Both the position numbers and the translations under genes were made by a program. Of a DNA stretch of 61,217 nt, positions 1 to 61,217 are shown piece after piece (position 1 is the first letter of the stretch; each line of letters begins with the position of its first letter). The stretch lies in the IMG/VR virus record IMGVR_UViG_3300027741_000065, positions 1-61,217 of that record; one strand, given 5' to 3'. A model generated the notes under the pieces. That model was not told where the DNA came from. It was given only the letters and a program-made list of their open reading frames with translations, and searched no databases. The DNA comes from a virus. Its lineage: Duplodnaviria > Caudoviricetes.

Positions 1-148
1 GGAGTCATCTATTACTACGTCGCAGTTTGATATTGGCGACGGGCACAACTTTGCTTTTGTATGGAGGATGTTGCCTGACTTAACATTCCGAGGTTCCACA
101 GATGGGACAACGCCCAGCCTTACCATGCAGCTTCAACCACTGCAAAAC
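1..148. repeat. Terminal overlap copy 1 (circular contig)
   Basis: 1-148 matches 61070-61217 except at 2 positions (13 T/A, 22 G/A). Confidence 0.97.
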
Positions 149-385
149 TCTGGCTCTGGGTACAATGACCCTATATCTATTGGCGGAACCAGCGCGACTG
201 GTACACAAACAGTAACAGCAACTCAAACATATCCTATTGACTTAGATACCTTTACTGGCCAGTTAAACATCCGTGTGCGGGGTCGCCAAATGTCTATGAA
301 AATTTCATGTAACACATTGGGTACACAATGGCAGCTAGGTGCGCCGCGAATTGATATCAGGCCTGATGGCCGCAGGGGTGGGTAA
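2..385 (+). CDS. C-terminal part of the tail/head-stabilisation protein starting at 59355 (spans origin)
   Basis: In frame with ORF 59355 through the terminal overlap; track ORF 68..385 is its last 105 aa. Confidence 0.85.
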   Translation, partial: ESSITTSQFDIGDGHNFAFVWRMLPDLTFRGSTDGTTPSLTMQLQPLQNSGSGYNDPISIGGTSATGTQTVTATQTYPIDLDTFTGQLNIRVRGRQMSMKISCNTLGTQWQLGAPRIDIRPDGRRGG

Positions 386-684
386 TGGCACAGAAAAATG
401 TAGTAGCTCCACGGCTACCCAACCCAACACCTGATTACGATTTCACCATGATGAATCAGCTTTTGAGTGTGCTGCGCTTGTACTTTAATCAGTTAGACAA
501 TGCAGGTCCTATAGCAGCATCATCTCAGTTTAATGGTACAGACGTTGTTGCGGGTCTTAGCTTTCCGCCAACTGGGAATACTACAACTCCAAGTTTGCCA
601 ACCCAAGCCAATTTAGCCAACCTACGTGTCGGGGACATTTACTACGACACCTCAGCAAGTAACGTACTGAAAGTGAAGGTGTAG
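385..684 (+). CDS. Small virion-associated protein
   Basis: TAATG coupling to upstream gene; position in tail module; VGDIYYDT..VLKVK ending. Confidence 0.6.
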   Translation: MAQKNVVAPRLPNPTPDYDFTMMNQLLSVLRLYFNQLDNAGPIAASSQFNGTDVVAGLSFPPTGNTTTPSLPTQANLANLRVGDIYYDTSASNVLKVKV

Positions 685-685
685 T

Positions 686-2056
686 ATGCCAAGAGATATA
701 GATAGCGGTTTTGATGAACTTGGATTTGCAACAACCCCACAAGCTGTTATGCCAACGGCTCAGGAGCGTGGGCAAGCCGCATTGGATGCTCTTCCTCAGC
801 ACATTAAAGATGCAATAGCTTCTGGAAAATTGACGCCAAGTTATGAATCGGTGCGCGTTAGAGATGGTCGCGGGGGTGAGGGGTACGAGGCAAACGGAGA
901 CCTCCGAGGGTTTACTTCCCTTGACCCAAACGACATTGAAACTAGCTACGATCTTGCAGGAAACGTAACCGGGACAAGGCAGGTTGACCGTACTGGAGGA
1001 TGGATAGGAAGACTTACTCCCGGGCTAACAATGGCTGCGCTTGCGGCTATGGGTGGAGCAGGTATTTCCAACCTTCTCGGGGCGGGCGCTGGAGCCGGTA
1101 CTGCGGCAGGAGGTGAGGGAGTTGCTTCATTGTTTGGGGGGTATCCAAGTTTGGAAGCGTCAGAAATGGCGGCATATACAAATGCAACTGGAGCTGGCGC
1201 CGGTTTAAATGCGGCCGCTGGACTTGCACCTGCAAGTGCTGCATTGGCGCCACACTTAACGCCCGCTGCTATTGAATCCTTAATGGGTTCCGCTGGATAC
1301 GGAGCAAATTCTGCAGCCTTGGCTGCGGCTCCAATTTTAGGAGCAGATGCCGCCCTTATTGGATCTGGAGCAGCTATTGGTGCATCAGCCATCCCAGCCG
1401 CTCTTGGTGCATCAGCTATCCCGGCTGCAGGATCTGCTCTTAGTGCAACAGAGGCAGCAAAAGCAGCAGCTGCAAAAAGTTTACTGGGTGGAAATAAAAG
1501 TTCTTTTGGCGCTATTGGTGGCGGTCTTGGGCTTGCCGCCCTACTTGCATCTATGAACAAGAAAAGTGGTACAGATGATTCTTACAAGGGAACCATCCCA
1601 GAATACACAGCATCCAGAACACAGACGCCAACCAGTGAAACTAGACAAGGTATCAATGGAGCGCCCTATCGTCCTGGCCAGGGTGGTGTTACTTACTTTA
1701 GCCCGACAACCTATACGCCCAAAGCGGCTGGTGGCGGGTTGATGGGTCTTGCCAATGGAGGGGTAACTCCAGGACAATACAACCTAGGATCTTATTCTGA
1801 TGGTGGCCGTCTTTTAAAAGGACCTGGGGATGGTGTATCCGACTCCATACCTGCAGTCATTGGTCAGAAACAACCAGCCAGATTAGCAACGGGAGAATTC
1901 GTTATCCCGGCCCGAATTGTTTCGGAGCTAGGCAATGGGTCTACAGATGCTGGCGCTAAAAGACTTTATGAGATGATGAATAGAATACAGCAAACCCGTC
2001 GCAAGACTAAAAATGTTGCCGCTAACACGAATGCGGCCAAGTACCTACCCGCTTAA
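686..2056 (+). CDS. Putative internal virion (ejection) protein
   Basis: Ala/Gly-rich, C-terminal GPGDGVSDSIPA..RLATGEFVIPA block; first of four increasingly large genes after the stabilisation gene. Confidence 0.6.
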   Translation: MPRDIDSGFDELGFATTPQAVMPTAQERGQAALDALPQHIKDAIASGKLTPSYESVRVRDGRGGEGYEANGDLRGFTSLDPNDIETSYDLAGNVTGTRQVDRTGGWIGRLTPGLTMAALAAMGGAGISNLLGAGAGAGTAAGGEGVASLFGGYPSLEASEMAAYTNATGAGAGLNAAAGLAPASAALAPHLTPAAIESLMGSAGYGANSAALAAAPILGADAALIGSGAAIGASAIPAALGASAIPAAGSALSATEAAKAAAAKSLLGGNKSSFGAIGGGLGLAALLASMNKKSGTDDSYKGTIPEYTASRTQTPTSETRQGINGAPYRPGQGGVTYFSPTTYTPKAAGGGLMGLANGGVTPGQYNLGSYSDGGRLLKGPGDGVSDSIPAVIGQKQPARLATGEFVIPARIVSELGNGSTDAGAKRLYEMMNRIQQTRRKTKNVAANTNAAKYLPA

Positions 2057-2064
2057 GGAAAATC

Positions 2065-2958
2065 ATGGCCGACCAACCCGCTCTCACTAATAACCTGACA
2101 ACTGGCGGAACTAACTCCCAGGGGCTCGCGTCCTGGGCTGCTCCATATGTTACAGATATGCTTGCCAAAAGTAAGGCAACTGCTGGAGAGGGCTATAAAA
2201 CATACGGAGGCCCACTAACGGCTGGGGCTTCTGATTTACAGAATAAAGTTTTTCAGGGAATTGGTTCTCTTAACTTTCCTGGAAATCTTGGAAAAAGTTT
2301 TAGTTCTTCTGGCGCATATCAGTTGCCACAAGTTGGTGCTGACGGAACTATTAGTGGAAGCTCTGGAGATCCCGGCATAGCTAGTCAATACATGAACCCG
2401 TATTTGATGTCGGTTCTAGGCCCACAGTTAGATGAACTTCGCCGCCAATCTCAAATTACACAGATGGGCAACAATGCCAAATCAACACAATTGGGTGCTT
2501 TTGGTGGAGCAAGACAAGCAATTACGGATTCCGAAACCAATCGCAACCTAATGCAAGAACAGAATAAAACTGTTGGTCAGGGCTATTCCAATGCCTTTGA
2601 TAAAGCTATGGGTCAGTTTAATACTGAGCAAAATCAAGCAAAAACCTTGGTCGACCTTATGGCTGAGCAAGGAAAAAATCAACGTACAATTGAATCGGAA
2701 GGAATTGCTGCGGATAAAACTGAGTTTGAAAAACAACGCGACTATCCCAAAGAGCAATTAAAGTTTGAAAAAGATATGTTGGCAAATTTACCAATGTCAG
2801 CAGTTACAAATACCCCGGGAGCACAAACTGATTTGGGAAATTTGCTTTCTATTCTTGGTGGCGGAATGAAATTATCGGAAGCAGGCGGATACGCCAATAT
2901 TGGAGATCTGCTCAAAGATCTTTACGGCGGCGCAAAAAACATTTTTAGCGGGCCTTAA
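2065..2958 (+). CDS. Putative DNA ejection/pilot protein
   Basis: QYMNPY..GAFGGARQ motif, Gln-rich coiled coil, AAGGA RBS. Confidence 0.6.
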   Translation: MADQPALTNNLTTGGTNSQGLASWAAPYVTDMLAKSKATAGEGYKTYGGPLTAGASDLQNKVFQGIGSLNFPGNLGKSFSSSGAYQLPQVGADGTISGSSGDPGIASQYMNPYLMSVLGPQLDELRRQSQITQMGNNAKSTQLGAFGGARQAITDSETNRNLMQEQNKTVGQGYSNAFDKAMGQFNTEQNQAKTLVDLMAEQGKNQRTIESEGIAADKTEFEKQRDYPKEQLKFEKDMLANLPMSAVTNTPGAQTDLGNLLSILGGGMKLSEAGGYANIGDLLKDLYGGAKNIFSGP

Positions 2959-2967
2959 GGAAAAAAA

Positions 2968-4506
2968 ATGAATCTTATTCAAATTCAGGAGCATCTAAAA
3001 GATCTTCCTACTCAGGCAATCATGGGATATGCCAATGGGCAAAATCCAGAGGTTCCTCCTTACATGGCGTTGAGCGAGCTAAACCGCCGCAAGTCTATGG
3101 AGCAGCGGGCCGCGCAGCAACCTACTCAGTCTGTTAAAGATAAGCTTGAATCCCAAGTAAGCCAAGCCCCTCAAGGGCCTCAAGGAATTGCTCAGCTTCC
3201 TCAAGCTATGCCGCCCCAAGGACCGGAGCAAGGTTTGCCCCAAGGTTTGCCCCAAATGCCCCAGGGTGTTCCAGGCATGGCTGATGTTGGCTTGGCTGGG
3301 CTACCGGTTTCCGATGACATGTTCAATTACGCTCCCGGTGGGATAGTTGCATTTGCCAATGAGGAAAATGATCAAGTTGTTCCCGAGGAAAATATGGATG
3401 GCGGAGGGGATAGCAATGAGGGCGAAAAAGAAGCAATGGCAGGGGTGAGGAGTATTGCAAAACCAGCGTTTCCAGTTTTAAGCATGGAGGATGCGGCTAA
3501 AGAAATTATGCGCAAACGAATTGCTGGTGAAACAGACATCCCAGAGGTTATAAGCCCAGCTGATGCAAGAGCAGCGGCTATAAAACAAAACCCCAAACTA
3601 GCACCAATCTTGAACTCCCTTCCTGGGGAGGCGATTGAGGGTCTTATCAAAAATCTTGCAACGCGGAACCAAGCCTCGCAAGATAAATTTAAAGAGAACG
3701 AAGGACGGCTGGGGCTTGCCGGCTTGTCCAATGCCTTGATTGCTGCAGGAGAAGCTACGCGAGGCCACAAAGGCTTGGCTCTTGGAGAAGCTTTGGGCGG
3801 CTTTGGTAAATCCTATGGTAGGTACACCGAAGAATCAGTCAAGCGTGATGAGGCGCAACAAGCTCTTCAGCGCCAATACGAAATTGAAACAGCCAAGCTA
3901 CAGAGCGACGTTCAAAGCTTACAGAGAGCTTACGCTAACAATGACGTTAATGCTATTGCTCAATACAGCAAAGATGTTGCAGATAGAAAAGCTAAGATTG
4001 AAGCAATTCAAGGAACTGCAGCATCTAACGGTCTTGATATTGGAATTAAAGAGCAAAATCTTGCGGCGACTATTGCGCATCAGAAAGCTCAGAACGCTAT
4101 GTCTCAAGCCCAACTTGAAGAGTCAAGGCGTCACCATAAAGGGCAAGAACAAGAATGGGCTAATGCCAAAGCTAATCGTGCAGAACAATTGCAAATTATG
4201 AAAGATAGCAGGCCCACAGCTGAAAGCAGAGAGATTGACAGAATAAATCAAACAATTGGTCAAAGAGTTAGAAGTCTAGAAGCAAGACAAAAAGACATTG
4301 AGTTTGGTAGTGATGAGTGGAATAAAATTCAGGATGTAATTGATGACACATTTGAGCAAGCTTATAGGGCTCATAAAATAGAACCGCCACCCAGAATCCC
4401 AAGGCCAAAGATTGATGAGCCAGAAAAGAAGCCTGGATTTTTTAGTGGCCTATTTGGTAGCTCCCCTGCTCCAAAAGCTGTATCATTCGACCAGCTTCCA
4501 AAATAA
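2968..4506 (+). CDS. Putative internal virion (ejection) protein, coiled-coil
   Basis: AAGGA RBS; Q/P-rich N-terminus, YAPGGIVAF motif, long helical region. Confidence 0.6.
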   Translation: MNLIQIQEHLKDLPTQAIMGYANGQNPEVPPYMALSELNRRKSMEQRAAQQPTQSVKDKLESQVSQAPQGPQGIAQLPQAMPPQGPEQGLPQGLPQMPQGVPGMADVGLAGLPVSDDMFNYAPGGIVAFANEENDQVVPEENMDGGGDSNEGEKEAMAGVRSIAKPAFPVLSMEDAAKEIMRKRIAGETDIPEVISPADARAAAIKQNPKLAPILNSLPGEAIEGLIKNLATRNQASQDKFKENEGRLGLAGLSNALIAAGEATRGHKGLALGEALGGFGKSYGRYTEESVKRDEAQQALQRQYEIETAKLQSDVQSLQRAYANNDVNAIAQYSKDVADRKAKIEAIQGTAASNGLDIGIKEQNLAATIAHQKAQNAMSQAQLEESRRHHKGQEQEWANAKANRAEQLQIMKDSRPTAESREIDRINQTIGQRVRSLEARQKDIEFGSDEWNKIQDVIDDTFEQAYRAHKIEPPPRIPRPKIDEPEKKPGFFSGLFGSSPAPKAVSFDQLPK

Positions 4507-4515
4507 GGGGTTAAC

Positions 4516-7500
4516 ATGGATGTATTGATGCCAGATGGTACTACCATCACTGGTGTACCGGAGGGTATAACTCAATCAGAATTGCTTGCAAGATACAACA
4601 AGTTAGTTCCATCTACTGAAAGCGCAGTAGAACCATCCGAAGTCCAGCCACAAACTGGACTCTCCGCCTTTGCTCCATCCGTAATGCGTGGTGGGCGTGG
4701 ATTGGTTTCTCTCATGGGTGATGTTGCTCCAGCAATGATTGCCAAAGCTGTAGGTGCGAATGACTATGCCAAGCAGCAGATGAAAGAAGCTGCCGCATAT
4801 CAAAAAGAAACAGAAGCTTTATATCCATCTGCTGTACCATCGTTTACCAACATCAAGGGTGTTGGCGATGCATTAACTTACATTGTTGAAGCGGTGGGTG
4901 AGGCTATTCCCACCCTTATACCAAGTTTGTTTACTGGCGGCGCAGCAGCAGTTGCTGGCCGTGGTGCAGTTGCAGCAGCTAGAGTTGCAGCAGAGAAAGC
5001 AGCGGCTACAAGCATGGCTTCTGGCGTAACCGCTGAAGCTGCAAAAGAGATTGCTCTTAAAGCCGGTGTTAATGCCGCTAAACGTGAGGCGTTAAAGTAT
5101 GAGATAGCTGGATCATTGGTTGGTTCAGCAGCGCAAAACGTCCCAGATGTGTACCAAGGATTGTACGAAAAAGGTTACGACAACCTTCCGGCTGCATTGT
5201 TATTTGGTGGATTTAATACCGTATTGGATGCTGTTACTCCAATCAACTTATTGCGCAAATCCAAGTTGTCTGGCATCCCAGAGAATGAAATTATTGGCGC
5301 TTGGTACAAACGTGCAGGTAAGGGCGCACTCGAAGGAATGGTTTCCGAGGGCGTCACTGAGTCAATTCAAGAGATGTCAAGTGCAGCAGCTGAAAAGTTT
5401 GTTGACAGCAACAATGACTTCTTTACACCGCAAAACTTTGAGCGGTTTATCAATGCTGGACTCAAGGGTGGTCTTGGCGGCGCTGGTATTTCTGCGGCTA
5501 CTAACGTGGCGTTTGGCCGTAAAGAGGAGGAAGTCCCCCCTTCTCCATTGGCTGCTGTACCTCCATCCAATAGTCCAATTGTTGGAACTACAAAAGTAAA
5601 TGTTGGAGGGAAGGAAAGCATTAAAGTTGTCAGGCAAGATGGAAGCGTAGACATTGACGGCGTTCAAGTCACACCGCCAACTGCTGGTATTGCTACGCTA
5701 CCAACCCAACCTGGCGATCAAGCAATAGTTACGACTGCACCAACTCAAGAAGGTCAAGGCATAACTACACTTGTTCCCCCGGTCCAACAAGATATCACAG
5801 GCGAAGAATCTCAGGACCAACAGCAACTAATTGATGAAGCCAATCAAATTCTTGGTACGCCTACTGTAACACCCGTTACTGTTGGGCAAACACCAGACAT
5901 CATAGATCTCCTGCCCAAAGAACCAAAAGGAACTACTAGTGGCCCTAAAACCATTGAAACCCAGCAAACAACGCCGCAAGAACAACAAGCGCCCACAGCC
6001 CCTGTAACCTGGGAAACAATTCAGCCCGGACAAGATATAACTCTTTATCGTGGTGAGAATAAAGAGAACCTAAAAGAAGGTGAATGGTGGACAACAGATA
6101 AAGCCAAAGCGGAAAAATTTGGTGAAGTAACAGAAGTAACTTTACCTGCTGATATAGTTGGAAAGCATTCTGTTCAGGGTCATGGCGGGCCTGATGAGTT
6201 TGTATTCCCCACTCCAGGAAGCCGCCCAACTGACTTGGCTAAAAAGCCTGAAGTAACTGCGCCCCCTGCAATCACAGGAGGTCCATCTACGCCTAAAGGT
6301 CCGGTTGCTCCAGTAGAAAAACCTGTGGAAGTTGCACCTACTCCTGAGCCTACTGCAACAGAAGAAAAGCCAACCAACATTGATGAAGTTATAAGGTCAT
6401 ATCGTGATGACCCAGATGTTGCTGCTGGTGTGATTGCAAATGATTTAGTTGGGCAAACACATTTAACTGCTGAAGTAAGGCAGATTGCAAAAACCTATTT
6501 AACAGATGGTGAAGATGCTGGGCGTACACAATTTAAAGAAAGTGTGCAAGACCCTGATAGTGGTTTTGGTCTTTTAGGTTTAACGCAACCGGAAATGGAT
6601 GCGTACTTTGATGAGATGGATCAATATTTAACCGAGAGATCCAAAATTTTTAGGGCAGAGCCTGCACAGAGTGCTGCATTGCCTCAACTCCCAGCCGGGG
6701 AAACCAAGCCCGTAGAAGGTGAAGCTGCACCTACTGGCGGTCCTACTGCACCAACTGGTGAAACTAAACCTGTAGAAGGTGAAGCTGCTCCTACGGGAGG
6801 CCCTGCTGCGCCCGCCGGTCCAGCCAAACCTCCAAAGGTAAAGCTTACTGATGAGGAAAAGGCCAAGGCTGCGGAAGAAAAGAAGGCGGCTGATGAAGCA
6901 AAGGCCAAGGCTGCGGAAGAAAAGAAGGCGGCTGATGAAGCAAAGGCCAAGGCTGCAGAAGAAAAAGCTGCTGCTGACAAAGCGGCTGAAGAGCAAAAGA
7001 AAAAGTTGGAAGAGTTCAACAAGCAGCCAATGAAGGTTGCAATGGATGAAGGTAACGCTGATACAGTTGCTTCTCTTCTATATGGTAAGTCTGTACCTCC
7101 AGAACTTCATCCTATTATTCTTTCAGAAGGATTGATCCGTATTCCTGTAAATATGGATGAAGTTGAAAAAATTGAGTCTGCTTTAGTTAAGTATGGTTTT
7201 ACGATTACAGGGCGCGATGTTCCTGCTACTACAGATGATCCTGCTTACCAAGGTCCAGAGCGATTAACTATATCTGCGTTATACAAACCAGAAAAAACAA
7301 GCATTGAAGGTGGCGGTGCTGAATTTGGTGGAAACCGTAAAGGCAAGCCAAAAAATGTTCAGCCAATAACAAAAGACGCTACAGACGGTCAGATCAACAA
7401 GATGCTGGCCGCTGTAAGTAAAGAAGAGTTGCTAGATGTCACATCAAACCCAAACAGTTCGTTTGGCGCAATGATGTTCAAGGAAGGTATTGTCAGCTAC

Positions 7501-10500
7501 ATCTTGTCACCAGTTGATTACATGCTTAAAGAATTAAAAGCATCAACTAGTCTTTATATTAATAGCCAAATGGGTGGGAAGCAAGCTATTAAGTTGGCCT
7601 TGCAACGTGGAATGGAAACGCAAGTACAAACTCTACTGCAACAATATGCAGATAGTTTGACTGACCTTCAGAAAATTTTTGATTCCAATCCGCGCATAGC
7701 TGATTTGTCTCTTGCTTTAAAAGATAAATACATCAAAGATGAGTTTGTTAGAGAGGCAATAAAAAAATATACAGACGACGGATTAAAACTGCGATCCACA
7801 TTTGAAGAAAAATTTAAAAATTTTACGCAAGTTTTTTCAAATTTGTATCAGTTGTTTGCTGGTAATGAAGACTCAACAGACCAGACTAACCGCATAGTTA
7901 AAAAAGAAACTGAAGTACCGCCAGAGCTTGGCAACATCATCCGCCGTGGTATGCGTGATCACCGCCAAGGCCGTAACGTAGATGTTGAAGACTTTGTAAA
8001 AACCTTTGGGCTTTTCCCAGGTGGCGTTGACTTTGGTAACTGGGTCAATCAATCTGAGCGTGCGGCTCACTTAAACGCTATCTATGATGCCATGTACGAC
8101 ATGGCTGATTTGTCTGGCATTTCTCCAAAGATGCTTGGATTAGACCAAAAGTTAAAAATAGCTATTGGAGCGCAAGGTAGAGGCGGTAAAACTGCAGCTC
8201 ATTACATACCAAAGCTCAATGAAATCAACCTTACTAAAACTAAGGGAGATGGAACTTTGGGCCATGAGTGGCATCACGGCTTAGACCATAACTTGCGATT
8301 GACAACCAACGGCAAAATATTGATGGCCGATACAGTTGTTATGCTTAAAGGCATGATGGACGTTGATAGGGTTGAAAACAATCTTCGTAGTATTTTGCGA
8401 GATGCTGCTAATACTGCAGACAACCGTAACCTTCCGCCAAAGAAAGCAATGTTTGCTGCCGTTACACAGGGCAGATACGACCAGCAACCTTCTATTTATC
8501 AAAATTCAAACGAGCCAACTAAATTTTACAAAGATGCTCGCAATTTAGATGATGGCGCATCACCTCCTTATTGGAGTTCAGATACGGAGATGTTATCTCG
8601 TGGATTTGAGTCCATGTTGTTTGATGCATCTAAAGGTGGAAGCCCGTACCTTGTTGGCCCAGATAGGGCTGATGGTTACATATCTCCAAAAAATGGATAT
8701 GCAGGAACCTCTTATCCAACTGGTAAAGAGCGCCCAAATATTAATGAAGTGTTTAAGCAGATGCTTGAACAGATTGACCCAGAAACACTGGAAGTCAAGA
8801 CTTACAAAATGGAAACAAAAATTGTTTACATTGAAGATCTTGGCTATGCTGTTTTGGATCAATACAACCTTAGCACAGGCGGCGATGGAACATTAATTTG
8901 GTACAAAGACGAAAAACAAGCAGAACATATTAAATCATCTCGCAATGGAAATGATAGAGCTTTAACTCCATACAGGATACAGATTGGTAAAGTTAATAGT
9001 CGCATCCTGGATATCTCTAAGCGTGTTGACGCAATCATGGAAGAGATGGGTCTGTTTAAGTGGCCTGAGATTAAGAACGGATCAATGGCTGAGTCCATGT
9101 TCTATCACATGCGCCAAGGCTGGTGGCCCAAGAACAACCGAGAGCTGGCTGAATACGGCATTAAAGCTTACCTTCAAAAGCCCGAGCTGCTTGGATTTAA
9201 TCCGGCTAAAGATCAAAGCGAGATTGACAAATACAAAATTTCAGACTTTGAAGGTGACCGGGTAAAACTTAAGCAAACTCAGGAAGATTTTGAGGCTGCA
9301 GCTGCTAGGTATATAGGCCAAATTATCACCGACATGCGAGCTTCTGGTTCTGACACCAAAGCCATCTACGATTACATTGTTAACCTGTATCAAAACCAGC
9401 CAACGCTGGATGTTCAGTCTGTCCTAAGCAAGACTAACAACGCCTACTCCACACCTCTACCTATTGCATTCCTGGCTGGTATGTTGGCTCGTATCAAGTC
9501 AACAACTACCGTATTTGATCCCACTGGCGGCAATGGAATGTTGGTGGTTGCAGCCAACCCACAAAATGTAACAACGATAGAGTTGGATCCTCATCGCGCT
9601 AATAACATGGAGCTGATGCAAATTGGCAATGTTATTCAAGGAGACACTACTGAGGAAGTAAAAAAACTTAGAGACCAAGAGGTTGATGTTGTTTTAGCCA
9701 ATCCACCATTTGGCGCTCTTTCTACTCCGGTAAAAGTACCATCTTGGACGGGGCAGGATTACAGAATTGGTACTTTAGATCAGTTGATTGCAGCTGAATC
9801 TTTACGCACTATGGCTAACAATGGTCATGCCATATTGATACTTGGAGCGCATCCAAAGCCAGGTACTGTAACTTCAACAGACCGAGTGTTCTTGAATTGG
9901 CTCTACGGTAACTATAACGTAGCAGATCATTTTGAAATTGCTGGTAATTTATATCGTAAACAAGGTGCGTCTTGGCCGTTGCGCTTCTTGGTTATTGCCG
10001 GTAGAAACCAAACGGAAAATGCTTATCCAATTGACTTTACTGTTGATCGGATAACTTCATTTGATGAACTTTGGAGTAGATATGTTCAAGCCAGTGATCG
10101 TAGCGAAAAAGTCGTGGTGGGTACCGGAAAAAAACAGCAGCCTGCTGGCGGTGCAAATCAACAGCCCGGAGGAGTACCAACAGGCAATACGTCAGAAGAT
10201 GGAGAGCTTGGCGGAGGAGTTGGGGCTGGAGAGGGCGCTGGCAACGGCGAACCACTATCTCCAACAGGAGGGGGCACGGGCACTTCCGGAGCCGGGGGAC
10301 GAGGAACAGCTGGTGGAAATGGTACTGGAGAACAACAGCCGCCTAATGGAAAAGGTAAACGAGGGGGATCCAGCGATAGCGAAACCGGCGGAACCGGAGG
10401 ACGCACAGGTAGCAGTGAAAAATCAGGAGATGAACTGGGAGGACTTTCTGACCTAGACCTAGATGACATCTTTGACAATCTAGGTAAGCCAGAAAAGCCA

Positions 10501-13500
10501 AAGGGTGGTCCTCGCGCCCCTGCAGCTCCTCGCACTCCACGGGGTGAATCTACTGGAGGTCCAAAAACTCCAAGAGGCCCATCAGTCAAAGCCCCAACAG
10601 CCATTCCTACAGAGTTGGAAGGGCTAGGTCTGGAAGACTTATTGGGAGAGTTGGATGAGGCTTTAAATGGAAAACCTCCAGAAGCACCCAAGCCTCCAAA
10701 ATTTGAAGCTCCAACAGGACTTGGCGCTAAACCAAAAAGAGAAAACAAAAAGCCAGTACAGGAAACTAAAAAACCAGTACAGCTGTTGCTTACATATTCC
10801 GCTCTATCTGGAATGGATAACTACTATAGAGCGCAATATTTTAAATACCTTGAAAACAAACAAGTTAATGCGGCACTGTCTCGTATAGCCCAGAACGCCA
10901 AGAACACTAGCGATGACCCTAACAGCGGCCTGTATTCCCGCAAAGGTGATCAAGATTACGCCAATGTGCAGCCCATCATTCAACGTGTATGGGAAGCTAT
11001 TGGGCAAAAGATTAGTGATGTAACGCAGCGTATCAAGCAGGTTTACGCATTGCTGGTTACTAAATTTGGTGAGCCAATCAAAGCGCATCTACGTACGTTT
11101 GTTGAAACATTGCGAAACAAAGATAAACGGCGTCCAAAGAATCAAACCCCAGTTCAGTCTGAACCCATTGATACCGAATCTCGGGTTGTGTACCTTGGCA
11201 AGTCTAGGTTTGCAAGCGATGGCATTTACCTACCCCGAGCACAGTCACAATATGCTTACTCTGCTCTGGAAAACCTGGAAGCACAGGTGGGTGATATTGA
11301 TGAGTTTGTAGCCAATGAGCTGGGCTATCCATCTGTTGAAAAGATGGCTAAAGGATTGGCTGGATACCAGATTGACGGTCTAGCTCTAGCTATTCAAGCC
11401 AACAAACTTGGTAAAGGCTTCATCATTGGTGACGACACCGGTGTGGGTAAAGGACGCGCTGCAGCCGCAATGTTGGTATGGGCTAAAAAGAATGGAAAGA
11501 TCCCAATCTTTGTTACCCTGAGCGACTCTTTGTACACAGCAATGTATGAAGATTTGAGCAATATTGGGCATGAAGATATGCAGATTGGAATGACCAATAA
11601 TGATTCTATTATTCAGAAAAACATTGGTAACGGCAAAACCAAAATTGTATTCCAGAATAAAGGAAAGAATGGTCCAGACCTTATGTCCTACATCACCAAG
11701 CATGGTGAGCTGCCTAAGGGCATGGATGTATTGTTTACTTCCTACTCTCAACTGAATGGTGGAGCTGGTTCCCCGGCTCGACAAAATGCAATTGCTTCTT
11801 TGGTAGCTGCAGGTAAAGCTGTGTTGGTTATGGATGAAGCCCATAATGCAGCAGGCATACCAACTAACCCAGAATCAATGGGCCAGAACGCATTTTTTAT
11901 GTCTTTGCTTACAGGTAAAAACTTGTTGGGCAAAGACAAAGATGCGCCAGAAGATTGGCAGCCACCATCAGCTTTGTACCTGTCGGCTACTTTTGCTAAG
12001 CGGCCTGACAACATGCCGTTGTATATACATACAAACCTACGCTATGCAGCCAACACTCCAGAAGAGTTGACTGAATTGTTTGGCAAAGGTGTAAAAACTG
12101 ACGTACTACAACAAGTTTCATCTGAAATGCTTGTTGAGTCTGGTTCCATGTTGCGCCGCGAGAGATCGTATGAGGGCGTAACTATGGACTTTGTTACAGA
12201 TGAAGCCAATGCTCCACGCGATACAAGGGAGGTTGATAGGGTTACAACTATTCTTCGCTCTTTAGTTAATGCTGACCGCGCCCTCAAAGAGTGGTTGAAG
12301 ACGGGAGATGCTCAAAAAGATATTATTGAAAAGCTTGGACCTAAGGGTTCTATGTTGGGCAAACAAGGGCCTAACGCATTTACCCAAGCAAGAAGTAACA
12401 TGTTTACTTCCGTGGTTCACAACTACATTGGCACTCTGTTGCTGTCTACCAAAACTCAAACTGCAGTAGACATGGTAGTCGACAAAATGAATAACGGCGA
12501 GAAGGTTGTTATTGGTTTGCAGAGCACCAATGGCAGCGCCCTGGATGATTTTGTTCAAAAGAACAACATCAAGATTGGAGACGAGATTTCCAACTTTGGG
12601 TGGCAAACTTTAATTCAACGTGCAATTGATTCAACCAGAAAAATTACATTGAAGGCTGCCAATGGAGATAAAAAAGATGATGTAAAAGTGGAGATTCCTT
12701 ACTCCATGATGCCGCCCTCTATAAGGGCTGGCTATGACAACTTGGCATTAATGATCAAAGACTTTCAGTCTGATTTACCTGTTGCTCCTATTGATTTCAT
12801 ACGCACAGAGCTTGAAAGTAAGTATGTCTGGACAATTGATGGTAAGACTAATGTTGGCAATACTCCACCGGCTGGAGTTAAGTCTCGGCGTTTAGTTGTT
12901 AAAGAAGTGACTGGTCGTAACACTGCTATTGACTACCGTGGGGACAAGCCAAAATACATGGCACTTGACAACCCCGAGCGTGTTCAAATGATTTCCCAGT
13001 TTCAAAATGGGGAAGACTCAGAAAAAGGGCCAATTGACGTACTAATAATTAATTCTGCTGGTGCTACCGGTATTTCCTTACATGCATCTGTTGAGGCGTT
13101 TGATCAGCGTCCTCGCCACATGATTGTGCTGCAGCCACATGGAGATATTAGCGTCTTCATTCAGTTGCTTGGACGTATTCATAGGACGGGTCAAGTTGAG
13201 TGGCCGTCATTTACCATGCTTGCTACCGGCATCCCAGCTGAGCGGCGTATTCTGGCAATGCTTCGTAAGAAGCTATCCAGCTTAAAGTCCAATACTTCAG
13301 GCGGATCCAGTAGTACAAAGGTTAATGGCGTTGACTTCATCAACATGTATGGGGACGTAGCAACTGCCGAGTACCTTAATGAACATGCCGACATCCGTGA
13401 GTTTTTAGGCCAGCCATTATTTCAAGATCCCGATAAGGAAGCGGGAACAGACTTGGCTCACAAAGCTTCTGGCACGGCGGGATTGTTGTCCTCTGCAGAT

Positions 13501-16500
13501 CAGCAAGAGTTTTTTGACTCTATTGAGGCTAGTTACACAGCGGCGATTGAACTTCGTAACGCCACCGGGACTAATGCTCTAGAGCGTAGGGTTCTTCCTT
13601 TGAATGCAGAGATGATCAAGGAAAACCTTATTGAAGAGGGATTGGACAACTCTAACCCATTTTTGTCTGATGTGGTTATGGCTCAGTTCAACGTAGATGT
13701 GATTGGGTCCATACCTACTGAGCAAAACATTAAAGATGATATTGCTCAAGCTTTGAACGGACGTACTCCCCAGCAAGTAGTAGATGAGATTGATGCTGAA
13801 CTCAACACTATTTTTATTGAAGTGCGCAACCAAATTATTTTGAAGCAACAGGATTTGGATAGAGCTATTGCGGCACCAGAAGCTACAGAAAAAGACAAAG
13901 AACAATTTACAAATCAAAAAAATGGATTGATCGGGGATTTTGTAAAACTTGGCGCTCGTCGGGAGCAAACGCTTAATGCTTTAAGGTACGAATACGCAAT
14001 TGGCATGGGCTATCAAGATTTTGAAATTAACAACGTGCCTGCAAGCGCAGTTGTTATTGGCATTAAAGTTGACAAGTCTCGTATTGGAAAATCAAAAACA
14101 GGTAACCCTTACTCTCCATCCAACTTCCAAGTTATCTTTAAGCGCAACATTCCAGATGGTAGGGTTGCTCCTTCATTAGCTACGCTAGAAGGAAAAAGCA
14201 TTAAAAAAAGTAGTGGTTACCGCAATCCCCCTTTAAATGAATTTTTTGCCTTACGTTCTGTAACGGGTGGCCGCACTACCCGCTACATTGCCCTGGGGAA
14301 CATCCTGCGGGCTGCACAACTTTTTGATAAAGATGGTGGAGAAATTGCTAGGTTTACTATTGCGAACCAAGATGAGCCGGTGTCTGGTGTGGTCATGCCT
14401 GCCAAATACGAGCCCGTGGCTATCAGTTCACAGCCAGTGCGGTTGCGTAATCCTAATGCGGCATCGCAGTTCGTCTTAGCAGCATGGCACCAATTCCTGC
14501 AGAAGAAGTATCAAGATACCCAGTTTGATTCTTACAAAGATGTAGCAGACCAAGTAAAGCCATTGCTACTAGAAGGCTTGCCAGACTTTGGCCCATTGGA
14601 GGAGACCAAGCGTAGGAACTATAGCGGCACTATTTTGCGCGGCTCACAAAACATGTGGACGCTTACGCTAGATACGTACCGTCCAAGCAATGGTTTCCGT
14701 TTAGTTATTGATGAATCAGCCCCCAAGAAGTTTATTTCCTCTCCAGACATTAAAGATCTGGTTGGGGCTATGGCTAAAAAACGCAACGGACCTTATGAAA
14801 TGTCCGACAGGAGCTACATCCGCGATCCGGAAAAAGTTGCTGCGTTGGTTAAGTTCTTACACAAAAACTATCCCGCTACTGTAGAAGCTGATTTTGGAAC
14901 ATTGGCTCGTGAACTAATGAAGGTGGAGTTTGACAACAGCGAGGCCAATAAGGGCATGTTGTCTCGTGGAGTTGCTGAGGGTGGTCAAAGCGTTGAAGAC
15001 GTTCAATCCCAAATTATTCCAATCAACGGTATCACTGTTAAAGTTGTTCAGTCTGCTGACAACCTTCCGGATACAGCTGCTCCTTCCGATGTTGAGGGTG
15101 CTTGGTACTCCGGAAACACCGTTTACCTTGTGGCTGATAACTTGCCTAATGCGAAACGTGTACAGGAAGTACTAGCGCATGAAGCAATTGGCCATGCCGC
15201 ATTGGAAGCAATGCTTGGCAAGGAAATGATGGGTGAGTTAGTAAAGAACGTACAAAACCTAGAGAAAACTTCAAATCTTATTAAGAAGATTTCTGAGCAA
15301 GTAGACCGCACACAACCCGGCTTGTCTCCAGAAAACCGGGCCAAAGAGATCGTAGCCGTAATGGCAGAGCGCGGGATTCAGAATGGACTGATAAAGCGTG
15401 TTTTTCAGGCAATACGTAACTTCCTTAAAAAACTTGGCTTCACAATTGAGTTTTCTGACAGTGATATCTTAGCTCTGCTGAGGAATGCAGAGAAATTTGT
15501 GGCTGGAGAGTTTAGCCCAACAGGGGAATCACTCTATTCTAGGAAAAACATTTATGGAAAACCAGCACCATTGGCTGTATTCCAAGCTCCAGATGAATTG
15601 AAGCTAACGGATACGTTTATCCAAAAGTATGTTGACAAGCAAATTGATACCAAGCGTATTGTTGAGGCCATCACAAAAGAAACTGGTCGTATCCAAGACG
15701 CTTGGAATCCATACCTTAAAGAAGAGTTGTTCCACGGAAGAACTGCTAAACAGACCATAGACTTTCTGAAGAATGATTTGCGTCCCTTGTTGGAAGACAT
15801 GGACAAGCGCGGAATAAATCTGGATGATTTCAATGAGTACCTCCACAATCGCCATGCCAAAATTCGTAATGAAGTTATAGCTATACGTGATCCTGGAAAA
15901 CCTGATGGCGGATCTGGAATATTTAACCAAGAAGCAGATGACTACATGGCAGATCTGGATAAAAATCCAGAACTTAAAAAGAATTTTGAAGCTCTTGCAG
16001 CCAAAATTGATAGCATCATTGAGGAAACTCAAAACCTGTTAGTGTCATCCGGCTTGGAAAAGCAAAGCACTATTGATGGTTGGCGTGAATTGTTTCCATT
16101 CTACGTTCCTCTTAACCGAGAGGAGGATGAGCTTGATTTCATTAACTCAAGCAGCGGCATGGGCCAAGGATTCAATGTTAGCGGCCCCTTCTCAAAAGCA
16201 GCCATAGGCTCGTTCAAGACTGTTAAGGACATTGTTGGAAGCATTGCCCTACAACGTGAGCGTGCAATTGTTAGATCAGAGAAAGCTATCGTTGGACGGG
16301 CAGTATATGCCCTGGCTATCCAAAACCCCAATCCAAACTTTTGGATGCCTATCAACCCAGAGGCCATCAAGAACAAGCAGAAGCTTATTGATGAAATGGT
16401 AAAGATGGGCATGTCTTTGGCTGATGCTGAAAACATTTTTCAAGAGCCAAAAACTGGTAGCCTGGATAAGAAAACTAACGTAGTTAAGTATGCAGTCAAT

Positions 16501-18282
16501 CCAAATATGCGCAACTCACCTAACGTGCTTCATACACGTATCAATGGTGAAGACCGCTACGTGTTCTTTAACCCGGGAAACCCCAACGCTAAGCGTATGG
16601 TGGAATCTTTAAAGAACCTTGATACCCATCAAGTAGATGAAGTATTGAGTGGCATTGCCGAGATAACCCGTTTCATTGCAGCTGCAAGCACTCAATACAA
16701 CCCAATTTTTGGTGCATTCAACTTTGTGCGTGACGTTCAGAGTGCTGCACTCAACCTGTCCAGCACTCCTATTGCTGATAGTAAAGTTCAGGTTGTTAGT
16801 GACTCTGCAAAGGCTGTAAGGGCAATATACCGTCATTTGCGCGGAAAAGGTGCTACTACTCCAGAGATGCAGAACTGGATAGATTTGTTTGAACAGTTTC
16901 AAAAAGCTGGTGGTCAAACAGGTTTTCGAGAGCAGTTTAGCCGAGGCAAAGGCAAGGAAACCATTGTTGCTCGTGAGCTTGAACGCTTAAACCGTGGGAA
17001 CGTCAAGAAAACTGCCTATGCCGTATTTGATTGGCTGTCTGACTATAACGATGCTATGGAGAACGCAGTTCGTCTTTCTGCGTTTAAAGCTGCCTTAGAT
17101 AAGAATATCTCTGTAGATCAAGCTGCAAGCATAGCCAAGAACATTACTGTTAACTTTAACCGTAGGGGTGCAAGCACTCAAACGATTGGCGCCTTGTATG
17201 CTTTCTTTAATGCTAGTGTTCAGGGTACAGCACGGTTAGCTCAAACGCTTTTTGCCAAAGACAAAAATGGCAAGATGATTTTAAGTTCTATTGGTAAAAA
17301 GATTGTTGCCGGCGGAATGCTAATTGGAGTTATGCAAGCCGCCATCTTGGCTATGGCTGGTTTTGGTGCAGATGATCCTCCCGAGTGGGTAAAGTCTAAA
17401 AACCTTGTTATTCCAATTCCAGGTAGTGAAAGCAAGTACTTAACTGTACCAATGCCATTGGGTTTCAACATCTTCCCCAATGTTGGCCGCATTGCTTCTG
17501 AGTACATGTTGGTCCAATCTGGTGCGATGGGTGGCAAGCGTGATATTAAGAAAACCATTACTTACCTTGGATCTTCAATATTTGATTCCGTTAACCCGCT
17601 TGGATCCAGCACGTTTGCTCAAACATTGGCACCTACTATTGTTGATCCATTTGTCGGCATTGCTGAAAACAAAGATCCTTTTGGTCGTCCAATTTCAAAA
17701 GAGAACAAAGCTCTTGCGCCAACACCTGGCTACCAGCGCAGCCGGGATTCGGCCAATGGATTGAGCCAGGCAATTGCTTATGGCCTTAACTACATAACTG
17801 GTGGAGGCGATAAAGGAATTGGTTTAGTTAGTCCAACTGCAGACCAGCTGAGCTATATAGCAGGGCAATATACCGGCGGTGTTGGAAAACTTGGTATTCA
17901 AAGTTACGAGTACGCAAAGTCAAAAGTAACGGGGGAGGAGGTACAACCATACCAAGTTCCAGTTGTTGGTAAGCTGTACGGTGATACCAATACACCCGCT
18001 GCTATTGCTGGTCACTTCTACGAAAACATCATTGAGATGTCCAAGCATGAGAACATCATCAAGGAAATGAAGGGAAAGGGCGTAACCGAGTATTACAAGG
18101 AAAACCCTGAGGCTAGGCTATACCATCGAGCCAACTATGTTTCCAACGAAGTTGCTCGACTTAAGAAAGAAAAAAAGGCGCTGATGGAGAAAAATGCACC
18201 AGACGCCCAGATTAAAAGAAAAGATGAACGCATAAAAGAAGTGATGGCAGCGTTCAACAAAGAAGTTACAAAACGCCAATGA
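4516..18282 (+). CDS. Giant DarB-like polyvalent protein: ART-like, LPD1/zincin, N6-adenine MTase, Strawberry-notch SF2 helicase, zincin, LPD38-like C-terminus
   Basis: 4588-aa ORF; LYRG..WTT..DEFVF (~6040-6210); VDFGNW..HEWHH..YWS..EMLSRGFE (~7940-8620); FDPTGGNG and NPPF (~9515-9711); GDDTGVGKGR, DEAH, SAT, QLLGRIHRTGQ (~11430-13200); LAHEAIGH (~15180); TVNFNRRG..YAFFNASVQG near C-terminus. Confidence 0.9.
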   Translation: MDVLMPDGTTITGVPEGITQSELLARYNKLVPSTESAVEPSEVQPQTGLSAFAPSVMRGGRGLVSLMGDVAPAMIAKAVGANDYAKQQMKEAAAYQKETEALYPSAVPSFTNIKGVGDALTYIVEAVGEAIPTLIPSLFTGGAAAVAGRGAVAAARVAAEKAAATSMASGVTAEAAKEIALKAGVNAAKREALKYEIAGSLVGSAAQNVPDVYQGLYEKGYDNLPAALLFGGFNTVLDAVTPINLLRKSKLSGIPENEIIGAWYKRAGKGALEGMVSEGVTESIQEMSSAAAEKFVDSNNDFFTPQNFERFINAGLKGGLGGAGISAATNVAFGRKEEEVPPSPLAAVPPSNSPIVGTTKVNVGGKESIKVVRQDGSVDIDGVQVTPPTAGIATLPTQPGDQAIVTTAPTQEGQGITTLVPPVQQDITGEESQDQQQLIDEANQILGTPTVTPVTVGQTPDIIDLLPKEPKGTTSGPKTIETQQTTPQEQQAPTAPVTWETIQPGQDITLYRGENKENLKEGEWWTTDKAKAEKFGEVTEVTLPADIVGKHSVQGHGGPDEFVFPTPGSRPTDLAKKPEVTAPPAITGGPSTPKGPVAPVEKPVEVAPTPEPTATEEKPTNIDEVIRSYRDDPDVAAGVIANDLVGQTHLTAEVRQIAKTYLTDGEDAGRTQFKESVQDPDSGFGLLGLTQPEMDAYFDEMDQYLTERSKIFRAEPAQSAALPQLPAGETKPVEGEAAPTGGPTAPTGETKPVEGEAAPTGGPAAPAGPAKPPKVKLTDEEKAKAAEEKKAADEAKAKAAEEKKAADEAKAKAAEEKAAADKAAEEQKKKLEEFNKQPMKVAMDEGNADTVASLLYGKSVPPELHPIILSEGLIRIPVNMDEVEKIESALVKYGFTITGRDVPATTDDPAYQGPERLTISALYKPEKTSIEGGGAEFGGNRKGKPKNVQPITKDATDGQINKMLAAVSKEELLDVTSNPNSSFGAMMFKEGIVSYILSPVDYMLKELKASTSLYINSQMGGKQAIKLALQRGMETQVQTLLQQYADSLTDLQKIFDSNPRIADLSLALKDKYIKDEFVREAIKKYTDDGLKLRSTFEEKFKNFTQVFSNLYQLFAGNEDSTDQTNRIVKKETEVPPELGNIIRRGMRDHRQGRNVDVEDFVKTFGLFPGGVDFGNWVNQSERAAHLNAIYDAMYDMADLSGISPKMLGLDQKLKIAIGAQGRGGKTAAHYIPKLNEINLTKTKGDGTLGHEWHHGLDHNLRLTTNGKILMADTVVMLKGMMDVDRVENNLRSILRDAANTADNRNLPPKKAMFAAVTQGRYDQQPSIYQNSNEPTKFYKDARNLDDGASPPYWSSDTEMLSRGFESMLFDASKGGSPYLVGPDRADGYISPKNGYAGTSYPTGKERPNINEVFKQMLEQIDPETLEVKTYKMETKIVYIEDLGYAVLDQYNLSTGGDGTLIWYKDEKQAEHIKSSRNGNDRALTPYRIQIGKVNSRILDISKRVDAIMEEMGLFKWPEIKNGSMAESMFYHMRQGWWPKNNRELAEYGIKAYLQKPELLGFNPAKDQSEIDKYKISDFEGDRVKLKQTQEDFEAAAARYIGQIITDMRASGSDTKAIYDYIVNLYQNQPTLDVQSVLSKTNNAYSTPLPIAFLAGMLARIKSTTTVFDPTGGNGMLVVAANPQNVTTIELDPHRANNMELMQIGNVIQGDTTEEVKKLRDQEVDVVLANPPFGALSTPVKVPSWTGQDYRIGTLDQLIAAESLRTMANNGHAILILGAHPKPGTVTSTDRVFLNWLYGNYNVADHFEIAGNLYRKQGASWPLRFLVIAGRNQTENAYPIDFTVDRITSFDELWSRYVQASDRSEKVVVGTGKKQQPAGGANQQPGGVPTGNTSEDGELGGGVGAGEGAGNGEPLSPTGGGTGTSGAGGRGTAGGNGTGEQQPPNGKGKRGGSSDSETGGTGGRTGSSEKSGDELGGLSDLDLDDIFDNLGKPEKPKGGPRAPAAPRTPRGESTGGPKTPRGPSVKAPTAIPTELEGLGLEDLLGELDEALNGKPPEAPKPPKFEAPTGLGAKPKRENKKPVQETKKPVQLLLTYSALSGMDNYYRAQYFKYLENKQVNAALSRIAQNAKNTSDDPNSGLYSRKGDQDYANVQPIIQRVWEAIGQKISDVTQRIKQVYALLVTKFGEPIKAHLRTFVETLRNKDKRRPKNQTPVQSEPIDTESRVVYLGKSRFASDGIYLPRAQSQYAYSALENLEAQVGDIDEFVANELGYPSVEKMAKGLAGYQIDGLALAIQANKLGKGFIIGDDTGVGKGRAAAAMLVWAKKNGKIPIFVTLSDSLYTAMYEDLSNIGHEDMQIGMTNNDSIIQKNIGNGKTKIVFQNKGKNGPDLMSYITKHGELPKGMDVLFTSYSQLNGGAGSPARQNAIASLVAAGKAVLVMDEAHNAAGIPTNPESMGQNAFFMSLLTGKNLLGKDKDAPEDWQPPSALYLSATFAKRPDNMPLYIHTNLRYAANTPEELTELFGKGVKTDVLQQVSSEMLVESGSMLRRERSYEGVTMDFVTDEANAPRDTREVDRVTTILRSLVNADRALKEWLKTGDAQKDIIEKLGPKGSMLGKQGPNAFTQARSNMFTSVVHNYIGTLLLSTKTQTAVDMVVDKMNNGEKVVIGLQSTNGSALDDFVQKNNIKIGDEISNFGWQTLIQRAIDSTRKITLKAANGDKKDDVKVEIPYSMMPPSIRAGYDNLALMIKDFQSDLPVAPIDFIRTELESKYVWTIDGKTNVGNTPPAGVKSRRLVVKEVTGRNTAIDYRGDKPKYMALDNPERVQMISQFQNGEDSEKGPIDVLIINSAGATGISLHASVEAFDQRPRHMIVLQPHGDISVFIQLLGRIHRTGQVEWPSFTMLATGIPAERRILAMLRKKLSSLKSNTSGGSSSTKVNGVDFINMYGDVATAEYLNEHADIREFLGQPLFQDPDKEAGTDLAHKASGTAGLLSSADQQEFFDSIEASYTAAIELRNATGTNALERRVLPLNAEMIKENLIEEGLDNSNPFLSDVVMAQFNVDVIGSIPTEQNIKDDIAQALNGRTPQQVVDEIDAELNTIFIEVRNQIILKQQDLDRAIAAPEATEKDKEQFTNQKNGLIGDFVKLGARREQTLNALRYEYAIGMGYQDFEINNVPASAVVIGIKVDKSRIGKSKTGNPYSPSNFQVIFKRNIPDGRVAPSLATLEGKSIKKSSGYRNPPLNEFFALRSVTGGRTTRYIALGNILRAAQLFDKDGGEIARFTIANQDEPVSGVVMPAKYEPVAISSQPVRLRNPNAASQFVLAAWHQFLQKKYQDTQFDSYKDVADQVKPLLLEGLPDFGPLEETKRRNYSGTILRGSQNMWTLTLDTYRPSNGFRLVIDESAPKKFISSPDIKDLVGAMAKKRNGPYEMSDRSYIRDPEKVAALVKFLHKNYPATVEADFGTLARELMKVEFDNSEANKGMLSRGVAEGGQSVEDVQSQIIPINGITVKVVQSADNLPDTAAPSDVEGAWYSGNTVYLVADNLPNAKRVQEVLAHEAIGHAALEAMLGKEMMGELVKNVQNLEKTSNLIKKISEQVDRTQPGLSPENRAKEIVAVMAERGIQNGLIKRVFQAIRNFLKKLGFTIEFSDSDILALLRNAEKFVAGEFSPTGESLYSRKNIYGKPAPLAVFQAPDELKLTDTFIQKYVDKQIDTKRIVEAITKETGRIQDAWNPYLKEELFHGRTAKQTIDFLKNDLRPLLEDMDKRGINLDDFNEYLHNRHAKIRNEVIAIRDPGKPDGGSGIFNQEADDYMADLDKNPELKKNFEALAAKIDSIIEETQNLLVSSGLEKQSTIDGWRELFPFYVPLNREEDELDFINSSSGMGQGFNVSGPFSKAAIGSFKTVKDIVGSIALQRERAIVRSEKAIVGRAVYALAIQNPNPNFWMPINPEAIKNKQKLIDEMVKMGMSLADAENIFQEPKTGSLDKKTNVVKYAVNPNMRNSPNVLHTRINGEDRYVFFNPGNPNAKRMVESLKNLDTHQVDEVLSGIAEITRFIAAASTQYNPIFGAFNFVRDVQSAALNLSSTPIADSKVQVVSDSAKAVRAIYRHLRGKGATTPEMQNWIDLFEQFQKAGGQTGFREQFSRGKGKETIVARELERLNRGNVKKTAYAVFDWLSDYNDAMENAVRLSAFKAALDKNISVDQAASIAKNITVNFNRRGASTQTIGALYAFFNASVQGTARLAQTLFAKDKNGKMILSSIGKKIVAGGMLIGVMQAAILAMAGFGADDPPEWVKSKNLVIPIPGSESKYLTVPMPLGFNIFPNVGRIASEYMLVQSGAMGGKRDIKKTITYLGSSIFDSVNPLGSSTFAQTLAPTIVDPFVGIAENKDPFGRPISKENKALAPTPGYQRSRDSANGLSQAIAYGLNYITGGGDKGIGLVSPTADQLSYIAGQYTGGVGKLGIQSYEYAKSKVTGEEVQPYQVPVVGKLYGDTNTPAAIAGHFYENIIEMSKHENIIKEMKGKGVTEYYKENPEARLYHRANYVSNEVARLKKEKKALMEKNAPDAQIKRKDERIKEVMAAFNKEVTKRQ
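5939..6007 (+). CDS. Possible overprinted 22-aa basic peptide (+1 frame in giant gene)
   Basis: AAGGA-7nt-GTG; MALKPLKPSKQRRKNNKRPQPL*; lies in a linker. Confidence 0.3.
   Translation: MALKPLKPSKQRRKNNKRPQPL
6697..6984 (+). repeat. In-frame tandem repeats: 2x60 bp (GETKPVEGEAAPTGGP) and ~3x42 bp (KAKAAEEKKAADEA)
   Basis: 6697-6756/6757-6816 similar; 6859-6900 identical to 6901-6942; degenerate third copy to 6984. Confidence 0.9.
10082..10456 (+). CDS. Overprinted 124-aa acidic helical protein in the +1 frame of the giant gene
   Basis: GGAG-5nt-ATG; protein-like composition while the main frame is a Gly-rich linker between MTase and helicase. Confidence 0.7.
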   Translation: MFKPVIVAKKSWWVPEKNSSLLAVQINSPEEYQQAIRQKMESLAEELGLERALATANHYLQQEGARALPEPGDEEQLVEMVLENNSRLMEKVNEGDPAIAKPAEPEDAQVAVKNQEMNWEDFLT

Positions 18283-18553
18283 TCTCCCGCTCAAAGAGTT
18301 GACCGATAGTTTGGCGGTGTGCTTCCTCCCACATCTCCAGTCTCTCGGCTCGACTCATATGGGCGCCCTGGTCTAGTTCGGAGTGGCACTTAAAGCACAA
18401 TGACGCAATCCTATAGTCATTGGCTTTAAGGCTACGTCCTTTCCCATCACGCATTTGGTTGCTGTGAGCAGCCACTACCGTACCGTCTTCTATACCACAG
18501 TGCTGGCAGGGCAACTCACGAGCCGCGTCCAGAAGCTTACGATTCCGGTACAT
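18266..18553 (-). CDS. DUF1364/YbcO-like Zn-binding putative nuclease
   Basis: PCQHCG..VVAAHSN..GKG..LCFKCHSELD; start taken at MYRNRK. Confidence 0.75.
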   Translation of the reverse strand: MYRNRKLLDAARELPCQHCGIEDGTVVAAHSNQMRDGKGRSLKANDYRIASLCFKCHSELDQGAHMSRAERLEMWEEAHRQTIGQLFEREIIGVL

Positions 18554-18731
18554 CTTTTTTACGCTTCTTGATTGCAGCAATACCGCTCTCCGTCTTGCGC
18601 CCAATCAGAAATTGATCAGCCAAATCAAAAGCAGTTTCAATTACATCCCCGCTATTCCTGCCCCCCATAAGAAGTCCGGTCATTGCGAACATTGCAGCCA
18701 AGTCACGTAGGTTTTCTTCGTTCTCTGTCAT
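18537..18731 (-). CDS. Hypothetical phage protein
   Basis: LRDLAAMFAM..AFDLAD motif common in phage small ORFs; coupled in operon. Confidence 0.7.
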   Translation of the reverse strand: MTENEENLRDLAAMFAMTGLLMGGRNSGDVIETAFDLADQFLIGRKTESGIAAIKKRKKDVPES

Positions 18732-18949
18732 TAGTGAAACTCCCGTTCTTGGTGTTCTCTTCTGGACATTTCCAGTGTGTTTAGAACAGCGTTACAAACC
18801 ATTCTGTTGTCATCCATCTTGATCTGAACAAGGAGTTCGCACATGACGCAGCAAAGCGCCATGACGGCATCCATAGGATCTTTGCAAGGAGTATTTGCTA
18901 TAGATGCATAGATGGCATCCTGCATTTTTTGAAATGACTCATCCATCAC
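18731..18949 (-). CDS. Hypothetical protein
   Basis: Start/stop overlaps with both neighbours. Confidence 0.6.
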   Translation of the reverse strand: MMDESFQKMQDAIYASIANTPCKDPMDAVMALCCVMCELLVQIKMDDNRMVCNAVLNTLEMSRREHQEREFH

Positions 18950-19218
18950 ATCTCCATTGATTCAATAGTTTCTGACAAAAGAGTCTCCAAATACTTGCCG
19001 TTGACTGCGATGTTCTCAATCTCTTTGATTTCATTGACGCACTTTACGCAATCACGCAGGGCTTTGTTATACCCAGATTTGTAGGCGTCACCTCCATCTA
19101 GGATCATGCATATCGCGTCACGCACCAATGCTGATGCCTTACGTTGGGATGCTAAGACCTTGATCTTTTCGTAATGCTCTATTGGTAGATAGACGCTGTA
19201 TGGGACTAATTTATTCAT
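18946..19218 (-). CDS. Possible ribbon-helix-helix DNA-binding protein
   Basis: YSVYLP..YEKIK..ASALVRDAI pattern; GGAG upstream. Confidence 0.5.
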   Translation of the reverse strand: MNKLVPYSVYLPIEHYEKIKVLASQRKASALVRDAICMILDGGDAYKSGYNKALRDCVKCVNEIKEIENIAVNGKYLETLLSETIESMEM

Positions 19219-19637
19219 TGATTCCTCCAAGCATCAAAGCTTGCTTTAAGCCGATTAAAAAGATCTCTGGCTTCTTCGTTGGTCTTCAGTTCCTTGCGGG
19301 ACTCTATGCCAAGGTAGTAGCTAAGCCAAGTGGCGCATGGTTTCTCGCCCTTAACTGTAATCAAGTCTTTATGACTTAGCCAATCCCAGAACTCAGGATC
19401 TCGGCAGAGTATTCCAGCCATCTTTACGGCATGGTCGCCTGGAAACTCATTCTCTCGGTCCATTGGCCTCTCGTCGTCGCCAAGTCGAACCATGACCACC
19501 ACATAACGCGAGCCAACAAAGTCACGCATTAAGTCATCTGGCAGATCATCAGGATGGACGGCCATCGTTAAAACGTAGCCGTCCTTGGACTGTTTCAGCC
19601 CAGTCTTGATGCCCTCAAACTGAATTGGCTCGCTCAA
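19215..19637 (-). CDS. Hypothetical phage protein
   Basis: AGILCRDPEFW..GIESRKEL block; operon coupling. Confidence 0.65.
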   Translation of the reverse strand: MSEPIQFEGIKTGLKQSKDGYVLTMAVHPDDLPDDLMRDFVGSRYVVVMVRLGDDERPMDRENEFPGDHAVKMAGILCRDPEFWDWLSHKDLITVKGEKPCATWLSYYLGIESRKELKTNEEARDLFNRLKASFDAWRNQ

Positions 19638-19932
19638 GCTTCATCTCCAGGTAGTTGATGATTGTGGCAGACTTGAGGATGGCAATGTTCAGGTTTTCAA
19701 TCTCCAAATCCTGCTGAGCCTCCACCTCTGAAGTCGCTTCATTCATTTTTGTATATATATCCAATGCATTTTCCAAATCCTTAATCCTATTTTTAAGAAT
19801 TTTGCCTTCAGCCTTCTCGGCCTCCAGTGCCCTGATCAACTCTTCCTCATCTTTGATGGATAGCTGGAGTGCTGAGTTTAGGTTGTTGCAAACCTTCTCC
19901 CAGCCTTCAATGGTTTTTGGTTTCTTAGTCAT
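19615..19932 (-). CDS. Coiled-coil hypothetical protein
   Basis: Start taken at MTKKPK; heptad pattern. Confidence 0.55.
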   Translation of the reverse strand: MTKKPKTIEGWEKVCNNLNSALQLSIKDEEELIRALEAEKAEGKILKNRIKDLENALDIYTKMNEATSEVEAQQDLEIENLNIAILKSATIINYLEMKLERANSV

Positions 19933-20182
19933 CCCAAGGATCCTTTTGTGTTGCCATTGGTTTTGCATTGGTATCCGCTTTAAGAGAAACCATTCGGTTG
20001 CCGTTCTTGTCCTTCTTGAGCCAAGCGCCAAGCTTGATCACAACAACTCCATCCTCGGAGGCATCGATCATGGCCAGGAGATAGTCCCGCTCAAACTTGA
20101 TATCGCCGTTCATGTCGGGCGCGGTTTCTTTGGTCTTGCGGGTGTTGGTGAGAAGTAGTCCGCTGTTTGGGTAATCCATCAT
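19925..20182 (-). CDS. Small ssDNA-binding-like protein (DUF736-like)
   Basis: NSGLL..N..K..PD.NG.I..GAW..K..G..SL pattern, acidic/aromatic tail DPWDD, next to erf. Confidence 0.6.
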   Translation of the reverse strand: MMDYPNSGLLLTNTRKTKETAPDMNGDIKFERDYLLAMIDASEDGVVVIKLGAWLKKDKNGNRMVSLKADTNAKPMATQKDPWDD

Positions 20183-20886
20183 TGATCCTTAAATTTTGCT
20201 TTGTTTTCTTTAAACATATCCATGATTTGGTCATAGATCTCGGGTGACTCAGTTTTGGCTTTTTCGTAAAGGCTGCGGTTAACCTTGAACATTTCCTTAA
20301 CTTGCTCTTCGCTTGTGGCAAAGGTAAGTTTGAGTTTTGTTGCACTAGCCAACAGTGCGCTCCAGTCGGCTGGGTCTTTGGCGTGGACTGTAATAGTCCA
20401 TTCCGGGCTTGTTTCCACGTAGGGAGGGGGCAGGGTATCACCCTTCACTTGCTTGGGCGGAATGGCCTGGACAATTGGCTCTCGGGGCACAAAGGTAGAT
20501 GCCTTTGGGGCTTCCTCGGGCTTGGAGGCGTCCAGCACATCGTGCTCAACTATCTCCATAGCAGTCATCCACAGGTAGCGGCGTTGATAGGTCTCAACCG
20601 CACCCAAGTTTTGGATGGGGTGTGCTCCCTTCAGTTCCGCCTTAGCCATAGGGCTGGTGATAATGATCTGAGTGCCGTCATCCACATCGGTAAGGGTAAG
20701 GATGGCGTACTCAGTCGTGTAGGAGACAACCCCACAGATCCCAACATCAGCCAAGATGGTTTGGATTGCCGGAAGGAAGTCTCCAAGCTCAAAGTAACTG
20801 TAACCGGCAAACTTGTTCTGTCCGGTCTTCTGTAACTTGGTTCCCTGCAGCCGTATGCGGGACACCATCAGTTTGTTATGTATCAT
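20179..20886 (-). CDS. erf: ERF-family single-strand annealing protein
   Basis: KTGQNKFAGYSYFEL.D..IQNLGAVETYQRRY..EIVEHD motifs. Confidence 0.85.
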   Translation of the reverse strand: MIHNKLMVSRIRLQGTKLQKTGQNKFAGYSYFELGDFLPAIQTILADVGICGVVSYTTEYAILTLTDVDDGTQIIITSPMAKAELKGAHPIQNLGAVETYQRRYLWMTAMEIVEHDVLDASKPEEAPKASTFVPREPIVQAIPPKQVKGDTLPPPYVETSPEWTITVHAKDPADWSALLASATKLKLTFATSEEQVKEMFKVNRSLYEKAKTESPEIYDQIMDMFKENKAKFKDQ

Positions 20887-20903
20887 TTTTTTCCTTAAAG
20901 GGT

Positions 20904-20966
20904 GGGGGTACTCGCTGCACCGCTCGTGGATGAACCCACAATGTTGGCGGCATCCGCTTTCCCCCC
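20904..20966 (-). ncRNA. Structured leader upstream of erf with loop-E-like motif
   Basis: GGGGG-GAA..AGTA-CCCCC closing nested stems TGCCGC/GCGGTG and TGTGG/CCACG. Confidence 0.45.
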
Positions 20967-21103
20967 GAAACTTACTTACGTTTGCTCCAGCGACCTAGGA
21001 AAAAGCCGCTGCAAAGAACAACCACCATTCCTAGACACAATGTGCGTAATCCACGCAGCAACAACCCAGATGGGTAATCCCACAAACAATAAATCCTTCA
21101 TAC

Positions 21104-21514
21104 TTACTCCTTTTCCAGACGATCACACAGCTGATTTAGCCGCTTTATGGCTAAGGATATTTGCCCCTCCACTTCATCTGGCGGGAGAGTTTCAAACAAA
21201 AACTTTCCCTCTGTAACTTTGGTTAAGTTAAAAAGAAAGCTCTCCGCCTCTTGAAGCTCGTTGTAAATCACAATAGCCTCTGACTCTTTAGTTCCTCTTG
21301 CCATCAGTTGCTTACGCTCCTCTAGCAATTCAGCAATCATCTTCAGGTGCTCTTTGTGCCTATCCTCCATCGTTTGAACCAGCCGCTGAAAGTCAGCTAC
21401 CCAGCCCGACATCTTTCGGGTCAAGATATCTCCGTGCCACCAAATGTGGTCAGTAGTAATACCTTCTGTCTTGACATCAACCTCTTTGATGCCACTCTCT
21501 TCCATCCATTTCAT
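21104..21514 (-). CDS. Hypothetical protein
   Basis: AAGGAG RBS, operon position. Confidence 0.65.
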   Translation of the reverse strand: MKWMEESGIKEVDVKTEGITTDHIWWHGDILTRKMSGWVADFQRLVQTMEDRHKEHLKMIAELLEERKQLMARGTKESEAIVIYNELQEAESFLFNLTKVTEGKFLFETLPPDEVEGQISLAIKRLNQLCDRLEKE

Positions 21515-21516
21515 AC

Positions 21517-22395
21517 TTACTCCTTGGTTTTAAGATACTCTTGATGCTGATTGCACCACTTACTAACAGAGCAGAAACTTTCACAGCGCGTCCGTTCACC
21601 TGGGCGCACCTCAATCTCGTACTCCTTCCCGTACTCAGCCAGCTTAGCCCGAGCTTCCTCATCGGTGTTAAAGACGTTTCGCGCCTTAACTCCACCAATC
21701 TTTTTAACCGCATAGGTAGTCTGCTTCTCCCACATCTCTGATGGGGTGCAGTGCGGTAGTTCATCTCCAGTCTCCATATCAAACAATGCGTTGGAATGCA
21801 TCGAGACACGGCCTTCTACAAAGTCTTGCTGCTCTTCGTAAGACCAAAGCCGAATGGGAATAACCTTGACGGGCGCATCGGGGTAGGACGCCTTGACCGC
21901 GGCATCCCTGCGACTCCAGTCTCGGATGATGGCTACGATCTCCAAACCGCTTACGTTGGCTTCCTTGACCTTCCTGACAAGCCACGCATAGATGTTTAGC
22001 TGGAGCTCCCAGTCAATCTTCTCATTCATAACCGACCATGCGCCAACAGTCTTGTAGTCGTTAACGGTGATAGTTCCATCCTCATTCACGATCTGAAGAT
22101 CTATAGCACCTGATATAGACCAGCCGTCAACTTCGGTATGCAGCCGCTCTTCTACTAGGTGGTTCTTGTCCCGTCCGTGCTCCAGTACACCGTGGATGGC
22201 CGTACCAAAGATAGACCAAACCATATCGCTTACGTCCTGCTCTATCTCTTCGGCGTGCATCTTTCGCAGCTGAACGATACGCGGGGAAGAGATTAGCTCT
22301 GTAACAGAGATGTTGGCCTTACCCTTGGAGTAGGTAGGGCGGCGCAGGACGTTAACGAACGTCTGTGGGAGGTTGTGCTTGTTAGTTAGGATCAT
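21517..22395 (-). CDS. PD-(D/E)XK (Cas4/RecB-like) exonuclease
   Basis: SVTEL..GTAIH..ISGAIDL..DYKT..QLNIY, C-terminal Cys cluster; start MILTNK. Confidence 0.85.
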   Translation of the reverse strand: MILTNKHNLPQTFVNVLRRPTYSKGKANISVTELISSPRIVQLRKMHAEEIEQDVSDMVWSIFGTAIHGVLEHGRDKNHLVEERLHTEVDGWSISGAIDLQIVNEDGTITVNDYKTVGAWSVMNEKIDWELQLNIYAWLVRKVKEANVSGLEIVAIIRDWSRRDAAVKASYPDAPVKVIPIRLWSYEEQQDFVEGRVSMHSNALFDMETGDELPHCTPSEMWEKQTTYAVKKIGGVKARNVFNTDEEARAKLAEYGKEYEIEVRPGERTRCESFCSVSKWCNQHQEYLKTKE

Positions 22396-22429
22396 GCTCT
22401 TCCTGTAGAATTGTTGTGTTGGGCAACAC

Positions 22430-22459
22430 ATTGTACCCATATCTTATCATGTATTGCAA
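22430..22459 (-). promoter_or_regulatory. Sigma70-like promoter of recombination operon
   Basis: TTGCAA-N18-TACAAT on minus strand. Confidence 0.55.
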
Positions 22460-22480
22460 GCATAGGTGAAAAATAAATTT

Positions 22481-22795
22481 ATGGCCGCAACTCCAACTCA
22501 GCTAAGCCTCAAGCACATGAGGGAGAACGGCTTCTACGCAGAAGTAGTGGAGAGGTACAACTCCTTCACCAAGCGGAAGAATGACTTCGCCGGCTTCATA
22601 GACATCCTATGCCTAGGTCAGGGCTCTGTGATAGGGGTGCAGACCACCAGCTGGTCCAATACATCAGCCAGGATGAAGAAGATCTTGGAGCACGAGAACC
22701 TGGACATCGTGCGTGACGCCGGAATCAAGATAGAAGTACATGGATGGCAAAAGAAAGATAACCGTTGGCAAGTCAAAGTAATTCATGTAGAATGA
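22481..22795 (+). CDS. Small PD-(D/E)XK nuclease (possible Holliday junction resolvase)
   Basis: EVVER..DFAGFIDIL..IGVQTTS..IEVHGW. Confidence 0.65.
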   Translation: MAATPTQLSLKHMRENGFYAEVVERYNSFTKRKNDFAGFIDILCLGQGSVIGVQTTSWSNTSARMKKILEHENLDIVRDAGIKIEVHGWQKKDNRWQVKVIHVE

Positions 22796-22828
22796 TGGCG
22801 TGTCTCTCCTTGGTCTTTACTGGCCTTT

Positions 22829-22854
22829 ACCCCTAGGAAACTGGGGGTTTTTTT
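22829..22854 (+). terminator. Intrinsic terminator
   Basis: ACCCCTAG-GAAA-CTGGGGGT followed by T run. Confidence 0.75.
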
Positions 22855-23043
22855 ACTGTATCAACTGTTACAGTCAACATGGCTGGGGATTGTGGTTCGC
22901 CGTTACTAGAACCATCCTTGCAAGGCAGTCCTTAGCCATGTTGGTACAACTAATAACACACCCCGCCTTGGGTGCCGAGGACTAGGTTCGCCCCGTCCCT
23001 TGAAGAAATCGGTTATGGCTACCAACTTTTTTTTGTAAAGTTC

Positions 23044-23071
23044 TTGCGCAACGCAAAAACTCGTGTACACT
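23044..23071 (+). promoter_or_regulatory. Putative promoter of ncRNA region
   Basis: TTGCGC-N16-TACACT. Confidence 0.4.
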
Positions 23072-23078
23072 ACGCTCC

Positions 23079-23170
23079 GTTGTAGTCGTTCACAACAGTT
23101 TGAAAGCCGTTACTCATGCATTGGCCTCCATCTCGGAGGGAACGACCCAGTGCAGTAGTAACGGTTTTTT
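23079..23170 (+). ncRNA. C4/P4-CI-like structured RNA with upstream complementary loop
   Basis: Nested stems 23102-14/23157-69, 23117-24/23147-54, 23125-29/23135-39; bulge GAACGAC complementary to loop GTCGTTC at 23085-91. Confidence 0.55.
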
Positions 23171-23527
23171 TCGTTTCCGACTCCAACCGTACTCCATACG
23201 TTAGTAAGTGGTTGCCTCGCCAGCGTGGAAGAAAAGACAGAACCTCGGTGTGACCCGCACCTCCGAAGTAGCGTAAGCCAAAAGGAATAAACAAGATTGC
23301 TAGAAATAGCACAAACCCTAGTACGCTGGGAGATGATCGACAAGCCGGTGAAGACTGGCTTTATCGGGATTCCAGGGGAGGGCGGCATGGCCTGCCGTAG
23401 ACTGCATAAAAACCAGTCATCCGCATCTTGATAAAGAGTCGTAAATCGTCCCTAGTCCCAACAGCTGTAACAGCCTGGGGGAGGGAGGGTAAACGGGTAA
23501 GAGGGCTTAGCAGTGGCTATGTAACAG

Positions 23528-23557
23528 TTGACGTTGCTAAAATTCATGTGTTATGAT
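23528..23557 (+). promoter_or_regulatory. Sigma70 promoter of rightward small-gene operon
   Basis: TTGACG-N18-TATGAT with extended -10 TG. Confidence 0.6.
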
Positions 23558-23575
23558 TTAGACCAAGGAAGCAAA

Positions 23576-23761
23576 ATGATTAAGTACATCAAGAAACTTA
23601 TGGCTGGACCAACCGGCCTAGAGACTGCAGCAGCCGAGCTAGAGGAGGCTTACCTAGAGCTTCTATCGGCTCAGACAGCCGTTGACTACTCCCGTAGTGT
23701 TGTGGCGTACAACGAAACCCGCATCGCTCGCTTAGAGGCATACATCAAGGAGGCGAAATGA
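23576..23761 (+). CDS. Hypothetical protein
   Basis: AAGGAAG RBS; helical. Confidence 0.7.
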   Translation: MIKYIKKLMAGPTGLETAAAELEEAYLELLSAQTAVDYSRSVVAYNETRIARLEAYIKEAK

Positions 23762-23967
23762 ACTGCTGCGACGGCAACTGTAACCAAGGTAAAGACTGCC
23801 CTCTTAGGGCTAAAAGAGAATCTGTGTTCTCTTACGTCGTCAAGTTCTTTGCCGTCATCGGCATCTATGCCTTCATCATGTTTTTCTTGGGCTACCTGTG
23901 GGCAAGCGTCCCGCTGGTGAAAGAACGTACCTGTACACCTGACCTTATGGATAGGATATTCAAATGA
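23758..23967 (+). CDS. Small membrane protein with CCDGNCNQGKDCP motif
   Basis: ATGA overlap, one TM helix. Confidence 0.7.
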   Translation: MNCCDGNCNQGKDCPLRAKRESVFSYVVKFFAVIGIYAFIMFFLGYLWASVPLVKERTCTPDLMDRIFK

Positions 23968-24218
23968 ACACACAACCCGAAGCATTAAAGTTGGCTGACG
24001 CGCTTGAAAAGCAGAAGGACTGCCATCTGCAATTGATCAAATCCGCCGCCGAACTTCGCCGCCTGCATGCACTGGAGGCTGATGCTCTGCGCTATCGCTT
24101 TATCCGTGATGTGCCTTACAGCGACTACATACACAACGTGATGACGCATCAAAAAAATCACGTTATGAATGCAGCTATCGACGCAGCCATTGCCAAAGCA
24201 GAAGGAGAGAAAGCGTGA
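23964..24218 (+). CDS. Hypothetical phage protein
   Basis: QPEALKLADAL..AAELRRLH..DALRYRF motifs. Confidence 0.7.
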   Translation: MNTQPEALKLADALEKQKDCHLQLIKSAAELRRLHALEADALRYRFIRDVPYSDYIHNVMTHQKNHVMNAAIDAAIAKAEGEKA

Positions 24219-24319
24219 CTTGGCCCTTCCCACCATTTCCCATGCCCCCGCAGGCGCCGGTCAAGGACACCAAGCCCGCGCCAATTAACCCCGATGACTT
24301 TGAGGACGCACTGATATGA
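24215..24319 (+). CDS. 34-aa Pro-rich peptide (MTWPFPP..DDFEDALI)
   Basis: GGAG RBS, GTGA and ATGA overlaps; not in ORF track. Confidence 0.6.
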   Translation: MTWPFPPFPMPPQAPVKDTKPAPINPDDFEDALI

Positions 24320-24537
24320 AAGTAAAAGAACTGATTGAGAAGCTGCAAGAGTTTGACCCCGAGCTTATGGTGGTACGCCCCGGATACGAGGGTGGCGAGA
24401 CCGAGATTAATTACGCAAACATTATGTTGCTCGCGCTTAACGTCAACGAGGAGTGGTACTACGGCGAGCATGACGAAGTGGAAGATACCACCACATGGCC
24501 CAAACACGAGCACGCGCAAGCGGTGGGGTTGTCATGA
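24316..24537 (+). CDS. Hypothetical phage protein
   Basis: MKVKELIEKLQEFDPE..GYEGG. Confidence 0.75.
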   Translation: MKVKELIEKLQEFDPELMVVRPGYEGGETEINYANIMLLALNVNEEWYYGEHDEVEDTTTWPKHEHAQAVGLS

Positions 24538-24740
24538 AGATCACAATCGAATTTAATCTCCCCGAAGACGGGGACAAATACCGAAGCACAATCAACTCGG
24601 GCGCTGCTTGGGATGCCTTGCAGCAAGTCCACTACGAACTTAAGCAGCATCTGAAACACGGTGCTGCATTGAATTTGGAACAGCTACTCGCCTTTGTATC
24701 GGAAACTATATCAACATCAGACCAAGGACTAGAACTATGA
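24534..24740 (+). CDS. Hypothetical phage protein
   Basis: MKITIEFNLPED start, ATGA overlaps. Confidence 0.7.
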   Translation: MKITIEFNLPEDGDKYRSTINSGAAWDALQQVHYELKQHLKHGAALNLEQLLAFVSETISTSDQGLEL

Positions 24741-25351
24741 AACTCTATAACGTGCCAAGAAATAGCAAGATCATGCTAAGTGATGGTGTGGTTCTCTTAT
24801 TCCACCATATTGATGGGATGTACAGCGTGTGTACAGATGAGAACGGCGACATATACCACATCAGCGCCAGCGAAGAAGTAACTGTGATGACTAAAGACGA
24901 AGCATTGAAGCTGGCGCTTGAGGCGCTGGAAACTTGCGGCGACGATGAGTGGCATACAGATGATGACTTTGGAATGATGCAAACGTATGATGCCGACAAA
25001 GTAAATCAAGCCATCACCGCAATCAAAGAAGCATTGGCGCAGCCAGCGCAGGAGCCTGTGGCGTGGGGTGTATTTGAGGGAAACTTGCACGACCTGTTCT
25101 TTACGCAAGCGGAAGCACAGGAGATGGCGGCGCTAAAAGGTAGCCATGCAAAAGTTCGGCCCCTCTACACCGCCCCACCACAGCGCGAATGGGTAGGGCT
25201 GACGGATGAGGAGATTAAAACTATTTTGTCACAAATTTATTGCGATATAAATCAAATGAAATTAACGCTTGGCGATGGACCACAAAAAGAAACAGTAGGA
25301 TTTCTTTTTGCCAAAGGTATTGAGCAAGCCTTGAAGGGGAAGAACACATGA
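24737..25351 (+). CDS. Hypothetical protein (QEPVAW/WVGLTDEE modules), possibly a fusion
   Basis: HHIDGMYS module followed in frame by MTKDEALKLALEAL..QEPVAW..PLYTAPP..WVGLTDEEI. Confidence 0.7.
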   Translation: MKLYNVPRNSKIMLSDGVVLLFHHIDGMYSVCTDENGDIYHISASEEVTVMTKDEALKLALEALETCGDDEWHTDDDFGMMQTYDADKVNQAITAIKEALAQPAQEPVAWGVFEGNLHDLFFTQAEAQEMAALKGSHAKVRPLYTAPPQREWVGLTDEEIKTILSQIYCDINQMKLTLGDGPQKETVGFLFAKGIEQALKGKNT

Positions 25352-25539
25352 CACCAGACGACAAGGTTGTCCTATTGGAAAACAAACTGCTGATGATGAG
25401 GGAATGGATAGTGGAGCTTGAAACTCTGCGCGAGGCCAACACCAAAGAACTTCTCATTCTGTCCGAGCTACACCACAAGCTACTGGGGGAGATGAAGGCG
25501 ATCAAGAAAATACGCGCCCAAAAGAAGGGGAACACATGA
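25348..25539 (+). CDS. Hypothetical protein
   Basis: ATGA overlaps on both sides. Confidence 0.6.
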   Translation: MTPDDKVVLLENKLLMMREWIVELETLREANTKELLILSELHHKLLGEMKAIKKIRAQKKGNT

Positions 25540-25772
25540 CACGCAATGAATTGTTGGAACTTGCAAATACGTTCTATACAGGCGGTTTTACCGAAAGAGA
25601 AATTGCGTTCGCACGAGTTATCGCAGCAGCCGAGCGTGAGGCAATAGCCCAAATGTTTGAAGACGCGCCACCATTAGTACAGTTTGCACAGAACGACCGA
25701 GGCGGCTGCATGGTGTGTGGATTTACACCAAAACTGGCAATTGATGCAATCCGAGCAAGGGAGAACACATGA
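25536..25772 (+). CDS. Hypothetical phage protein
   Basis: FARVIAAAEREA..AIRAR motif. Confidence 0.7.
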   Translation: MTRNELLELANTFYTGGFTEREIAFARVIAAAEREAIAQMFEDAPPLVQFAQNDRGGCMVCGFTPKLAIDAIRARENT

Positions 25773-25921
25773 ACAACGAAACGCAACGCATCATGGAAGC
25801 ACTGATGCTGATCTACGGCAGAGATTTGCAAGCAGCGACGATCACGGTGTTGCTCAAAGACGGAGACACTGCGGTGCGCTTTTTAACGTATACCTTGCCA
25901 CAAATGGAGACAGAGAAATGA
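25769..25921 (+). CDS. 50-aa hypothetical protein
   Basis: MNNETQRIMEAL..; ATGA overlaps; not in ORF track. Confidence 0.55.
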   Translation: MNNETQRIMEALMLIYGRDLQAATITVLLKDGDTAVRFLTYTLPQMETEK

Positions 25922-26139
25922 CTGACCAACGCTACTTCGCGGACGGCAGGGAGTTTCTTTACCCCCATGCTGGTGACCCGTCGCCGCCAAAAGATACCAA
26001 GCTGCTGATACTCACCCGTGGCGGGGTGTGCATTGTCGGCTTCTGGGGTAACGAGTGGTGCCTTGGCTGGCTGCCATTGCCAAAGCGTAACAAGGAGAAA
26101 GAAGACCGTGAAAAAGTCCAATCAAATACGGATACGTGA
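25918..26139 (+). CDS. Hypothetical protein (DUF551-like)
   Basis: PPKDTKLLILT..GFW..GWLPLP. Confidence 0.6.
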   Translation: MTDQRYFADGREFLYPHAGDPSPPKDTKLLILTRGGVCIVGFWGNEWCLGWLPLPKRNKEKEDREKVQSNTDT

Positions 26140-26356
26140 ACTGCTACGCGAGGTTGAGGATGGGCTTACGGCGACCGAGATAGCGGTACGTATTGACTCA
26201 GACCACCGCGCAATCATTGCGTCATTGAAGTGCATGCCCGATGCCTACATCGACAGATGGACGGCAGCGTCCTACCAAAAGAAACACAGCGCCGTATGGT
26301 GCGTCGTTGTGCCCCCCGAGCACTGCCCTAAACCCAACCTAAAGGAACCAAAATGA
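26108..26356 (+). CDS. Winged-HTH-like protein
   Basis: GGAG upstream of GTG; IRELL..DGLTATEIA..MPDAYIDRW. Confidence 0.6.
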   Translation: MKKSNQIRIRELLREVEDGLTATEIAVRIDSDHRAIIASLKCMPDAYIDRWTAASYQKKHSAVWCVVVPPEHCPKPNLKEPK

Positions 26357-26610
26357 TATTCTTCACCGATGCTCAACGCCAACACCTGCGCGACCTAAGC
26401 GACGTGCGCGAGGGCAACATTTACCAGACCGTGAACCCCCGCCTCGAGGCCTACCTCATCGCGCTGCGCGACCAGTATCCCGAGAATTTTCACGACAGCA
26501 ACAGTCTTAAAACCCGTGTATTCTTTGATGCCCCTACTTTCCTCTCCGCGCCCTATGCGCGTTCAGTGCGCCCACGTCAAAATTCACCTTACTTGAAAGC
26601 CAGTAAATGA
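26353..26610 (+). CDS. Hypothetical protein
   Basis: AAGGA RBS, ATGA overlap. Confidence 0.65.
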   Translation: MIFFTDAQRQHLRDLSDVREGNIYQTVNPRLEAYLIALRDQYPENFHDSNSLKTRVFFDAPTFLSAPYARSVRPRQNSPYLKASK

Positions 26611-26777
26611 AAGACCTTCCAAATTTCCCTGCCTGGAGTAATCAAAACTTAGCAAATTTTGCAACTGAATCCTATATTCGCATGAAAGAACAGCAAGAAA
26701 CTATTGAGCAACTTAAGCAAGATTTCAAAGATGCAATGGTAGAGTTGCGAAAAATGACCATCAAAAACTTGTCATAA
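26607..26777 (+). CDS. 56-aa hypothetical protein
   Basis: MKDLPNFPAWSNQNLANFA..; ATGA overlap; not in ORF track. Confidence 0.6.
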   Translation: MKDLPNFPAWSNQNLANFATESYIRMKEQQETIEQLKQDFKDAMVELRKMTIKNLS

Positions 26778-26843
26778 AAACTGAAATTTTGATGCTGTAA
26801 GATGCTTTTGCAGCACGTTGCTGCGTTCAATTTGGAGAATATT

Positions 26844-27176
26844 ATGATGTTTACTGTTACAGTTGATTTTGCCGAAAACGGCTACTTTGAGTTTGCAACC
26901 GAGTCAATTTTCCAATTGGCGGAGATGGCCCGAATGTTGGGAAGCCTTGAAGTTGTCGATGAGGATGAGGACTTTGCCGACGACGAGTTCGAGATCCCCG
27001 AAGACATCGCCCACTACTTTGACGATGGCGAAGAGTACGTCTACGATGAGGACGCCGATTGCTACTGCTGGTACGACGAAACTCACGAAGCCTGGTACTG
27101 GCTGAACGTTGAAACAGGCGAGTGGTTGCTTGTGGAAGATGTGGAAGGTTTTGAAGTCGAAGCCGAAGACGAATGA
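26844..27176 (+). CDS. Extremely acidic, aromatic-rich protein (DNA-mimic candidate)
   Basis: GGAG RBS; ~38 D/E, 1 R and 0 K in 110 aa. Confidence 0.7.
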   Translation: MMFTVTVDFAENGYFEFATESIFQLAEMARMLGSLEVVDEDEDFADDEFEIPEDIAHYFDDGEEYVYDEDADCYCWYDETHEAWYWLNVETGEWLLVEDVEGFEVEAEDE

Positions 27177-27182
27177 TCTTGT

Positions 27183-27231
27183 AAAGACAAAGTACTGATA
27201 TTTATGTCAATTTATCGGTACTTTGTTCTTT
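27183..27231. terminator. Long inverted repeat between convergent genes
   Basis: AAAGACAAAGTACTGATA / TATCGGTACTTTGTTCTTT. Confidence 0.5.
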
Positions 27232-28207
27232 AGAAAGCAAATACGTCAATAACTTCACCTCTAAATTCTATTTTGCCCTCATCCCATTTATGCACAAGTT
27301 CAGGCCACAACAGCTTTCCATCCTTGATTGTCAAAACAGCAAAGCCCGACCTATGGTTCTGCGGGTTCTCTTCGGCATAGTCAAATTGGGGTCCGCTGGG
27401 CTCAGCCAATGTGCCGGTGTCTACCCCATACCTATTCCCAGAATAATCCGCATAGGGCGTTACCTTAAGCGCGTGAAGATGCCCAGTTACGATGGATTTA
27501 CCAGCAGAAACCGTGTTGTTGTGAGTAGCGTGGACGCCGCCTTTGTATCGGTGCTTCACAATTATGTTGTCGGTGGCCCAAACTGACATGCAAAATTCCC
27601 AATCTGGAAAATGGTCAGATAGTTTGAAGCCTGGTGTATGTACATATTGTGGTGCATTTGCCGCTAAGCGCATTTCAAACCGCGCATCATGGTTGCCCAT
27701 TGTGTACACAAGCCGAACGTTGTGTCGCGCTGCCTTGGACTTCTCAACGATCTCGCCAAGCATTTCCTTGCAAGCCTTGAGTTCGTCAATCACACTCGGT
27801 GTTCTAGTCCAGCCCAGAGGTGGATGGCGAGAGATAGATGCACCGTCAAAAGCATCCCCATTGCAAATAACTGCTTTCGGTTGTAATTTTTCAATCGCCC
27901 ACAATAAACCTTGAAAAGCAGTAGTCCGTATCCCAGGCCAGAAATGAGCGTCAGAAAAAACAATAACCGTTCCATTTTCAATCCCAAGTTCAGTCTTTGG
28001 TCTAACGGGGGAGTAAGTGTACCGTGGCTGGTCAACAGACTGTACCGGCCTGTTGGTTTCCAGCTTCACGTTTTGCGAGACTTGAATGGAATTCCGCTTT
28101 GCGTAAACAGTTCTCTCGGAGATGCCGGTAATTTTTGCAATCTTCGTTGGGGACTGGTGCGTATTCCACAACTCAATAAATTCCTGATCAGAAATGGCAG
28201 ATTTCAT
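27230..28207 (-). CDS. Calcineurin-like metallophosphoesterase with N-terminal HTH
   Basis: SDAH, NGDAFD, GNHD, GHLH motifs; IAKITGISERTVY HTH. Confidence 0.85.
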   Translation of the reverse strand: MKSAISDQEFIELWNTHQSPTKIAKITGISERTVYAKRNSIQVSQNVKLETNRPVQSVDQPRYTYSPVRPKTELGIENGTVIVFSDAHFWPGIRTTAFQGLLWAIEKLQPKAVICNGDAFDGASISRHPPLGWTRTPSVIDELKACKEMLGEIVEKSKAARHNVRLVYTMGNHDARFEMRLAANAPQYVHTPGFKLSDHFPDWEFCMSVWATDNIIVKHRYKGGVHATHNNTVSAGKSIVTGHLHALKVTPYADYSGNRYGVDTGTLAEPSGPQFDYAEENPQNHRSGFAVLTIKDGKLLWPELVHKWDEGKIEFRGEVIDVFAF

Positions 28208-28283
28208 GGTAGTCCTTTAGAGCAAACTTTTTAACCTTATCACATTTGCGTTACCTCATTACTAATTTTTAACTGGAGAGAAA

Positions 28284-29087
28284 ATGACTGAGAAAATTTT
28301 GCTAGAAAAAATCCGCCTTGATGGTGGAACACAACCCCGAAAAGAATTGGACGTAAACCTTGTCCAGCACTACACGGAGAAGCTTCTGGAAGGAAAGCAA
28401 TTCCCAGAAATAGATTTGTATTTTGATGGAAAGTCTTATTGGCTATCCGATGGCTTTCATCGCTTCCACGCCCACAAACGGGCTGGCTTCAAAGACATTG
28501 CCTCCAACGTAAAACAGGGAACCAAGCGGGATGCTTTTGTTGCATCACTCAAGGCAAACTCTACGCATGGCAAGCCAAGAACCTCGGAAGAAGGGCGCCA
28601 CGTTGTTCAATTAGCCCTGGAAGATATCGAGATGGGAGAGTTCTCGGACGGCCAAATTGCAGTCGTATGTGATGTGAGCAAAATGACTGTAGGCAGGGTG
28701 CGCAAAGCCCTTGGACTGGAAAAGACCCATACCATTGGTAAAGATGGAAAGCGCCGCGATACAACCAACATTGGGCGCAAGGCAAAGCCGGCAGATCCGG
28801 TCTATGAAGAACCGACAGAAGATGATAAATTAAATGAGCTTGCAACAGAGTTTGGTGTGATCTCAGAAGAGAATACACGGCTCAAAGATATGCTGGCAGT
28901 TCGCTCGCTTCCGGCAACAGAAGAGGCCCAAGCCGAAGTGCAGGAAACAATTGAGATGTTGCGAGAGCAAGTTAAGGATCTTGAATCACGGTTGCACTCC
29001 ATGACCCAAAGCAGGGATGAGTTCATGTCTAAGAACGCAGAGATGCTAAAGCAAATCAACTACTGGAAAAAAAGAGCAGAGAAGTAA
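28284..29087 (+). CDS. ParB-like N-terminal domain protein with HTH and coiled coil
   Basis: GGTQPR..LSDGFHRFHA..ANSTHG; SDGQIA..VSKMTVGRVR. Confidence 0.8.
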   Translation: MTEKILLEKIRLDGGTQPRKELDVNLVQHYTEKLLEGKQFPEIDLYFDGKSYWLSDGFHRFHAHKRAGFKDIASNVKQGTKRDAFVASLKANSTHGKPRTSEEGRHVVQLALEDIEMGEFSDGQIAVVCDVSKMTVGRVRKALGLEKTHTIGKDGKRRDTTNIGRKAKPADPVYEEPTEDDKLNELATEFGVISEENTRLKDMLAVRSLPATEEAQAEVQETIEMLREQVKDLESRLHSMTQSRDEFMSKNAEMLKQINYWKKRAEK

Positions 29088-29123
29088 AACCGAAGCTGGG
29101 CGGTTTCCCAGCAGGAGAGACAC

Positions 29124-30584
29124 ATGATAAATTTAAGACCGCATCAAGCGGATGTTGTGGATAAGCTCGACAGGGGCTTTGCAGAACACCGCTGCCAACT
29201 CTTGTATGCCCCTACAGGTTTTGGAAAGACTGAAGTAGCCATGCATATGATGATGCAAGAGGCCAAAAAGGGGACTAAGGTTGCAATGGTTCTAGACAGG
29301 ATCGTATTGGTCAATCAAACCAGCACGCGACTTGCCAAGTACGGTATTGCTCACGGCGTCATGCAGGCGGGACATTGGAGGCATCGCCCTTATGAAAGCA
29401 TACAGGTCTGCAGCGCACAGACCCTGGAGCGCCGGGCTGACTTCCCGGAGGTTGGCCTTCTGATAATTGACGAGTGCCATGTCCAGCGCACGCAAGTCAT
29501 CCAGTTCATCAAGGACAACCCCGATATCAGGGTTATTGGCCTGACTGCTACACCCTTCACGGCTGGGCTGGGTGACACCTACACTCATGTGGTGGGGGCT
29601 AAGCCAACGGGTGAGCTTATCGAGGATAAATGGTTAGTTCCGCTCAAGATTTTCATTGCCAAAGAGATTGACATGACTGGAGCCAGTAAGGTTGCAGGAG
29701 AGTGGTCGCAAGATGAGGTCAGCACCCGAGGGATGAAGATTACCGGCGATATAGTTGATGAGTGGATCAACAAGACAAACCAGCTATTCGGTGGACCAAG
29801 AAAAACTGTTGTTTTTGCCTCGGGCGTTGAGCATGGTCGTGACCTTTCGCGCCAGTTTGCAGAGCGGGGATACAACTTTGTTTCCATCAGCTACAAGGAA
29901 GATGATGACTTCAAGCGGGAAACGATTGAAGACTTTAGCCGTCCAGACACCGATATAACGGGGCTGATTGCCACGGACATCCTCACGCGAGGGTTTGACG
30001 TTCCAGACGTAATGATTGGCGTGTCGGCCAGGCCTTTTTCTAAATCATTCTCCAGCCATGTCCAGCAGATGGGGCGAATCATGCGCCCTTGCGAGGGTAA
30101 GACGCACGGCATTTGGCTGGATCACTCGGGCAACTATCTCAGGTTTAGAAAAGACTGGGATGATTTGTTTACCGAGGGCGTTACATCATTACCCGAAGGC
30201 GCGGAGACTGCCAAGAAAGAGCCAACAGAGAAAGAGAAGAAAGAAGCCAAGTGTGGCGGCTGCGGGGCGCTGTGGGTTTGGCCTGACAGAATTTGCGGGG
30301 AATGCGGCTGGGTGCGTCCCTCAAAAGAAGTGTTGAACGTGCCAGGAAAGATGATCGAGCTTGAGATGGGCAAAAGCACCACAGGCGAGAATCAAAGCTT
30401 CTACTCTGAGCTTTTGTACTACAGTCGTATGCGCGGATACAAAGATGGCTGGGCGGCGCACAAGTACAAGGAAAAGTATGGGGCCTTCCCAAGGGGTCTT
30501 GGCACAGAGATAAAGTCGCCGAGCTATAAAACGCTCAACTGGATTAAAAGTAAAAACATCGCATACGCAAAGGCTAGGGCATGA
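29124..30584 (+). CDS. SF2 DExH helicase with Zn ribbon
   Basis: APTGFGKT, DECH, TATP, GFDVP, QQMGRIMR; CGGC..CGEC. Confidence 0.92.
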   Translation: MINLRPHQADVVDKLDRGFAEHRCQLLYAPTGFGKTEVAMHMMMQEAKKGTKVAMVLDRIVLVNQTSTRLAKYGIAHGVMQAGHWRHRPYESIQVCSAQTLERRADFPEVGLLIIDECHVQRTQVIQFIKDNPDIRVIGLTATPFTAGLGDTYTHVVGAKPTGELIEDKWLVPLKIFIAKEIDMTGASKVAGEWSQDEVSTRGMKITGDIVDEWINKTNQLFGGPRKTVVFASGVEHGRDLSRQFAERGYNFVSISYKEDDDFKRETIEDFSRPDTDITGLIATDILTRGFDVPDVMIGVSARPFSKSFSSHVQQMGRIMRPCEGKTHGIWLDHSGNYLRFRKDWDDLFTEGVTSLPEGAETAKKEPTEKEKKEAKCGGCGALWVWPDRICGECGWVRPSKEVLNVPGKMIELEMGKSTTGENQSFYSELLYYSRMRGYKDGWAAHKYKEKYGAFPRGLGTEIKSPSYKTLNWIKSKNIAYAKARA

Positions 30585-31366
30585 GATTCGAAGAGTTCGC
30601 ACAACAAAATGGCCTTCTGATAGACCATGTAGTCGAGGGAAGGTGGATGAGAGTTCCAACCGTAGATCACCCAAAAAAGAAGAACGGCGCGTACATTTTT
30701 GATGGGAGAAGTGGCCTCATACAAAACCATGCAGTCCATGAAAGCCCGATAAGGTATATGTCCGACGAACCCTACATCCATGACCCTCATGCGGCTGCAA
30801 AGCGCGAGAAACGTATGGCAGACCAAGTGCGAAAGCAGGATGAGGCAGCCAAAAAGGCGGCATTTATCTTTAACAATGTTACAGTCGAGCCCCACCCCTA
30901 CCTCATTCGCAAGGGGTTTCCAGAGCCCAGTAAGGTTTGGAATGGCCTCCTAACTGTACCAATGCGGATAGATGGGCGCCTAGTTGGCCTTCAGCTAATA
31001 CAAGAGGATGGGACAAAGCGGTTTTTGAGTGGGCAGCGGACCAAGGGCGCTAGTCTGACCATAGATAACCACGGTCCGAATGTGCTTGTGGAGGGTCTAG
31101 CGACAGGCTTATCGGTGCGTCGAGCGCTGAAACACCTTCGGCAGCGGTACAAAATCCACGTTTGCTTTTCGGCTGGGAATATGTTGGAGATAGCTAAGAC
31201 AGTCCAAGACCCGATAGTGATTGCCGACAACGACGCTATGGGCACAGGAACAGCCAAAAAAATAGCCTCACGCTACTGGCTAGGTGAGGCTGGGGAAGAT
31301 TTCAACGACTATGAGCAGAGGGTCGGCGTCCAGACGGCTGCCGAATCCCTCCGCCCGTTCTTTTAG
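30581..31366 (+). CDS. TOPRIM-domain primase-like protein
   Basis: HPYL.RKG, LQLI..DG.KRFL.G, VEGLATG, IADND, DFND. Confidence 0.88.
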   Translation: MRFEEFAQQNGLLIDHVVEGRWMRVPTVDHPKKKNGAYIFDGRSGLIQNHAVHESPIRYMSDEPYIHDPHAAAKREKRMADQVRKQDEAAKKAAFIFNNVTVEPHPYLIRKGFPEPSKVWNGLLTVPMRIDGRLVGLQLIQEDGTKRFLSGQRTKGASLTIDNHGPNVLVEGLATGLSVRRALKHLRQRYKIHVCFSAGNMLEIAKTVQDPIVIADNDAMGTGTAKKIASRYWLGEAGEDFNDYEQRVGVQTAAESLRPFF

Positions 31367-31602
31367 GATTCTCCCGAACCCCTGCAGGTGCGGCAGGTTG
31401 TGCCTTCTCGCATTCCTTCGCCGCTGCCGTTACAGGCTGGGCAAATACCTTCATCTTCGGTCTCCTCGCTTTCCGGCAGGAATGCCAGTAGGTTTTCTCG
31501 GGGCACATCGGACAGCATCAAAATGAGGGCGTCATATTCACCCAACACAATGTCCCGCTTGATCGCTTTGATCACGGCGTTGATCAATTCCACGTTGGTC
31601 AT
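31363..31602 (-). CDS. Small protein with DnaJ-type CxxCxGxG Zn finger
   Basis: CPACNGSG..CRTCRGSG; start uncertain. Confidence 0.6.
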   Translation of the reverse strand: MTNVELINAVIKAIKRDIVLGEYDALILMLSDVPRENLLAFLPESEETEDEGICPACNGSGEGMREGTTCRTCRGSGES

Positions 31603-31607
31603 GCGGC

Positions 31608-32033
31608 TCACCATGATGATTGATAGGTGAATGACCACTCGTAACCCAAGTCCAGCTTGAGTAGCTCCTTGAGTTCCTCATGGGTTCGTTTGACATTCTC
31701 CCAATACCATTCGTCGTAATCTGTGCTGCCAAAGAAAAACCCGCTGCTTGATGGGAGTAGCTCTTCTGCCTTGCTGGGGTCTGCGATAACCTCCCCGCAC
31801 ACGTTCATCAGGTCAGCCAAAACCTCCTTGTCAACGTAGTATTCCCCACAGTCGTCTTTGCCATCTTGTACGCGATCAACAAACCAATTGTGGATTTGGT
31901 TGGCCTTGCGCCAGTACATTCCCTCGTATGTTACGCCCTTCAAGCGCATAGACCCAGCCTCCACCCCATCCACATTCACCGGCTCATCGCTGCCAATGTA
32001 TTTCTTGGCGTTCAGGTACATATCTAATCCCAT
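31608..32033 (-). CDS. Conserved phage protein (MGLDMY family)
   Basis: MGLDMYL..YWRKANQIHNWF..GFFFGSTDYDEWY..YQSSW; AAGGAG RBS. Confidence 0.85.
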   Translation of the reverse strand: MGLDMYLNAKKYIGSDEPVNVDGVEAGSMRLKGVTYEGMYWRKANQIHNWFVDRVQDGKDDCGEYYVDKEVLADLMNVCGEVIADPSKAEELLPSSSGFFFGSTDYDEWYWENVKRTHEELKELLKLDLGYEWSFTYQSSW

Positions 32034-32035
32034 GT

Positions 32036-32098
32036 CTATCTCCTTGTTACAGTTAGGGCAATGTCGCCCCACAAACCCAGCACGCTGGGCTTGTAGAG
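32036..32098 (-). repeat. Intergenic hairpin/RBS element, copy B
   Basis: 19-bp and 18-bp blocks identical to 33954-34017; stems covary. Confidence 0.85.
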
Positions 32099-32108
32099 TT
32101 CACTTCGT

Positions 32109-32285
32109 CTATTCCTCCAATTTAACAATGCGATAGTTGCCAATGTCGCGGCTTTGCGTGTTTCGCAACAGGTCGTCTAGCGCGTCTTGCGCCTCTTCTC
32201 GGTTTTCAAAAGTCAAAATCCTGCCGTTTTCCGTCCAGGTGTTAATCCACTCTCCGCCCCAATGCAGGGTTTCAACCTCGTACAT
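32109..32285 (-). CDS. Hypothetical protein
   Basis: AAGGAG RBS; MYEVET..WINTW..YRIV. Confidence 0.65.
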   Translation of the reverse strand: MYEVETLHWGGEWINTWTENGRILTFENREEAQDALDDLLRNTQSRDIGNYRIVKLEE

Positions 32286-32490
32286 GATCTTGCTCCTTAA
32301 GTTTGTCAAACGGCGCCAGCATCTCGTCAAACTGTGCCAGCACGCTCTCACGAGTTCCCTTCAGGCCGAACTCCTTCTTGATGATTGCGAAGAAACTGCG
32401 TCCGCTGCGGCGTAGTCCCTTCACTTCCAACCGTAGGCCGGCGCGTAAGGTCAGCATCCTGAATTGCAGGATTTGGTTTGGGTCTGTCAT
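32272..32490 (-). CDS. Hypothetical protein
   Basis: GLRLEVKG..IKKEFGLKG; TAATG coupling. Confidence 0.7.
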   Translation of the reverse strand: MTDPNQILQFRMLTLRAGLRLEVKGLRRSGRSFFAIIKKEFGLKGTRESVLAQFDEMLAPFDKLKEQDHVRG

Positions 32491-32669
32491 TACCATTGGT
32501 CGTCCTCAATCGGTTCGTCAACATCGTTTTGGTCGTAGCCAGACAGGATTTCTGGGCGGTAAGTCGCTAGGACAGCCTCACAGCACTTGTCGCACACTCG
32601 GGCAAGGGGAATGCCTTGTCCGTCATGCTCCCACCAGCTATCGGCTCGGGTATGGTCGCAGTAGTTCAT
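32490..32669 (-). CDS. 59-aa hypothetical protein
   Basis: MNYCDH..DGQGIPLARVCDKC..DVDEPIEDD; AAGGAG RBS; not in ORF track. Confidence 0.65.
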   Translation of the reverse strand: MNYCDHTRADSWWEHDGQGIPLARVCDKCCEAVLATYRPEILSGYDQNDVDEPIEDDQW

Positions 32670-32863
32670 CGCTCTTCTCCTTGGATCAAAATAATATCGT
32701 CATCTATGTCTGCGGCTTGGATCTCCGGCCCACCAGCAAAGCGCAGATACGAGGTGTTTACGGTGTAGTCGTAGTCAACTGCGAAAGCTAGGGCGTCTTC
32801 CGCGCTATCGGCCTCTACCAGCACTTCGACCACGAAATATTTTCGGACTGAATAGGTGTTCAT
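32666..32863 (-). CDS. Hypothetical protein
   Basis: VEADSAEDA motif; ATGA overlaps. Confidence 0.65.
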   Translation of the reverse strand: MNTYSVRKYFVVEVLVEADSAEDALAFAVDYDYTVNTSYLRFAGGPEIQAADIDDDIILIQGEER

Positions 32864-33540
32864 TTGATCCTCACTATTGGTATCACGCGGCTTGCGCGTT
32901 GGTTAACTAAATTGGTCTTTGCACCGTGAGCGCGGAAGCCCACAATGCTCTTACGATCTACCTTTTGGCATAGCTGGCAGACAGCACAGTTTGTGTCACT
33001 AGTCTGCGCAGGACACACCACAATATGCCGTCCAGCAGGGGTGTAAGAATGCACAGGCGTATCCACAGGCACGATGCACACCACAGGCCCCGCGCCTAGG
33101 TCAGCCAAGTAATCGGCATCCTCAGCGTCATTGGCGGACAGGTTGACGGTGTATCCCCATGCGTTCGCGTGACGTATCCACTTGATTGCCTGAGCGCCGC
33201 GCTTGTGGGAGTAAGTAAACCCGCGCCGGCCAAAATTAGCCCGCACAATCATTCCTAGCTGGGCAGCGTCCACCCGCTCACCTTTGCCGACTAGGTCACC
33301 CACCACCTCACCCCGCCACAGTTGCCCCTCGGGCAGGGCAGCAATCCTGGCGGCCAGCGCGACAGTTGTAATGCCATCGCGGTCGGCGCGGTTCCATGCT
33401 AGTGATGTATGGAAATCATCCCCATAGCATCCCTTGCGGTACAGGGGACAGGATGGAGGGCACGAAGCCCGCTCGCGGTAGGTCACTGGTATTGCCCCCA
33501 CCTTCCGGTTGCCGCTCCTCTCTACGAACAGAGTTTTCAT
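32860..33540 (-). CDS. Cys-rich protein, radical-SAM/Gp88-like
   Basis: SCPPSCP..GCY, R..VVGD, FTYSH, VNLS, CPAQ..CAVCQLC..FRAHG. Confidence 0.6.
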   Translation of the reverse strand: MKTLFVERSGNRKVGAIPVTYRERASCPPSCPLYRKGCYGDDFHTSLAWNRADRDGITTVALAARIAALPEGQLWRGEVVGDLVGKGERVDAAQLGMIVRANFGRRGFTYSHKRGAQAIKWIRHANAWGYTVNLSANDAEDADYLADLGAGPVVCIVPVDTPVHSYTPAGRHIVVCPAQTSDTNCAVCQLCQKVDRKSIVGFRAHGAKTNLVNQRASRVIPIVRIK

Positions 33541-33794
33541 GGCTGGAACCTTGGCAAAGCACGAATGAATGAGTCATGGTTGGAGTTGACCTCGCGGATC
33601 TTGTACTCCTCGCCTGCGGCCTTCTTAGCATCGTCCCAAAGCGTGTAGTCGCAGTCTTCCTCAAGGTACGCATTTCCCCCCTTGCGGTAAGAGTAGCTGG
33701 ACACTTTGTCGGCAATGCCGAGTCGGTACAACTCAGGGATGGGTACTTCAATCCAGCCATGTCCGGGGTCAGCATGGAATGTGTACTCAGACAT
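33537..33794 (-). CDS. Conserved phage protein (DPGHGW..YLEEDCD)
   Basis: Characteristic motif pair. Confidence 0.75.
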   Translation of the reverse strand: MSEYTFHADPGHGWIEVPIPELYRLGIADKVSSYSYRKGGNAYLEEDCDYTLWDDAKKAAGEEYKIREVNSNHDSFIRALPRFQP

Positions 33795-33951
33795 AGTCCT
33801 GCTCCAAGTAAGTGGTCAACAGGTAGCCGGTCATCACGCCAGCCCAAATCAGCGCGAAACTGGACACGCGCCCATCGGTGAATGCACCGATACAGAAGAA
33901 CACCGCACACAGGGCGCCGATACCAGCGTCCGCAATTGATTGACTACTCAT
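33787..33951 (-). CDS. 54-aa two-TM membrane protein
   Basis: AAGGAG RBS from repeat copy A; MSSQSIADAGIGALCAVFFCIGAF..FALIWAGVMTGYLL; not in ORF track. Confidence 0.6.
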   Translation of the reverse strand: MSSQSIADAGIGALCAVFFCIGAFTDGRVSSFALIWAGVMTGYLLTTYLEQDYV

Positions 33952-33953
33952 TA

Positions 33954-34017
33954 CTATCTCCTTGTTACAGTTGTGGCCAATATTGACCCGTTAACCCAGC
34001 ACGCTGGGCTAACAGAT
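33954..34017 (-). repeat. Intergenic hairpin/RBS element, copy A
   Basis: See copy B at 32036-32098. Confidence 0.85.
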
Positions 34018-34021
34018 TGCA

Positions 34022-34498
34022 TTAGCGCGCCTCGATGCTGAAAGTGTTGTTGCCGAAGAAACTCGTCACCTTCTCATGCACCATGTCGTCAAGGTCAAAA
34101 ATTTCTTCCACCTTGTCCGACAGTTTGTCATCCGCCCAGCTATCAATGGCAGCGTCAAACTTGTCCGCAAAGACGTTATCCATGCGTTCGTCCAGCGCTT
34201 CCTCCACCGCAGCATTCACCCGCTCGTCCACCAAGCTCAGCAGCGCGGTAACAGGGTCAGGCCGTGCAGCCAGTTGTGATCGCAGCGCTTGCACTTCGGC
34301 AGCGTGCTTGTCTTGGATAGCAGCCAGTTCAAGGGTGTGCTGCTGGATCGCGGTGTTCAGCACAACATGGACAGCGGTGCGCATGGCAATAGAGTCCGCG
34401 CTACTGACAGCGTTGCCGTACAGGTCATTGGCCTGATTTAAAGCTTCCGTTAAGTTTGCGCGTGTGGCGAAGAGGTTTTGTTTGTAATCGACTAGCAT
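34022..34498 (-). CDS. Hypothetical protein with acidic helical C-terminus
   Basis: AAAGGA RBS, start MLVDYK, directly downstream of ribozyme. Confidence 0.7.
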   Translation of the reverse strand: MLVDYKQNLFATRANLTEALNQANDLYGNAVSSADSIAMRTAVHVVLNTAIQQHTLELAAIQDKHAAEVQALRSQLAARPDPVTALLSLVDERVNAAVEEALDERMDNVFADKFDAAIDSWADDKLSDKVEEIFDLDDMVHEKVTSFFGNNTFSIEAR

Positions 34499-34514
34499 GA
34501 TTGATCCTTTGGTT

Positions 34515-34564
34515 GAGTAAGACCCCCGAAGGGGTTTCGCCGATTCACGGCTCATCAGTTACCC
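34515..34564 (-). ncRNA. Hammerhead ribozyme (type I topology)
   Basis: GGGUAA-CUGAUGA-GCCG(UGAAU)CGGC-GAAA-CCCC(UUCG)GGGG-UC|-UUACUC; complete core and three stems. Confidence 0.92.
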
Positions 34565-34804
34565 TGCAATGTCGCGGTAGTACTGCGCGTCCGCTTGACG
34601 TTCGCGGTAGACCTCAGCCACGTCCTTCAGCAGTTGCCAAGCTTCGCTTTTTGTGTAGGGCTTTCCACCCGACGAATGTGTAAAAAGACGCTCATAGTCC
34701 TGCTGCGTCCAGCACTCCACCATTGTGTCTGCACCGTTGTTATAGTTGTCATAGCACCATTGCTTCATTGCTTCCACTTCCGCTTTGATCTGCTCTGCGT
34801 TCAT
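34559..34804 (-). CDS. Hypothetical protein
   Basis: NYNNGADTMVECW motif; stop codon inside ribozyme stem I. Confidence 0.7.
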   Translation of the reverse strand: MNAEQIKAEVEAMKQWCYDNYNNGADTMVECWTQQDYERLFTHSSGGKPYTKSEAWQLLKDVAEVYRERQADAQYYRDIAG

Positions 34805-35155
34805 TTAGTAAGCTCCCTCTATTCCGTACTTCTCGACAATGTCGCCCCAGCAGGCAATGCGGTATGCGCCGTTCCAGCGCACCAGCGTAGGCACATAGGT
34901 ATCCCCAGCGTTGAGGTACAGGCAGATGCCGCGCTTTGTCTCGATAGCCTCGACACCGTGGTAGTCACCGAGCGCATTCAGGCATTCCATACGGATATCC
35001 TGAGTTGTTGGGGGGTGATAGCACTCGGCATAACGACGCACACCGACAGGCGTAGCCAGCAGTTCGTCGCGGGTCATTGTCAGCAGTTGCTTGGCACGTT
35101 TAGCGTTTTCACCGAACAGGGTAGTCAGGGCTTCTACGGAAGGGGATCGCATCAT
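34805..35155 (-). CDS. Hypothetical phage protein
   Basis: HGVEAI..YLNAGDTYVPTL..WGDIVE; GAGGAG RBS. Confidence 0.75.
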   Translation of the reverse strand: MMRSPSVEALTTLFGENAKRAKQLLTMTRDELLATPVGVRRYAECYHPPTTQDIRMECLNALGDYHGVEAIETKRGICLYLNAGDTYVPTLVRWNGAYRIACWGDIVEKYGIEGAY

Positions 35156-35343
35156 TCACTCCTCTATGTCATACATGGCGGTATTGCCACCCATGTATTG
35201 CATCATACTTTTTAGGGCTGCGCAAGATATTTTGAAAATATTTTTCGCGTGGAGTTGACCAGGCACTATTGGGTGAGTCGTGATATAGTCGGCGCGTTCT
35301 CAATTCATACCGGTCAGTCACAACATGGACGGGCAGTAACAAC

Positions 35344-36057
35344 ATGGCCAAACAGACAACACAGAAACTCACAAGGGCGCAGATCAAAGCAGGGCTAGAC
35401 ACTATCCCAGTAGAGCAGCTACTAAGTAGCGGTACAGGCAAGACACCAGCACTAACAACAAAACAAAGAGAGTTCGCAAGGGGCGTGGCTCTAGGTAAGA
35501 CCAAGGCACAGGCATACAGAGACAGCTACAAAGCAGACGCAACACCAGCAACAATGGTCACAGAACCGTATGCGGTGGCAAGGAACCCTTTGGTGTCCCG
35601 CGAGATAGAAGCCTACAAGCTGGCAATTGAGGCGGAGAAACACCGAACCCCTCAACAGCTAAAGGCCTTGCTGGTTCAACAGCTAGTGGCTCACAGTCTT
35701 GATGATGATTTCCCCCCAGCTAGCAGGGTTCAATGCTTGAAGCTACTCGGATCACTCTTTGAGGTGGGCGCATTCGTAGAGCGCAAAGAGATCACCACGG
35801 TCAACAGGTCTGATGACATACGCACTAGGCTCATGGACAGGTTGAGGACTGTAACAGTTGATACAGTACAGGCAGACGATGCGCTGGATTTGCTGGTAGA
35901 GATTCAGGGCTCACGCCAGCCAGCAGACCCCACCGCACCCGTACCCCCGCATTCGGGCCCGTCGGGCCAGCCCCTGCCCCAACATACTATTCCACACATT
36001 CAATCTCTAGAAAAATCCGATGAAGAATCCGATCAGGTCATAGACTTCGATTCCTAG
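35344..36057 (+). CDS. terS: Terminase small subunit
   Basis: LTTKQREFARGVALGKTKAQAYRDSY HTH..CLKLLG; upstream of TerL. Confidence 0.75.
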   Translation: MAKQTTQKLTRAQIKAGLDTIPVEQLLSSGTGKTPALTTKQREFARGVALGKTKAQAYRDSYKADATPATMVTEPYAVARNPLVSREIEAYKLAIEAEKHRTPQQLKALLVQQLVAHSLDDDFPPASRVQCLKLLGSLFEVGAFVERKEITTVNRSDDIRTRLMDRLRTVTVDTVQADDALDLLVEIQGSRQPADPTAPVPPHSGPSGQPLPQHTIPHIQSLEKSDEESDQVIDFDS

Positions 36058-36131
36058 AACACCCCCCCTTGTGTTTCTATACAAAAAAGGGGTGGGGGGT
36101 ATATTTTTTTAAAACCGTATCACTATTACAG

Positions 36132-36401
36132 ATGAAACATCCTAAGTTAGTACATGAAGTAAAGAACAAGAGCTACTATATGACTGAGAAGCAAAGAACT
36201 GTATTCCTTGTTATAGATGAATTCTGGAAGGAGTTTGGGTATGGTCCTTCTATAGATGACATCATGTATCAGACTGGGGATAAGGGGCGCGGGAATGTTC
36301 ATAGGATTGTTAAGAAGCTTTGTGAGCTTGGGATATGTAAGAGGATGAGCCGTAGTGCTAGGAGCGTGCGGCCAAGTTATTTGTCTATGAGGAACATATG
36401 A
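36132..36401 (+). CDS. Stand-alone LexA-type winged-HTH protein
   Basis: MTEKQ..GYGPSIDDI..NVHRIVKKLCELG..ARSV; no peptidase domain. Confidence 0.75.
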   Translation: MKHPKLVHEVKNKSYYMTEKQRTVFLVIDEFWKEFGYGPSIDDIMYQTGDKGRGNVHRIVKKLCELGICKRMSRSARSVRPSYLSMRNI

Positions 36402-36658
36402 AAACAATCATCCATGTAAATCAGCATGTTGTTAAGGCCAATAGGAAGAATGGGACTAATGATCCCGTGCTTACTGTTAAGACCTACAAGGAGAATAAGT
36501 ACGGGCATGAGGTAACCATCCACGGCGATAGTAAGGTTGTTTACTCACCTGATAAGCCTTTGTCTTGCGGGGCGCATGTTTGGATAGAGACTCAGGGCGA
36601 AGTTACAGTTGTAAATGACAATGACTACTTGTTGGCTCTTGGGCCTTGTGGAAAATGA
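36398..36658 (+). CDS. Conserved phage protein
   Basis: IHVNQH..KPLSCGAHVWIET. Confidence 0.75.
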   Translation: MKTIIHVNQHVVKANRKNGTNDPVLTVKTYKENKYGHEVTIHGDSKVVYSPDKPLSCGAHVWIETQGEVTVVNDNDYLLALGPCGK

Positions 36659-39045
36659 ACGTAGACGCGCTTAGTAAGGCTATAGCCCTTCTTCCTGTAA
36701 ACGAGCAGGAGGCGTTCTTTGATGAGCTGGATGAGTACCGGGCAAGTCTTCTTCGGGAAGAGGCTCAGGCGGACTTTCTTAAGTTTGTCCACTCTATGTG
36801 GCCTGGGTTTATAAATGGCCGCCACCATAAGGTGATGGCAAGGAAGTTTGAAGAGATAGCCTCTGGGAAAATTAAGCGCCTGATCATTAACATGCCACCC
36901 CGGCACACCAAGTCTGAGTTTGCGTCCTACCTATTGCCGGCTTGGTTCCTGGGGAAGTACCCCAACAAAAAAATCATTCAGACTTCAAACACGGCTGAAC
37001 TTGCGGTTGGCTTCGGACGTAAGGTTAGGAACTTAGTGGGGAGCGAGCAGTACTCCAAGATCTTCCCAAATGTGAATCTTCGCCAGGATAGTAAAGCGGC
37101 CGGCCGTTGGTCTACCAATAAAGACGGAGAGTACTTCGCTATCGGCGTCGGCGGAACAGTAACAGGTAAGGGTGCTGATCTACTTATTATTGACGACCCG
37201 CACTCGGAGCAGGAAGCCGCCCTAGCATCCGGAGATCCATCCGTGTTTGACAAAGTGTACGAGTGGTACACATCCGGTCCGCGTCAGCGTCTACAGCCAG
37301 GTGGATCAATAGTTGTGGTTATGTGTATGACCGGAGATACATTGGTTCTGATGGCTAATGGAGAAAGCATCCAACTAAAAAACATTCGGGCTGGGGATGT
37401 TGTTGCTACGTTTGAAAAAGGAAAACTAAGTACAAGCAGGATTAACAACTGGCGGTCAAGTGGCGTTGATTCCATATACAAGATAAAAACACAATCTGGT
37501 AAAATTCTTCGTGCAAACGAGAGGCACCCGTTTCTCGTTATGAATGATGGAGTATTGGAATGGACAAGACTGAACCAGCTACGATTGGGAGATTTACTTG
37601 TATCGTTGAAGGATGCAACAGGCCTTCAAGGGCAAAAACAAAACCTAGCAAATGCGGACCATGCCAATCCAGCGACAATTACCATCGACGAAATCCTGAA
37701 GCGCCACGCAAGCCAATTGGCAGTCACGGAAAGTGGATTGGAAAGCATTGCGAATGCGGACAACCAGTTCACTGCAAGGGATTGTGCGCGTCTTGCTATC
37801 GAAAAGGCTACACCCCACCTCCAACTACCGCCGATCAGAGAAGGGGAAGACGGATCAAGCACCGGTATGGAATTACGGCCTCAGACTATGCTCGGATGGT
37901 TGAAGAGCGCGACAACAAGTGTGATGTCTGTGGCGAACCGCCTTCTTCCAAAAACACAAGGGCGCATTGGAACGGAAAGCTTTGCATTGACCACGATCAC
38001 AACACAGGAAAAGTTAGAGGACTACTTTGCAACGACTGCAACCTTACAGTTGGCTACGGAAAAAAGCCGAGCATTCTTGAAAGAGCTGCATCTTATCTCC
38101 GACTTCACGGTTGATCCGATAGTTAGCATTACCCCAGATGGCAGAGAAGAAGTATTTGACGTTGAGGTTGATCGGACAGAAAACTTCATTGCCAACGGCG
38201 TAGTTAGCCATAACACCCGCTGGGCAAAGAGAGATTTGACCGGAAGGATCATCCAATCGTCCATAGAGAAGGATGGAAACGATGACTGGGAGGTGATCGA
38301 CTTCCCCGCCATTCTTCCTAGCGACAGACCTTTATGGCCTGAATTCTGGAAGTTGGAAGAACTGGAAGCCCTACGCTCAGAACTGCCAGTCGCAAAATGG
38401 AATGCCCAGTATCAACAAAGCCCAACATCGGAAGAGGGCGCTATTGTTAAAAGGGAGTGGTGGAAGGAATGGAAGAAGGAAGATCCGCCTAGGTGTGAGT
38501 TTGTTATACAGAGCTGGGATACCGCATTCTTAAAATCAGAGCGCGCTGACTACTCGGCTTGCACCACCTGGGGTGTTTTCTACATGAACGAAAACTCCGA
38601 GGACGCACACATTATTCTTTTGGATGCGTTTAAGAAGCGTATGGAGTTTCCAGAGCTTAAGGAAAAAGCATTCAACCACTATAAAGAATGGGAACCGGAT
38701 GCGTTTATAGTTGAGGCCAAGGCTTCTGGAGCACCTTTGATATTTGAGCTAAGAGCAATGGGCATACCTGTTCAGGAATTTACTCCAAGTAGGGGTAATG
38801 ATAAGATGGTAAGGATTAATTCTGTATCCGATCTTTTTGCCAGCGGTAAAGTTTGGGCTCCATCTACACGTTGGGCCGATGAATTGATAGAGGAGATGGC
38901 AGCATTTCCTAATTCAGACCATGACGACTTGGTTGACTCAGCTACCCAGGCACTAATCAGATTCAGAAAAGGTGGATTCATTAGGCTTCAAACAGACGAG
39001 CAGGATGAGATCCAATCATTCCGCCGCAAGACATCTTATTACTAA
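36655..39045 (+). CDS. terL: Terminase large subunit, intein-containing
   Basis: MPPRHTKS, IIDDP, VVM|TRW after splicing, SWDTA, HDDLVD. Confidence 0.95.
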   Translation: MNVDALSKAIALLPVNEQEAFFDELDEYRASLLREEAQADFLKFVHSMWPGFINGRHHKVMARKFEEIASGKIKRLIINMPPRHTKSEFASYLLPAWFLGKYPNKKIIQTSNTAELAVGFGRKVRNLVGSEQYSKIFPNVNLRQDSKAAGRWSTNKDGEYFAIGVGGTVTGKGADLLIIDDPHSEQEAALASGDPSVFDKVYEWYTSGPRQRLQPGGSIVVVMCMTGDTLVLMANGESIQLKNIRAGDVVATFEKGKLSTSRINNWRSSGVDSIYKIKTQSGKILRANERHPFLVMNDGVLEWTRLNQLRLGDLLVSLKDATGLQGQKQNLANADHANPATITIDEILKRHASQLAVTESGLESIANADNQFTARDCARLAIEKATPHLQLPPIREGEDGSSTGMELRPQTMLGWLKSATTSVMSVANRLLPKTQGRIGTESFALTTITTQEKLEDYFATTATLQLATEKSRAFLKELHLISDFTVDPIVSITPDGREEVFDVEVDRTENFIANGVVSHNTRWAKRDLTGRIIQSSIEKDGNDDWEVIDFPAILPSDRPLWPEFWKLEELEALRSELPVAKWNAQYQQSPTSEEGAIVKREWWKEWKKEDPPRCEFVIQSWDTAFLKSERADYSACTTWGVFYMNENSEDAHIILLDAFKKRMEFPELKEKAFNHYKEWEPDAFIVEAKASGAPLIFELRAMGIPVQEFTPSRGNDKMVRINSVSDLFASGKVWAPSTRWADELIEEMAAFPNSDHDDLVDSATQALIRFRKGGFIRLQTDEQDEIQSFRRKTSYY
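37324..38214 (+). mobile_element. Intein (297 aa) in TerL
   Basis: C1 (CMTGDTLV), block B NERHPF, block F/G VFDVEV..NFIANGVVSHN, +1 Thr. Confidence 0.93.
37560..38114 (+). CDS. Endonuclease VII-family nuclease overprinted inside the intein in another frame
   Basis: GGAG-7nt-ATG; RYGIT..CDVCG..IDHDHNTGKVRGLLCNDCN..G..AASYL. Confidence 0.88.
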   Translation: MDKTEPATIGRFTCIVEGCNRPSRAKTKPSKCGPCQSSDNYHRRNPEAPRKPIGSHGKWIGKHCECGQPVHCKGLCASCYRKGYTPPPTTADQRRGRRIKHRYGITASDYARMVEERDNKCDVCGEPPSSKNTRAHWNGKLCIDHDHNTGKVRGLLCNDCNLTVGYGKKPSILERAASYLRLHG

Positions 39046-39053
39046 GGAAAAAT

Positions 39054-41465
39054 ATGTCGATTGACAAATCACTTTCTTCAGCGCCCCAGGGTCTGGAATC
39101 ACTCGCTCAACCAGACGAGGGTATTGAAATTGAAATAGTAGACCCTGAGGAAGTCACCATCCACATGGGTGATGTTGAAATTAAAATTGGAAGTGTTGAA
39201 GATGATTTTGATGCCAACCTTGCAGAAGAACTAGACTCAGATGTTATTAGCTCACTAGTAAGCGATCTAATTTCTGATTTTGAAGATGATGTTAACTCCC
39301 GCAAAGAGTGGATGCAGACCTATGTAGATGGACTAGAGCTATTGGGAATGCAGATTGAAGAGCGTGCGGATCCCTGGATTGGTGCGTGCGGTGTATACCA
39401 TCCACTCTTGTCTGAGGCCGTAGTTAAATTCCAAGCCGAGATAATGATGAGCACCTTCCCGGCATCTGGCCCGGTGAAAACTCAGATTATTGGCAAAGAA
39501 ACCCCGGAAAAGAAGCACGCATCCAACCGCGTTGCTGCCGATATGAATTACCGGCTGACAGATGAGATGACAGAATTCAGGCCAGAGCACGAACGCATGC
39601 TTTGGGGCCTGGGATTGGCTGGAAATGCTTTTAAAAAGGTCTACTTTGACCCAAGCCTTGACCGCCAGACATCCATTTTTGTACCAGCCGAGGACTTGGT
39701 TGTCCCCTATGGCGCTTCTGACTTGCAAACTGCTGACCGCATCACTCACGTTATGCGTAAAACAGAGAACGACATCAGAAAACTACAGGTTGCTGGCTTT
39801 TATTGCGACATCGATCTGGGTGAACCCAACAATAACTTAGATGATGTTGAGAAAAAGATTGCCGAGAAGATGGGATTCCGCGCAACTACGGACGACCGCT
39901 ACAAAATCCTTGAAATAAATGTAAATTTAGACTTAGAGGGGTTTGAAGATGAAGACAAATATGGAGAAAAGACTGGAATTGCTCTTCCATACATTGTTAC
40001 AGTGGAAAAAGGCAGCCAAAAATGCCTGGCAATCCGCCGCAACTGGAATAAAGACGACAAGCTCAAGAGCAAACGACAGCATTTCGTCCACTATGGCTAC
40101 GTACCCGGCTTTGGTTTCTACTGTTTTGGTCTTATTCACCTAGTAGGAGCATTTGCCAAGTCCGGAACTTCTATCCTGCGACAGTTGGTAGATGCGGGAA
40201 CACTCGCTAACCTACCTGGTGGATTTAAAACCCGTGGCTTGCGTGTAAAGGGAGACGATACACCCATCGGACCAGCAGAGTGGCGCGATGTTGACGTACC
40301 CAGCGGAACAATTGCCGACAACATTATGGCTCTCCCATACAAGGAGCCAAGCCAAGTTCTGGCAATTCTGCTAGATAAGATCGTTGATGAAGGACGTAAG
40401 TTTGCATCCGCTGCGGATATCCAGGTTGCAGACATGTCGGCCAATTCCCCAGTTGGAACTACCCTGGCTATCTTGGAGCGCACGCTTAAAGTAATGACAG
40501 CCGTCCAGGCGCGTATCCATTACTCGTTTAAGCAAGAACTGAAACTCCTGCGAGACATCATTCGGGACTATACGCCTCCAGAGTACAACTATGAGCCAGA
40601 TGAGGGATCTCCCAAAGCCAAGCAATCGGACTATGACCTTGTTACAGTTATCCCTGTATCGGATCCAAACGCCGCAACAATGGCGCAGAAGATTGTTCAG
40701 TATCAAGCCGTCATTCAACTAGCACAGCAGGCTCCACAAATTTATGACCTGCCTCACCTACACCGGCAAATGTTGGACGTGCTTGGGATTAAGAATGCCG
40801 AGAAACTAGTTCCACTGAATGATGACGAAGTTCCATTTGACCCTGTAAGCGAGAACATGAATGCGCTAAACGGAAAGCCGCTTAAAGCATTTATCTCTCA
40901 GGACCACAAGTCACACATGGCGGTTCACCAAATGTTTATGCAAGATCCAATGATCATGCAAACTATTGGTCAAAACCCCAAAGCCAATTTAATCATGTCC
41001 TCTTTGCAGGCTCATATTACAGAGCACCTTGCGTTTGAGTACCGCAAAATGATTGAGCAGCAAATGGGCGTTCCTCTTCCCCCGCCAAATGAACCCCTGC
41101 CCGAAGACGTTGAAGTCCAACTCTCCCAACTCATGGCTCAGGCTGGACAGCAAGTCAATCAGGCAAACCAAGCAGAAGCTCAGCAGCAGAAAAACCAACA
41201 AATGGCCCAAGACCCATTGGTTCAAATGCAGCAGCAAGAACTGCAAATCAAGCAATCTGAAGTGCAGCGCAAACAGCAGAAAGATCAAGCTGAACTACAA
41301 CTGAAATCTAGTCAACTTCAACTTGAAGGGGCAAGCATTCAAAACAAAAAAGAAGTAGATATGTCCCGCATTAGAGCGGATGTAGCAAAAACTCAAATGC
41401 AGATACAGAACCAGGCACAAACAGAACGTCAACGCATGATTGATGCGTACAGAGGTAATAAATGA
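39054..41465 (+). CDS. Portal protein
   Basis: 803 aa directly after TerL; HPLLSEAVVKFQA, GNAFKKVYFD; Gln-rich barrel-like tail. Confidence 0.88.
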   Translation: MSIDKSLSSAPQGLESLAQPDEGIEIEIVDPEEVTIHMGDVEIKIGSVEDDFDANLAEELDSDVISSLVSDLISDFEDDVNSRKEWMQTYVDGLELLGMQIEERADPWIGACGVYHPLLSEAVVKFQAEIMMSTFPASGPVKTQIIGKETPEKKHASNRVAADMNYRLTDEMTEFRPEHERMLWGLGLAGNAFKKVYFDPSLDRQTSIFVPAEDLVVPYGASDLQTADRITHVMRKTENDIRKLQVAGFYCDIDLGEPNNNLDDVEKKIAEKMGFRATTDDRYKILEINVNLDLEGFEDEDKYGEKTGIALPYIVTVEKGSQKCLAIRRNWNKDDKLKSKRQHFVHYGYVPGFGFYCFGLIHLVGAFAKSGTSILRQLVDAGTLANLPGGFKTRGLRVKGDDTPIGPAEWRDVDVPSGTIADNIMALPYKEPSQVLAILLDKIVDEGRKFASAADIQVADMSANSPVGTTLAILERTLKVMTAVQARIHYSFKQELKLLRDIIRDYTPPEYNYEPDEGSPKAKQSDYDLVTVIPVSDPNAATMAQKIVQYQAVIQLAQQAPQIYDLPHLHRQMLDVLGIKNAEKLVPLNDDEVPFDPVSENMNALNGKPLKAFISQDHKSHMAVHQMFMQDPMIMQTIGQNPKANLIMSSLQAHITEHLAFEYRKMIEQQMGVPLPPPNEPLPEDVEVQLSQLMAQAGQQVNQANQAEAQQQKNQQMAQDPLVQMQQQELQIKQSEVQRKQQKDQAELQLKSSQLQLEGASIQNKKEVDMSRIRADVAKTQMQIQNQAQTERQRMIDAYRGNK

Positions 41466-41659
41466 TTGATAAATATCTAGAACATCTATCCAAAAAGATA
41501 GATGACAAAGTCGGACAACTTCAAATAAACCTTGCAGATGGCAATGCAATGGATTATTCGGAGTACAAGAAGATGTGCGGGGAGGTCAAAGGTCTGCTCA
41601 CTGCACGTTTATTTATTACAGACCTACAGGAAAGATTGAAAAACGATGACGATGAATAA
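41462..41659 (+). CDS. Small head-module protein
   Basis: DYSEYKKMCGEVKGL; between portal and GroES. Confidence 0.7.
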   Translation: MIDKYLEHLSKKIDDKVGQLQINLADGNAMDYSEYKKMCGEVKGLLTARLFITDLQERLKNDDDE

Positions 41660-42062
41660 TTTACATTTAGTTACTGCTGTAGATTTGTCTCAAATTTTGA
41701 ACAAGTCCTCAGAAGACAAGGCAAAACAACTTCCTAAGCCGTCTGGCTATCGAATTCTTTGCGCCATTCCAGAGGCGGAAAAAGAAATTGAAGGCAGTGA
41801 CATTGGCTTGATCAAAGCAGCTGAAACCATGCGCAACGAAGAACTGCTAACTACAGTTTTGTTTGTTGTTGAACTGGGGCCAGATTGCTACAAAGATGAA
41901 AGTAAGTTTCCCACTGGACCGTGGTGCAAGCAAGGCGACTTTATTTTGGTTCGCCCCCATGCAGGTACTCGGCTCCTAATTCATGACCGTGAGTTTCGCA
42001 TCATCAACGACGATTCAGTCGAAGGTGTCGTACAAGATCCTCGTGGCATTAAACGCAAATAA
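41646..42062 (+). CDS. groES: GroES-like co-chaperonin
   Basis: PSGYRIL..GLI..VVELGPD..GDFIL..GT..FRIINDDSVEGVV. Confidence 0.8.
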   Translation: MTMNNLHLVTAVDLSQILNKSSEDKAKQLPKPSGYRILCAIPEAEKEIEGSDIGLIKAAETMRNEELLTTVLFVVELGPDCYKDESKFPTGPWCKQGDFILVRPHAGTRLLIHDREFRIINDDSVEGVVQDPRGIKRK

Positions 42063-42071
42063 GGAACACAT

Positions 42072-42986
42072 ATGAAATACGATGAATTTAAATTTCCAGA
42101 CGAGGAAAAAGATGAAAAACTTGATGATGACATCATTGTTGAAGTTGAAGACGATACTCCGGAGGAAGATAAGAATAAGTCGCCTCTGCCTGAAAAAATT
42201 AAAGAGGAGCTTTACAACGATGAGTTGGAAGACTACTCAACCAAAGTAAAGAAAAAACTTGTACAGCTAAAGAAGCTGGCGCACGATGAGCGCCGGGAAA
42301 AAGAAGCTGCACAACGTGAGCAAAACGAAGCAGTTGAATTTGCTCGTAAGCTTATGGATGAGAATAAAAAGCTCAAATCTAATCTCCATAACAGCGAAAC
42401 TAACGTGCTGGCTAGTGTTACTCGCGCAGTTGAAATGGAGATGGAGGCAGCCAAAAAAGCATATCGTGAGGCATATGATTCTGGCGATACAGATAGGGTA
42501 ATGGAGGCGCAAGAGCGTTTAACTGAAGCAACATTAAAAATTGATAAAGTTAAAAACTTTAAACCCCCTTCTGTACAAGAAGAAGAAAATGTGGTACAAC
42601 CGCCAAAACAAGCGGTCCAAAAGCCCGCACAAGATCCAACTGCAGTAGCTTGGCAACAAGATAATCCGTGGTTTGGTGAAGATGATGAAATGACTAGTTT
42701 GGCGTTGGGGTTACATGAAAAACTCCGCCGCGAAGGAATCAAAATATCATCTAAAGAGTATTACGATAGAATTAACAAAACAATCCGACAGCGTTTTCCA
42801 GAGAAATTTGAAGACGCAGAGGAACAAGATGAGCGGCCCAGCCGCAAAAGCTCGGTGGTTGCACCAGCTACACGGACTACGTCCGCAAAACGAGTTAAGT
42901 TGACTACTGGTGAACTGAACTTGGCAAAGAAATTTAAACTTACACCGGAGCAATTTGCTGCGGAAAAAATCAAATTAGGAGCCTAA
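42072..42986 (+). CDS. Capsid scaffolding protein
   Basis: Acidic coiled coil, W..NPWFG, C-terminal LAKKFKLTPEQFA. Confidence 0.7.
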   Translation: MKYDEFKFPDEEKDEKLDDDIIVEVEDDTPEEDKNKSPLPEKIKEELYNDELEDYSTKVKKKLVQLKKLAHDERREKEAAQREQNEAVEFARKLMDENKKLKSNLHNSETNVLASVTRAVEMEMEAAKKAYREAYDSGDTDRVMEAQERLTEATLKIDKVKNFKPPSVQEEENVVQPPKQAVQKPAQDPTAVAWQQDNPWFGEDDEMTSLALGLHEKLRREGIKISSKEYYDRINKTIRQRFPEKFEDAEEQDERPSRKSSVVAPATRTTSAKRVKLTTGELNLAKKFKLTPEQFAAEKIKLGA

Positions 42987-42988
42987 TC

Positions 42989-43438
42989 ATGGCCGAAAAC
43001 AGAAAACCGCGTGAGCTAGAGGAACGATTGATGGTCGAGCGTCCAAAACAATGGATGCCAGCAGAACTTCTGCCAGAGCCTGATAAACAACCTGGCTACG
43101 AGTACAGATGGATTCGGGTGTCTACTTTGAATGTCGCGGATCCCCGCAATGTTTCCGGCAAATTACGGGAAGGTTGGGAGCCTGTTGCAGTTGAAGAGCA
43201 GCCGAAATTTAGGTTGATGGTCGATCCAGGTAGTCGATATAAAGACAACATTGAGATCGGTGGGCTGTTGCTCTGCAAAACCCCTCAAGAGTTTACGAAG
43301 CAGCGTGATGAATATTTCGCTAAACAATCGCAAGCTCAGATGGATGCTGTAGATAATACTATGATGCGTCAAAGTGACCCAAGGATGCCGATGTTTAAAG
43401 AGCGGAAATCCTCGACCAGCTTTGGCAAAGGTGTTTAA
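42989..43438 (+). CDS. Conserved head-module protein
   Basis: GYEYRWIR..REGWEPV..GGLLLCK. Confidence 0.7.
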   Translation: MAENRKPRELEERLMVERPKQWMPAELLPEPDKQPGYEYRWIRVSTLNVADPRNVSGKLREGWEPVAVEEQPKFRLMVDPGSRYKDNIEIGGLLLCKTPQEFTKQRDEYFAKQSQAQMDAVDNTMMRQSDPRMPMFKERKSSTSFGKGV

Positions 43439-43458
43439 TTTTTTATAGGAGTCCTTAA

Positions 43459-44283
43459 ATGGCTTATCCAACTGTCGATGCGGCTTACGGTTACAAACCC
43501 GTAAACCTGATTGGCGGTCAAGTGTTTGCTGGTTCAACTCGGAATCTTCCGATCCAGTACAACTACGGAACCGCTTTGTATTATGGTGACCTAGTCACTC
43601 TTTCCGCTGGTTATGTTGTAATTGCAACATACCCTGTGAGCACTACCAACACTACCGTTGGCGTGTTCTTGGGTTGCTATTACACTAACCCCACCACCAA
43701 GCAACGTCAATACTCACAGTACTACCCCGGTAGCGTGACTGCTGGTGATATCACCGCCATCATTGGTGATGATCCTGACCAAGTAATCCGTTGTGCGGTT
43801 ACTACCGGTGCTTCTGCTACTACCATTGGATCGGCTTCGTCGATTCTGGTTGGCGTGAACATGGCCGGTAATACGCTGACTGGTTCTGCTTCCACTGGTA
43901 ACGGTGCAGGCGCTGTTGTTGCGGCTTCGGCTACAACTTCTGGCGGCGGCTTCCGTGTCCTCAATCTGGTTCCTGATACCCAAATTAGCACCTCCTGCAC
44001 TTATGTGTCTGGTGGCGCTGCTTCGGCAACTTCGGTTGTTGTATCTGGCCTGACTGTCGGACAAGTACTGCCTGTTGGTACGGACGTGTTCAACTTGGTA
44101 AACGGTCAATTGCAGTTCACTGGCTCTACGCTCAGTTCTTCATCGACTGTAACTACCACCGGTAGCACGACTCTGACCATCACTTCGGTTACTACCGCAG
44201 TTGCTGGTACTGTTGTATTGGTTCAAAGCCCCGAGGTGTTGGTTAAGTTCAACTTCGGCGCTCATCGCTATTACGTAGCATAA
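43459..44283 (+). CDS. Head decoration/cement-like protein
   Basis: Thr/Gly beta-rich, VGVFLGCYY..DDPD; just before MCP. Confidence 0.6.
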   Translation: MAYPTVDAAYGYKPVNLIGGQVFAGSTRNLPIQYNYGTALYYGDLVTLSAGYVVIATYPVSTTNTTVGVFLGCYYTNPTTKQRQYSQYYPGSVTAGDITAIIGDDPDQVIRCAVTTGASATTIGSASSILVGVNMAGNTLTGSASTGNGAGAVVAASATTSGGGFRVLNLVPDTQISTSCTYVSGGAASATSVVVSGLTVGQVLPVGTDVFNLVNGQLQFTGSTLSSSSTVTTTGSTTLTITSVTTAVAGTVVLVQSPEVLVKFNFGAHRYYVA

Positions 44284-44296
44284 GGAGTAACTTAAA

Positions 44297-45205
44297 ATGG
44301 CTATTTCACGCGCACAGCTACTTAAAGAGTTGCTCCCCGGCCTGAACGCTTTGTTCGGTCTGGAATATGCAACGTATCAGGAAGAGCACAAAGAGATCTA
44401 TGAAACAGAAACCTCTGAGCGTTCTTTTGAAGAAGAAACAAAACTGTCTGGATTCTCTGCCGCTCCGGTAAAGAATGAGGGCTCTGCCATTGCTTATGAC
44501 AATGCGCAAGAAGCTTGGACAGCTCGCTATAACCACGAAACCATTGCTTTGGGCTTCTCCCTAACGGAAGAGGCAATTGAAGACAATCTGTATGACAGCT
44601 TGTCCGCTCGATATACCAAGGCCCTTGCTCGCGGTATGGCTTACACCAAGCAGGTTAAAGCTGCTGCTGTTGTTAACAACGGTTTCTCCAGCCAATTTGT
44701 TGGCGGCGACGGAGTTTCGTTGTTTAGCACTGCGCATCCTTTGATCTCTGGTGGCACTAACAGCAATCGCCCAGCTACCGGCGCTGATTTGAATGAGACT
44801 TCTTTGGAGTCTGCAGTTATTCAAATCGCAGCATGGACTGATGAGCGCGGTTTGCTGATTGCAGCTAAGCCTCGAAAGCTTATTGTTCCTCCTGCTCTGA
44901 TGTTCGTTGCTACCCGTCTGTTGGAAACCAGCCTGCGCGTTGGCACTACCGACAACGATATCAACGCCATTAAGAACAATGGTTCAATTCCTGAAGGCTA
45001 CTGCGTTAATCACTACCTGACCGATACAAACGGCTGGTATCTGACTACCGATGTGCCCAACGGTATGAAGCACTTTGTCCGTACTCCGCTGGCTAACAGC
45101 ATGGACGGCGACTTTGATACTGGTAATGTCCGTTACAAGTCTCGTGAGCGTTATAGCTTTGGCTTTAGCGATCCATTGGGCATGTTTGGATCTCCAGGAT
45201 CCTAA
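44297..45205 (+). CDS. Major capsid protein (Mu gpT-like, HK97 fold)
   Basis: MAISRAQLLKELLPGLNALFG..DGVSLFSTAHP..LIVPP..DFDTGNVRYKSRERYSFG; strong terminator follows. Confidence 0.9.
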   Translation: MAISRAQLLKELLPGLNALFGLEYATYQEEHKEIYETETSERSFEEETKLSGFSAAPVKNEGSAIAYDNAQEAWTARYNHETIALGFSLTEEAIEDNLYDSLSARYTKALARGMAYTKQVKAAAVVNNGFSSQFVGGDGVSLFSTAHPLISGGTNSNRPATGADLNETSLESAVIQIAAWTDERGLLIAAKPRKLIVPPALMFVATRLLETSLRVGTTDNDINAIKNNGSIPEGYCVNHYLTDTNGWYLTTDVPNGMKHFVRTPLANSMDGDFDTGNVRYKSRERYSFGFSDPLGMFGSPGS

Positions 45206-45222
45206 GCCTTAGGGCTTTAGAG

Positions 45223-45247
45223 AAAGGCTCCTTCGGGGGCCTTTTTT
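45223..45247 (+). terminator. Intrinsic terminator after MCP
   Basis: AAAGGCTCC-TTCG-GGGGCCTTT-TTT. Confidence 0.85.
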
Positions 45248-45261
45248 GTTGTATTCTCGCG

Positions 45262-45340
45262 TTGTTGGTAGCGTAGTGGGTTAGCGCCGCTGCAAATAGT
45301 TTGGCAAGTTTATACACTGCTTTATGTGGGCTACCAACAC
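45262..45340. other. Unassigned multi-stem structured element
   Basis: TGTTGGTAGC/GCTACCAACA enclosing GTAGTGG-GTTAGCG-CCGCTGC. Confidence 0.45.
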
Positions 45341-45343
45341 CCA

Positions 45344-45372
45344 TTGCACATATTAAATTACTGTGATATATT
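45344..45372 (+). promoter_or_regulatory. Sigma70 promoter
   Basis: TTGCAC-N17-TATATT with extended -10 TG. Confidence 0.65.
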
Positions 45373-45379
45373 GCAGCCA

Positions 45380-45452
45380 TCTGGGACTTCCAGTGCGCCA
45401 AACTGCCCCAGCAGACGACATACCGATTGACGCACTTAGCTTGTATGTAAGG
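45380..45452 (+). ncRNA. Pseudoknotted leader RNA, probably Mu-gpT-DE motif
   Basis: CTGGG/CCCAG, AGTGCG/CGCACT and ACATAC/GTATGT interleaved; downstream of gpT-like MCP. Confidence 0.6.
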
Positions 45453-45459
45453 AATTATC

Positions 45460-45951
45460 ATGGGATTCGCAACTCACCTCGGCCCTTGGCTGCTCGGCAC
45501 TGTTAAAAACACTACCGGCACTACTGCTGGCTTGATTCAAAATACTGGCGTTACTACTGTAGCTCAAACCGGCACCATGACGGTTGCCACAACGACTGCT
45601 ACTACGTTTGCAGTTATCCCCGCTGGCGCTCAAATTACCAACATTTTTGTTGATATCACCACTGCTTTTGCTGGCTCAACTGGTAATACCATTACGATTC
45701 AAACCGCTGGAGCAACTACTTTAGCTACAGTTGGTGGAGCAACTACTACACCCTTGGCTGTTGGTCGTGCTACGACTACTTTGTCTGGAACTAACATTGC
45801 TACCATCTTGAACGTAGGTACGACGGACTTGATCCTCCAAGTTATCTATGCATGCGCAGGAACAGCAAGCGGCGGTGCGGCTCAGATCACTGTGCAGTAT
45901 CTCGTCAAAGACTCTAGCGGCAATAGCTCTCCCCCCTCCAACCAGCAGTAA
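45460..45951 (+). CDS. Putative head decoration protein
   Basis: THLGP..IPAGAQI..ITVQY; Thr-rich. Confidence 0.6.
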   Translation: MGFATHLGPWLLGTVKNTTGTTAGLIQNTGVTTVAQTGTMTVATTTATTFAVIPAGAQITNIFVDITTAFAGSTGNTITIQTAGATTLATVGGATTTPLAVGRATTTLSGTNIATILNVGTTDLILQVIYACAGTASGGAAQITVQYLVKDSSGNSSPPSNQQ

Positions 45952-45958
45952 TTGATCT

Positions 45959-45980
45959 CGAGGGCTTCGGCCCTCGTTTT
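45959..45980 (+). terminator. Intrinsic terminator
   Basis: CGAGGGC-TTCG-GCCCTCG-TTTT. Confidence 0.75.
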
Positions 45981-45994
45981 ATAGGAGATTAGTT

Positions 45995-46288
45995 ATGATG
46001 CAGACAGACGTTAAATCAGCACATTTAAGCGCAGCAGGGTCTTATTACGTTGGGCGTACACGCCTAAAAGGGTTTATTGTTAGTCCTAAAGCAAGCACAG
46101 CGGCAACATTTGAAATCAGAGATGGAAGCTCAACGGCGGCAGTGTTGTACACAATGGACATAGCAAGCCTTAGCACTCCAAATACGTTTTCTATGGTAAT
46201 CCCTAGCGAGGGTATTCTGGCTTCTACGGGGCTTTATCTCACGCTTAGCGTTGGTTCCGTAACAGGAATTACAATATTTTATGGCTAA
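45995..46288 (+). CDS. Small virion protein
   Basis: MQTDVKS..RLKG..IPSEGIL..TIFYG. Confidence 0.65.
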   Translation: MMQTDVKSAHLSAAGSYYVGRTRLKGFIVSPKASTAATFEIRDGSSTAAVLYTMDIASLSTPNTFSMVIPSEGILASTGLYLTLSVGSVTGITIFYG

Positions 46289-46535
46289 GAAAGCCCCATC
46301 CCTTGCAGTAGGTCGTGGCGAGAAGCTACCTGTCTCTAAAGGTGCGGGTCTTACAGCCAAGGGTAGGGCTAAATACAATGCAGCTACTGGGTCTAACCTA
46401 AAGGCTCCACAGCCCGAAGGTGGCCCACGCAAGAAATCATTTTGCGCCCGCATGTCTGGTATGCCCGGGCCAATGAAAGACGAAAAAGGCAAACCTACAC
46501 GTAAGGCTGCGTCCCTAGCTAGATGGAAGTGCTGA
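46281..46535 (+). CDS. Basic protein (DUF6321-like)
   Basis: GLTAKGRAKYN..RKKSFCARMSG..RWKC. Confidence 0.75.
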   Translation: MAKKAPSLAVGRGEKLPVSKGAGLTAKGRAKYNAATGSNLKAPQPEGGPRKKSFCARMSGMPGPMKDEKGKPTRKAASLARWKC

Positions 46536-46536
46536 T

Positions 46537-46731
46537 ATGACTGAACATAACGACACTCTTAAACACATCATTGATGTAGTTGCTCCTATAGCAGCAATTG
46601 GGTCATTTTTTGAGATGATTTCACCCATGTTTGGCTTCATAGGAGCAGTTTTGGCGCTAATGCGTATTGCTGAAATGGTGACCGGCAAGGACTTTGTTGA
46701 TCTTATCCGGAAGAAAAAAGATGCCGAGTAG
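46537..46731 (+). CDS. Small membrane protein
   Basis: Hydrophobic core, basic C-terminus. Confidence 0.6.
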   Translation: MTEHNDTLKHIIDVVAPIAAIGSFFEMISPMFGFIGAVLALMRIAEMVTGKDFVDLIRKKKDAE

Positions 46732-47536
46732 CTCAAAAAAGCAGCATAATTTCATGGAAGCGGTAGCTCACTCGCCGTCGTTTGCCAAGAAAGTAGGAGT
46801 TCCACAATCCGTGGGGCAGGATTTTGCAAAGGCCGATAAAGGTCATAAATTTTCTAAAGGTGGTGATATGATGAATTCCAAAATGAAAATGTTTGAAAAG
46901 TCTGGCAAAGATGTCGAGAAAAAGGGCATGAAAGAAGGCTCTAAAGCCGACATGGCCTTGGACAAAAAACAAATGATGGGAATGAAAAAAGGCGGTATGT
47001 CTAAGAAGATGGCTGGTGGTGGCCTTTCTGCTGGTCATAAGAGTGCTGACGGTATTGCATCAAAAGGCAAAACCAAAGGCAAAGACATCGCAATGAAAAA
47101 AGGCGGTATGGTTAAGCGTATGGCTGAAGGTGGTTATACAGATGAAATGTCTGGTGTAGATGAGGCCATAGCTAAACAAAACTCCATGAATGATATGGAA
47201 GATGATACTTCCATGCTCAGGGAATACACGCCAACTAAAACACAGTCTAAGCCAGCTCCAAAAACAACGCCTAAGTCAGCCGCAAAGACTTCAAATTACT
47301 CAAATGAAGGTAGGTTTAAACCTTCACCAAAAGAAACTGATGAAACTAAAATGTCAGTTAATGATCGTATTAAAGCATCCCGATCAAAATCTCGTGAAGG
47401 AACAACTGATACACGCTCTGTAAATGAACGTGTTCGTTCTTTGTTTGGCATGGCTAAAGGTGGAACAACTGGATCATTCCGTTCTTCAGCTAATGGTATT
47501 GCCCAACGTGGAAAAACTCGTGGAAAAATGTGCTAA
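46721..47536 (+). CDS. Lys-rich protein with repeated [MF]xxGG motifs
   Basis: MPSSSKKQ start; FSKGG, MKKGG x2, MAGGG, MAEGG, MAKGG; ADGIA.KGKTKG repeats. Confidence 0.75.
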   Translation: MPSSSKKQHNFMEAVAHSPSFAKKVGVPQSVGQDFAKADKGHKFSKGGDMMNSKMKMFEKSGKDVEKKGMKEGSKADMALDKKQMMGMKKGGMSKKMAGGGLSAGHKSADGIASKGKTKGKDIAMKKGGMVKRMAEGGYTDEMSGVDEAIAKQNSMNDMEDDTSMLREYTPTKTQSKPAPKTTPKSAAKTSNYSNEGRFKPSPKETDETKMSVNDRIKASRSKSREGTTDTRSVNERVRSLFGMAKGGTTGSFRSSANGIAQRGKTRGKMC

Positions 47537-47538
47537 TC

Positions 47539-47787
47539 ATGGCTGATGTTAAATACCCCGACTACACTCCGATTGATGATCCGGTGCCAAAACCAAAACC
47601 AAAACCAAAACCAAAGCAAGAGCAGAAACCCGTTTTATATCCTGACTCCGTCCCTGTTGATGAGCCAGTAAAAAAGATGGCCAAGGGTGGGTCTGCTTCA
47701 TCTCGCGCTGATGGCTGCGCTGAGCGAGGTAAAACTCGCGGAACTATGATTATGTGTGGTGGCGGAATGACTAGGGGCCGCAAGTGA
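47539..47787 (+). CDS. Small basic MAKGG-motif protein
   Basis: (PK)5 encoded by CCAAAA repeats; KKMAKGGSASSRADG..GKTRG. Confidence 0.7.
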   Translation: MADVKYPDYTPIDDPVPKPKPKPKPKQEQKPVLYPDSVPVDEPVKKMAKGGSASSRADGCAERGKTRGTMIMCGGGMTRGRK

Positions 47788-48224
47788 GAGCTAGTCGCGG
47801 CATGGGTAATGTCAAACCTTCTAAGATGCCTGGTGCTAAGAAAAAAGCACGCCGTGACAATACTGATTTCACTCAGTATGCTGAGGGTGGATTAGCGCAA
47901 CAAGCCGCTACAGCTATTGCCATGAAGAAAGCTGGAAAGAAACCAAAGAAGATGGCTTCTGGAGGGGAATTAAAAGAGGTCCCGGGGGATAATATTGGGC
48001 TCTCAAAATTACCTACTCAAGTACGTAACAAAATGGGTTACATGAAAGATGGCGGCAAGGTTAACGCAGCCGGCAACTATACAAAACCTAGTTTACGGAA
48101 GCGTATTGTTTCTGCAGTTAAGGCTGAAGCCACGCAAGGCACTGGTGCAGGGCAATGGAGCGCGAGAAAAGCCCAGCTTGTAGCCAAGAGATATAAGGCA
48201 GCAGGGGGTTCTTACCGTGACTAA
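47784..48224 (+). CDS. Basic protein with xxGG motifs and DUF5872-like GQWSARKAQ domain
   Basis: YAEGG, MASGG, MKDGG; NYTKPSLRK..GQWSARKAQL. Confidence 0.7.
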   Translation: MRASRGMGNVKPSKMPGAKKKARRDNTDFTQYAEGGLAQQAATAIAMKKAGKKPKKMASGGELKEVPGDNIGLSKLPTQVRNKMGYMKDGGKVNAAGNYTKPSLRKRIVSAVKAEATQGTGAGQWSARKAQLVAKRYKAAGGSYRD

Positions 48225-48654
48225 GACCTGCTTGAAATGCAGCGCAGAAAAGCCGCTTGAAGACTTCTACAAGTTTTTTGACAAGTGGTCGGACAAGCAC
48301 TATCCAAGCGCACGCTGCAAGCCGTGTCATGCAGATTACAGGCGCGAAAGCCCAACTACACCACGTAACCGTAAAGCAGACAAACTTCAACTGCGCTACG
48401 GATTGACTTACGAACAGTGGGAGCAAATGCGCGAAACCGAAAGCTATGCATGTATGATTTGCGGTATAACTGAAGCAGAAATAGATAAAAAGCTTGACGT
48501 AGATCACTGCCATAACAGCGGAAAAGTTCGTGGCATTTTGTGCAACCCGTGCAACAATATGATTGGGCACGCTAAAGACAGCGTTGCAGCGCTACGAGCA
48601 GCGGCGGACTACCTCGAAGAAAACGCTGACGGTTATAAAGGTTTTCCTGTATGA
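48217..48654 (+). CDS. Free-standing endonuclease VII-family homing endonuclease
   Basis: CLKC..CKPC..RYGLT..CMICG..VDHCHNSGKVRGILCNPCN. Confidence 0.88.
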   Translation: MTKTCLKCSAEKPLEDFYKFFDKWSDKHYPSARCKPCHADYRRESPTTPRNRKADKLQLRYGLTYEQWEQMRETESYACMICGITEAEIDKKLDVDHCHNSGKVRGILCNPCNNMIGHAKDSVAALRAAADYLEENADGYKGFPV

Positions 48655-48884
48655 AAGCACCGCAGCAATCCCTTAAAAACTGGGGTGACCAGAAATGGCG
48701 CACTAAGAGTGGAAAGCCATCTAGCAAAACTGGAGAAAGGTATCTTCCGGAAGCTGCCATAAAAAGTCTTAGCTCTGCAGAATATGCAGCAACTACCAAA
48801 GCTAAACGTGCAGGCAAAGCAGCTGGCAAACAATTTGTAGCGCAACCAAAGTCAATTGCAAAGAAAACAGCAGGGTTCAGATAA
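48651..48884 (+). CDS. Basic protein (DUF5872-like)
   Basis: QQSLKNW..KWRT..ERYLP..GKQFV. Confidence 0.75.
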   Translation: MKAPQQSLKNWGDQKWRTKSGKPSSKTGERYLPEAAIKSLSSAEYAATTKAKRAGKAAGKQFVAQPKSIAKKTAGFR

Positions 48885-49066
48885 TGGCAACTAAAAATTG
48901 GATTCAAGACGCTATTAAGCCAAAAAATAAGGGTGCATTGCGCTCTGCTCTTGGCGCCAAAGAGGGTAAGCAAATACCGGCTAAAAAACTTGCTGCTGCC
49001 GCTAAGAAGCCCGGTAAAATGGGTCAACGTGCAAGATTGGCGGAAACGCTCAAGGGATTTAAATGA
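48884..49066 (+). CDS. Small basic protein
   Basis: WIQDAIK..GALR..RARLAETL. Confidence 0.7.
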   Translation: MATKNWIQDAIKPKNKGALRSALGAKEGKQIPAKKLAAAAKKPGKMGQRARLAETLKGFK

Positions 49067-49995
49067 CCACCTCCGGCTCTACCGCGTTTAATCTCGAGTT
49101 CACCGAACTTGCTGAGGAGGCATGGGAGAGAGCTGGACGCGAGATGCGTTCTGGTTATGACTTACGTACAGCACGTAGGTCCATGAACTTGATGACCATT
49201 GAGTGGGCAAATCGTGGACTCAACATGTGGACCATTGATACGGGTACGATTACCCTTACTCAAGGACTAAACACATACGCCCTACCGACTGACACCATTG
49301 ATCTACTAGACCACGTTATTCGCACGCAGCCCAATGTTTCTTCAACCCAGGCTGACTTGAGCATTACGCGAATTAGCGTATCAACATATGCAACCATCCC
49401 AAACAAGTTAATCCAGGCTCGGCCTATTCAAGTTTGGATACAAAGACTCTCTGGTCAGGCAAACCCCACTAGCTCAACCCTAAGTACATCCATATCATCT
49501 ACAGATACAACTGTAACACTGAGTACAGTTGTAGGTCTTGCTGGATCTGGATACATACGACTTGATAGTGAAGATATGTATTACACCTACATATCTGGAA
49601 ATACTCTGGGCGGGGTGTTTCGTGGACAGAACAATACAACTGCAGCCTCTCATACGGCGGCAACTGCTGTTATTGTTCCGCAACTTCCTGCAATTACAGT
49701 TTGGCCTACACCAGATGGATCTCAAACCTATCAGTTTGTGTACTACAGACTTCGCCGGGTCCAAGATGCCGGAGATGGTAGCAATACGGCTGATATGAAT
49801 TTTAGGTTTTTGCCGGCTGTTACAGCTGGTCTTGCTTACTACATAGCAATGAAAGTTCCAGAGTTCCAGGGGCGCTTGGATATGTTGAAAGCTGTTTATG
49901 ATGAACAGTACAAGCTTGCAGCTGGTGAAGACCATGAAAAAGCAACAATGCGTCTTGCACCAAGAATTTCATACATAGGCGGAAGCGGTTTATGA
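49063..49995 (+). CDS. Head-tail adaptor/neck protein
   Basis: GYDLRTARRS..EWANRG..WPTPD..GLAYYIAMK. Confidence 0.65.
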   Translation: MTTSGSTAFNLEFTELAEEAWERAGREMRSGYDLRTARRSMNLMTIEWANRGLNMWTIDTGTITLTQGLNTYALPTDTIDLLDHVIRTQPNVSSTQADLSITRISVSTYATIPNKLIQARPIQVWIQRLSGQANPTSSTLSTSISSTDTTVTLSTVVGLAGSGYIRLDSEDMYYTYISGNTLGGVFRGQNNTTAASHTAATAVIVPQLPAITVWPTPDGSQTYQFVYYRLRRVQDAGDGSNTADMNFRFLPAVTAGLAYYIAMKVPEFQGRLDMLKAVYDEQYKLAAGEDHEKATMRLAPRISYIGGSGL

Positions 49996-50375
49996 CCTCT
50001 CCTTATGCATCGGGAAAATACTCCATTGCGGAGTGTGATAGGTGTGGGCAGCGTTATAAACTTAAGCAGTTGAAAATTGAAGTAATTAAGACTAAACTCT
50101 ATCAACTAAAAGTATGTGAAGTATGCTGGGATCCAGATCAGCCTCAGCTTCAATTGGGCATGTATCCTGTAAATGACCCACAGGCTGTGTATCAACCAAG
50201 ACCAGATACAACTTATGTTACGGCTGGACTTAACAATCAAGGATACACAACTGGTGGATCTAGAGATATACAGTGGGGATGGTCACCAATTGGCGGGGCT
50301 AGTGGTTTTGATACATTTTTAACACCCAATTACTTGGTTGGAACCACAAGTGTTGGCACAGTTACAGTTTCATAG
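49992..50375 (+). CDS. Zn-finger virion-module protein
   Basis: CDRCG..VCEVCWDPDQPQ..PRPD. Confidence 0.7.
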   Translation: MTSPYASGKYSIAECDRCGQRYKLKQLKIEVIKTKLYQLKVCEVCWDPDQPQLQLGMYPVNDPQAVYQPRPDTTYVTAGLNNQGYTTGGSRDIQWGWSPIGGASGFDTFLTPNYLVGTTSVGTVTVS

Positions 50376-50384
50376 GAGTAAATT

Positions 50385-50582
50385 ATGGCTAAAGAAAACA
50401 TGAAAAGTGATATGGCTCAAGACAAAGCCATGATTAAAAAAGCGTTTAAGCAGCACGATGCTCAAGAGCATAAAGGCGGTAAGGGTACAACCTTGAAGCT
50501 TAAAAAAGGCGGGCCAACAAGCGAGGACAGTATGAAAATGGGTCGCAACATGGCTCGCGCAGCTAACCAAAAGACTGGATAA
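50385..50582 (+). CDS. Small basic protein
   Basis: DMAQDKAMIKKA..LKKGG..GRNMARA. Confidence 0.7.
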   Translation: MAKENMKSDMAQDKAMIKKAFKQHDAQEHKGGKGTTLKLKKGGPTSEDSMKMGRNMARAANQKTG

Positions 50583-50585
50583 ATC

Positions 50586-50864
50586 ATGGCATACAGTATG
50601 AAAAAAGGCGGGAAAGAAGTTGGCTACGCCTCTGTTTACGCTCAGCCACATACGATGGATGGAAAGAAAATGACTAAAGCTCCTCAAGAATTTGGTACAA
50701 ACCCAGGGTTTCCGCCAAACCGCAGCAAGCTAGATACGCTCGATGTCAGTATCGGAAATCTCAGTAAGTCTGCTGGTAATGAGCCAATCAAGACTGATGG
50801 CATCAAAATTCGCGGTACTGGATGTGCTACTAAGGGAATCATGGCCCGAGGCCCGATGGCATGA
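50586..50864 (+). CDS. Small basic protein
   Basis: MKKGG; GIKIRGTGCATKG..RGPMA. Confidence 0.7.
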   Translation: MAYSMKKGGKEVGYASVYAQPHTMDGKKMTKAPQEFGTNPGFPPNRSKLDTLDVSIGNLSKSAGNEPIKTDGIKIRGTGCATKGIMARGPMA

Positions 50865-51520
50865 ATTACGCTGCTCTAGTCACGGCAATCTCCACTTACA
50901 TGGAGAATACGTTCCCGACAACTGCGATGAACACGTTCATCACGCAGGCAGAGCAGCGCATCTACAATTCTGTACAGTTCCCTTCTCTTCGTAAAAATAT
51001 GACTGGATCAGTTACTGTTGGTAACAAGTATCTATCTAGTCCCCAAGATTTTTTAGCACCATACTCCCTGGCGCTGGTAAACACTACAGGTGAGTATCTT
51101 TACTTGCTGAACAAGGATGTAAACTTTATCCGTGAGGCTTATCCAAAACCAACAAGCACGGGAATTCCAAAGTACTACGCTCTATTTGGACCAACCATAA
51201 GCGCAGGTGTTCCAACTACAGAGTTGTCCTTCATTCTTGGACCAACTCCAGACACTACTTATACCGTAGAACTCCATTATTTTTACTACCCAGAGTCGAT
51301 TACTACCGCCGTTAATACATGGCTTGGAGATAACTTTGACTCTGTCTTGCTCTATGGATCCCTAGTAGAGGCATACACCTACATGAAAGGTGAGCAAGAT
51401 ATGATTACTTTTTACAACCAAAAGTACATGGAGTCACTTGCTCTTGCTAAGCGCCTGGGAGATGGAATGGAGCGCCAGGATGCTTATCGTAGCGGTCAAT
51501 TAAGAGTGGCGGTGAAATAA
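50861..51520 (+). CDS. Tail adaptor/tubular-like protein
   Basis: FITQAEQRI..GIPKYY..GPTPD..LLYGSLVEA. Confidence 0.65.
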   Translation: MNYAALVTAISTYMENTFPTTAMNTFITQAEQRIYNSVQFPSLRKNMTGSVTVGNKYLSSPQDFLAPYSLALVNTTGEYLYLLNKDVNFIREAYPKPTSTGIPKYYALFGPTISAGVPTTELSFILGPTPDTTYTVELHYFYYPESITTAVNTWLGDNFDSVLLYGSLVEAYTYMKGEQDMITFYNQKYMESLALAKRLGDGMERQDAYRSGQLRVAVK

Positions 51521-51933
51521 TGGCAATCGTCCAAGGCCAAACCACATCGTTTAAAGCTGAACTGTATCAAGCAGTACACAACCTGCTCACGGATACGCTC
51601 AAAATTGCTTTGTATACGGGCAACGCAAGCTTGGATTCAACTACAACAGTTTATAGTTCTACCAATGAAGTTGTAGCGTCAGGCTATACAGCGGGCGGGA
51701 ACACTTTAACGGGTGTGACTATAAATACCTCTGACTATACAGCCTATGTAAACTTTAATAACACAAGCTGGACATCAGCGTTAACCGCCCGTTGCGCCCT
51801 AATTTACAATGCAAGCAAGGGTAACAAGTCCATCGCGGTAATTGATTTTGGGTCTGACAAGACCTCAACGACCACATTCTTGATTACTATGCCTGCCAAT
51901 ACCTCAACTACCGCGCTGATACGTAGCGCATAA
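51520..51933 (+). CDS. Virion structural protein
   Basis: TSFKAEL..KIALYT..GYTAGG..ALIYN..DFGSDK. Confidence 0.7.
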   Translation: MAIVQGQTTSFKAELYQAVHNLLTDTLKIALYTGNASLDSTTTVYSSTNEVVASGYTAGGNTLTGVTINTSDYTAYVNFNNTSWTSALTARCALIYNASKGNKSIAVIDFGSDKTSTTTFLITMPANTSTTALIRSA

Positions 51934-51942
51934 GGAACCACT

Positions 51943-52473
51943 ATGTCCGTAGAAAACACTCTTGCATCTGGCGTTTACACTGTTGAATGTGTCGGTGCTG
52001 ATGGCGTTGTTAAATGGTCTGAGCAACTGCCAAACCTTGTGGTTAACCAAGGTATCCAGTACATGGCGAGTGTTGCCTTGACTGCTGGCGCTACCGCTGT
52101 TACTCAAATTACCGCTTGGTACATTGGCTTGTACGGCGCTGGGGCTTCCAACAACCCCGCTGCTGGCGACACGATGGCATCCCATGCTGGCTGGACTGAG
52201 GCTGTTCCTTATAGCAATGCCACTCGACCATCTTGCACTTTTGTAGCAGCCACTACCGCTAACCCGTCTGTAGCCACAAACTCTGCTTCTCCTGCAGTGT
52301 TCAACATCAACGCAACGGCTACTGTTGGTGGCGCGTTTCTGGTAAGCAATAACACCAAGTCGGGCACAACCGGAACGCTGTTCTCTGCATCGGACTTCAC
52401 CACTGGAGATCGTAGCGTTGTGAGCGGCGACACCTTGAACGTGACCTACACCTTTAGCTTGACTGCGACTTAA
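51943..52473 (+). CDS. Virion structural protein
   Basis: NLVVNQG..WYIGL..GDTLNVTY. Confidence 0.7.
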   Translation: MSVENTLASGVYTVECVGADGVVKWSEQLPNLVVNQGIQYMASVALTAGATAVTQITAWYIGLYGAGASNNPAAGDTMASHAGWTEAVPYSNATRPSCTFVAATTANPSVATNSASPAVFNINATATVGGAFLVSNNTKSGTTGTLFSASDFTTGDRSVVSGDTLNVTYTFSLTAT

Positions 52474-52475
52474 AA

Positions 52476-53894
52476 ATGGCACTAGTACTCGCGGATAGGG
52501 TACAAGAGACTTCGACAACCAGCGGCACTGGAGCGTTCACTTTAAACGGTGCTGTATCGGGGTATCAGTCTTTTGCAACGGGCATTGGCTCGGGTAACAC
52601 CGTTTACTACGCCATCTACGATGCAACAGCTTTTACATTTGAAATTGGACTTGGTACTTTTACTGGCCCTAGTACGTTAACCCGTACAACAGTATTTACC
52701 AACTCGCTTGGCACCACGGCGTTCATTTCCTTTGCTGGCAATACCACCAGCGTATTTGCTACATACCCCGGAAGCAAAGCTGTATCTACAGATACCTTAG
52801 CAACTCCACCTGCCATAGGCGGTACAACCCCAGCGGCTGGCGCATTCACGACCCTATCCGCAACAACACCAATTGCACTTACTTCAGGCGGCACAGCAGC
52901 AGCATCCGCACCAGCAGCACAGGCTAACTTATTGGGGTATACGACTACTGCAACCGCAGCGGGAACAACCACTTTAGACAATACAAGCAGTTTTTACCAA
53001 TTATTTACAGGTGCAACCACTCAAACGGTTGTGCTTCCAGTAACTAGCACATTGCAAACTGGCTGGTCTTTTAGGATAAATAACAGCTCAACTGGTGCAT
53101 TGACTGTTAATAGTTCAGGTGGAAATTTGGTCATAAACGTAGTTGCTGGTGCAACGGTAATGTGTACTTGTATTAATACTGGTGTAACTGATGCCACTGG
53201 TTGGAGAGTTGGTGTTACTGAAATAGCGGCAGCTTCAGGCACAGGCAATATGGTTCTTAGTCTTGCCCCAGTTCTTCAGGGTATAACAATAACTGGAACT
53301 CTTAACTTTAACGGGTCTGCCGCATCAGCGTCTTTTTTCCATATTACTCAAACTACTGGAGCAATGACGATTGGAGGGACTGCTGGTACTGGATTAATAA
53401 CTTTTGGGAGATCAACCGCAACTCAGACAACAAGTATTCAAGACGGTATAACAACTAGCGGAAATACCAAAACAATCACAATAGGCACTAGCGGTGCGTC
53501 AGGCTCAACCACCAACATCACGCTTGGCTCGGCAACGGCAGGTGCAACGTCTACCACCACAGTCAATGGCGCCTTTAACTATGCAAATAGGGCTGTTACC
53601 GTCACATCAAATGCCGGAACAGTTCCGGTTTCAATCAAGCTAAACACCTTTACAAACAGTTCTGCCGCAACGATGGCAATTACGATGGCTGTAACCGGCG
53701 CTGCGGATGGTCAGATGACTATGGTGCGCATATACGACTTTAGCGCAGCGACACAAACAATTGGGTGGACAAACACCGAGAACAGCACAATTAGCGTCCC
53801 AACAACTTCTAATGGCTCTACGACTCTGCCCCTTACGGTAGGGTTTATGTACAACGCCCAAACGTCTAAATGGCGTTGCATAGCGGTAGCTTAA
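52476..53894 (+). CDS. Tail fibre-like protein
   Basis: MALVLADRVQETSTTSGTG anchor; Thr/Gly-rich; KWRCIAVA end. Confidence 0.75.
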   Translation: MALVLADRVQETSTTSGTGAFTLNGAVSGYQSFATGIGSGNTVYYAIYDATAFTFEIGLGTFTGPSTLTRTTVFTNSLGTTAFISFAGNTTSVFATYPGSKAVSTDTLATPPAIGGTTPAAGAFTTLSATTPIALTSGGTAAASAPAAQANLLGYTTTATAAGTTTLDNTSSFYQLFTGATTQTVVLPVTSTLQTGWSFRINNSSTGALTVNSSGGNLVINVVAGATVMCTCINTGVTDATGWRVGVTEIAAASGTGNMVLSLAPVLQGITITGTLNFNGSAASASFFHITQTTGAMTIGGTAGTGLITFGRSTATQTTSIQDGITTSGNTKTITIGTSGASGSTTNITLGSATAGATSTTTVNGAFNYANRAVTVTSNAGTVPVSIKLNTFTNSSAATMAITMAVTGAADGQMTMVRIYDFSAATQTIGWTNTENSTISVPTTSNGSTTLPLTVGFMYNAQTSKWRCIAVA

Positions 53895-53895
53895 T

Positions 53896-54756
53896 ATGGC
53901 AACGGTAATATTAACTGGCTCAGGCACATGGAATCTTCCAGCGGATTGGAATGATGCTGCCAATACGATTGAGTGCTATGGTTCTGGTGGCAATGGTGCG
54001 GCGGGAAGTGCAACAGATTCTGGCGGTGGTGGTGGCGGTGGTGGTTACGTAAAAGCTACTAATGTTCCTCTAAAAGCCTCCATTGCGGCTGGATATGTAA
54101 CTGATACAAATTATCTAGATGGTGGCCTTTGGAACGGTGTTACTGTTTACGATGGGGATGGGAATCCCGTATACGGCACTTTAATTGTTGGGTACAATGG
54201 AACTAATACTTATGGAATTATTGGCGGGGCCGGTGCTGGCGGTTTTTCTTCAATAGCAGGAGTTTCTTACACCACCATTCAAAACGTTGGAGCAAAGGGC
54301 GGGAATGGAAGGTCTGCTGCTACTGCCGCAGGCGGCGGTGGCGGTGGTGCTGGAGGCCCCAATGGTGCTGGCGCGGTAGGTGGCTCAAATAGCACAACCA
54401 ATCCAACAATAGGTCGAGGCGGGGGTGGTGGCAATGGTGGCACGGCTGGTTCTGGTACATCTGCAACAGGTGGAACGGCGGGAACAGGCGCTGGCGCTGG
54501 CGGTACGGGTGGCGCGGCATCTACATCAGGTAATGCAGGCGGCGCAGGAACATCGGTTTACTCTGGCGGCGGTGGTGGCGGTGCTGGTGATGGAATCACT
54601 ATTACTTCAGGCGGCGCTGGTGGTCTTTATGGCGGCGGTGGCGGTGGCGGCGCATCTTCTTTACTTTCAACTGGCGGTCTGGGGGCTGGTGGCATCATCA
54701 TCATTACTTACACTCCAATTGCAACATCCACCGGCAATATGTTTTCATTTTTTTAG
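53896..54756 (+). CDS. Glycine-rich fibre/adhesin protein
   Basis: Many GGGGG runs; GAGGIIIITY C-terminus. Confidence 0.75.
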   Translation: MATVILTGSGTWNLPADWNDAANTIECYGSGGNGAAGSATDSGGGGGGGGYVKATNVPLKASIAAGYVTDTNYLDGGLWNGVTVYDGDGNPVYGTLIVGYNGTNTYGIIGGAGAGGFSSIAGVSYTTIQNVGAKGGNGRSAATAAGGGGGGAGGPNGAGAVGGSNSTTNPTIGRGGGGGNGGTAGSGTSATGGTAGTGAGAGGTGGAASTSGNAGGAGTSVYSGGGGGGAGDGITITSGGAGGLYGGGGGGGASSLLSTGGLGAGGIIIITYTPIATSTGNMFSFF

Positions 54757-54763
54757 GAAAAAC

Positions 54764-55033
54764 ATGGCACTCATCAAATCAATTGACACCGAATTTGGGA
54801 TTCCAGTGGTCTACTGGAACATCGGCGCATTTCAAGAAGACTTCAAAGGTAGGGGCACTGAAGTTACGTGTTACGGCTACGTGTCTCAAGAAGCGCGTGC
54901 TGCTGGTAAACAACCGTTAAGTTCAGTCTATCTGCAAATCTCTGGCGGTGACTATGTTGCCGGTGCAGACCGTGCGGCTTTGTATGCAATCATCAAACAA
55001 AAGCCTGAATTTGACGGCGCTGTAGACGCATAA
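54764..55033 (+). CDS. Tail fibre-associated small protein
   Basis: AGGA RBS; MALIKSIDTEFG..PEFDGAVDA. Confidence 0.65.
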   Translation: MALIKSIDTEFGIPVVYWNIGAFQEDFKGRGTEVTCYGYVSQEARAAGKQPLSSVYLQISGGDYVAGADRAALYAIIKQKPEFDGAVDA

Positions 55034-55042
55034 AGAGTTAAT

Positions 55043-55837
55043 GTGCTTGGCTTCCTACCACTATCTGCTATCAGTATGTCCGCCATTGTGGCGGGGAGCA
55101 TCTACGGTCCTGCGGTAACCGAAGCCTCATCTGGGCTGGATTCAACCAACTCCCAGTTACAAGCCATCGGCGCAATAGATGAAGCAGCTTCCGGCCTTGA
55201 CTCCAACACCACACAGCTACAAGCCACTGGCGCAGTATCCGAAGCAGCTTCCGGGCTGGATTCCGTATCCACGACTGCCACACTAAGTTTGGCTATTGCG
55301 GAGGCTGCATCAGGTGTGGACTTGATCTCCACCATTGCTACTCTAAACCTCGCCATTGCAGAGGCTGCATCAGGTGTGGACTTGATCTCCACCATTGCTA
55401 CTCTAAACCTTGCCATTGCAGAGGCTGCGTCTGGGCTGGACGCCGTAGATAAAACACTCACCGTAACCCTGTCCATCTCCGAAGCCGCATCGGGAGTTGA
55501 TTCTGTACAGTCCGTACTGACGGCAGTTGCAGCCATCCTAGAGAACGCATCGGGACAAGACGCCCTAGCTACCCAACTCCAAGCAGTTACGGCAATTCTT
55601 GAGGCCGCTTCCGGCATTGATGGGATAACGGCAGGGGCTATTCTATTTATCGATGTTGTAGAATCGGCCACGGGGTCAACAGTATTTAATGCGGCCTTTT
55701 TATGGAACCCCATAGATGATGCACAAAACCCCGCATGGTCTGTTTTAAACAACGCGCAAACGCCAACATGGTCTGCAATAGACAACGCGCAAACTGTAAC
55801 ATGGGTTTTAGTTAACAATAACCCCAATGCAAATTAA
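55043..55837 (+). CDS. Virion protein with ~9 20-aa EAASGxD repeats
   Basis: Regular 20-aa period; near-exact 60-bp duplication ~55292-55430; W..IDDAQ.P.W C-terminal repeats. Confidence 0.75.
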   Translation: MLGFLPLSAISMSAIVAGSIYGPAVTEASSGLDSTNSQLQAIGAIDEAASGLDSNTTQLQATGAVSEAASGLDSVSTTATLSLAIAEAASGVDLISTIATLNLAIAEAASGVDLISTIATLNLAIAEAASGLDAVDKTLTVTLSISEAASGVDSVQSVLTAVAAILENASGQDALATQLQAVTAILEAASGIDGITAGAILFIDVVESATGSTVFNAAFLWNPIDDAQNPAWSVLNNAQTPTWSAIDNAQTVTWVLVNNNPNAN

Positions 55838-55846
55838 GGATATCGC

Positions 55847-57403
55847 ATGACTACAGCAGCAACATCACTCTTGGGACTTGCCCTGCCGGTTACCGGAGAG
55901 CTTTCGGGCACTTGGGGTGATACGGTTAACAACTCAATCACATCGCTTTTGGACTCCGCCATTGCGGGCACTACCACTTTGAGCGCGGATGCTGATGTTA
56001 CGCTAACCACCACAACTCTTTCGGCTAACCAAGCGCGTTCAGCAATCATCCTGTGGACTGCTGGCGGTACAGCTACCCGAACCATCACGGCTCCAGCGCA
56101 GTCTAAACCATACATTGTTATCAACAAGACCTCTAGCACGCAGTCCATCATTTTTATTGGGGCTACCGGTGCCGGGGTAACGCTTGTTGCAGGGGAAAAA
56201 GCAGTTGTTTCTTGGAACGGAGTTGACTTTGTAAAGGTAGCCAATCAAAACGGTACAGGAAACTTTACCTCACTCATAACAACTGACAACGTGGGTATTG
56301 GTGTTACTCCTAGTGCTTGGGGCAGCTCTTATAAAGCGGTTCAATTTGCAAATGGCAATATTTATTCTTTATCTAGCGTAAACGACACATCATTTGGGTC
56401 TAATTTTTATGTTGATGCGTCTGGAAATGCTAAGTATTTAAACACTACAACAGCAACTTTATATAGACAAGCAACTGGTGCGCACATTTGGTACGCCGCC
56501 CCCTCCGGTACAGCAGGTAACACCATTACCTTCACCCAAGCAATGACGCTGGATGCTAGTGGGAATTTGGGTATTGGGACGACTTCTCCACAAGCAAAAA
56601 TCCATACTGTGGATGTTGCTTCGGGCAACCCAGCGCGGTTTCAAGGTGGTGAATCAAATTACACCATTCGGATAGTTAACAGCGCAAATACTAGCGGGGG
56701 CTCTATCAACGCCAATACTGGCACTGCTCAGGGCATAACTATCAGTTCTGACTCTGGCCCTATGATATTTAATGCTGCGTCTTCAGAACGTGCCCGTATT
56801 GACTCCAGCGGTAACTTACTGGTGGGGCAATCTTCATATCCATTTGCAGGGCAACCAAAAGCTTCTTTTATTTCAACGTCTACAACTCAAGGTGGAGTAG
56901 CTAGTGTTCAGCCAAATAGCGCTACAGCATCTGGTTTTACATCACAGTCTGTTACTGCCGCTGGTCTTACTTGGTTTCATTTTGTGGGGCAATCAGGCAA
57001 TGGCAGTGCAATTACAACCAACAACATCTTAATTTATGGAAACGGAGATGTAAAAAATACCAACAACAGTTATGGCGCAATTTCTGACGTAAAGCTCAAA
57101 GAAAACATTGTTGATGCAACGCCCAAACTTGCAAACTTGATGCAGGTAAAAGTTCGTAACTACAACCTCAAAGGTGATTACGAACAACACAAACAGATTG
57201 GTGTAATTGCACAAGAACTTGAACAAGTGTTTCCCGGCATGGTGGATGAAACAGCCGACAAGGATATGGAAGGCAATGACCTTGGCACAACAACCAAGTC
57301 GGTCAAATACAGCGTGTTTGTCCCCATGCTCATCAAAGCAATCCAAGAACAGCAAGCCCTAATCACATCCCTCACCGCCCGTCTTGACGCTGCTGGACTA
57401 TAA
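55847..57403 (+). CDS. Tail fibre with C-terminal S74 intramolecular chaperone
   Basis: GELSGTWG N-terminus; DASGNLGIG repeats; SDVKLKENI..GVIAQE..LIKAIQE. Confidence 0.88.
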   Translation: MTTAATSLLGLALPVTGELSGTWGDTVNNSITSLLDSAIAGTTTLSADADVTLTTTTLSANQARSAIILWTAGGTATRTITAPAQSKPYIVINKTSSTQSIIFIGATGAGVTLVAGEKAVVSWNGVDFVKVANQNGTGNFTSLITTDNVGIGVTPSAWGSSYKAVQFANGNIYSLSSVNDTSFGSNFYVDASGNAKYLNTTTATLYRQATGAHIWYAAPSGTAGNTITFTQAMTLDASGNLGIGTTSPQAKIHTVDVASGNPARFQGGESNYTIRIVNSANTSGGSINANTGTAQGITISSDSGPMIFNAASSERARIDSSGNLLVGQSSYPFAGQPKASFISTSTTQGGVASVQPNSATASGFTSQSVTAAGLTWFHFVGQSGNGSAITTNNILIYGNGDVKNTNNSYGAISDVKLKENIVDATPKLANLMQVKVRNYNLKGDYEQHKQIGVIAQELEQVFPGMVDETADKDMEGNDLGTTTKSVKYSVFVPMLIKAIQEQQALITSLTARLDAAGL

Positions 57404-57405
57404 CC

Positions 57406-57873
57406 ATGATCGATCCCTTCACCGCTTTCGCTGCAGCACAAGCCGCTATTAAGGGGGTGCAGGCAGCTATCAAGATGGGCAAGGACATCGGGGCCATCTC
57501 CGGTGACTTGATGAAGTTCTTCGAGGCCAAGGACGTAGTAGCAAAAGCGGCATCGAAGCCCGGTAAGTCTGACACCGCGCAGGCCATTGAGATCGTGATG
57601 AAGGCCAAGCAGCTACAGGACGCTGAGGATGAGTTGAAGCAGATGCTGATCTGGTCAGGCAATGCAGACACTTGGGAAGCCATCCTGCGCGAGCGCAACA
57701 AGATCGTCTACAACCGCAAGGCCCAAGATATCGCGGACAACAAGGCCAAGGCCAAGCGCAGAAAAGAGATTGAGGAGGTGGTAGAGATGGTGCTTTTGGC
57801 TGCACTCGCTGCCTTGGTTATTACCCTAGTTGCATGGGGCACTATGGAATACGTGGACTTTATGAGGAAGTGA
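57406..57873 (+). CDS. Lysis-region protein with C-terminal TM
   Basis: MIDP.. coiled coil then TM helix. Confidence 0.6.
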   Translation: MIDPFTAFAAAQAAIKGVQAAIKMGKDIGAISGDLMKFFEAKDVVAKAASKPGKSDTAQAIEIVMKAKQLQDAEDELKQMLIWSGNADTWEAILRERNKIVYNRKAQDIADNKAKAKRRKEIEEVVEMVLLAALAALVITLVAWGTMEYVDFMRK

Positions 57874-57874
57874 A

Positions 57875-58369
57875 ATGAATGAACTACTCGGACTTCTTAA
57901 GGGACTTGCTCCTGCTGTTGCAACTGCTGTATCCGGGCCTCTTGGTGGTCTTGCTGTTACCGCTATTGCCAATCGGTTTGGTGTGGCTGATGATGTTCAG
58001 GCCGTGGCGCAGGCCATCGCAGGAGACCCAGACGCTGCCCAAAAACTGGCTGAACTAGACCTCAAGCAGTTTGAGTTGGAGAACGCCGACCGTGATTCGG
58101 CTCGGCATATGCAAGAGACCGCGCTTAATGGTGAAGACAAATTTGCCAAGCACTTCATCTATTGGTTCGCGTGGTTCTGGTCTGTTGGTTCTATGGCCTA
58201 CTTCTTCGCCATCACCTTTGGTCAGGTGCCGCCAAGTGGTAAAGACTTTGGCAACATCATCTTGGGCTTCCTACTCGGCACCGCCGTGGCTACCATCATC
58301 AGCTTCTTCTACGGTAGCTCTAAATCCAGCAAGGACAAGACGGAAGCGATGAAGGACGCATTGAAATGA
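57875..58369 (+). CDS. Holin-like membrane protein
   Basis: APAVATA.SGPLGG..DRDSAR..two TMs..FFYGSS. Confidence 0.65.
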   Translation: MNELLGLLKGLAPAVATAVSGPLGGLAVTAIANRFGVADDVQAVAQAIAGDPDAAQKLAELDLKQFELENADRDSARHMQETALNGEDKFAKHFIYWFAWFWSVGSMAYFFAITFGQVPPSGKDFGNIILGFLLGTAVATIISFFYGSSKSSKDKTEAMKDALK

Positions 58370-58788
58370 CCCCAAACTTTACCCTTGCGGAACTTACTCA
58401 CACAGACCACCGCTCACTGGACAACACACCCAATGATACAGAACGAGCAAATCTGGTACGACTGGCTGAATTTCTGGAGCTGGTCAAGGTGGCGCTTGGA
58501 GGTAAACCCATTATGGTCAACTCCGCCTTCCGATCTAAAGCGGTCAACGATGCAGTCGGCAGTAAAGATACGTCCCAACATCGAGTGGGCTGTGCTGCGG
58601 ACATCCGTGTTCCCGGAATGACGCCTGACCAAGTTGTACGTACAATAATTGCAGCCCAGCTACCGTTCGACCAGATCATCCGTGAGTTCGATGCTTGGAC
58701 ACATATCAGCGTACCAAACTCCACGGCGCTAAAACCTCGTCGCCAAGCACTTATTATCGATAAATCTGGAGTTCGAGCTTATGTCTAA
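58366..58788 (+). CDS. Endolysin, peptidase M15A
   Basis: NFTLAEL..SAFRS..SQH..AADI..WTHIS. Confidence 0.88.
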   Translation: MTPNFTLAELTHTDHRSLDNTPNDTERANLVRLAEFLELVKVALGGKPIMVNSAFRSKAVNDAVGSKDTSQHRVGCAADIRVPGMTPDQVVRTIIAAQLPFDQIIREFDAWTHISVPNSTALKPRRQALIIDKSGVRAYV

Positions 58789-59300
58789 ACGCTGCGAGCA
58801 AATAACCCGTGTAGTTTTGTGCGGGCCGCAGACATGGCATCTTGAGCCTCATTTATAGTAGCAAAGAACCCAATATGGACTTCCGATCCGTCGACAGCAA
58901 TGCGCCCGCGCCATTTTTGTTTTTGCTTACACCAAGCAACCCCCTTTATGCCAGAGGTGTTCGACTTTGGGAGTCGGCTATTTTGTTGGTTTTGCGCGGT
59001 ATTGCACTCACGCAAGTTTTCTATGCGGTTGTCAAAGGAGTTGCCGTTGATGTGGTCTATAGTGTGAGCAGAAGCTCCGTAGTGGTAAGCCCACACAAGT
59101 CTGTGGGTTCTGTACAAGATGTAGTCTATGCAAATTTGATGGTAATGGTGCGAAGCTGTGCCTGCAAGCGCCCCAGCAACGCGCCTGCCTTTTCGTTCTT
59201 TCCAGTACAGGTTTCCATCCGCATAAGTAAACAGTGCTTGCAAGACTTCTTTAGTAAAGTGGCTGTCGGTTTTGTGCATAAGGGTTCCAATCATGTACAT
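58785..59300 (-). CDS. HNH homing endonuclease with AP2-like C-terminus
   Basis: HRLVW..IDHINGNSFDNRIENLR..NTSGIKGV..KWRGRI..HIGFF; start uncertain. Confidence 0.88.
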   Translation of the reverse strand: MYMIGTLMHKTDSHFTKEVLQALFTYADGNLYWKERKGRRVAGALAGTASHHYHQICIDYILYRTHRLVWAYHYGASAHTIDHINGNSFDNRIENLRECNTAQNQQNSRLPKSNTSGIKGVAWCKQKQKWRGRIAVDGSEVHIGFFATINEAQDAMSAARTKLHGLFARSV

Positions 59301-59354
59301 GCATTATACAATACAGGTACTCGCGCATTTGCCTAATTCGTGGGAAAATGAGTA

Positions 59355-61217
59355 ATGCCCTTACAAAAGATTACCCTCAAACCCGGCGTCAACCGGGAGA
59401 ACACTCGGTACACCAATGAAGGCGGCTACTATGAGTCCAACCTAGTACGCTTTCGCCAAGGCACGCCTGAAAAAATAGGCGGCTGGCTTCGTATTTCTGC
59501 CAATACATTTTTGGGTGTTTGCCGTTCCCTGTGGAATTGGGTAACTCTAGGTTCTCAAAATTTAATGGGCATAGGTACTAATCTTAAGTACTACATTGAG
59601 AACGGCGGAGCTTACTACGATATCACGCCGGTACGTGCAGAAGTAACCCTGACCAATCCGTTTACACCAAACGGTACAACTACGATTCTTGTTACAGATA
59701 CTTCTGGTGGGTTTATTAATAATGATTACGTTACCTATACAGGCGGAACTGCGGTTGGCGGACAAACTATAACCGGCGAGTACAAGATAACGCTGGTTAG
59801 CAACACAACGTATAACATCACTATTTCTGCTGCAGCCACCGCTGGCGCTGCTGCCGGAGGTACTGTCTATGCCGTATATCAAGTAAACACAGGCCCGTCA
59901 TACGCAGTGCCACTAGTGGGTTGGGGTGCTGGAGCTTGGGGTTCTGGTACTTGGGGGAATGGAACAACTTCAAATGACGCATTGCGTATTTGGAACGCAA
60001 ACAACTTTGGACAAGATTTACTGTATGGCCCCCGTGGAGGCCCACTATATTACTGGAATGCCGGTATTGGCTTTACACCATCTACGGTAACCATAACAAT
60101 TGCTACTCCAGCCGTAGTAACTACTACTTTAAACTTGGCAGACAAGACAGCTATTCAGTTTCAAACTACTGGGGCTTTGCCTACTGGCCTTCTTCCGGGG
60201 GTAACTTACTACACACGCTACGTATCTCTGACTACGTTTAACTTGTCTGCTACACCTACTGGCGCTTTAATTAACACTTCCGGGACACAGTCAGGGGTAC
60301 AAAGCATATCGCCTAGAGGGATACCTTTAACTGCTCTTAATGGGGCATCTAGCGTACCACTGTCTCAGACTTACTTTCTTATTTCAGACGCAAGCCGGTT
60401 TGTTATTCTGTTTGGAACAAATGATTACGGAAGCACCACCTTTGATCCAATGGTTGTGCGGTGGTCTGACCAAGAAAGTTATTTGGAATGGGCACCGGCT
60501 GTTACTAACCAAGCGGGTAGTATTCGACTGTCTCATGGGTCAAAAATTGTTACCGCATTGCAAAGCCGCCAAGAGATCGTGATTTGGACGGACTCGACGT
60601 TTTACTCACTGCAGTACTTAGGCCCACCGTATGTTTGGGGTAGTCAACTACTTGCTGACAACGTGTCTATTGCTGGCCCGAACGCAATGGCAATAGCCTC
60701 TGGCGCGGTGTACTGGATGGGTGTAGACAAGTTCTACAAGTACGATGGACGGGTTCAGACCTTACGTTGCGATCTTCGCCAATTTATTTATAACGACATT
60801 AACCCGTTACAGTTCGACCAAGTGTACTCAAGTACCAATGAAGGATTTAATGAAATCTGGTGGTTCTACTGCACCAAAAACTTTTACGTAATTGACCGTT
60901 ATGTTGTTTACAACTACGTAGAAGACGCTTGGTACTATGGTTCCTTGGGACGCACGGCATGGATTGATTCTGGGCTGCGCAATTACCCTATAGCGGCTAC
61001 GTACTCCAACAACCTTGTGAATCACGAATTTGGGAATGACGACGGTACTAGCGGTACTTTGGTTCCAATGGAGTCATCTATAACTACGTCACAGTTTGAT
61101 ATTGGCGACGGGCACAACTTTGCTTTTGTATGGAGGATGTTGCCTGACTTAACATTCCGAGGTTCCACAGATGGGACAACGCCCAGCCTTACCATGCAGC
61201 TTCAACCACTGCAAAAC
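59355..61217 (+). CDS. Tail/head-stabilisation (P22 gp10-like) protein, ~699 aa across the origin
   Basis: MPLQKITLKPGVNRE..RFRQGTPEKIGGW..VRWSDQE; in frame with 68..385; absent from ORF track because it runs off the end. Confidence 0.8.
   Translation, partial: MPLQKITLKPGVNRENTRYTNEGGYYESNLVRFRQGTPEKIGGWLRISANTFLGVCRSLWNWVTLGSQNLMGIGTNLKYYIENGGAYYDITPVRAEVTLTNPFTPNGTTTILVTDTSGGFINNDYVTYTGGTAVGGQTITGEYKITLVSNTTYNITISAAATAGAAAGGTVYAVYQVNTGPSYAVPLVGWGAGAWGSGTWGNGTTSNDALRIWNANNFGQDLLYGPRGGPLYYWNAGIGFTPSTVTITIATPAVVTTTLNLADKTAIQFQTTGALPTGLLPGVTYYTRYVSLTTFNLSATPTGALINTSGTQSGVQSISPRGIPLTALNGASSVPLSQTYFLISDASRFVILFGTNDYGSTTFDPMVVRWSDQESYLEWAPAVTNQAGSIRLSHGSKIVTALQSRQEIVIWTDSTFYSLQYLGPPYVWGSQLLADNVSIAGPNAMAIASGAVYWMGVDKFYKYDGRVQTLRCDLRQFIYNDINPLQFDQVYSSTNEGFNEIWWFYCTKNFYVIDRYVVYNYVEDAWYYGSLGRTAWIDSGLRNYPIAATYSNNLVNHEFGNDDGTSGTLVPMESSITTSQFDIGDGHNFAFVWRMLPDLTFRGSTDGTTPSLTMQLQPLQN
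61070..61217. repeat. Terminal overlap copy 2
   Basis: See 1-148. Confidence 0.97.

Follow-up and report, generated by a model that had tools for sequence, protein, structure and literature searches.

Embedded genes are already known from phages. In phage lambda, the spanin gene Rz1 is embedded in the +1 frame of Rz and encodes an outer-membrane lipoprotein whose partner is the product of the containing gene. In phiX174, B is overprinted in A and E in D, and such cases are usually attributed to genome compression in tiny genomes. A small gene in a giant one is also found in Bacillus subtilis, where comS lies within srfA-B; ComS is a 46-residue regulatory peptide encoded inside an NRPS gene. 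Long regions that truly code in two frames are rare, and they are seldom well supported in large dsDNA phages. Polyvalent proteins are known to carry a methylase-helicase dyad, for which the main text of Iyer et al. (2017, PMC5512222) gives P1 DarB as the archetype. The words "overlapping," "frameshift," and "linker" do not occur in that main text, to which the word search was confined.

The window analyzed here, that is, the whole stretch of 61,217 nucleotides, is part of a tailed phage and encodes a terminase large subunit (TerL), a portal protein, a tail fiber, and a helicase. A single open reading frame (ORF) at positions 4516 to 18282 of the plus strand specifies a DarB-like polyvalent protein of 4588 amino acids. 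Using Pfam, we detected LPD1 (amino acids 1345 to 1420; E value, 1.6e-11), AAA_34 (2297 to 2561; 4.3e-15), Helicase_C_4 (2795 to 2955; 1.2e-19), and LPD38 (4286 to 4484; 4.4e-32) in this protein, the AAA_34 and Helicase_C_4 matches both being above the cut-off. AAA_34 and Helicase_C_4 make up a Sno/SNF2-type helicase module (11404 to 13380, plus strand). This SF2 helicase is C-terminal to a putative N6-adenine methylase module, which contains an NPPF motif at amino acids 1729 to 1732 (9700 to 9711, plus strand). The Pfam N6_Mtase profile covered the NPPF region below threshold (E value, 0.0013; 18.6 bits against a cut-off of 20.4), and no PDB sequence match was found for the domain; the upstream module is called a putative methylase on the strength of the sub-threshold match and the motif. 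With its LPD domains of the polyvalent type, its helicase, and its methylase-like module, the protein follows the order described for the DarB-type dyad. The locus differs from that dyad in carrying an embedded gene at the junction of the two modules, as none is described in the main text of PMC5512222. Positions 9300 to 11300 of the window had no DNA match among GenBank phages or PLSDB plasmids.

The embedded ORF, here termed S, occupies positions 10082 to 10456. It is complete, lies wholly inside the giant gene on the same strand with a frame offset of +1, and consists of 124 codons followed by a TAG stop (10454 to 10456). A Shine-Dalgarno-like GGAG (10073 to 10076, plus strand) is separated from the ATG at 10082 by a 5-nt spacer. 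The initial annotation had proposed a hidden 124-amino-acid gene with a GGAG-5nt-ATG start at this place, and its coordinates, motif, and spacer all proved exact. Of the 29 genes in the window, 21 have a GGAG-like motif 3 to 10 nt upstream, and the motif and spacing of S match theirs. A TAA located 27 nt upstream of the S start (10052 to 10054, plus strand) closes the +1 frame, the open run of which starts at 10055. Two other in-frame starts are possible (ATG at 10064 and TTG at 10061); in diverse members of the protein family, the start corresponds to the ATG at 10082. The product is acidic (pI 4.51; 23 D+E versus 12 K+R) and is predicted by AlphaFold2 to be mostly helical, in agreement with the acidic helical protein that had been read from this frame.

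In the giant frame, the same DNA (10081 to 10455, plus strand) encodes a Gly-rich linker, amino acids 1856 to 1980, located exactly between the methylase-like and helicase modules. Across S, 40 of 125 giant-frame residues are Gly, compared with 8.7% for the whole giant protein. The linker continues into a module that we termed L (10429 to 10674, plus strand), which displays two conserved acidic motifs, GGLSDLDLDxIF and LEGLGLExLL..L.GK, with a basic spacer between them (alignment A4). The stop codon of S falls within the first of these motifs.

S shares with Rz1 that it is a complete gene with its own start signals, on the same strand as its host gene but in another frame, in a tailed dsDNA phage. 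Unlike Rz1, S has no Cys, lipobox, or signal-like N terminus, and its host is a 13.8-kb polyvalent gene in which the overlapped part is a low-complexity linker rather than a folded domain. A lipobox is absent because S contains no Cys, and on the same ground we ruled out an Rz1-like o-spanin. As in phiX174-type overprinting, two proteins are read from one DNA, synonymous variation is suppressed, and one frame is ordinary whereas the other is biased and its product probably disordered. The genome here, however, exceeds 61 kb, and it is the embedded product that is better conserved and predicted to fold, while the host frame is of low complexity. Like comS in srfA-B, S would be a small, co-expressed, out-of-frame gene in a giant multidomain gene; it differs in encoding a predicted folded protein of 124 residues in a putative phage anti-defense gene. 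Our literature search, which covered texts other than supplements, revealed no embedded gene for a folded protein in the linker of a polyvalent protein.

To compare the locus with relatives, we scanned viral contigs with a segment of the giant protein and obtained 29 loci. In all 20 complete close relatives (64 to 81% identity), the +1 frame ran open between the same ATG and TAG, and the +2 frame was full of stops. The loci examined held 26 distinct sequences of the S region, 24 of them within a giant ORF. Among these 24, S was intact in 22, cut by the end of the contig in one (L017), and interrupted in one (L052). Besides the window itself, S was thus intact in 22 of 23 complete, distinct phage-type sequences, and a broken +1 frame beside a retained linker was found only in L052. 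In this sequence, two base changes produce a TAG at codon 80 of S with the giant frame still open; this could reflect either true loss of S or faulty assembly. The GGAG, both in-frame ATGs, the TAG, and the upstream TAA were invariant in 21 of 21 aligned sequences. The +1 frame was also kept in L021 and L024, two distant loci with giant proteins of 41 to 43% identity: S was present at 35 to 42% identity with the same GGAG-5nt-ATG, and its alignments reached z values of 16 to 18, versus 7.6 for the linker encoded by the same bases.

We measured nucleotide diversity by codon position in a codon alignment of 19 distinct sequences. At giant-frame positions 1, 2, and 3, diversity was 0.14, 0.06, and 0.43 upstream of S; 0.28, 0.18, and 0.12 inside S; and 0.24, 0.18, and 0.50 downstream. 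The suppression of synonymous variation in the main frame, which the initial annotation had named as a check on its proposal, was therefore evident as a fall at the third position from 0.43 to 0.50 in the flanks to 0.12 inside S. Read in the S frame, the order of diversity inside S is 3>1>2. The switch in periodicity sets in at 10081 and is finished by about 10470. When 7.7 kb of the gene was divided into 66 bins of 40 codons each (17 rows, without L004, whose locus runs past the gene start), position 3 fell below position 1 in only three bins, spanning 10126 to 10479. Inside the overlap, pN/pS was 0.40 for S, 1.53 for the giant frame, and 1.04 for +2 (0.31, 1.63, and 1.05 after Jukes-Cantor correction); in the flank, it was 0.14 for the giant frame and 1.39 for +1. 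Mean pairwise identity was 0.741 for S versus 0.627 for the linker, and S had the higher value in 169 of 171 pairs. Judged by these substitution patterns, purifying selection acts on the amino acid sequence encoded by the S frame. The comparisons of frame, signals, and selection with relatives strongly support the claim that an overprinted protein-coding gene is present.

We then considered the two frames jointly. Given the S protein and ordinary codon usage, about 10 stops would be expected in the giant frame, and in each of eight sequences, none of 3000 resamples left this frame open. Since the giant frame is nevertheless open, the region is truly dual-coding. The wobble positions of S contain 54% G and 5% T, compared with 19% G and 35% T in the gene. 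The initial annotation had attributed the Gly bias of the linker to selection on the overprinted gene, which is half right. The S protein alone accounts for a giant-frame Gly content of 12.3 ± 2.1% (maximum, 20.3% in 3000 resamples); the observed content is 32.5%, and the excess comes through the G-rich wobble positions of S. Because this excess depends on tuned wobble positions, the Gly of the linker is not a passive shadow of S; taken with the lack of stops in the giant frame, it means that both frames shape each other. At the level of sequence comparison, these data demonstrate that selection maintains both reading frames of the 372 bases, the giant frame over S being kept open and Gly rich but otherwise free to vary. 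The silent sites of S are tuned so that the giant frame stays open and its linker flexible.

A profile of 19 S sequences, searched against 1.84 billion proteins, retrieved 36 representatives with E values of ≤1e-3, 20 of which were at ≤1e-10. Most members are 119 to 127 amino acids long, identity goes down to about 30%, and the common motifs are WW.P, LAV, Y..A...K, GDP, and a C-terminal L.DFL. A further search, clustered at 90% identity, yielded 97 clusters, most of which stem from genes called on short contigs; where contigs are long, S is hidden from gene callers by the giant ORF. The 20 or so most divergent members are known from protein sequence only; no match was found in viral contigs for P0015, P0025, and P0036, each searched singly, or in genome contigs for P0120.

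AlphaFold2 modeled S with a pLDDT of 90.9 and a pTM of 0.83 from 30 diverse sequences; with 19 close sequences, the pLDDT was 56.5. The model places a beta-hairpin at residues 5 to 13, followed by helices. The fold is confidently predicted to be compact, with the invariant WW.P in the N-terminal hairpin. Foldseek detected no structural relative of S (best E values, 3.4 in PDB and 0.91 in BFVD), and with VIA-align the highest Z among 48,161 chains was 3.3, no chain reaching 5, which does not in itself prove that the fold is novel. The ESM Atlas returned no usable match. S had no match in Pfam, and no Pfam family was common to more than 1 of 30 members; the best E value in PHROGs was 0.094, NCBIfam gave only E values of ≥0.025, far below its cut-offs, and PADLOC gave no match. 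For comparison with the DNA-mimic anti-restriction proteins Ocr and ArdA, whose surface is strongly acidic, the pI of S is 4.51; no Ocr or ArdA chain was among the Foldseek and VIA-align matches, which does not by itself exclude a DNA mimic. By tblastn, S was absent from 50,697 GenBank phage records, from which we conclude that no cultured phage carries it. On the basis of these searches and the model, S represents a new protein family without a recognizable fold, within what is probably a phage counter-defense module.

S also occurs outside the giant gene. In three database proteins (P0068, P0098, and P0010), S is followed in frame by L; as S and L are in different frames in the window, the frame relation between S and its neighbor must have changed in evolution. 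The reverse order, L followed by S in frame, was seen in P0004, P0076, P0092, P0107, P0120, P0122, P0131, and P0132, and three more entries of 203 amino acids were placed in this type solely for their length. The contig of P0120 (L049) carries a stand-alone L-S gene of 219 amino acids (5986 to 6645) without a giant ORF, and the former giant frame has a stop within the span of S. This unit resembles about 1.4 copies of an S-L repeat, consisting of a 3' fragment of S, L, a full S, and a 5' fragment of L, and it is also found in L050 and L058 in other contexts. One side of the L-S gene in L049 carries AccA, TilS, aspartate kinase, and a HAD_SAK_2 protein, and the other carries a GmrSD-type restriction enzyme and an HNH protein, among others. 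Over 4.5 kb, the flank shares 97.7% identity with Polynucleobacter rarus, up to a point just short of the island. Judged by this context, a Polynucleobacter chromosomal island holds an L-S gene beside a GmrSD-type restriction gene, and bacteria have evidently acquired a copy of S.

Embedded ORFs were also found at the corresponding junction in other phages. Bacteroides phage BS-TP4 (PMC12694917), which is cultivable and prevalent in the human gut, was the only cultured phage to match both modules across the junction of the giant-protein segment; the two other matching cultured-phage records covered the methylase part only. BS-TP4 contains a +1 ORF at the methylase-helicase junction (locus L140, 2342 to 2689), which we termed S2. 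BS-TP4 and 37 related viral loci gave 25 distinct S2 peptides, all 25 of them open over 109 to 151 codons; the +2 frame was never open for more than 65 codons. In a bin scan of 29 rows (L160, with one giant-frame stop, was left out), position 3 fell below position 1 in only 3 of 40 bins (2359 to 2661), and pN/pS was 0.59 for S2 versus 1.27 for the giant frame in 19 of the 25 distinct sequences, six near-duplicates being left out. Profile-profile comparison of S and S2 gave a probability of 0.2%, i.e., no detectable homology, and homology is therefore not claimed. Further +1 ORFs of 130 to 131 codons occupy the junction in L022, L023, and L025. In a 10-sequence search, the S profile matched those of L022 and L023 weakly, with 13 to 14 bits, and showed no significant similarity to that of L025.

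Composition alone could in principle produce such an ORF. In a Gly-rich, T-poor linker, GGN coding purges stops, and the +1 frame then reads Glu, Ala, Val, and Leu, which mimics an acidic helical protein. The tract contains 13% T, versus 25% in the gene, and all five alternative frames are open here to an unusual extent: for +2 and two minus-strand frames, no longer open run exists anywhere else in the gene (an antisense run reaches 220 codons), and the +1 run is the second longest of its frame. The +1 frame was fully open in 7.5% of 5000 synonymous resamplings of the giant frame with gene-wide codon usage and in 3.6% of 5000 trials when giant-frame codons were permuted within the tract. Judged from the window alone, the ORF exceeds chance weakly, and for these reasons a composition artifact was a serious rival at the outset. 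However, it leaves unexplained both the S-frame periodicity of the substitutions and the pN/pS of 0.40 in S against 1.39 for the +1 frame in the flank. The +2 frame, long and open in the window, is full of stops in relatives, and the invariant start and stop signals, the extent of the family, the pLDDT, and the intact stand-alone copies likewise argue against chance, which we now regard as extremely improbable. A nucleic acid element, such as an RNA structure, a packaging signal, or a regulatory site, might also suppress synonymous variation without a second protein. The first 36 nt of S (10081 to 10116) are nearly invariant at all three positions, part of which could reflect a constraint on translation initiation or RNA. 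Elsewhere in S, however, substitutions follow the three-base period of the S frame and mostly leave the S protein unchanged, protein similarity lasts to 30 to 40% identity where DNA similarity is low, and co-variation in the protein alignment supports the confidently predicted fold. As an explanation of the whole ORF, such an element is contradicted and has a negligible probability; a local RNA element could be present at the start of S.

A different question is how a real S frame would be reached and why it is there. A programmed frameshift (+1 or -2) from the giant frame would yield a truncated, methylase-bearing protein ending in S. Ahead of the ATG, 27 nt of the S frame lack a stop, and just upstream of S the window has CTT-TGG, which we take to resemble loosely a +1 shift site like that of prfB. 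Nevertheless, the S-frame TAA located 27 nt upstream in 21 of 21 sequences restricts the shift window to just 27 nt, and the CTT is replaced in 8 of 21 sequences (TTA TGG in L005, L006, L008 to L011, and L013; TTG TGG in L015). In addition, GGAG and ATG are invariant, diverse members start at the same Met, and S occurs in architectures without any methylase. Frameshifting is thus very unlikely, and it was dropped, as the slippery site is not conserved. Internal initiation is the likely and best reading of the start region: S would be translated on its own from the conserved GGAG-5nt-ATG on the giant mRNA and would be made whenever the giant protein is made. S could also be a selfish or neutral passenger, for instance, the remnant of a once in-frame domain whose position is a historical accident, and its in-frame fusion to a downstream L in P0068, P0098, and P0010 fits such an origin. 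On the other hand, the position is held even where the giant protein is only about 41 to 43% identical, an analogous embedded gene occupies the same junction in Bacteroides phages, and purifying selection speaks against a decaying remnant. We consider a passenger improbable, though less so than a frameshift.

Together, the sequence comparisons make it highly probable that S is a genuine, separately expressed gene embedded in the DarB-like polyvalent-protein gene of a tailed phage. Its function can be addressed only tentatively. The chaperone, inhibitor, or packaging partner suggested in the initial annotation is a hypothetical role, and the searches of protein families and folds, which gave no match, favor no particular function. 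S may possibly serve the methylase-helicase pair as a partner or regulator, working alongside the giant protein in the conflict between phage and host; this role is suggested by its fixed position, its expected co-expression, the recurrent fusion to L, and the capture by a bacterial island beside a restriction gene. Co-folding of S (alignment A2) with L (alignment A4) scored 0.00 in two runs without controls, which speaks neither for nor against binding.

More speculatively, DarB-like polyvalent proteins might in general carry a +1 gene in the methylase-helicase linker, as an old feature of their design that is common to phages with unrelated hosts and coupled with a partner role and capture by defense islands. 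We consider this broader proposal doubtful at present. If it is true, the candidates would be S in freshwater Polynucleobacter-associated phages, S2 in Bacteroides gut phages, and the ORFs of L022, L023, and L025. The embedded gene would then encode a partner or regulator that evolves fast and is produced at a constant ratio to the giant protein, and bacteria would have taken L-fused S into defense islands as a decoy or interference factor against such phages. The bacterial copies beside a restriction gene and the presence of S2 in BS-TP4 open this question to experiment.

The overlap is unusually clean, with clear and differing selection signatures of both frames over 372 bases. It indicates that linkers of giant polyvalent proteins, empty as they seem, can conceal proteins, predicted here to be folded, that are beyond the reach of standard gene callers. 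S may thereby offer a natural handle on the regulation or assembly of a phage counter-defense module.

Across 19 sequences, the first 36 bases of S, the 124-codon ORF embedded in the +1 frame of the giant polyvalent-protein gene (10082-10456, plus strand), were near-invariant at all three codon positions (10081-10116). This conservation seems to exceed what dual coding alone demands and may reflect a constraint on the translation-initiation region. The giant gene also contains other long open runs: one of 163 codons in the +1 frame at 5108-5599, and one of 220 codons on the minus strand at 10158-10820. The former falls outside the region covered by the periodicity-switch test (6952-14634). The latter overlaps S and is compatible with an effect of composition.

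S was interrupted in a single phage-type homologue, L052:6043-6417, in which two base changes create a TAG at codon 80 and the giant frame stays open. This interruption may represent a genuine loss or an assembly error. In three more distant polyvalent-protein genes, +1 ORFs of 130 to 131 codons likewise begin where the methylase module ends (L022:3998-4372, L023:3803-4177, and L025:3785-4162). The S profile scored just 13 to 14 bits against the ORFs in L022 and L023 and gave no significant score against that in L025.

An embedded +1 gene, S2, was also observed in giant genes of Bacteroides phages. It lies at L140:2342-2689, inside gp3 of Bacteroides phage BS-TP4 (PQ571277.1), a record that carries no annotation of it, and is also present in loci L141 to L177. 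S2 occupies the methylase-helicase junction, as S does, and the two show no detectable sequence relationship. Its predicted products are 103 to 144 aa long across BS-TP4 and these loci. None of the 25 distinct sequences interrupts the S2 frame, and substitutions across the region were patterned by it.

Elsewhere in the window, the terminase large subunit ORF (36646-39045) encodes 799 aa. PHROG matches cover residues 28 to 228 and 517 to 779, and the approximately 290 unmatched residues between them may represent an insertion, for instance of an intein or homing endonuclease.

The S family also occurs in other architectures. In the database proteins P0068, P0098, and P0010, S continues in frame into L, the linker module of the giant protein (10429-10674, plus strand), and the products end after 214 to 221 residues, an arrangement suggesting phages in which the giant gene would be split or re-phased around S. 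P0133 represents a third architecture, in which a divergent S domain (32% identity) follows about 120 aa of unrelated N-terminal sequence. Outside the giant gene, L049:5986-6645 is a free-standing gene of 219 aa in which module L is joined to S; this fusion was also seen at L050:3-536 and L058:1872-2147. The L049 gene lies in an island that varies among strains, on a Polynucleobacter rarus-like chromosome, and is flanked by a HAD_SAK_2 protein on one side and a GmrSD-type restriction gene on the other. The insert has the appearance of roughly 1.4 copies of an S-L unit of phage origin.

What the first reader, a model, noticed from the sequence alone, without database searches (positions are those of the whole stretch)
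37324..38214. Terminase intein whose homing endonuclease is a separate gene overprinted in another frame
Seen: TerL carries a 297-aa intein (C1..HN/T) whose removal restores VVM-TRW. Its central region has no LAGLIDADG or HNH motif in the intein frame. A different frame (37560-38114) has its own GGAG RBS and encodes a complete EndoVII-type nuclease with Zn fingers and DHDH..CxxCN. Both frames stay open for 555 nt, and the endonuclease starts inside the Hint N-terminal region. Established: canonical inteins carry the nuclease in frame. Inference: splicing and homing are uncoupled here, so the nuclease is made independently and the intein frame acts as a tolerated linker. Standard annotation would miss this. 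I cannot tell how widely it has been reported.
Basis: partly seen in the sequence, partly recalled or inferred. Interest (0 to 1): 0.88.

Follow-up and report, generated by a model that had tools for sequence, protein, structure and literature searches.

The report
Terminase intein with out-of-frame homing nuclease
A phage packaging gene carries a self-splicing intein whose homing nuclease is a separate gene nested in another reading frame; this layout is real, conserved and mobile, but was already described in 2025 for phages of actinobacteria.

Summary
TerL (36646-39045) holds a 297-aa class-1 intein (37324-38214). A 184-aa Endonuclease VII gene (37560-38114) lies inside it in the -1 frame, behind GGAG and ATG.

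It is not chance. In 91 of 91 complete related inteins (87 from IMG/VR, 3 actinophages, the window) the nuclease sits at the same frame offset and both frames are open. The third frame averages 13 stops. The wobble-position signature follows the nuclease frame across the overlap and the intein frame on both sides.

The linker read in the intein frame is conserved no better than a non-coding frame and is predicted unstructured. The nuclease frame folds with pLDDT 87.

Synonymous sites of the intein are biased so as to keep the GGAG and ATG.

The element is mobile. Inteins 99.8% identical sit in terL genes 65% identical, with sharp boundaries. Of the 80 closest terL relatives, 75 have an empty site.

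The architecture was reported for actinobacteriophage TerL inteins by Gosselin et al. (bioRxiv 2025). This window is therefore a new member, in an uncultivated aquatic phage lineage, and the layout is far more widespread than that survey covered.

The parts
36646..37323 (+). TerL N-extein (ATPase part, ends ...GGSIVVVM). The true start codon may lie a few codons downstream of the TTG at 36646.
   Evidence: PHROG terminase large subunit 2.2e-105; empty-site relatives
37324..38214 (+). Intein, 297 aa, class-1 features: Cys1, His68 in block B, C-terminal His-Asn, Thr+1
37324..37614 (+). Hint N-terminal lobe (intein residues 1-97, pLDDT about 74-97). The wobble phase is that of the intein frame up to about residue 90.
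37549..37552 (+). GGAG Shine-Dalgarno-like motif, 7 nt upstream of the nuclease ATG. It is formed by intein Gly76 (GGA) plus the first base of codon 77.
   Evidence: GGA/GGG in 81 of 85 Gly codons at this site, against 37% in the background
37560..38114 (+). Nested gene in the -1 frame: 184-aa Endonuclease VII / His-Me-finger nuclease. Cys-rich N-terminal modules lie in residues about 14-80 and the catalytic core in about 97-181.
37615..38103 (+). Read-through linker of the intein frame (intein residues 98-260). It is open but unconstrained in sequence and predicted unstructured.
38104..38214 (+). Hint C-terminal lobe (intein residues 261-297, blocks F and G, ...TENFIANGVVSHN)
38215..39045 (+). 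TerL C-extein, starting TRWAKRD and including the Terminase_6C nuclease domain

Best explanation
This is a two-gene selfish element inside terL. A mini-intein-type Hint domain is inserted at the conserved ...VVM|TRW... site of the TerL ATPase. Kelley et al. 2016 call the corresponding actinophage site the C-motif, TerL6-f. Between the two Hint lobes lies a complete EndoVII-type (beta-beta-alpha-Me) homing endonuclease gene in the -1 frame.

Inferred mechanism:
1. Ribosomes translating terL read straight through the nuclease gene in the TerL frame.
2. This yields an unstructured linker of about 165 residues, whose only requirement is to have no stop codon.
3. The Hint domain then splices itself and the linker out, giving active TerL.
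4. Other ribosomes start at an internal GGAG-N7-ATG embedded in the last strands of the Hint N-lobe and make the free 184-aa nuclease.
5. The nuclease cuts intein-less terL alleles in co-infecting phages, and repair copies the whole element in.

Shown here: the anatomy, selection per frame, conserved initiation signals, fold predictions, presence/absence polymorphism and recent horizontal transfer. Inferred: translation start, cleavage specificity and splicing of this copy.
For: Families and folds
- Pfam and PHROG assignments are given.
- The nuclease model has pLDDT 87.1. Its best fold matches are Hpy99I and T4 EndoVII (prob 1.0).
- A profile of the nuclease hits T4 EndoVII 1e7d at 1.4e-5.
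- The intein model has pLDDT above 90 for residues 1-90 and 261-297 and about 30 for residues 98-244. It matches mini-inteins with target-normalised TM (TMt) 0.8-0.9.

Conservation of the layout
- 91 of 91 complete intein sequences have the nuclease at offset +2 with both frames open. The third frame is open in 0 of 91.
- 16 further loci in prokaryote assemblies show the same offset.

Selection by frame
- Nucleotide diversity by codon position in the overlap, read in the nuclease frame, is .311/.247/.529.
- In the flanks, read in the intein frame, it is .265/.228/.513 and .113/.040/.554.
- The phase switches at intein residues about 91 and about 261.
- At 60-70% nucleotide identity, amino-acid identity is 63% in the nuclease frame, 37% in the intein frame and 34% in the third frame.

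Independent initiation
- The start codon at +236 is ATG in 79 and GTG in 6 of 91.
- Codon 79 is GAA 56 to GAG 3, against a GAA background of 40%.
- Gly76 is GGA or GGG in 81 of 85 Gly codons, against a background of 37%.
- In 3 of 91 a stop codon directly precedes the ATG, and slippery heptamers occur in only 5 of 91 at scattered places.

Mobility
- L026 and L028 have inteins 99.8% identical in exteins 65.3% identical. Identity falls at the intein boundaries.
- 75 of the 80 closest terL relatives are empty and 4 are occupied.

Splicing of a homologue
- The Chandler gp6 TerL6-f intein has the same layout. It spliced in a reporter assay in Kelley et al. 2016, PMC5050341 (passages read).
Against: - There is no direct evidence that the 184-aa protein is made, cuts DNA, or that this intein splices.
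- Gly76 and Trp80 are conserved Hint residues, so part of the GGAG/ATG conservation is forced by the intein frame. Only the synonymous-site bias is independent of that.
- The 91 sequences are related, so the counts are not independent events.
- Two actinophage members (Phlyer, Vincenzo) have no ATG or GTG at +236, and their first ATG lies well downstream. Their start is unresolved.
- One genome-assembly locus (L255) has only 115 open codons in the nuclease frame.
- Sharp identity boundaries could in principle come from general recombination rather than nuclease-driven homing.
- Fold matches to EndoVII have low TM scores (0.27-0.35), because only the catalytic core aligns.
Confidence: 0.85

Rival explanations
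1. The nuclease is made by programmed -1 ribosomal frameshifting from the TerL frame, as a fusion of the N-extein, the Hint N-lobe and EndoVII, not from its own start.
For: The nuclease frame is the -1 frame of terL. In many copies the -1 frame is stop-free for up to 90 nt upstream of the ATG. Two actinophage copies lack ATG or GTG at the usual position.
Against: The window has no X_XXY_YYZ heptamer between the upstream stop and +330. Only 5 of 91 have one, each at a different place. In 36 of 91 the -1 frame opens only 12 nt before the ATG, and in 3 of 91 a stop directly precedes it. The SD and ATG are kept by synonymous-site bias.
Confidence: 0.05
2. The nested ORF is a decaying relic of a nuclease gene, kept open only because selection on terL removes some mutations. 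The intein is now a fixed passenger.
For: The Gosselin et al. preprint raises this possibility for such ORFs. One assembly locus (L255) has a shortened frame, and one relative (L260) is a 148-aa mini-intein without a nuclease.
Against: Selection on terL cannot protect another frame. The nuclease frame is nevertheless open in 91 of 91, shows a third-position wobble signature, and keeps its catalytic and Zn-binding residues invariant. Near-identical inteins sit in divergent terL genes, and there are 75 empty sites among the 80 closest relatives.
Confidence: 0.03
3. The nuclease serves the phage, for example by resolving branched DNA for packaging or by helping the terminase cut, rather than homing. 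Its place in terL reflects co-expression.
For: From recall: T4 EndoVII is a packaging-linked resolvase, and HNH proteins assist some terminases. The gene sits in the packaging module.
Against: 75 of the 80 closest relatives lack the whole element, so it is dispensable. It always travels with the intein. The genome has a separate free-standing EndoVII gene at about 48184-48651.
Confidence: 0.05
4. It is an assembly or sequencing artefact: the nuclease is really in frame, and two compensating indels were introduced.
For: The window is an uncultivated metagenomic virus record.
Against: The same offset is found in 87 other distinct IMG/VR sequences, 16 prokaryote-assembly loci and four isolate phage genomes finished independently. 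The intein frame carries the conserved Hint blocks on both sides.
Confidence: 0.01

Closest known systems
[quoted passage not shown]
   Same: The host gene is the same, and so is the insertion site (x|C...SHN|TRW). The nuclease is in the same frame offset. The elements are homologous: the nuclease is 48.7% identical to the Angelicage copy and the Hint N-lobe about 55%.
   Different: The phage here is an uncultivated aquatic virus whose TerL and portal are nearest to Pelagibacter, DSL-LC04 and Planktothrix phages at 39-57%. Its exteins are only about 30% identical to the actinophage ones. The nuclease carries an extra N-terminal Cys4 module that the Phlyer and Angelicage copies lack. The preprint's text, as searched, holds no mention of metagenomes, start codons or codon-position selection. 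Its supplements were not seen.
TerL6-f intein of cluster B3/B4 mycobacteriophages (Kelley et al. 2016, mBio, PMC5050341)
   Same: It is the same intein family at the ATPase C-motif. Chandler gp6 has the EndoVII reading frame at offset +2, and its intein spliced in the MBP-intein-GFP reporter.
   Different: 'endonuclease VII' does not occur in that paper's main text, and its three mentions of HNH concern other proteins or a reference. The intein is shorter (254 aa in Phlyer) and GC-rich.
Canonical inteins with an in-frame LAGLIDADG or HNH homing endonuclease domain
   Same: A Hint splicing domain is interrupted by a homing nuclease. Distribution is sporadic, and insertion is at a conserved active-site motif.
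   Different: Here the nuclease is not part of the intein polypeptide. The in-frame insert has no fold and no nuclease motif.
Other out-of-frame or nested homing nucleases: the ShiLan insertion in a phage methylase (PMC11855218, abstract read), the cyanobacterial dnaX intein (bioRxiv 10.64898/2026.09.14.751524, abstract read), and split inteins with a free-standing nuclease gene between the halves (Dassa et al. 2009, known here only as cited in the preprint)
   Same: A homing nuclease gene is decoupled from the host reading frame, while the host frame stays open or is rescued by splicing.
   Different: ShiLan has no splicing domain. The dnaX case has a different host gene. According to the Gosselin preprint, the anti-sense case reported earlier in dnaX had a LAGLIDADG nuclease; the nuclease family of the out-of-frame dnaX nuclease was not checked here. 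In fractured genes the host gene is split into two ORFs; here it stays contiguous.

Membership tests
Intein (class 1, Hint/HINT fold) | N-terminal Cys/Ser nucleophile, block B His, C-terminal His-Asn, and a Cys/Ser/Thr at +1 | tested here: met
   C1, H68, H296 and N297 are invariant in 79 aligned sequences, and +1 is Thr (TRW) in all 91. The naming of the blocks is recalled.
Intein (class 1, Hint/HINT fold) | Hint fold | tested here: met
   Pfam Intein_splicing at 2.3e-18, above the cut-off. The AF2 lobes have pLDDT above 90. Foldseek matches Ssp/Npu DnaB mini-inteins at 3.7e-10 and 1.2e-9, with target-normalised TM (TMt) 0.79-0.88.
Intein (class 1, Hint/HINT fold) | In-frame insertion whose precise removal restores the host protein | tested here: met
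   75 of the 80 closest terL relatives read ...VVM|TRW... with a gap of 0 nt. Four carry an insert of exactly 891 nt.
Intein (class 1, Hint/HINT fold) | Protein splicing activity | not testable with these tools
   Only a homologue has been tested: Chandler gp6 TerL6-f spliced in Kelley et al. 2016.
Endonuclease VII / His-Me finger (Pfam PF02945) | Profile match above the curated threshold | tested here: met
   70.4 bits against a 23.6 cut-off. The own-genome scan gave 72.6 bits.
Endonuclease VII / His-Me finger (Pfam PF02945) | Catalytic D-H..H...N residues and the four Zn-binding Cys of the core | tested here: met
   C121, C124, D144, H145, H147, C157, C160 and N161 are invariant in 79 sequences. 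They align to T4 EndoVII residues 10-70. The roles of these residues are recalled, not tested.
Endonuclease VII / His-Me finger (Pfam PF02945) | beta-beta-alpha-Me fold | tested here: met
   Foldseek ranks Hpy99I 3fc3 (5.3e-4) and T4 EndoVII 1en7/1e7l (prob 1.0) on top. The TM scores are only 0.27-0.35, because only the core aligns.
Homing endonuclease (functional class) | Sporadic presence, and horizontal transfer of the element into a fixed site | tested here: met
   99.8% identical inteins in 65% identical exteins, and 75 empty against 4 filled sites among the 80 closest relatives.
Homing endonuclease (functional class) | Site-specific cleavage of the empty allele | not testable with these tools
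Non-canonical intein with out-of-frame EndoVII-like HEN (Gosselin et al. 2025) | An EndoVII-like ORF between the splicing blocks, in frame 3 relative to the intein, on the same strand, in TerL | tested here: met
   Offset +2 in the window and in Angelicage, Phlyer, Vincenzo and Chandler. Homology is shown by tblastn at 3e-36.
Overprinted (de novo) gene | The alternative-frame gene arose de novo within an older coding frame and has no homologues outside the overlap | tested here: not met
   The nuclease has free-standing homologues: 17 in IMG/VR loci, one in this genome, and annotated endonuclease VII genes in mycobacteriophages. The secondary frame is the linker.

The most novel reading that the evidence does not exclude
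The out-of-frame layout is not a rare, short-lived accident of a nuclease gene landing in an intein, as the 2025 preprint suggests. It is an old, stable and still mobile design that spans phages of several bacterial phyla.

Its translation start (GGAG-N7-ATG) is written into the synonymous sites of a conserved Hint strand. Its linker is selected only for the absence of stop codons. On this reading, this whole TerL C-motif intein family has for a long time propagated as 'splicing domain plus separately translated nuclease'. Physical fusion of nuclease and intein would then not be needed for long-term persistence of an intein.
Probability: 0.6. Interest if true: 0.55.

Novelty: new member of a known kind. 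Interest (0 to 1): 0.45.

Why it matters
Textbook inteins carry their homing nuclease as an in-frame domain. This case, with about a hundred relatives found here, shows that the two functions can be encoded as separate overlapping genes and still spread.

That bears on three points:
- how inteins acquire nucleases (the 'splicing first' model);
- annotation, because the nested gene is not annotated as a separate CDS in any of the four GenBank/RefSeq phage records inspected;
- the tolerance of Hint domains for long unstructured inserts, which is useful for intein engineering.

The family also offers a compact, naturally separate nuclease that targets a conserved terminase motif.

Tried and rejected
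Approaches that led nowhere or were weak
- Nucleotide search against cultured phages found no close relative: 22 records, none covering 80% of the query.
- The synonymous-codon permutation test was a weak null. The frame stayed open in 54.5% of trials for the window and in 0.8-71% for the 11 other sequences tested. I replaced it with re-encoding under genome codon usage and with free-standing relatives as natural controls.
- A programmed frameshift was considered and found unsupported.
- An in-frame nuclease was looked for and not found: Pfam finds no nuclease family in the intein frame, and AF2 predicts no fold for residues 98-244.

Errors of mine
- In one search the queries 'intM' and 'intC' were translated in the wrong frame, off by one. 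In 'intC' was again in the wrong frame. Those columns were ignored. The per-frame comparison was redone properly.
I corrected it and sent the same report again.

Rows dropped before the count of 91
- Loci without a Hint N-lobe hit starting at residue 1, or without a nuclease hit. These are contig-end fragments such as L018, L050, L052, L056, L059, L122, L132 and L160, and the free-standing nuclease loci L057-L081.
- Exact duplicates of an intein nucleotide sequence.
- L094, which is cut by its contig end.

Not done
- No RNA or read evidence, no complex prediction, and no large protein-database search. None of these would separate the two frames.
- The host labels of metagenome-assembled genomes are not trusted as hosts. 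Only the isolate assemblies (Kistimonas, Bradyrhizobium, Oribacterium, Dysosmobacter) are taken as hints.
- Supplementary tables and figures of the Gosselin preprint and of Kelley et al. were not seen. They may list more members or analyses than I credit.
Full report
**What is there.** The window is a whole uncultivated virus record of 61,217 bases, estimated 97% complete. It has 47.5% G+C. TerL is the 799-aa ORF at 36646-39045. PHROG calls it a terminase large subunit at 2.2e-105, and Pfam finds Terminase_6C.

Residues 227-523 (37324-38214) begin with Cys and end with His-Asn, followed by Thr-Arg-Trp. They match Pfam Intein_splicing at 2.3e-18. This is the only intein in the genome. In the intein frame Pfam finds no nuclease family.

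A 184-aa ORF at 37560-38114 lies in the frame shifted by +2, that is -1. It matches Pfam Endonuclease_7 at 1.2e-19 (70.4 bits, cut-off 23.6) and PHROG endonuclease VII at 1.2e-27. GGAG lies at 37549-37552, 7 nt before its ATG.

**Is it more than chance?** I collected relatives from IMG/VR with the nuclease and with the intein as queries. I added three actinophage records whose terminase genes were the best tblastn hits of the nuclease.

I removed fragments, free-standing nuclease genes and exact duplicates. This left 92 distinct intein-bearing sequences, one of which (L094) is cut by its contig end. In 91 of the 91 complete ones the following holds:
- the nuclease reading frame is at offset +2;
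- the intein is 254-305 aa long;
- the site is x|C...HN|TRW.

Across the overlap the nuclease frame and the intein frame have no stop in 91 of 91. The third frame has 3-24 stops (mean 13.2) and is open in 0 of 91.

Natural controls point the same way. In 17 free-standing EndoVII-like ORFs from the same loci set, the frame that the intein would use has 3-15 stops and is open in 0 of 17. The window's own second EndoVII gene has 9 stops in that frame. Re-encoding the window's nuclease protein with the codon usage of TerL and the portal leaves the intein frame open in 1.8% of 20,000 trials. Permuting its own synonymous codons leaves it open in 54.5%. Its codon set has therefore already been purged of stop-making combinations.

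**Which frame is under protein-level selection?** In a codon alignment, nucleotide diversity at codon positions 1/2/3 is as follows:
- Hint N-lobe, read in the intein frame: .265/.228/.513;
- C-lobe, read in the intein frame: .113/.040/.554;
- overlap, read in the nuclease frame: .311/.247/.529.

The most variable position in the overlap is thus the second codon position of the intein frame. A sliding window puts the switch of phase at about intein residue 91 and the switch back at about residue 261.

For pairs with 60-70% nucleotide identity (n=2587), amino-acid identity is 63% in the nuclease frame, 37% in the intein frame and 34% in the non-coding third frame. The linker read in the intein frame is therefore constrained only to stay open.

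AlphaFold2 agrees:
- The nuclease, modelled with 79 aligned sequences, has mean pLDDT 87.1.
- The intein has pLDDT above 90 for residues 1-90 and 261-297, but about 30 for residues 98-244.
- The folded part of the intein matches mini-inteins: Ssp and Npu DnaB at 3.7e-10 and 1.2e-9, target-normalised TM (TMt) 0.79-0.88.
- The nuclease model's best matches are Hpy99I and T4 endonuclease VII, although TM is only about 0.3 because just the core aligns.
- A profile of the nuclease hits T4 EndoVII at 1.4e-5.
- The Cys, Asp, His and Asn residues of the core are invariant in 79 sequences.

**How is the nuclease made?** The codon at +236 from the intein start is ATG in 79 and GTG in 6 of 91. This ATG is built from the last base of intein codon 79 and the first two of Trp80. 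Codon 79 is GAA 56 times and GAG 3 times, while GAA is 40% of Glu codons in the flanking coding sequence. The GGAG is built from Gly76 plus one base. That codon is GGA or GGG in 81 of 85 Gly codons, against 37% in the background. Synonymous sites of the intein are thus biased towards keeping a ribosome-binding site and a start codon.

A conserved -1 frameshift signal is absent. Canonical slippery heptamers occur in 5 of 91 sequences, at five different places, and not in the window. In 3 of 91 a stop codon directly precedes the ATG. Independent internal initiation is therefore the best reading, but it is inferred.

Two actinophage copies (Phlyer, Vincenzo) lack ATG or GTG at this position, and their start is unresolved.

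**Is it mobile?** Over 3160 pairs, intein and extein identities correlate (r=0.82), but there are strong outliers:
- L026/L028: intein 99.8%, exteins 65.3%;
- L015/L016: intein 99.9%, exteins 72.5%;
- L005/L006: intein 96.9%, exteins 67.6%;
- the reverse case, L020/L151: exteins 93.2%, inteins 66.2%.

Identity profiles for two of these pairs stay at 97-100% inside the intein and drop to 50-85% in the first 60-nt window on either side.

Of the 80 IMG/VR loci closest to the window's C-extein (89-96% identity), 75 have the uninterrupted ...VVM|TRW... site. Four carry an 891-nt intein, and one lacks the flank. This is the pattern of an actively homing element.

**Spread.** The phage's C-extein and portal are nearest to Pelagibacter phages HTVC027P/023P, phage DSL-LC04 and Planktothrix/Synechococcus phages, at 39-57% amino-acid identity. 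It is not an actinophage by these markers, and its host is unknown.

A scan of prokaryote assemblies returned 43 loci. In 16 of them (L244-L259) the same intein sits in terL with the nuclease at offset +2. These include isolate assemblies of Kistimonas, Bradyrhizobium, Oribacterium and Dysosmobacter. In 15 of the 16 the nuclease frame is open for 153-260 codons, and in one (L255) for only 115 codons. L260 is a 148-aa mini-intein at the same site with no nuclease. The remaining 26 loci showed no nuclease hit and are other or partial inteins.

**What is known.** Gosselin, Arsenault and Gogarten (bioRxiv 10.1101/2025.01.02.630785) surveyed PhagesDB. I read the abstract, passages and section 15. 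[quoted passage not shown] They name Angelicage, Affeca, Keitabear and Sedona, which are the best hits of my. They call these elements seemingly rare and suggest the architecture arose by invasion of an intein by a free-standing nuclease gene. A search of the main text found no mention of metagenomes, start codons or Walker motifs. The supplements were not seen.

Kelley et al. 2016 (PMC5050341; section 8 and passages read) described the TerL6-f intein at the ATPase C-motif in cluster B3/B4 phages. They showed that the Chandler gp6 intein splices. Chandler has the nuclease frame at offset +2.

Related out-of-frame nucleases are reported for a phage methylase insertion (PMC11855218, abstract read) and for the cyanobacterial dnaX intein (bioRxiv 10.64898/2026.09.14.751524, abstract read).

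**Verdict.** Three things are added here:
- a member in an unrelated, uncultivated aquatic phage;
- evidence that the layout is common (over a hundred distinct copies) and conserved from actinophages to prophage-like loci in Proteobacteria and Bacillota assemblies;
- frame-resolved selection, conserved initiation signals and sharp transfer boundaries.

'Overprinting' should not be used for the nuclease. It has free-standing homologues and is the older frame, and the secondary reading is the linker.

Noticed in passing
window 48184-48651 (+), stop to stop: A second, free-standing Endonuclease VII gene (Pfam 85.5 bits; PHROG endonuclease VII 1.8e-36). It is 33.6% identical to the intein-borne one and has 9 stops in the frame the intein would use. 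It may be the phage's resolvase, or another homing nuclease and a possible source lineage of nested nucleases.
   Followed up: partly
L260:2501-2944 (Desulfobacteraceae MAG contig): A 148-aa mini-intein of the same family at the same TerL site (...IIN|C...SHN|TRW) with no nuclease gene. It still has an ATG at +236. It is either the ancestral state before the nuclease invaded or a deletion derivative.
   Followed up: partly
L255 (uncultured bacterium bin contig), intein at 2501-3316: The nuclease frame is open for only 115 codons (nt 386-731 of the intein), although an ATG is present at +236. This may be a decaying copy.
   Followed up: no
L020 vs L151/L155: The terL exteins are 93% identical but carry inteins only 66% identical. 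This suggests independent invasions or replacement of one intein allele by another at the same site.
   Followed up: no
L252 and L253 (Oribacterium sp. and Dysosmobacter sp. isolate assemblies with similar strain labels): Both gave the same tblastn identities, the same coordinates and the same intein parameters. This points to the same prophage in two genera or to cross-contamination of the assemblies.
   Followed up: no
nuclease residues 14-35 (window 37599-37664): An N-terminal Cys-x4-Cys...Cys-x2-Cys module is nearly invariant in the aquatic clade. It is absent from the shorter Phlyer, Angelicage and L054 nucleases. It is probably a modular DNA-binding add-on that could tune target recognition.
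   Followed up: no
L003 (Mycobacterium phage Vincenzo, RefSeq NC_028934.1): The terL product note reads 'terminase large subunit/(homing endonuclease in intein)', so annotators had sensed a nuclease there. No separate CDS is annotated in any of the four phage records inspected.
   Followed up: yes
window 36646-36660: The listed TerL ORF starts at a TTG (MWKMNVD...). An ATG three codons downstream (MNVD...) may be the real start. The upstream ORF 36398-36658 overlaps it.
   Followed up: no
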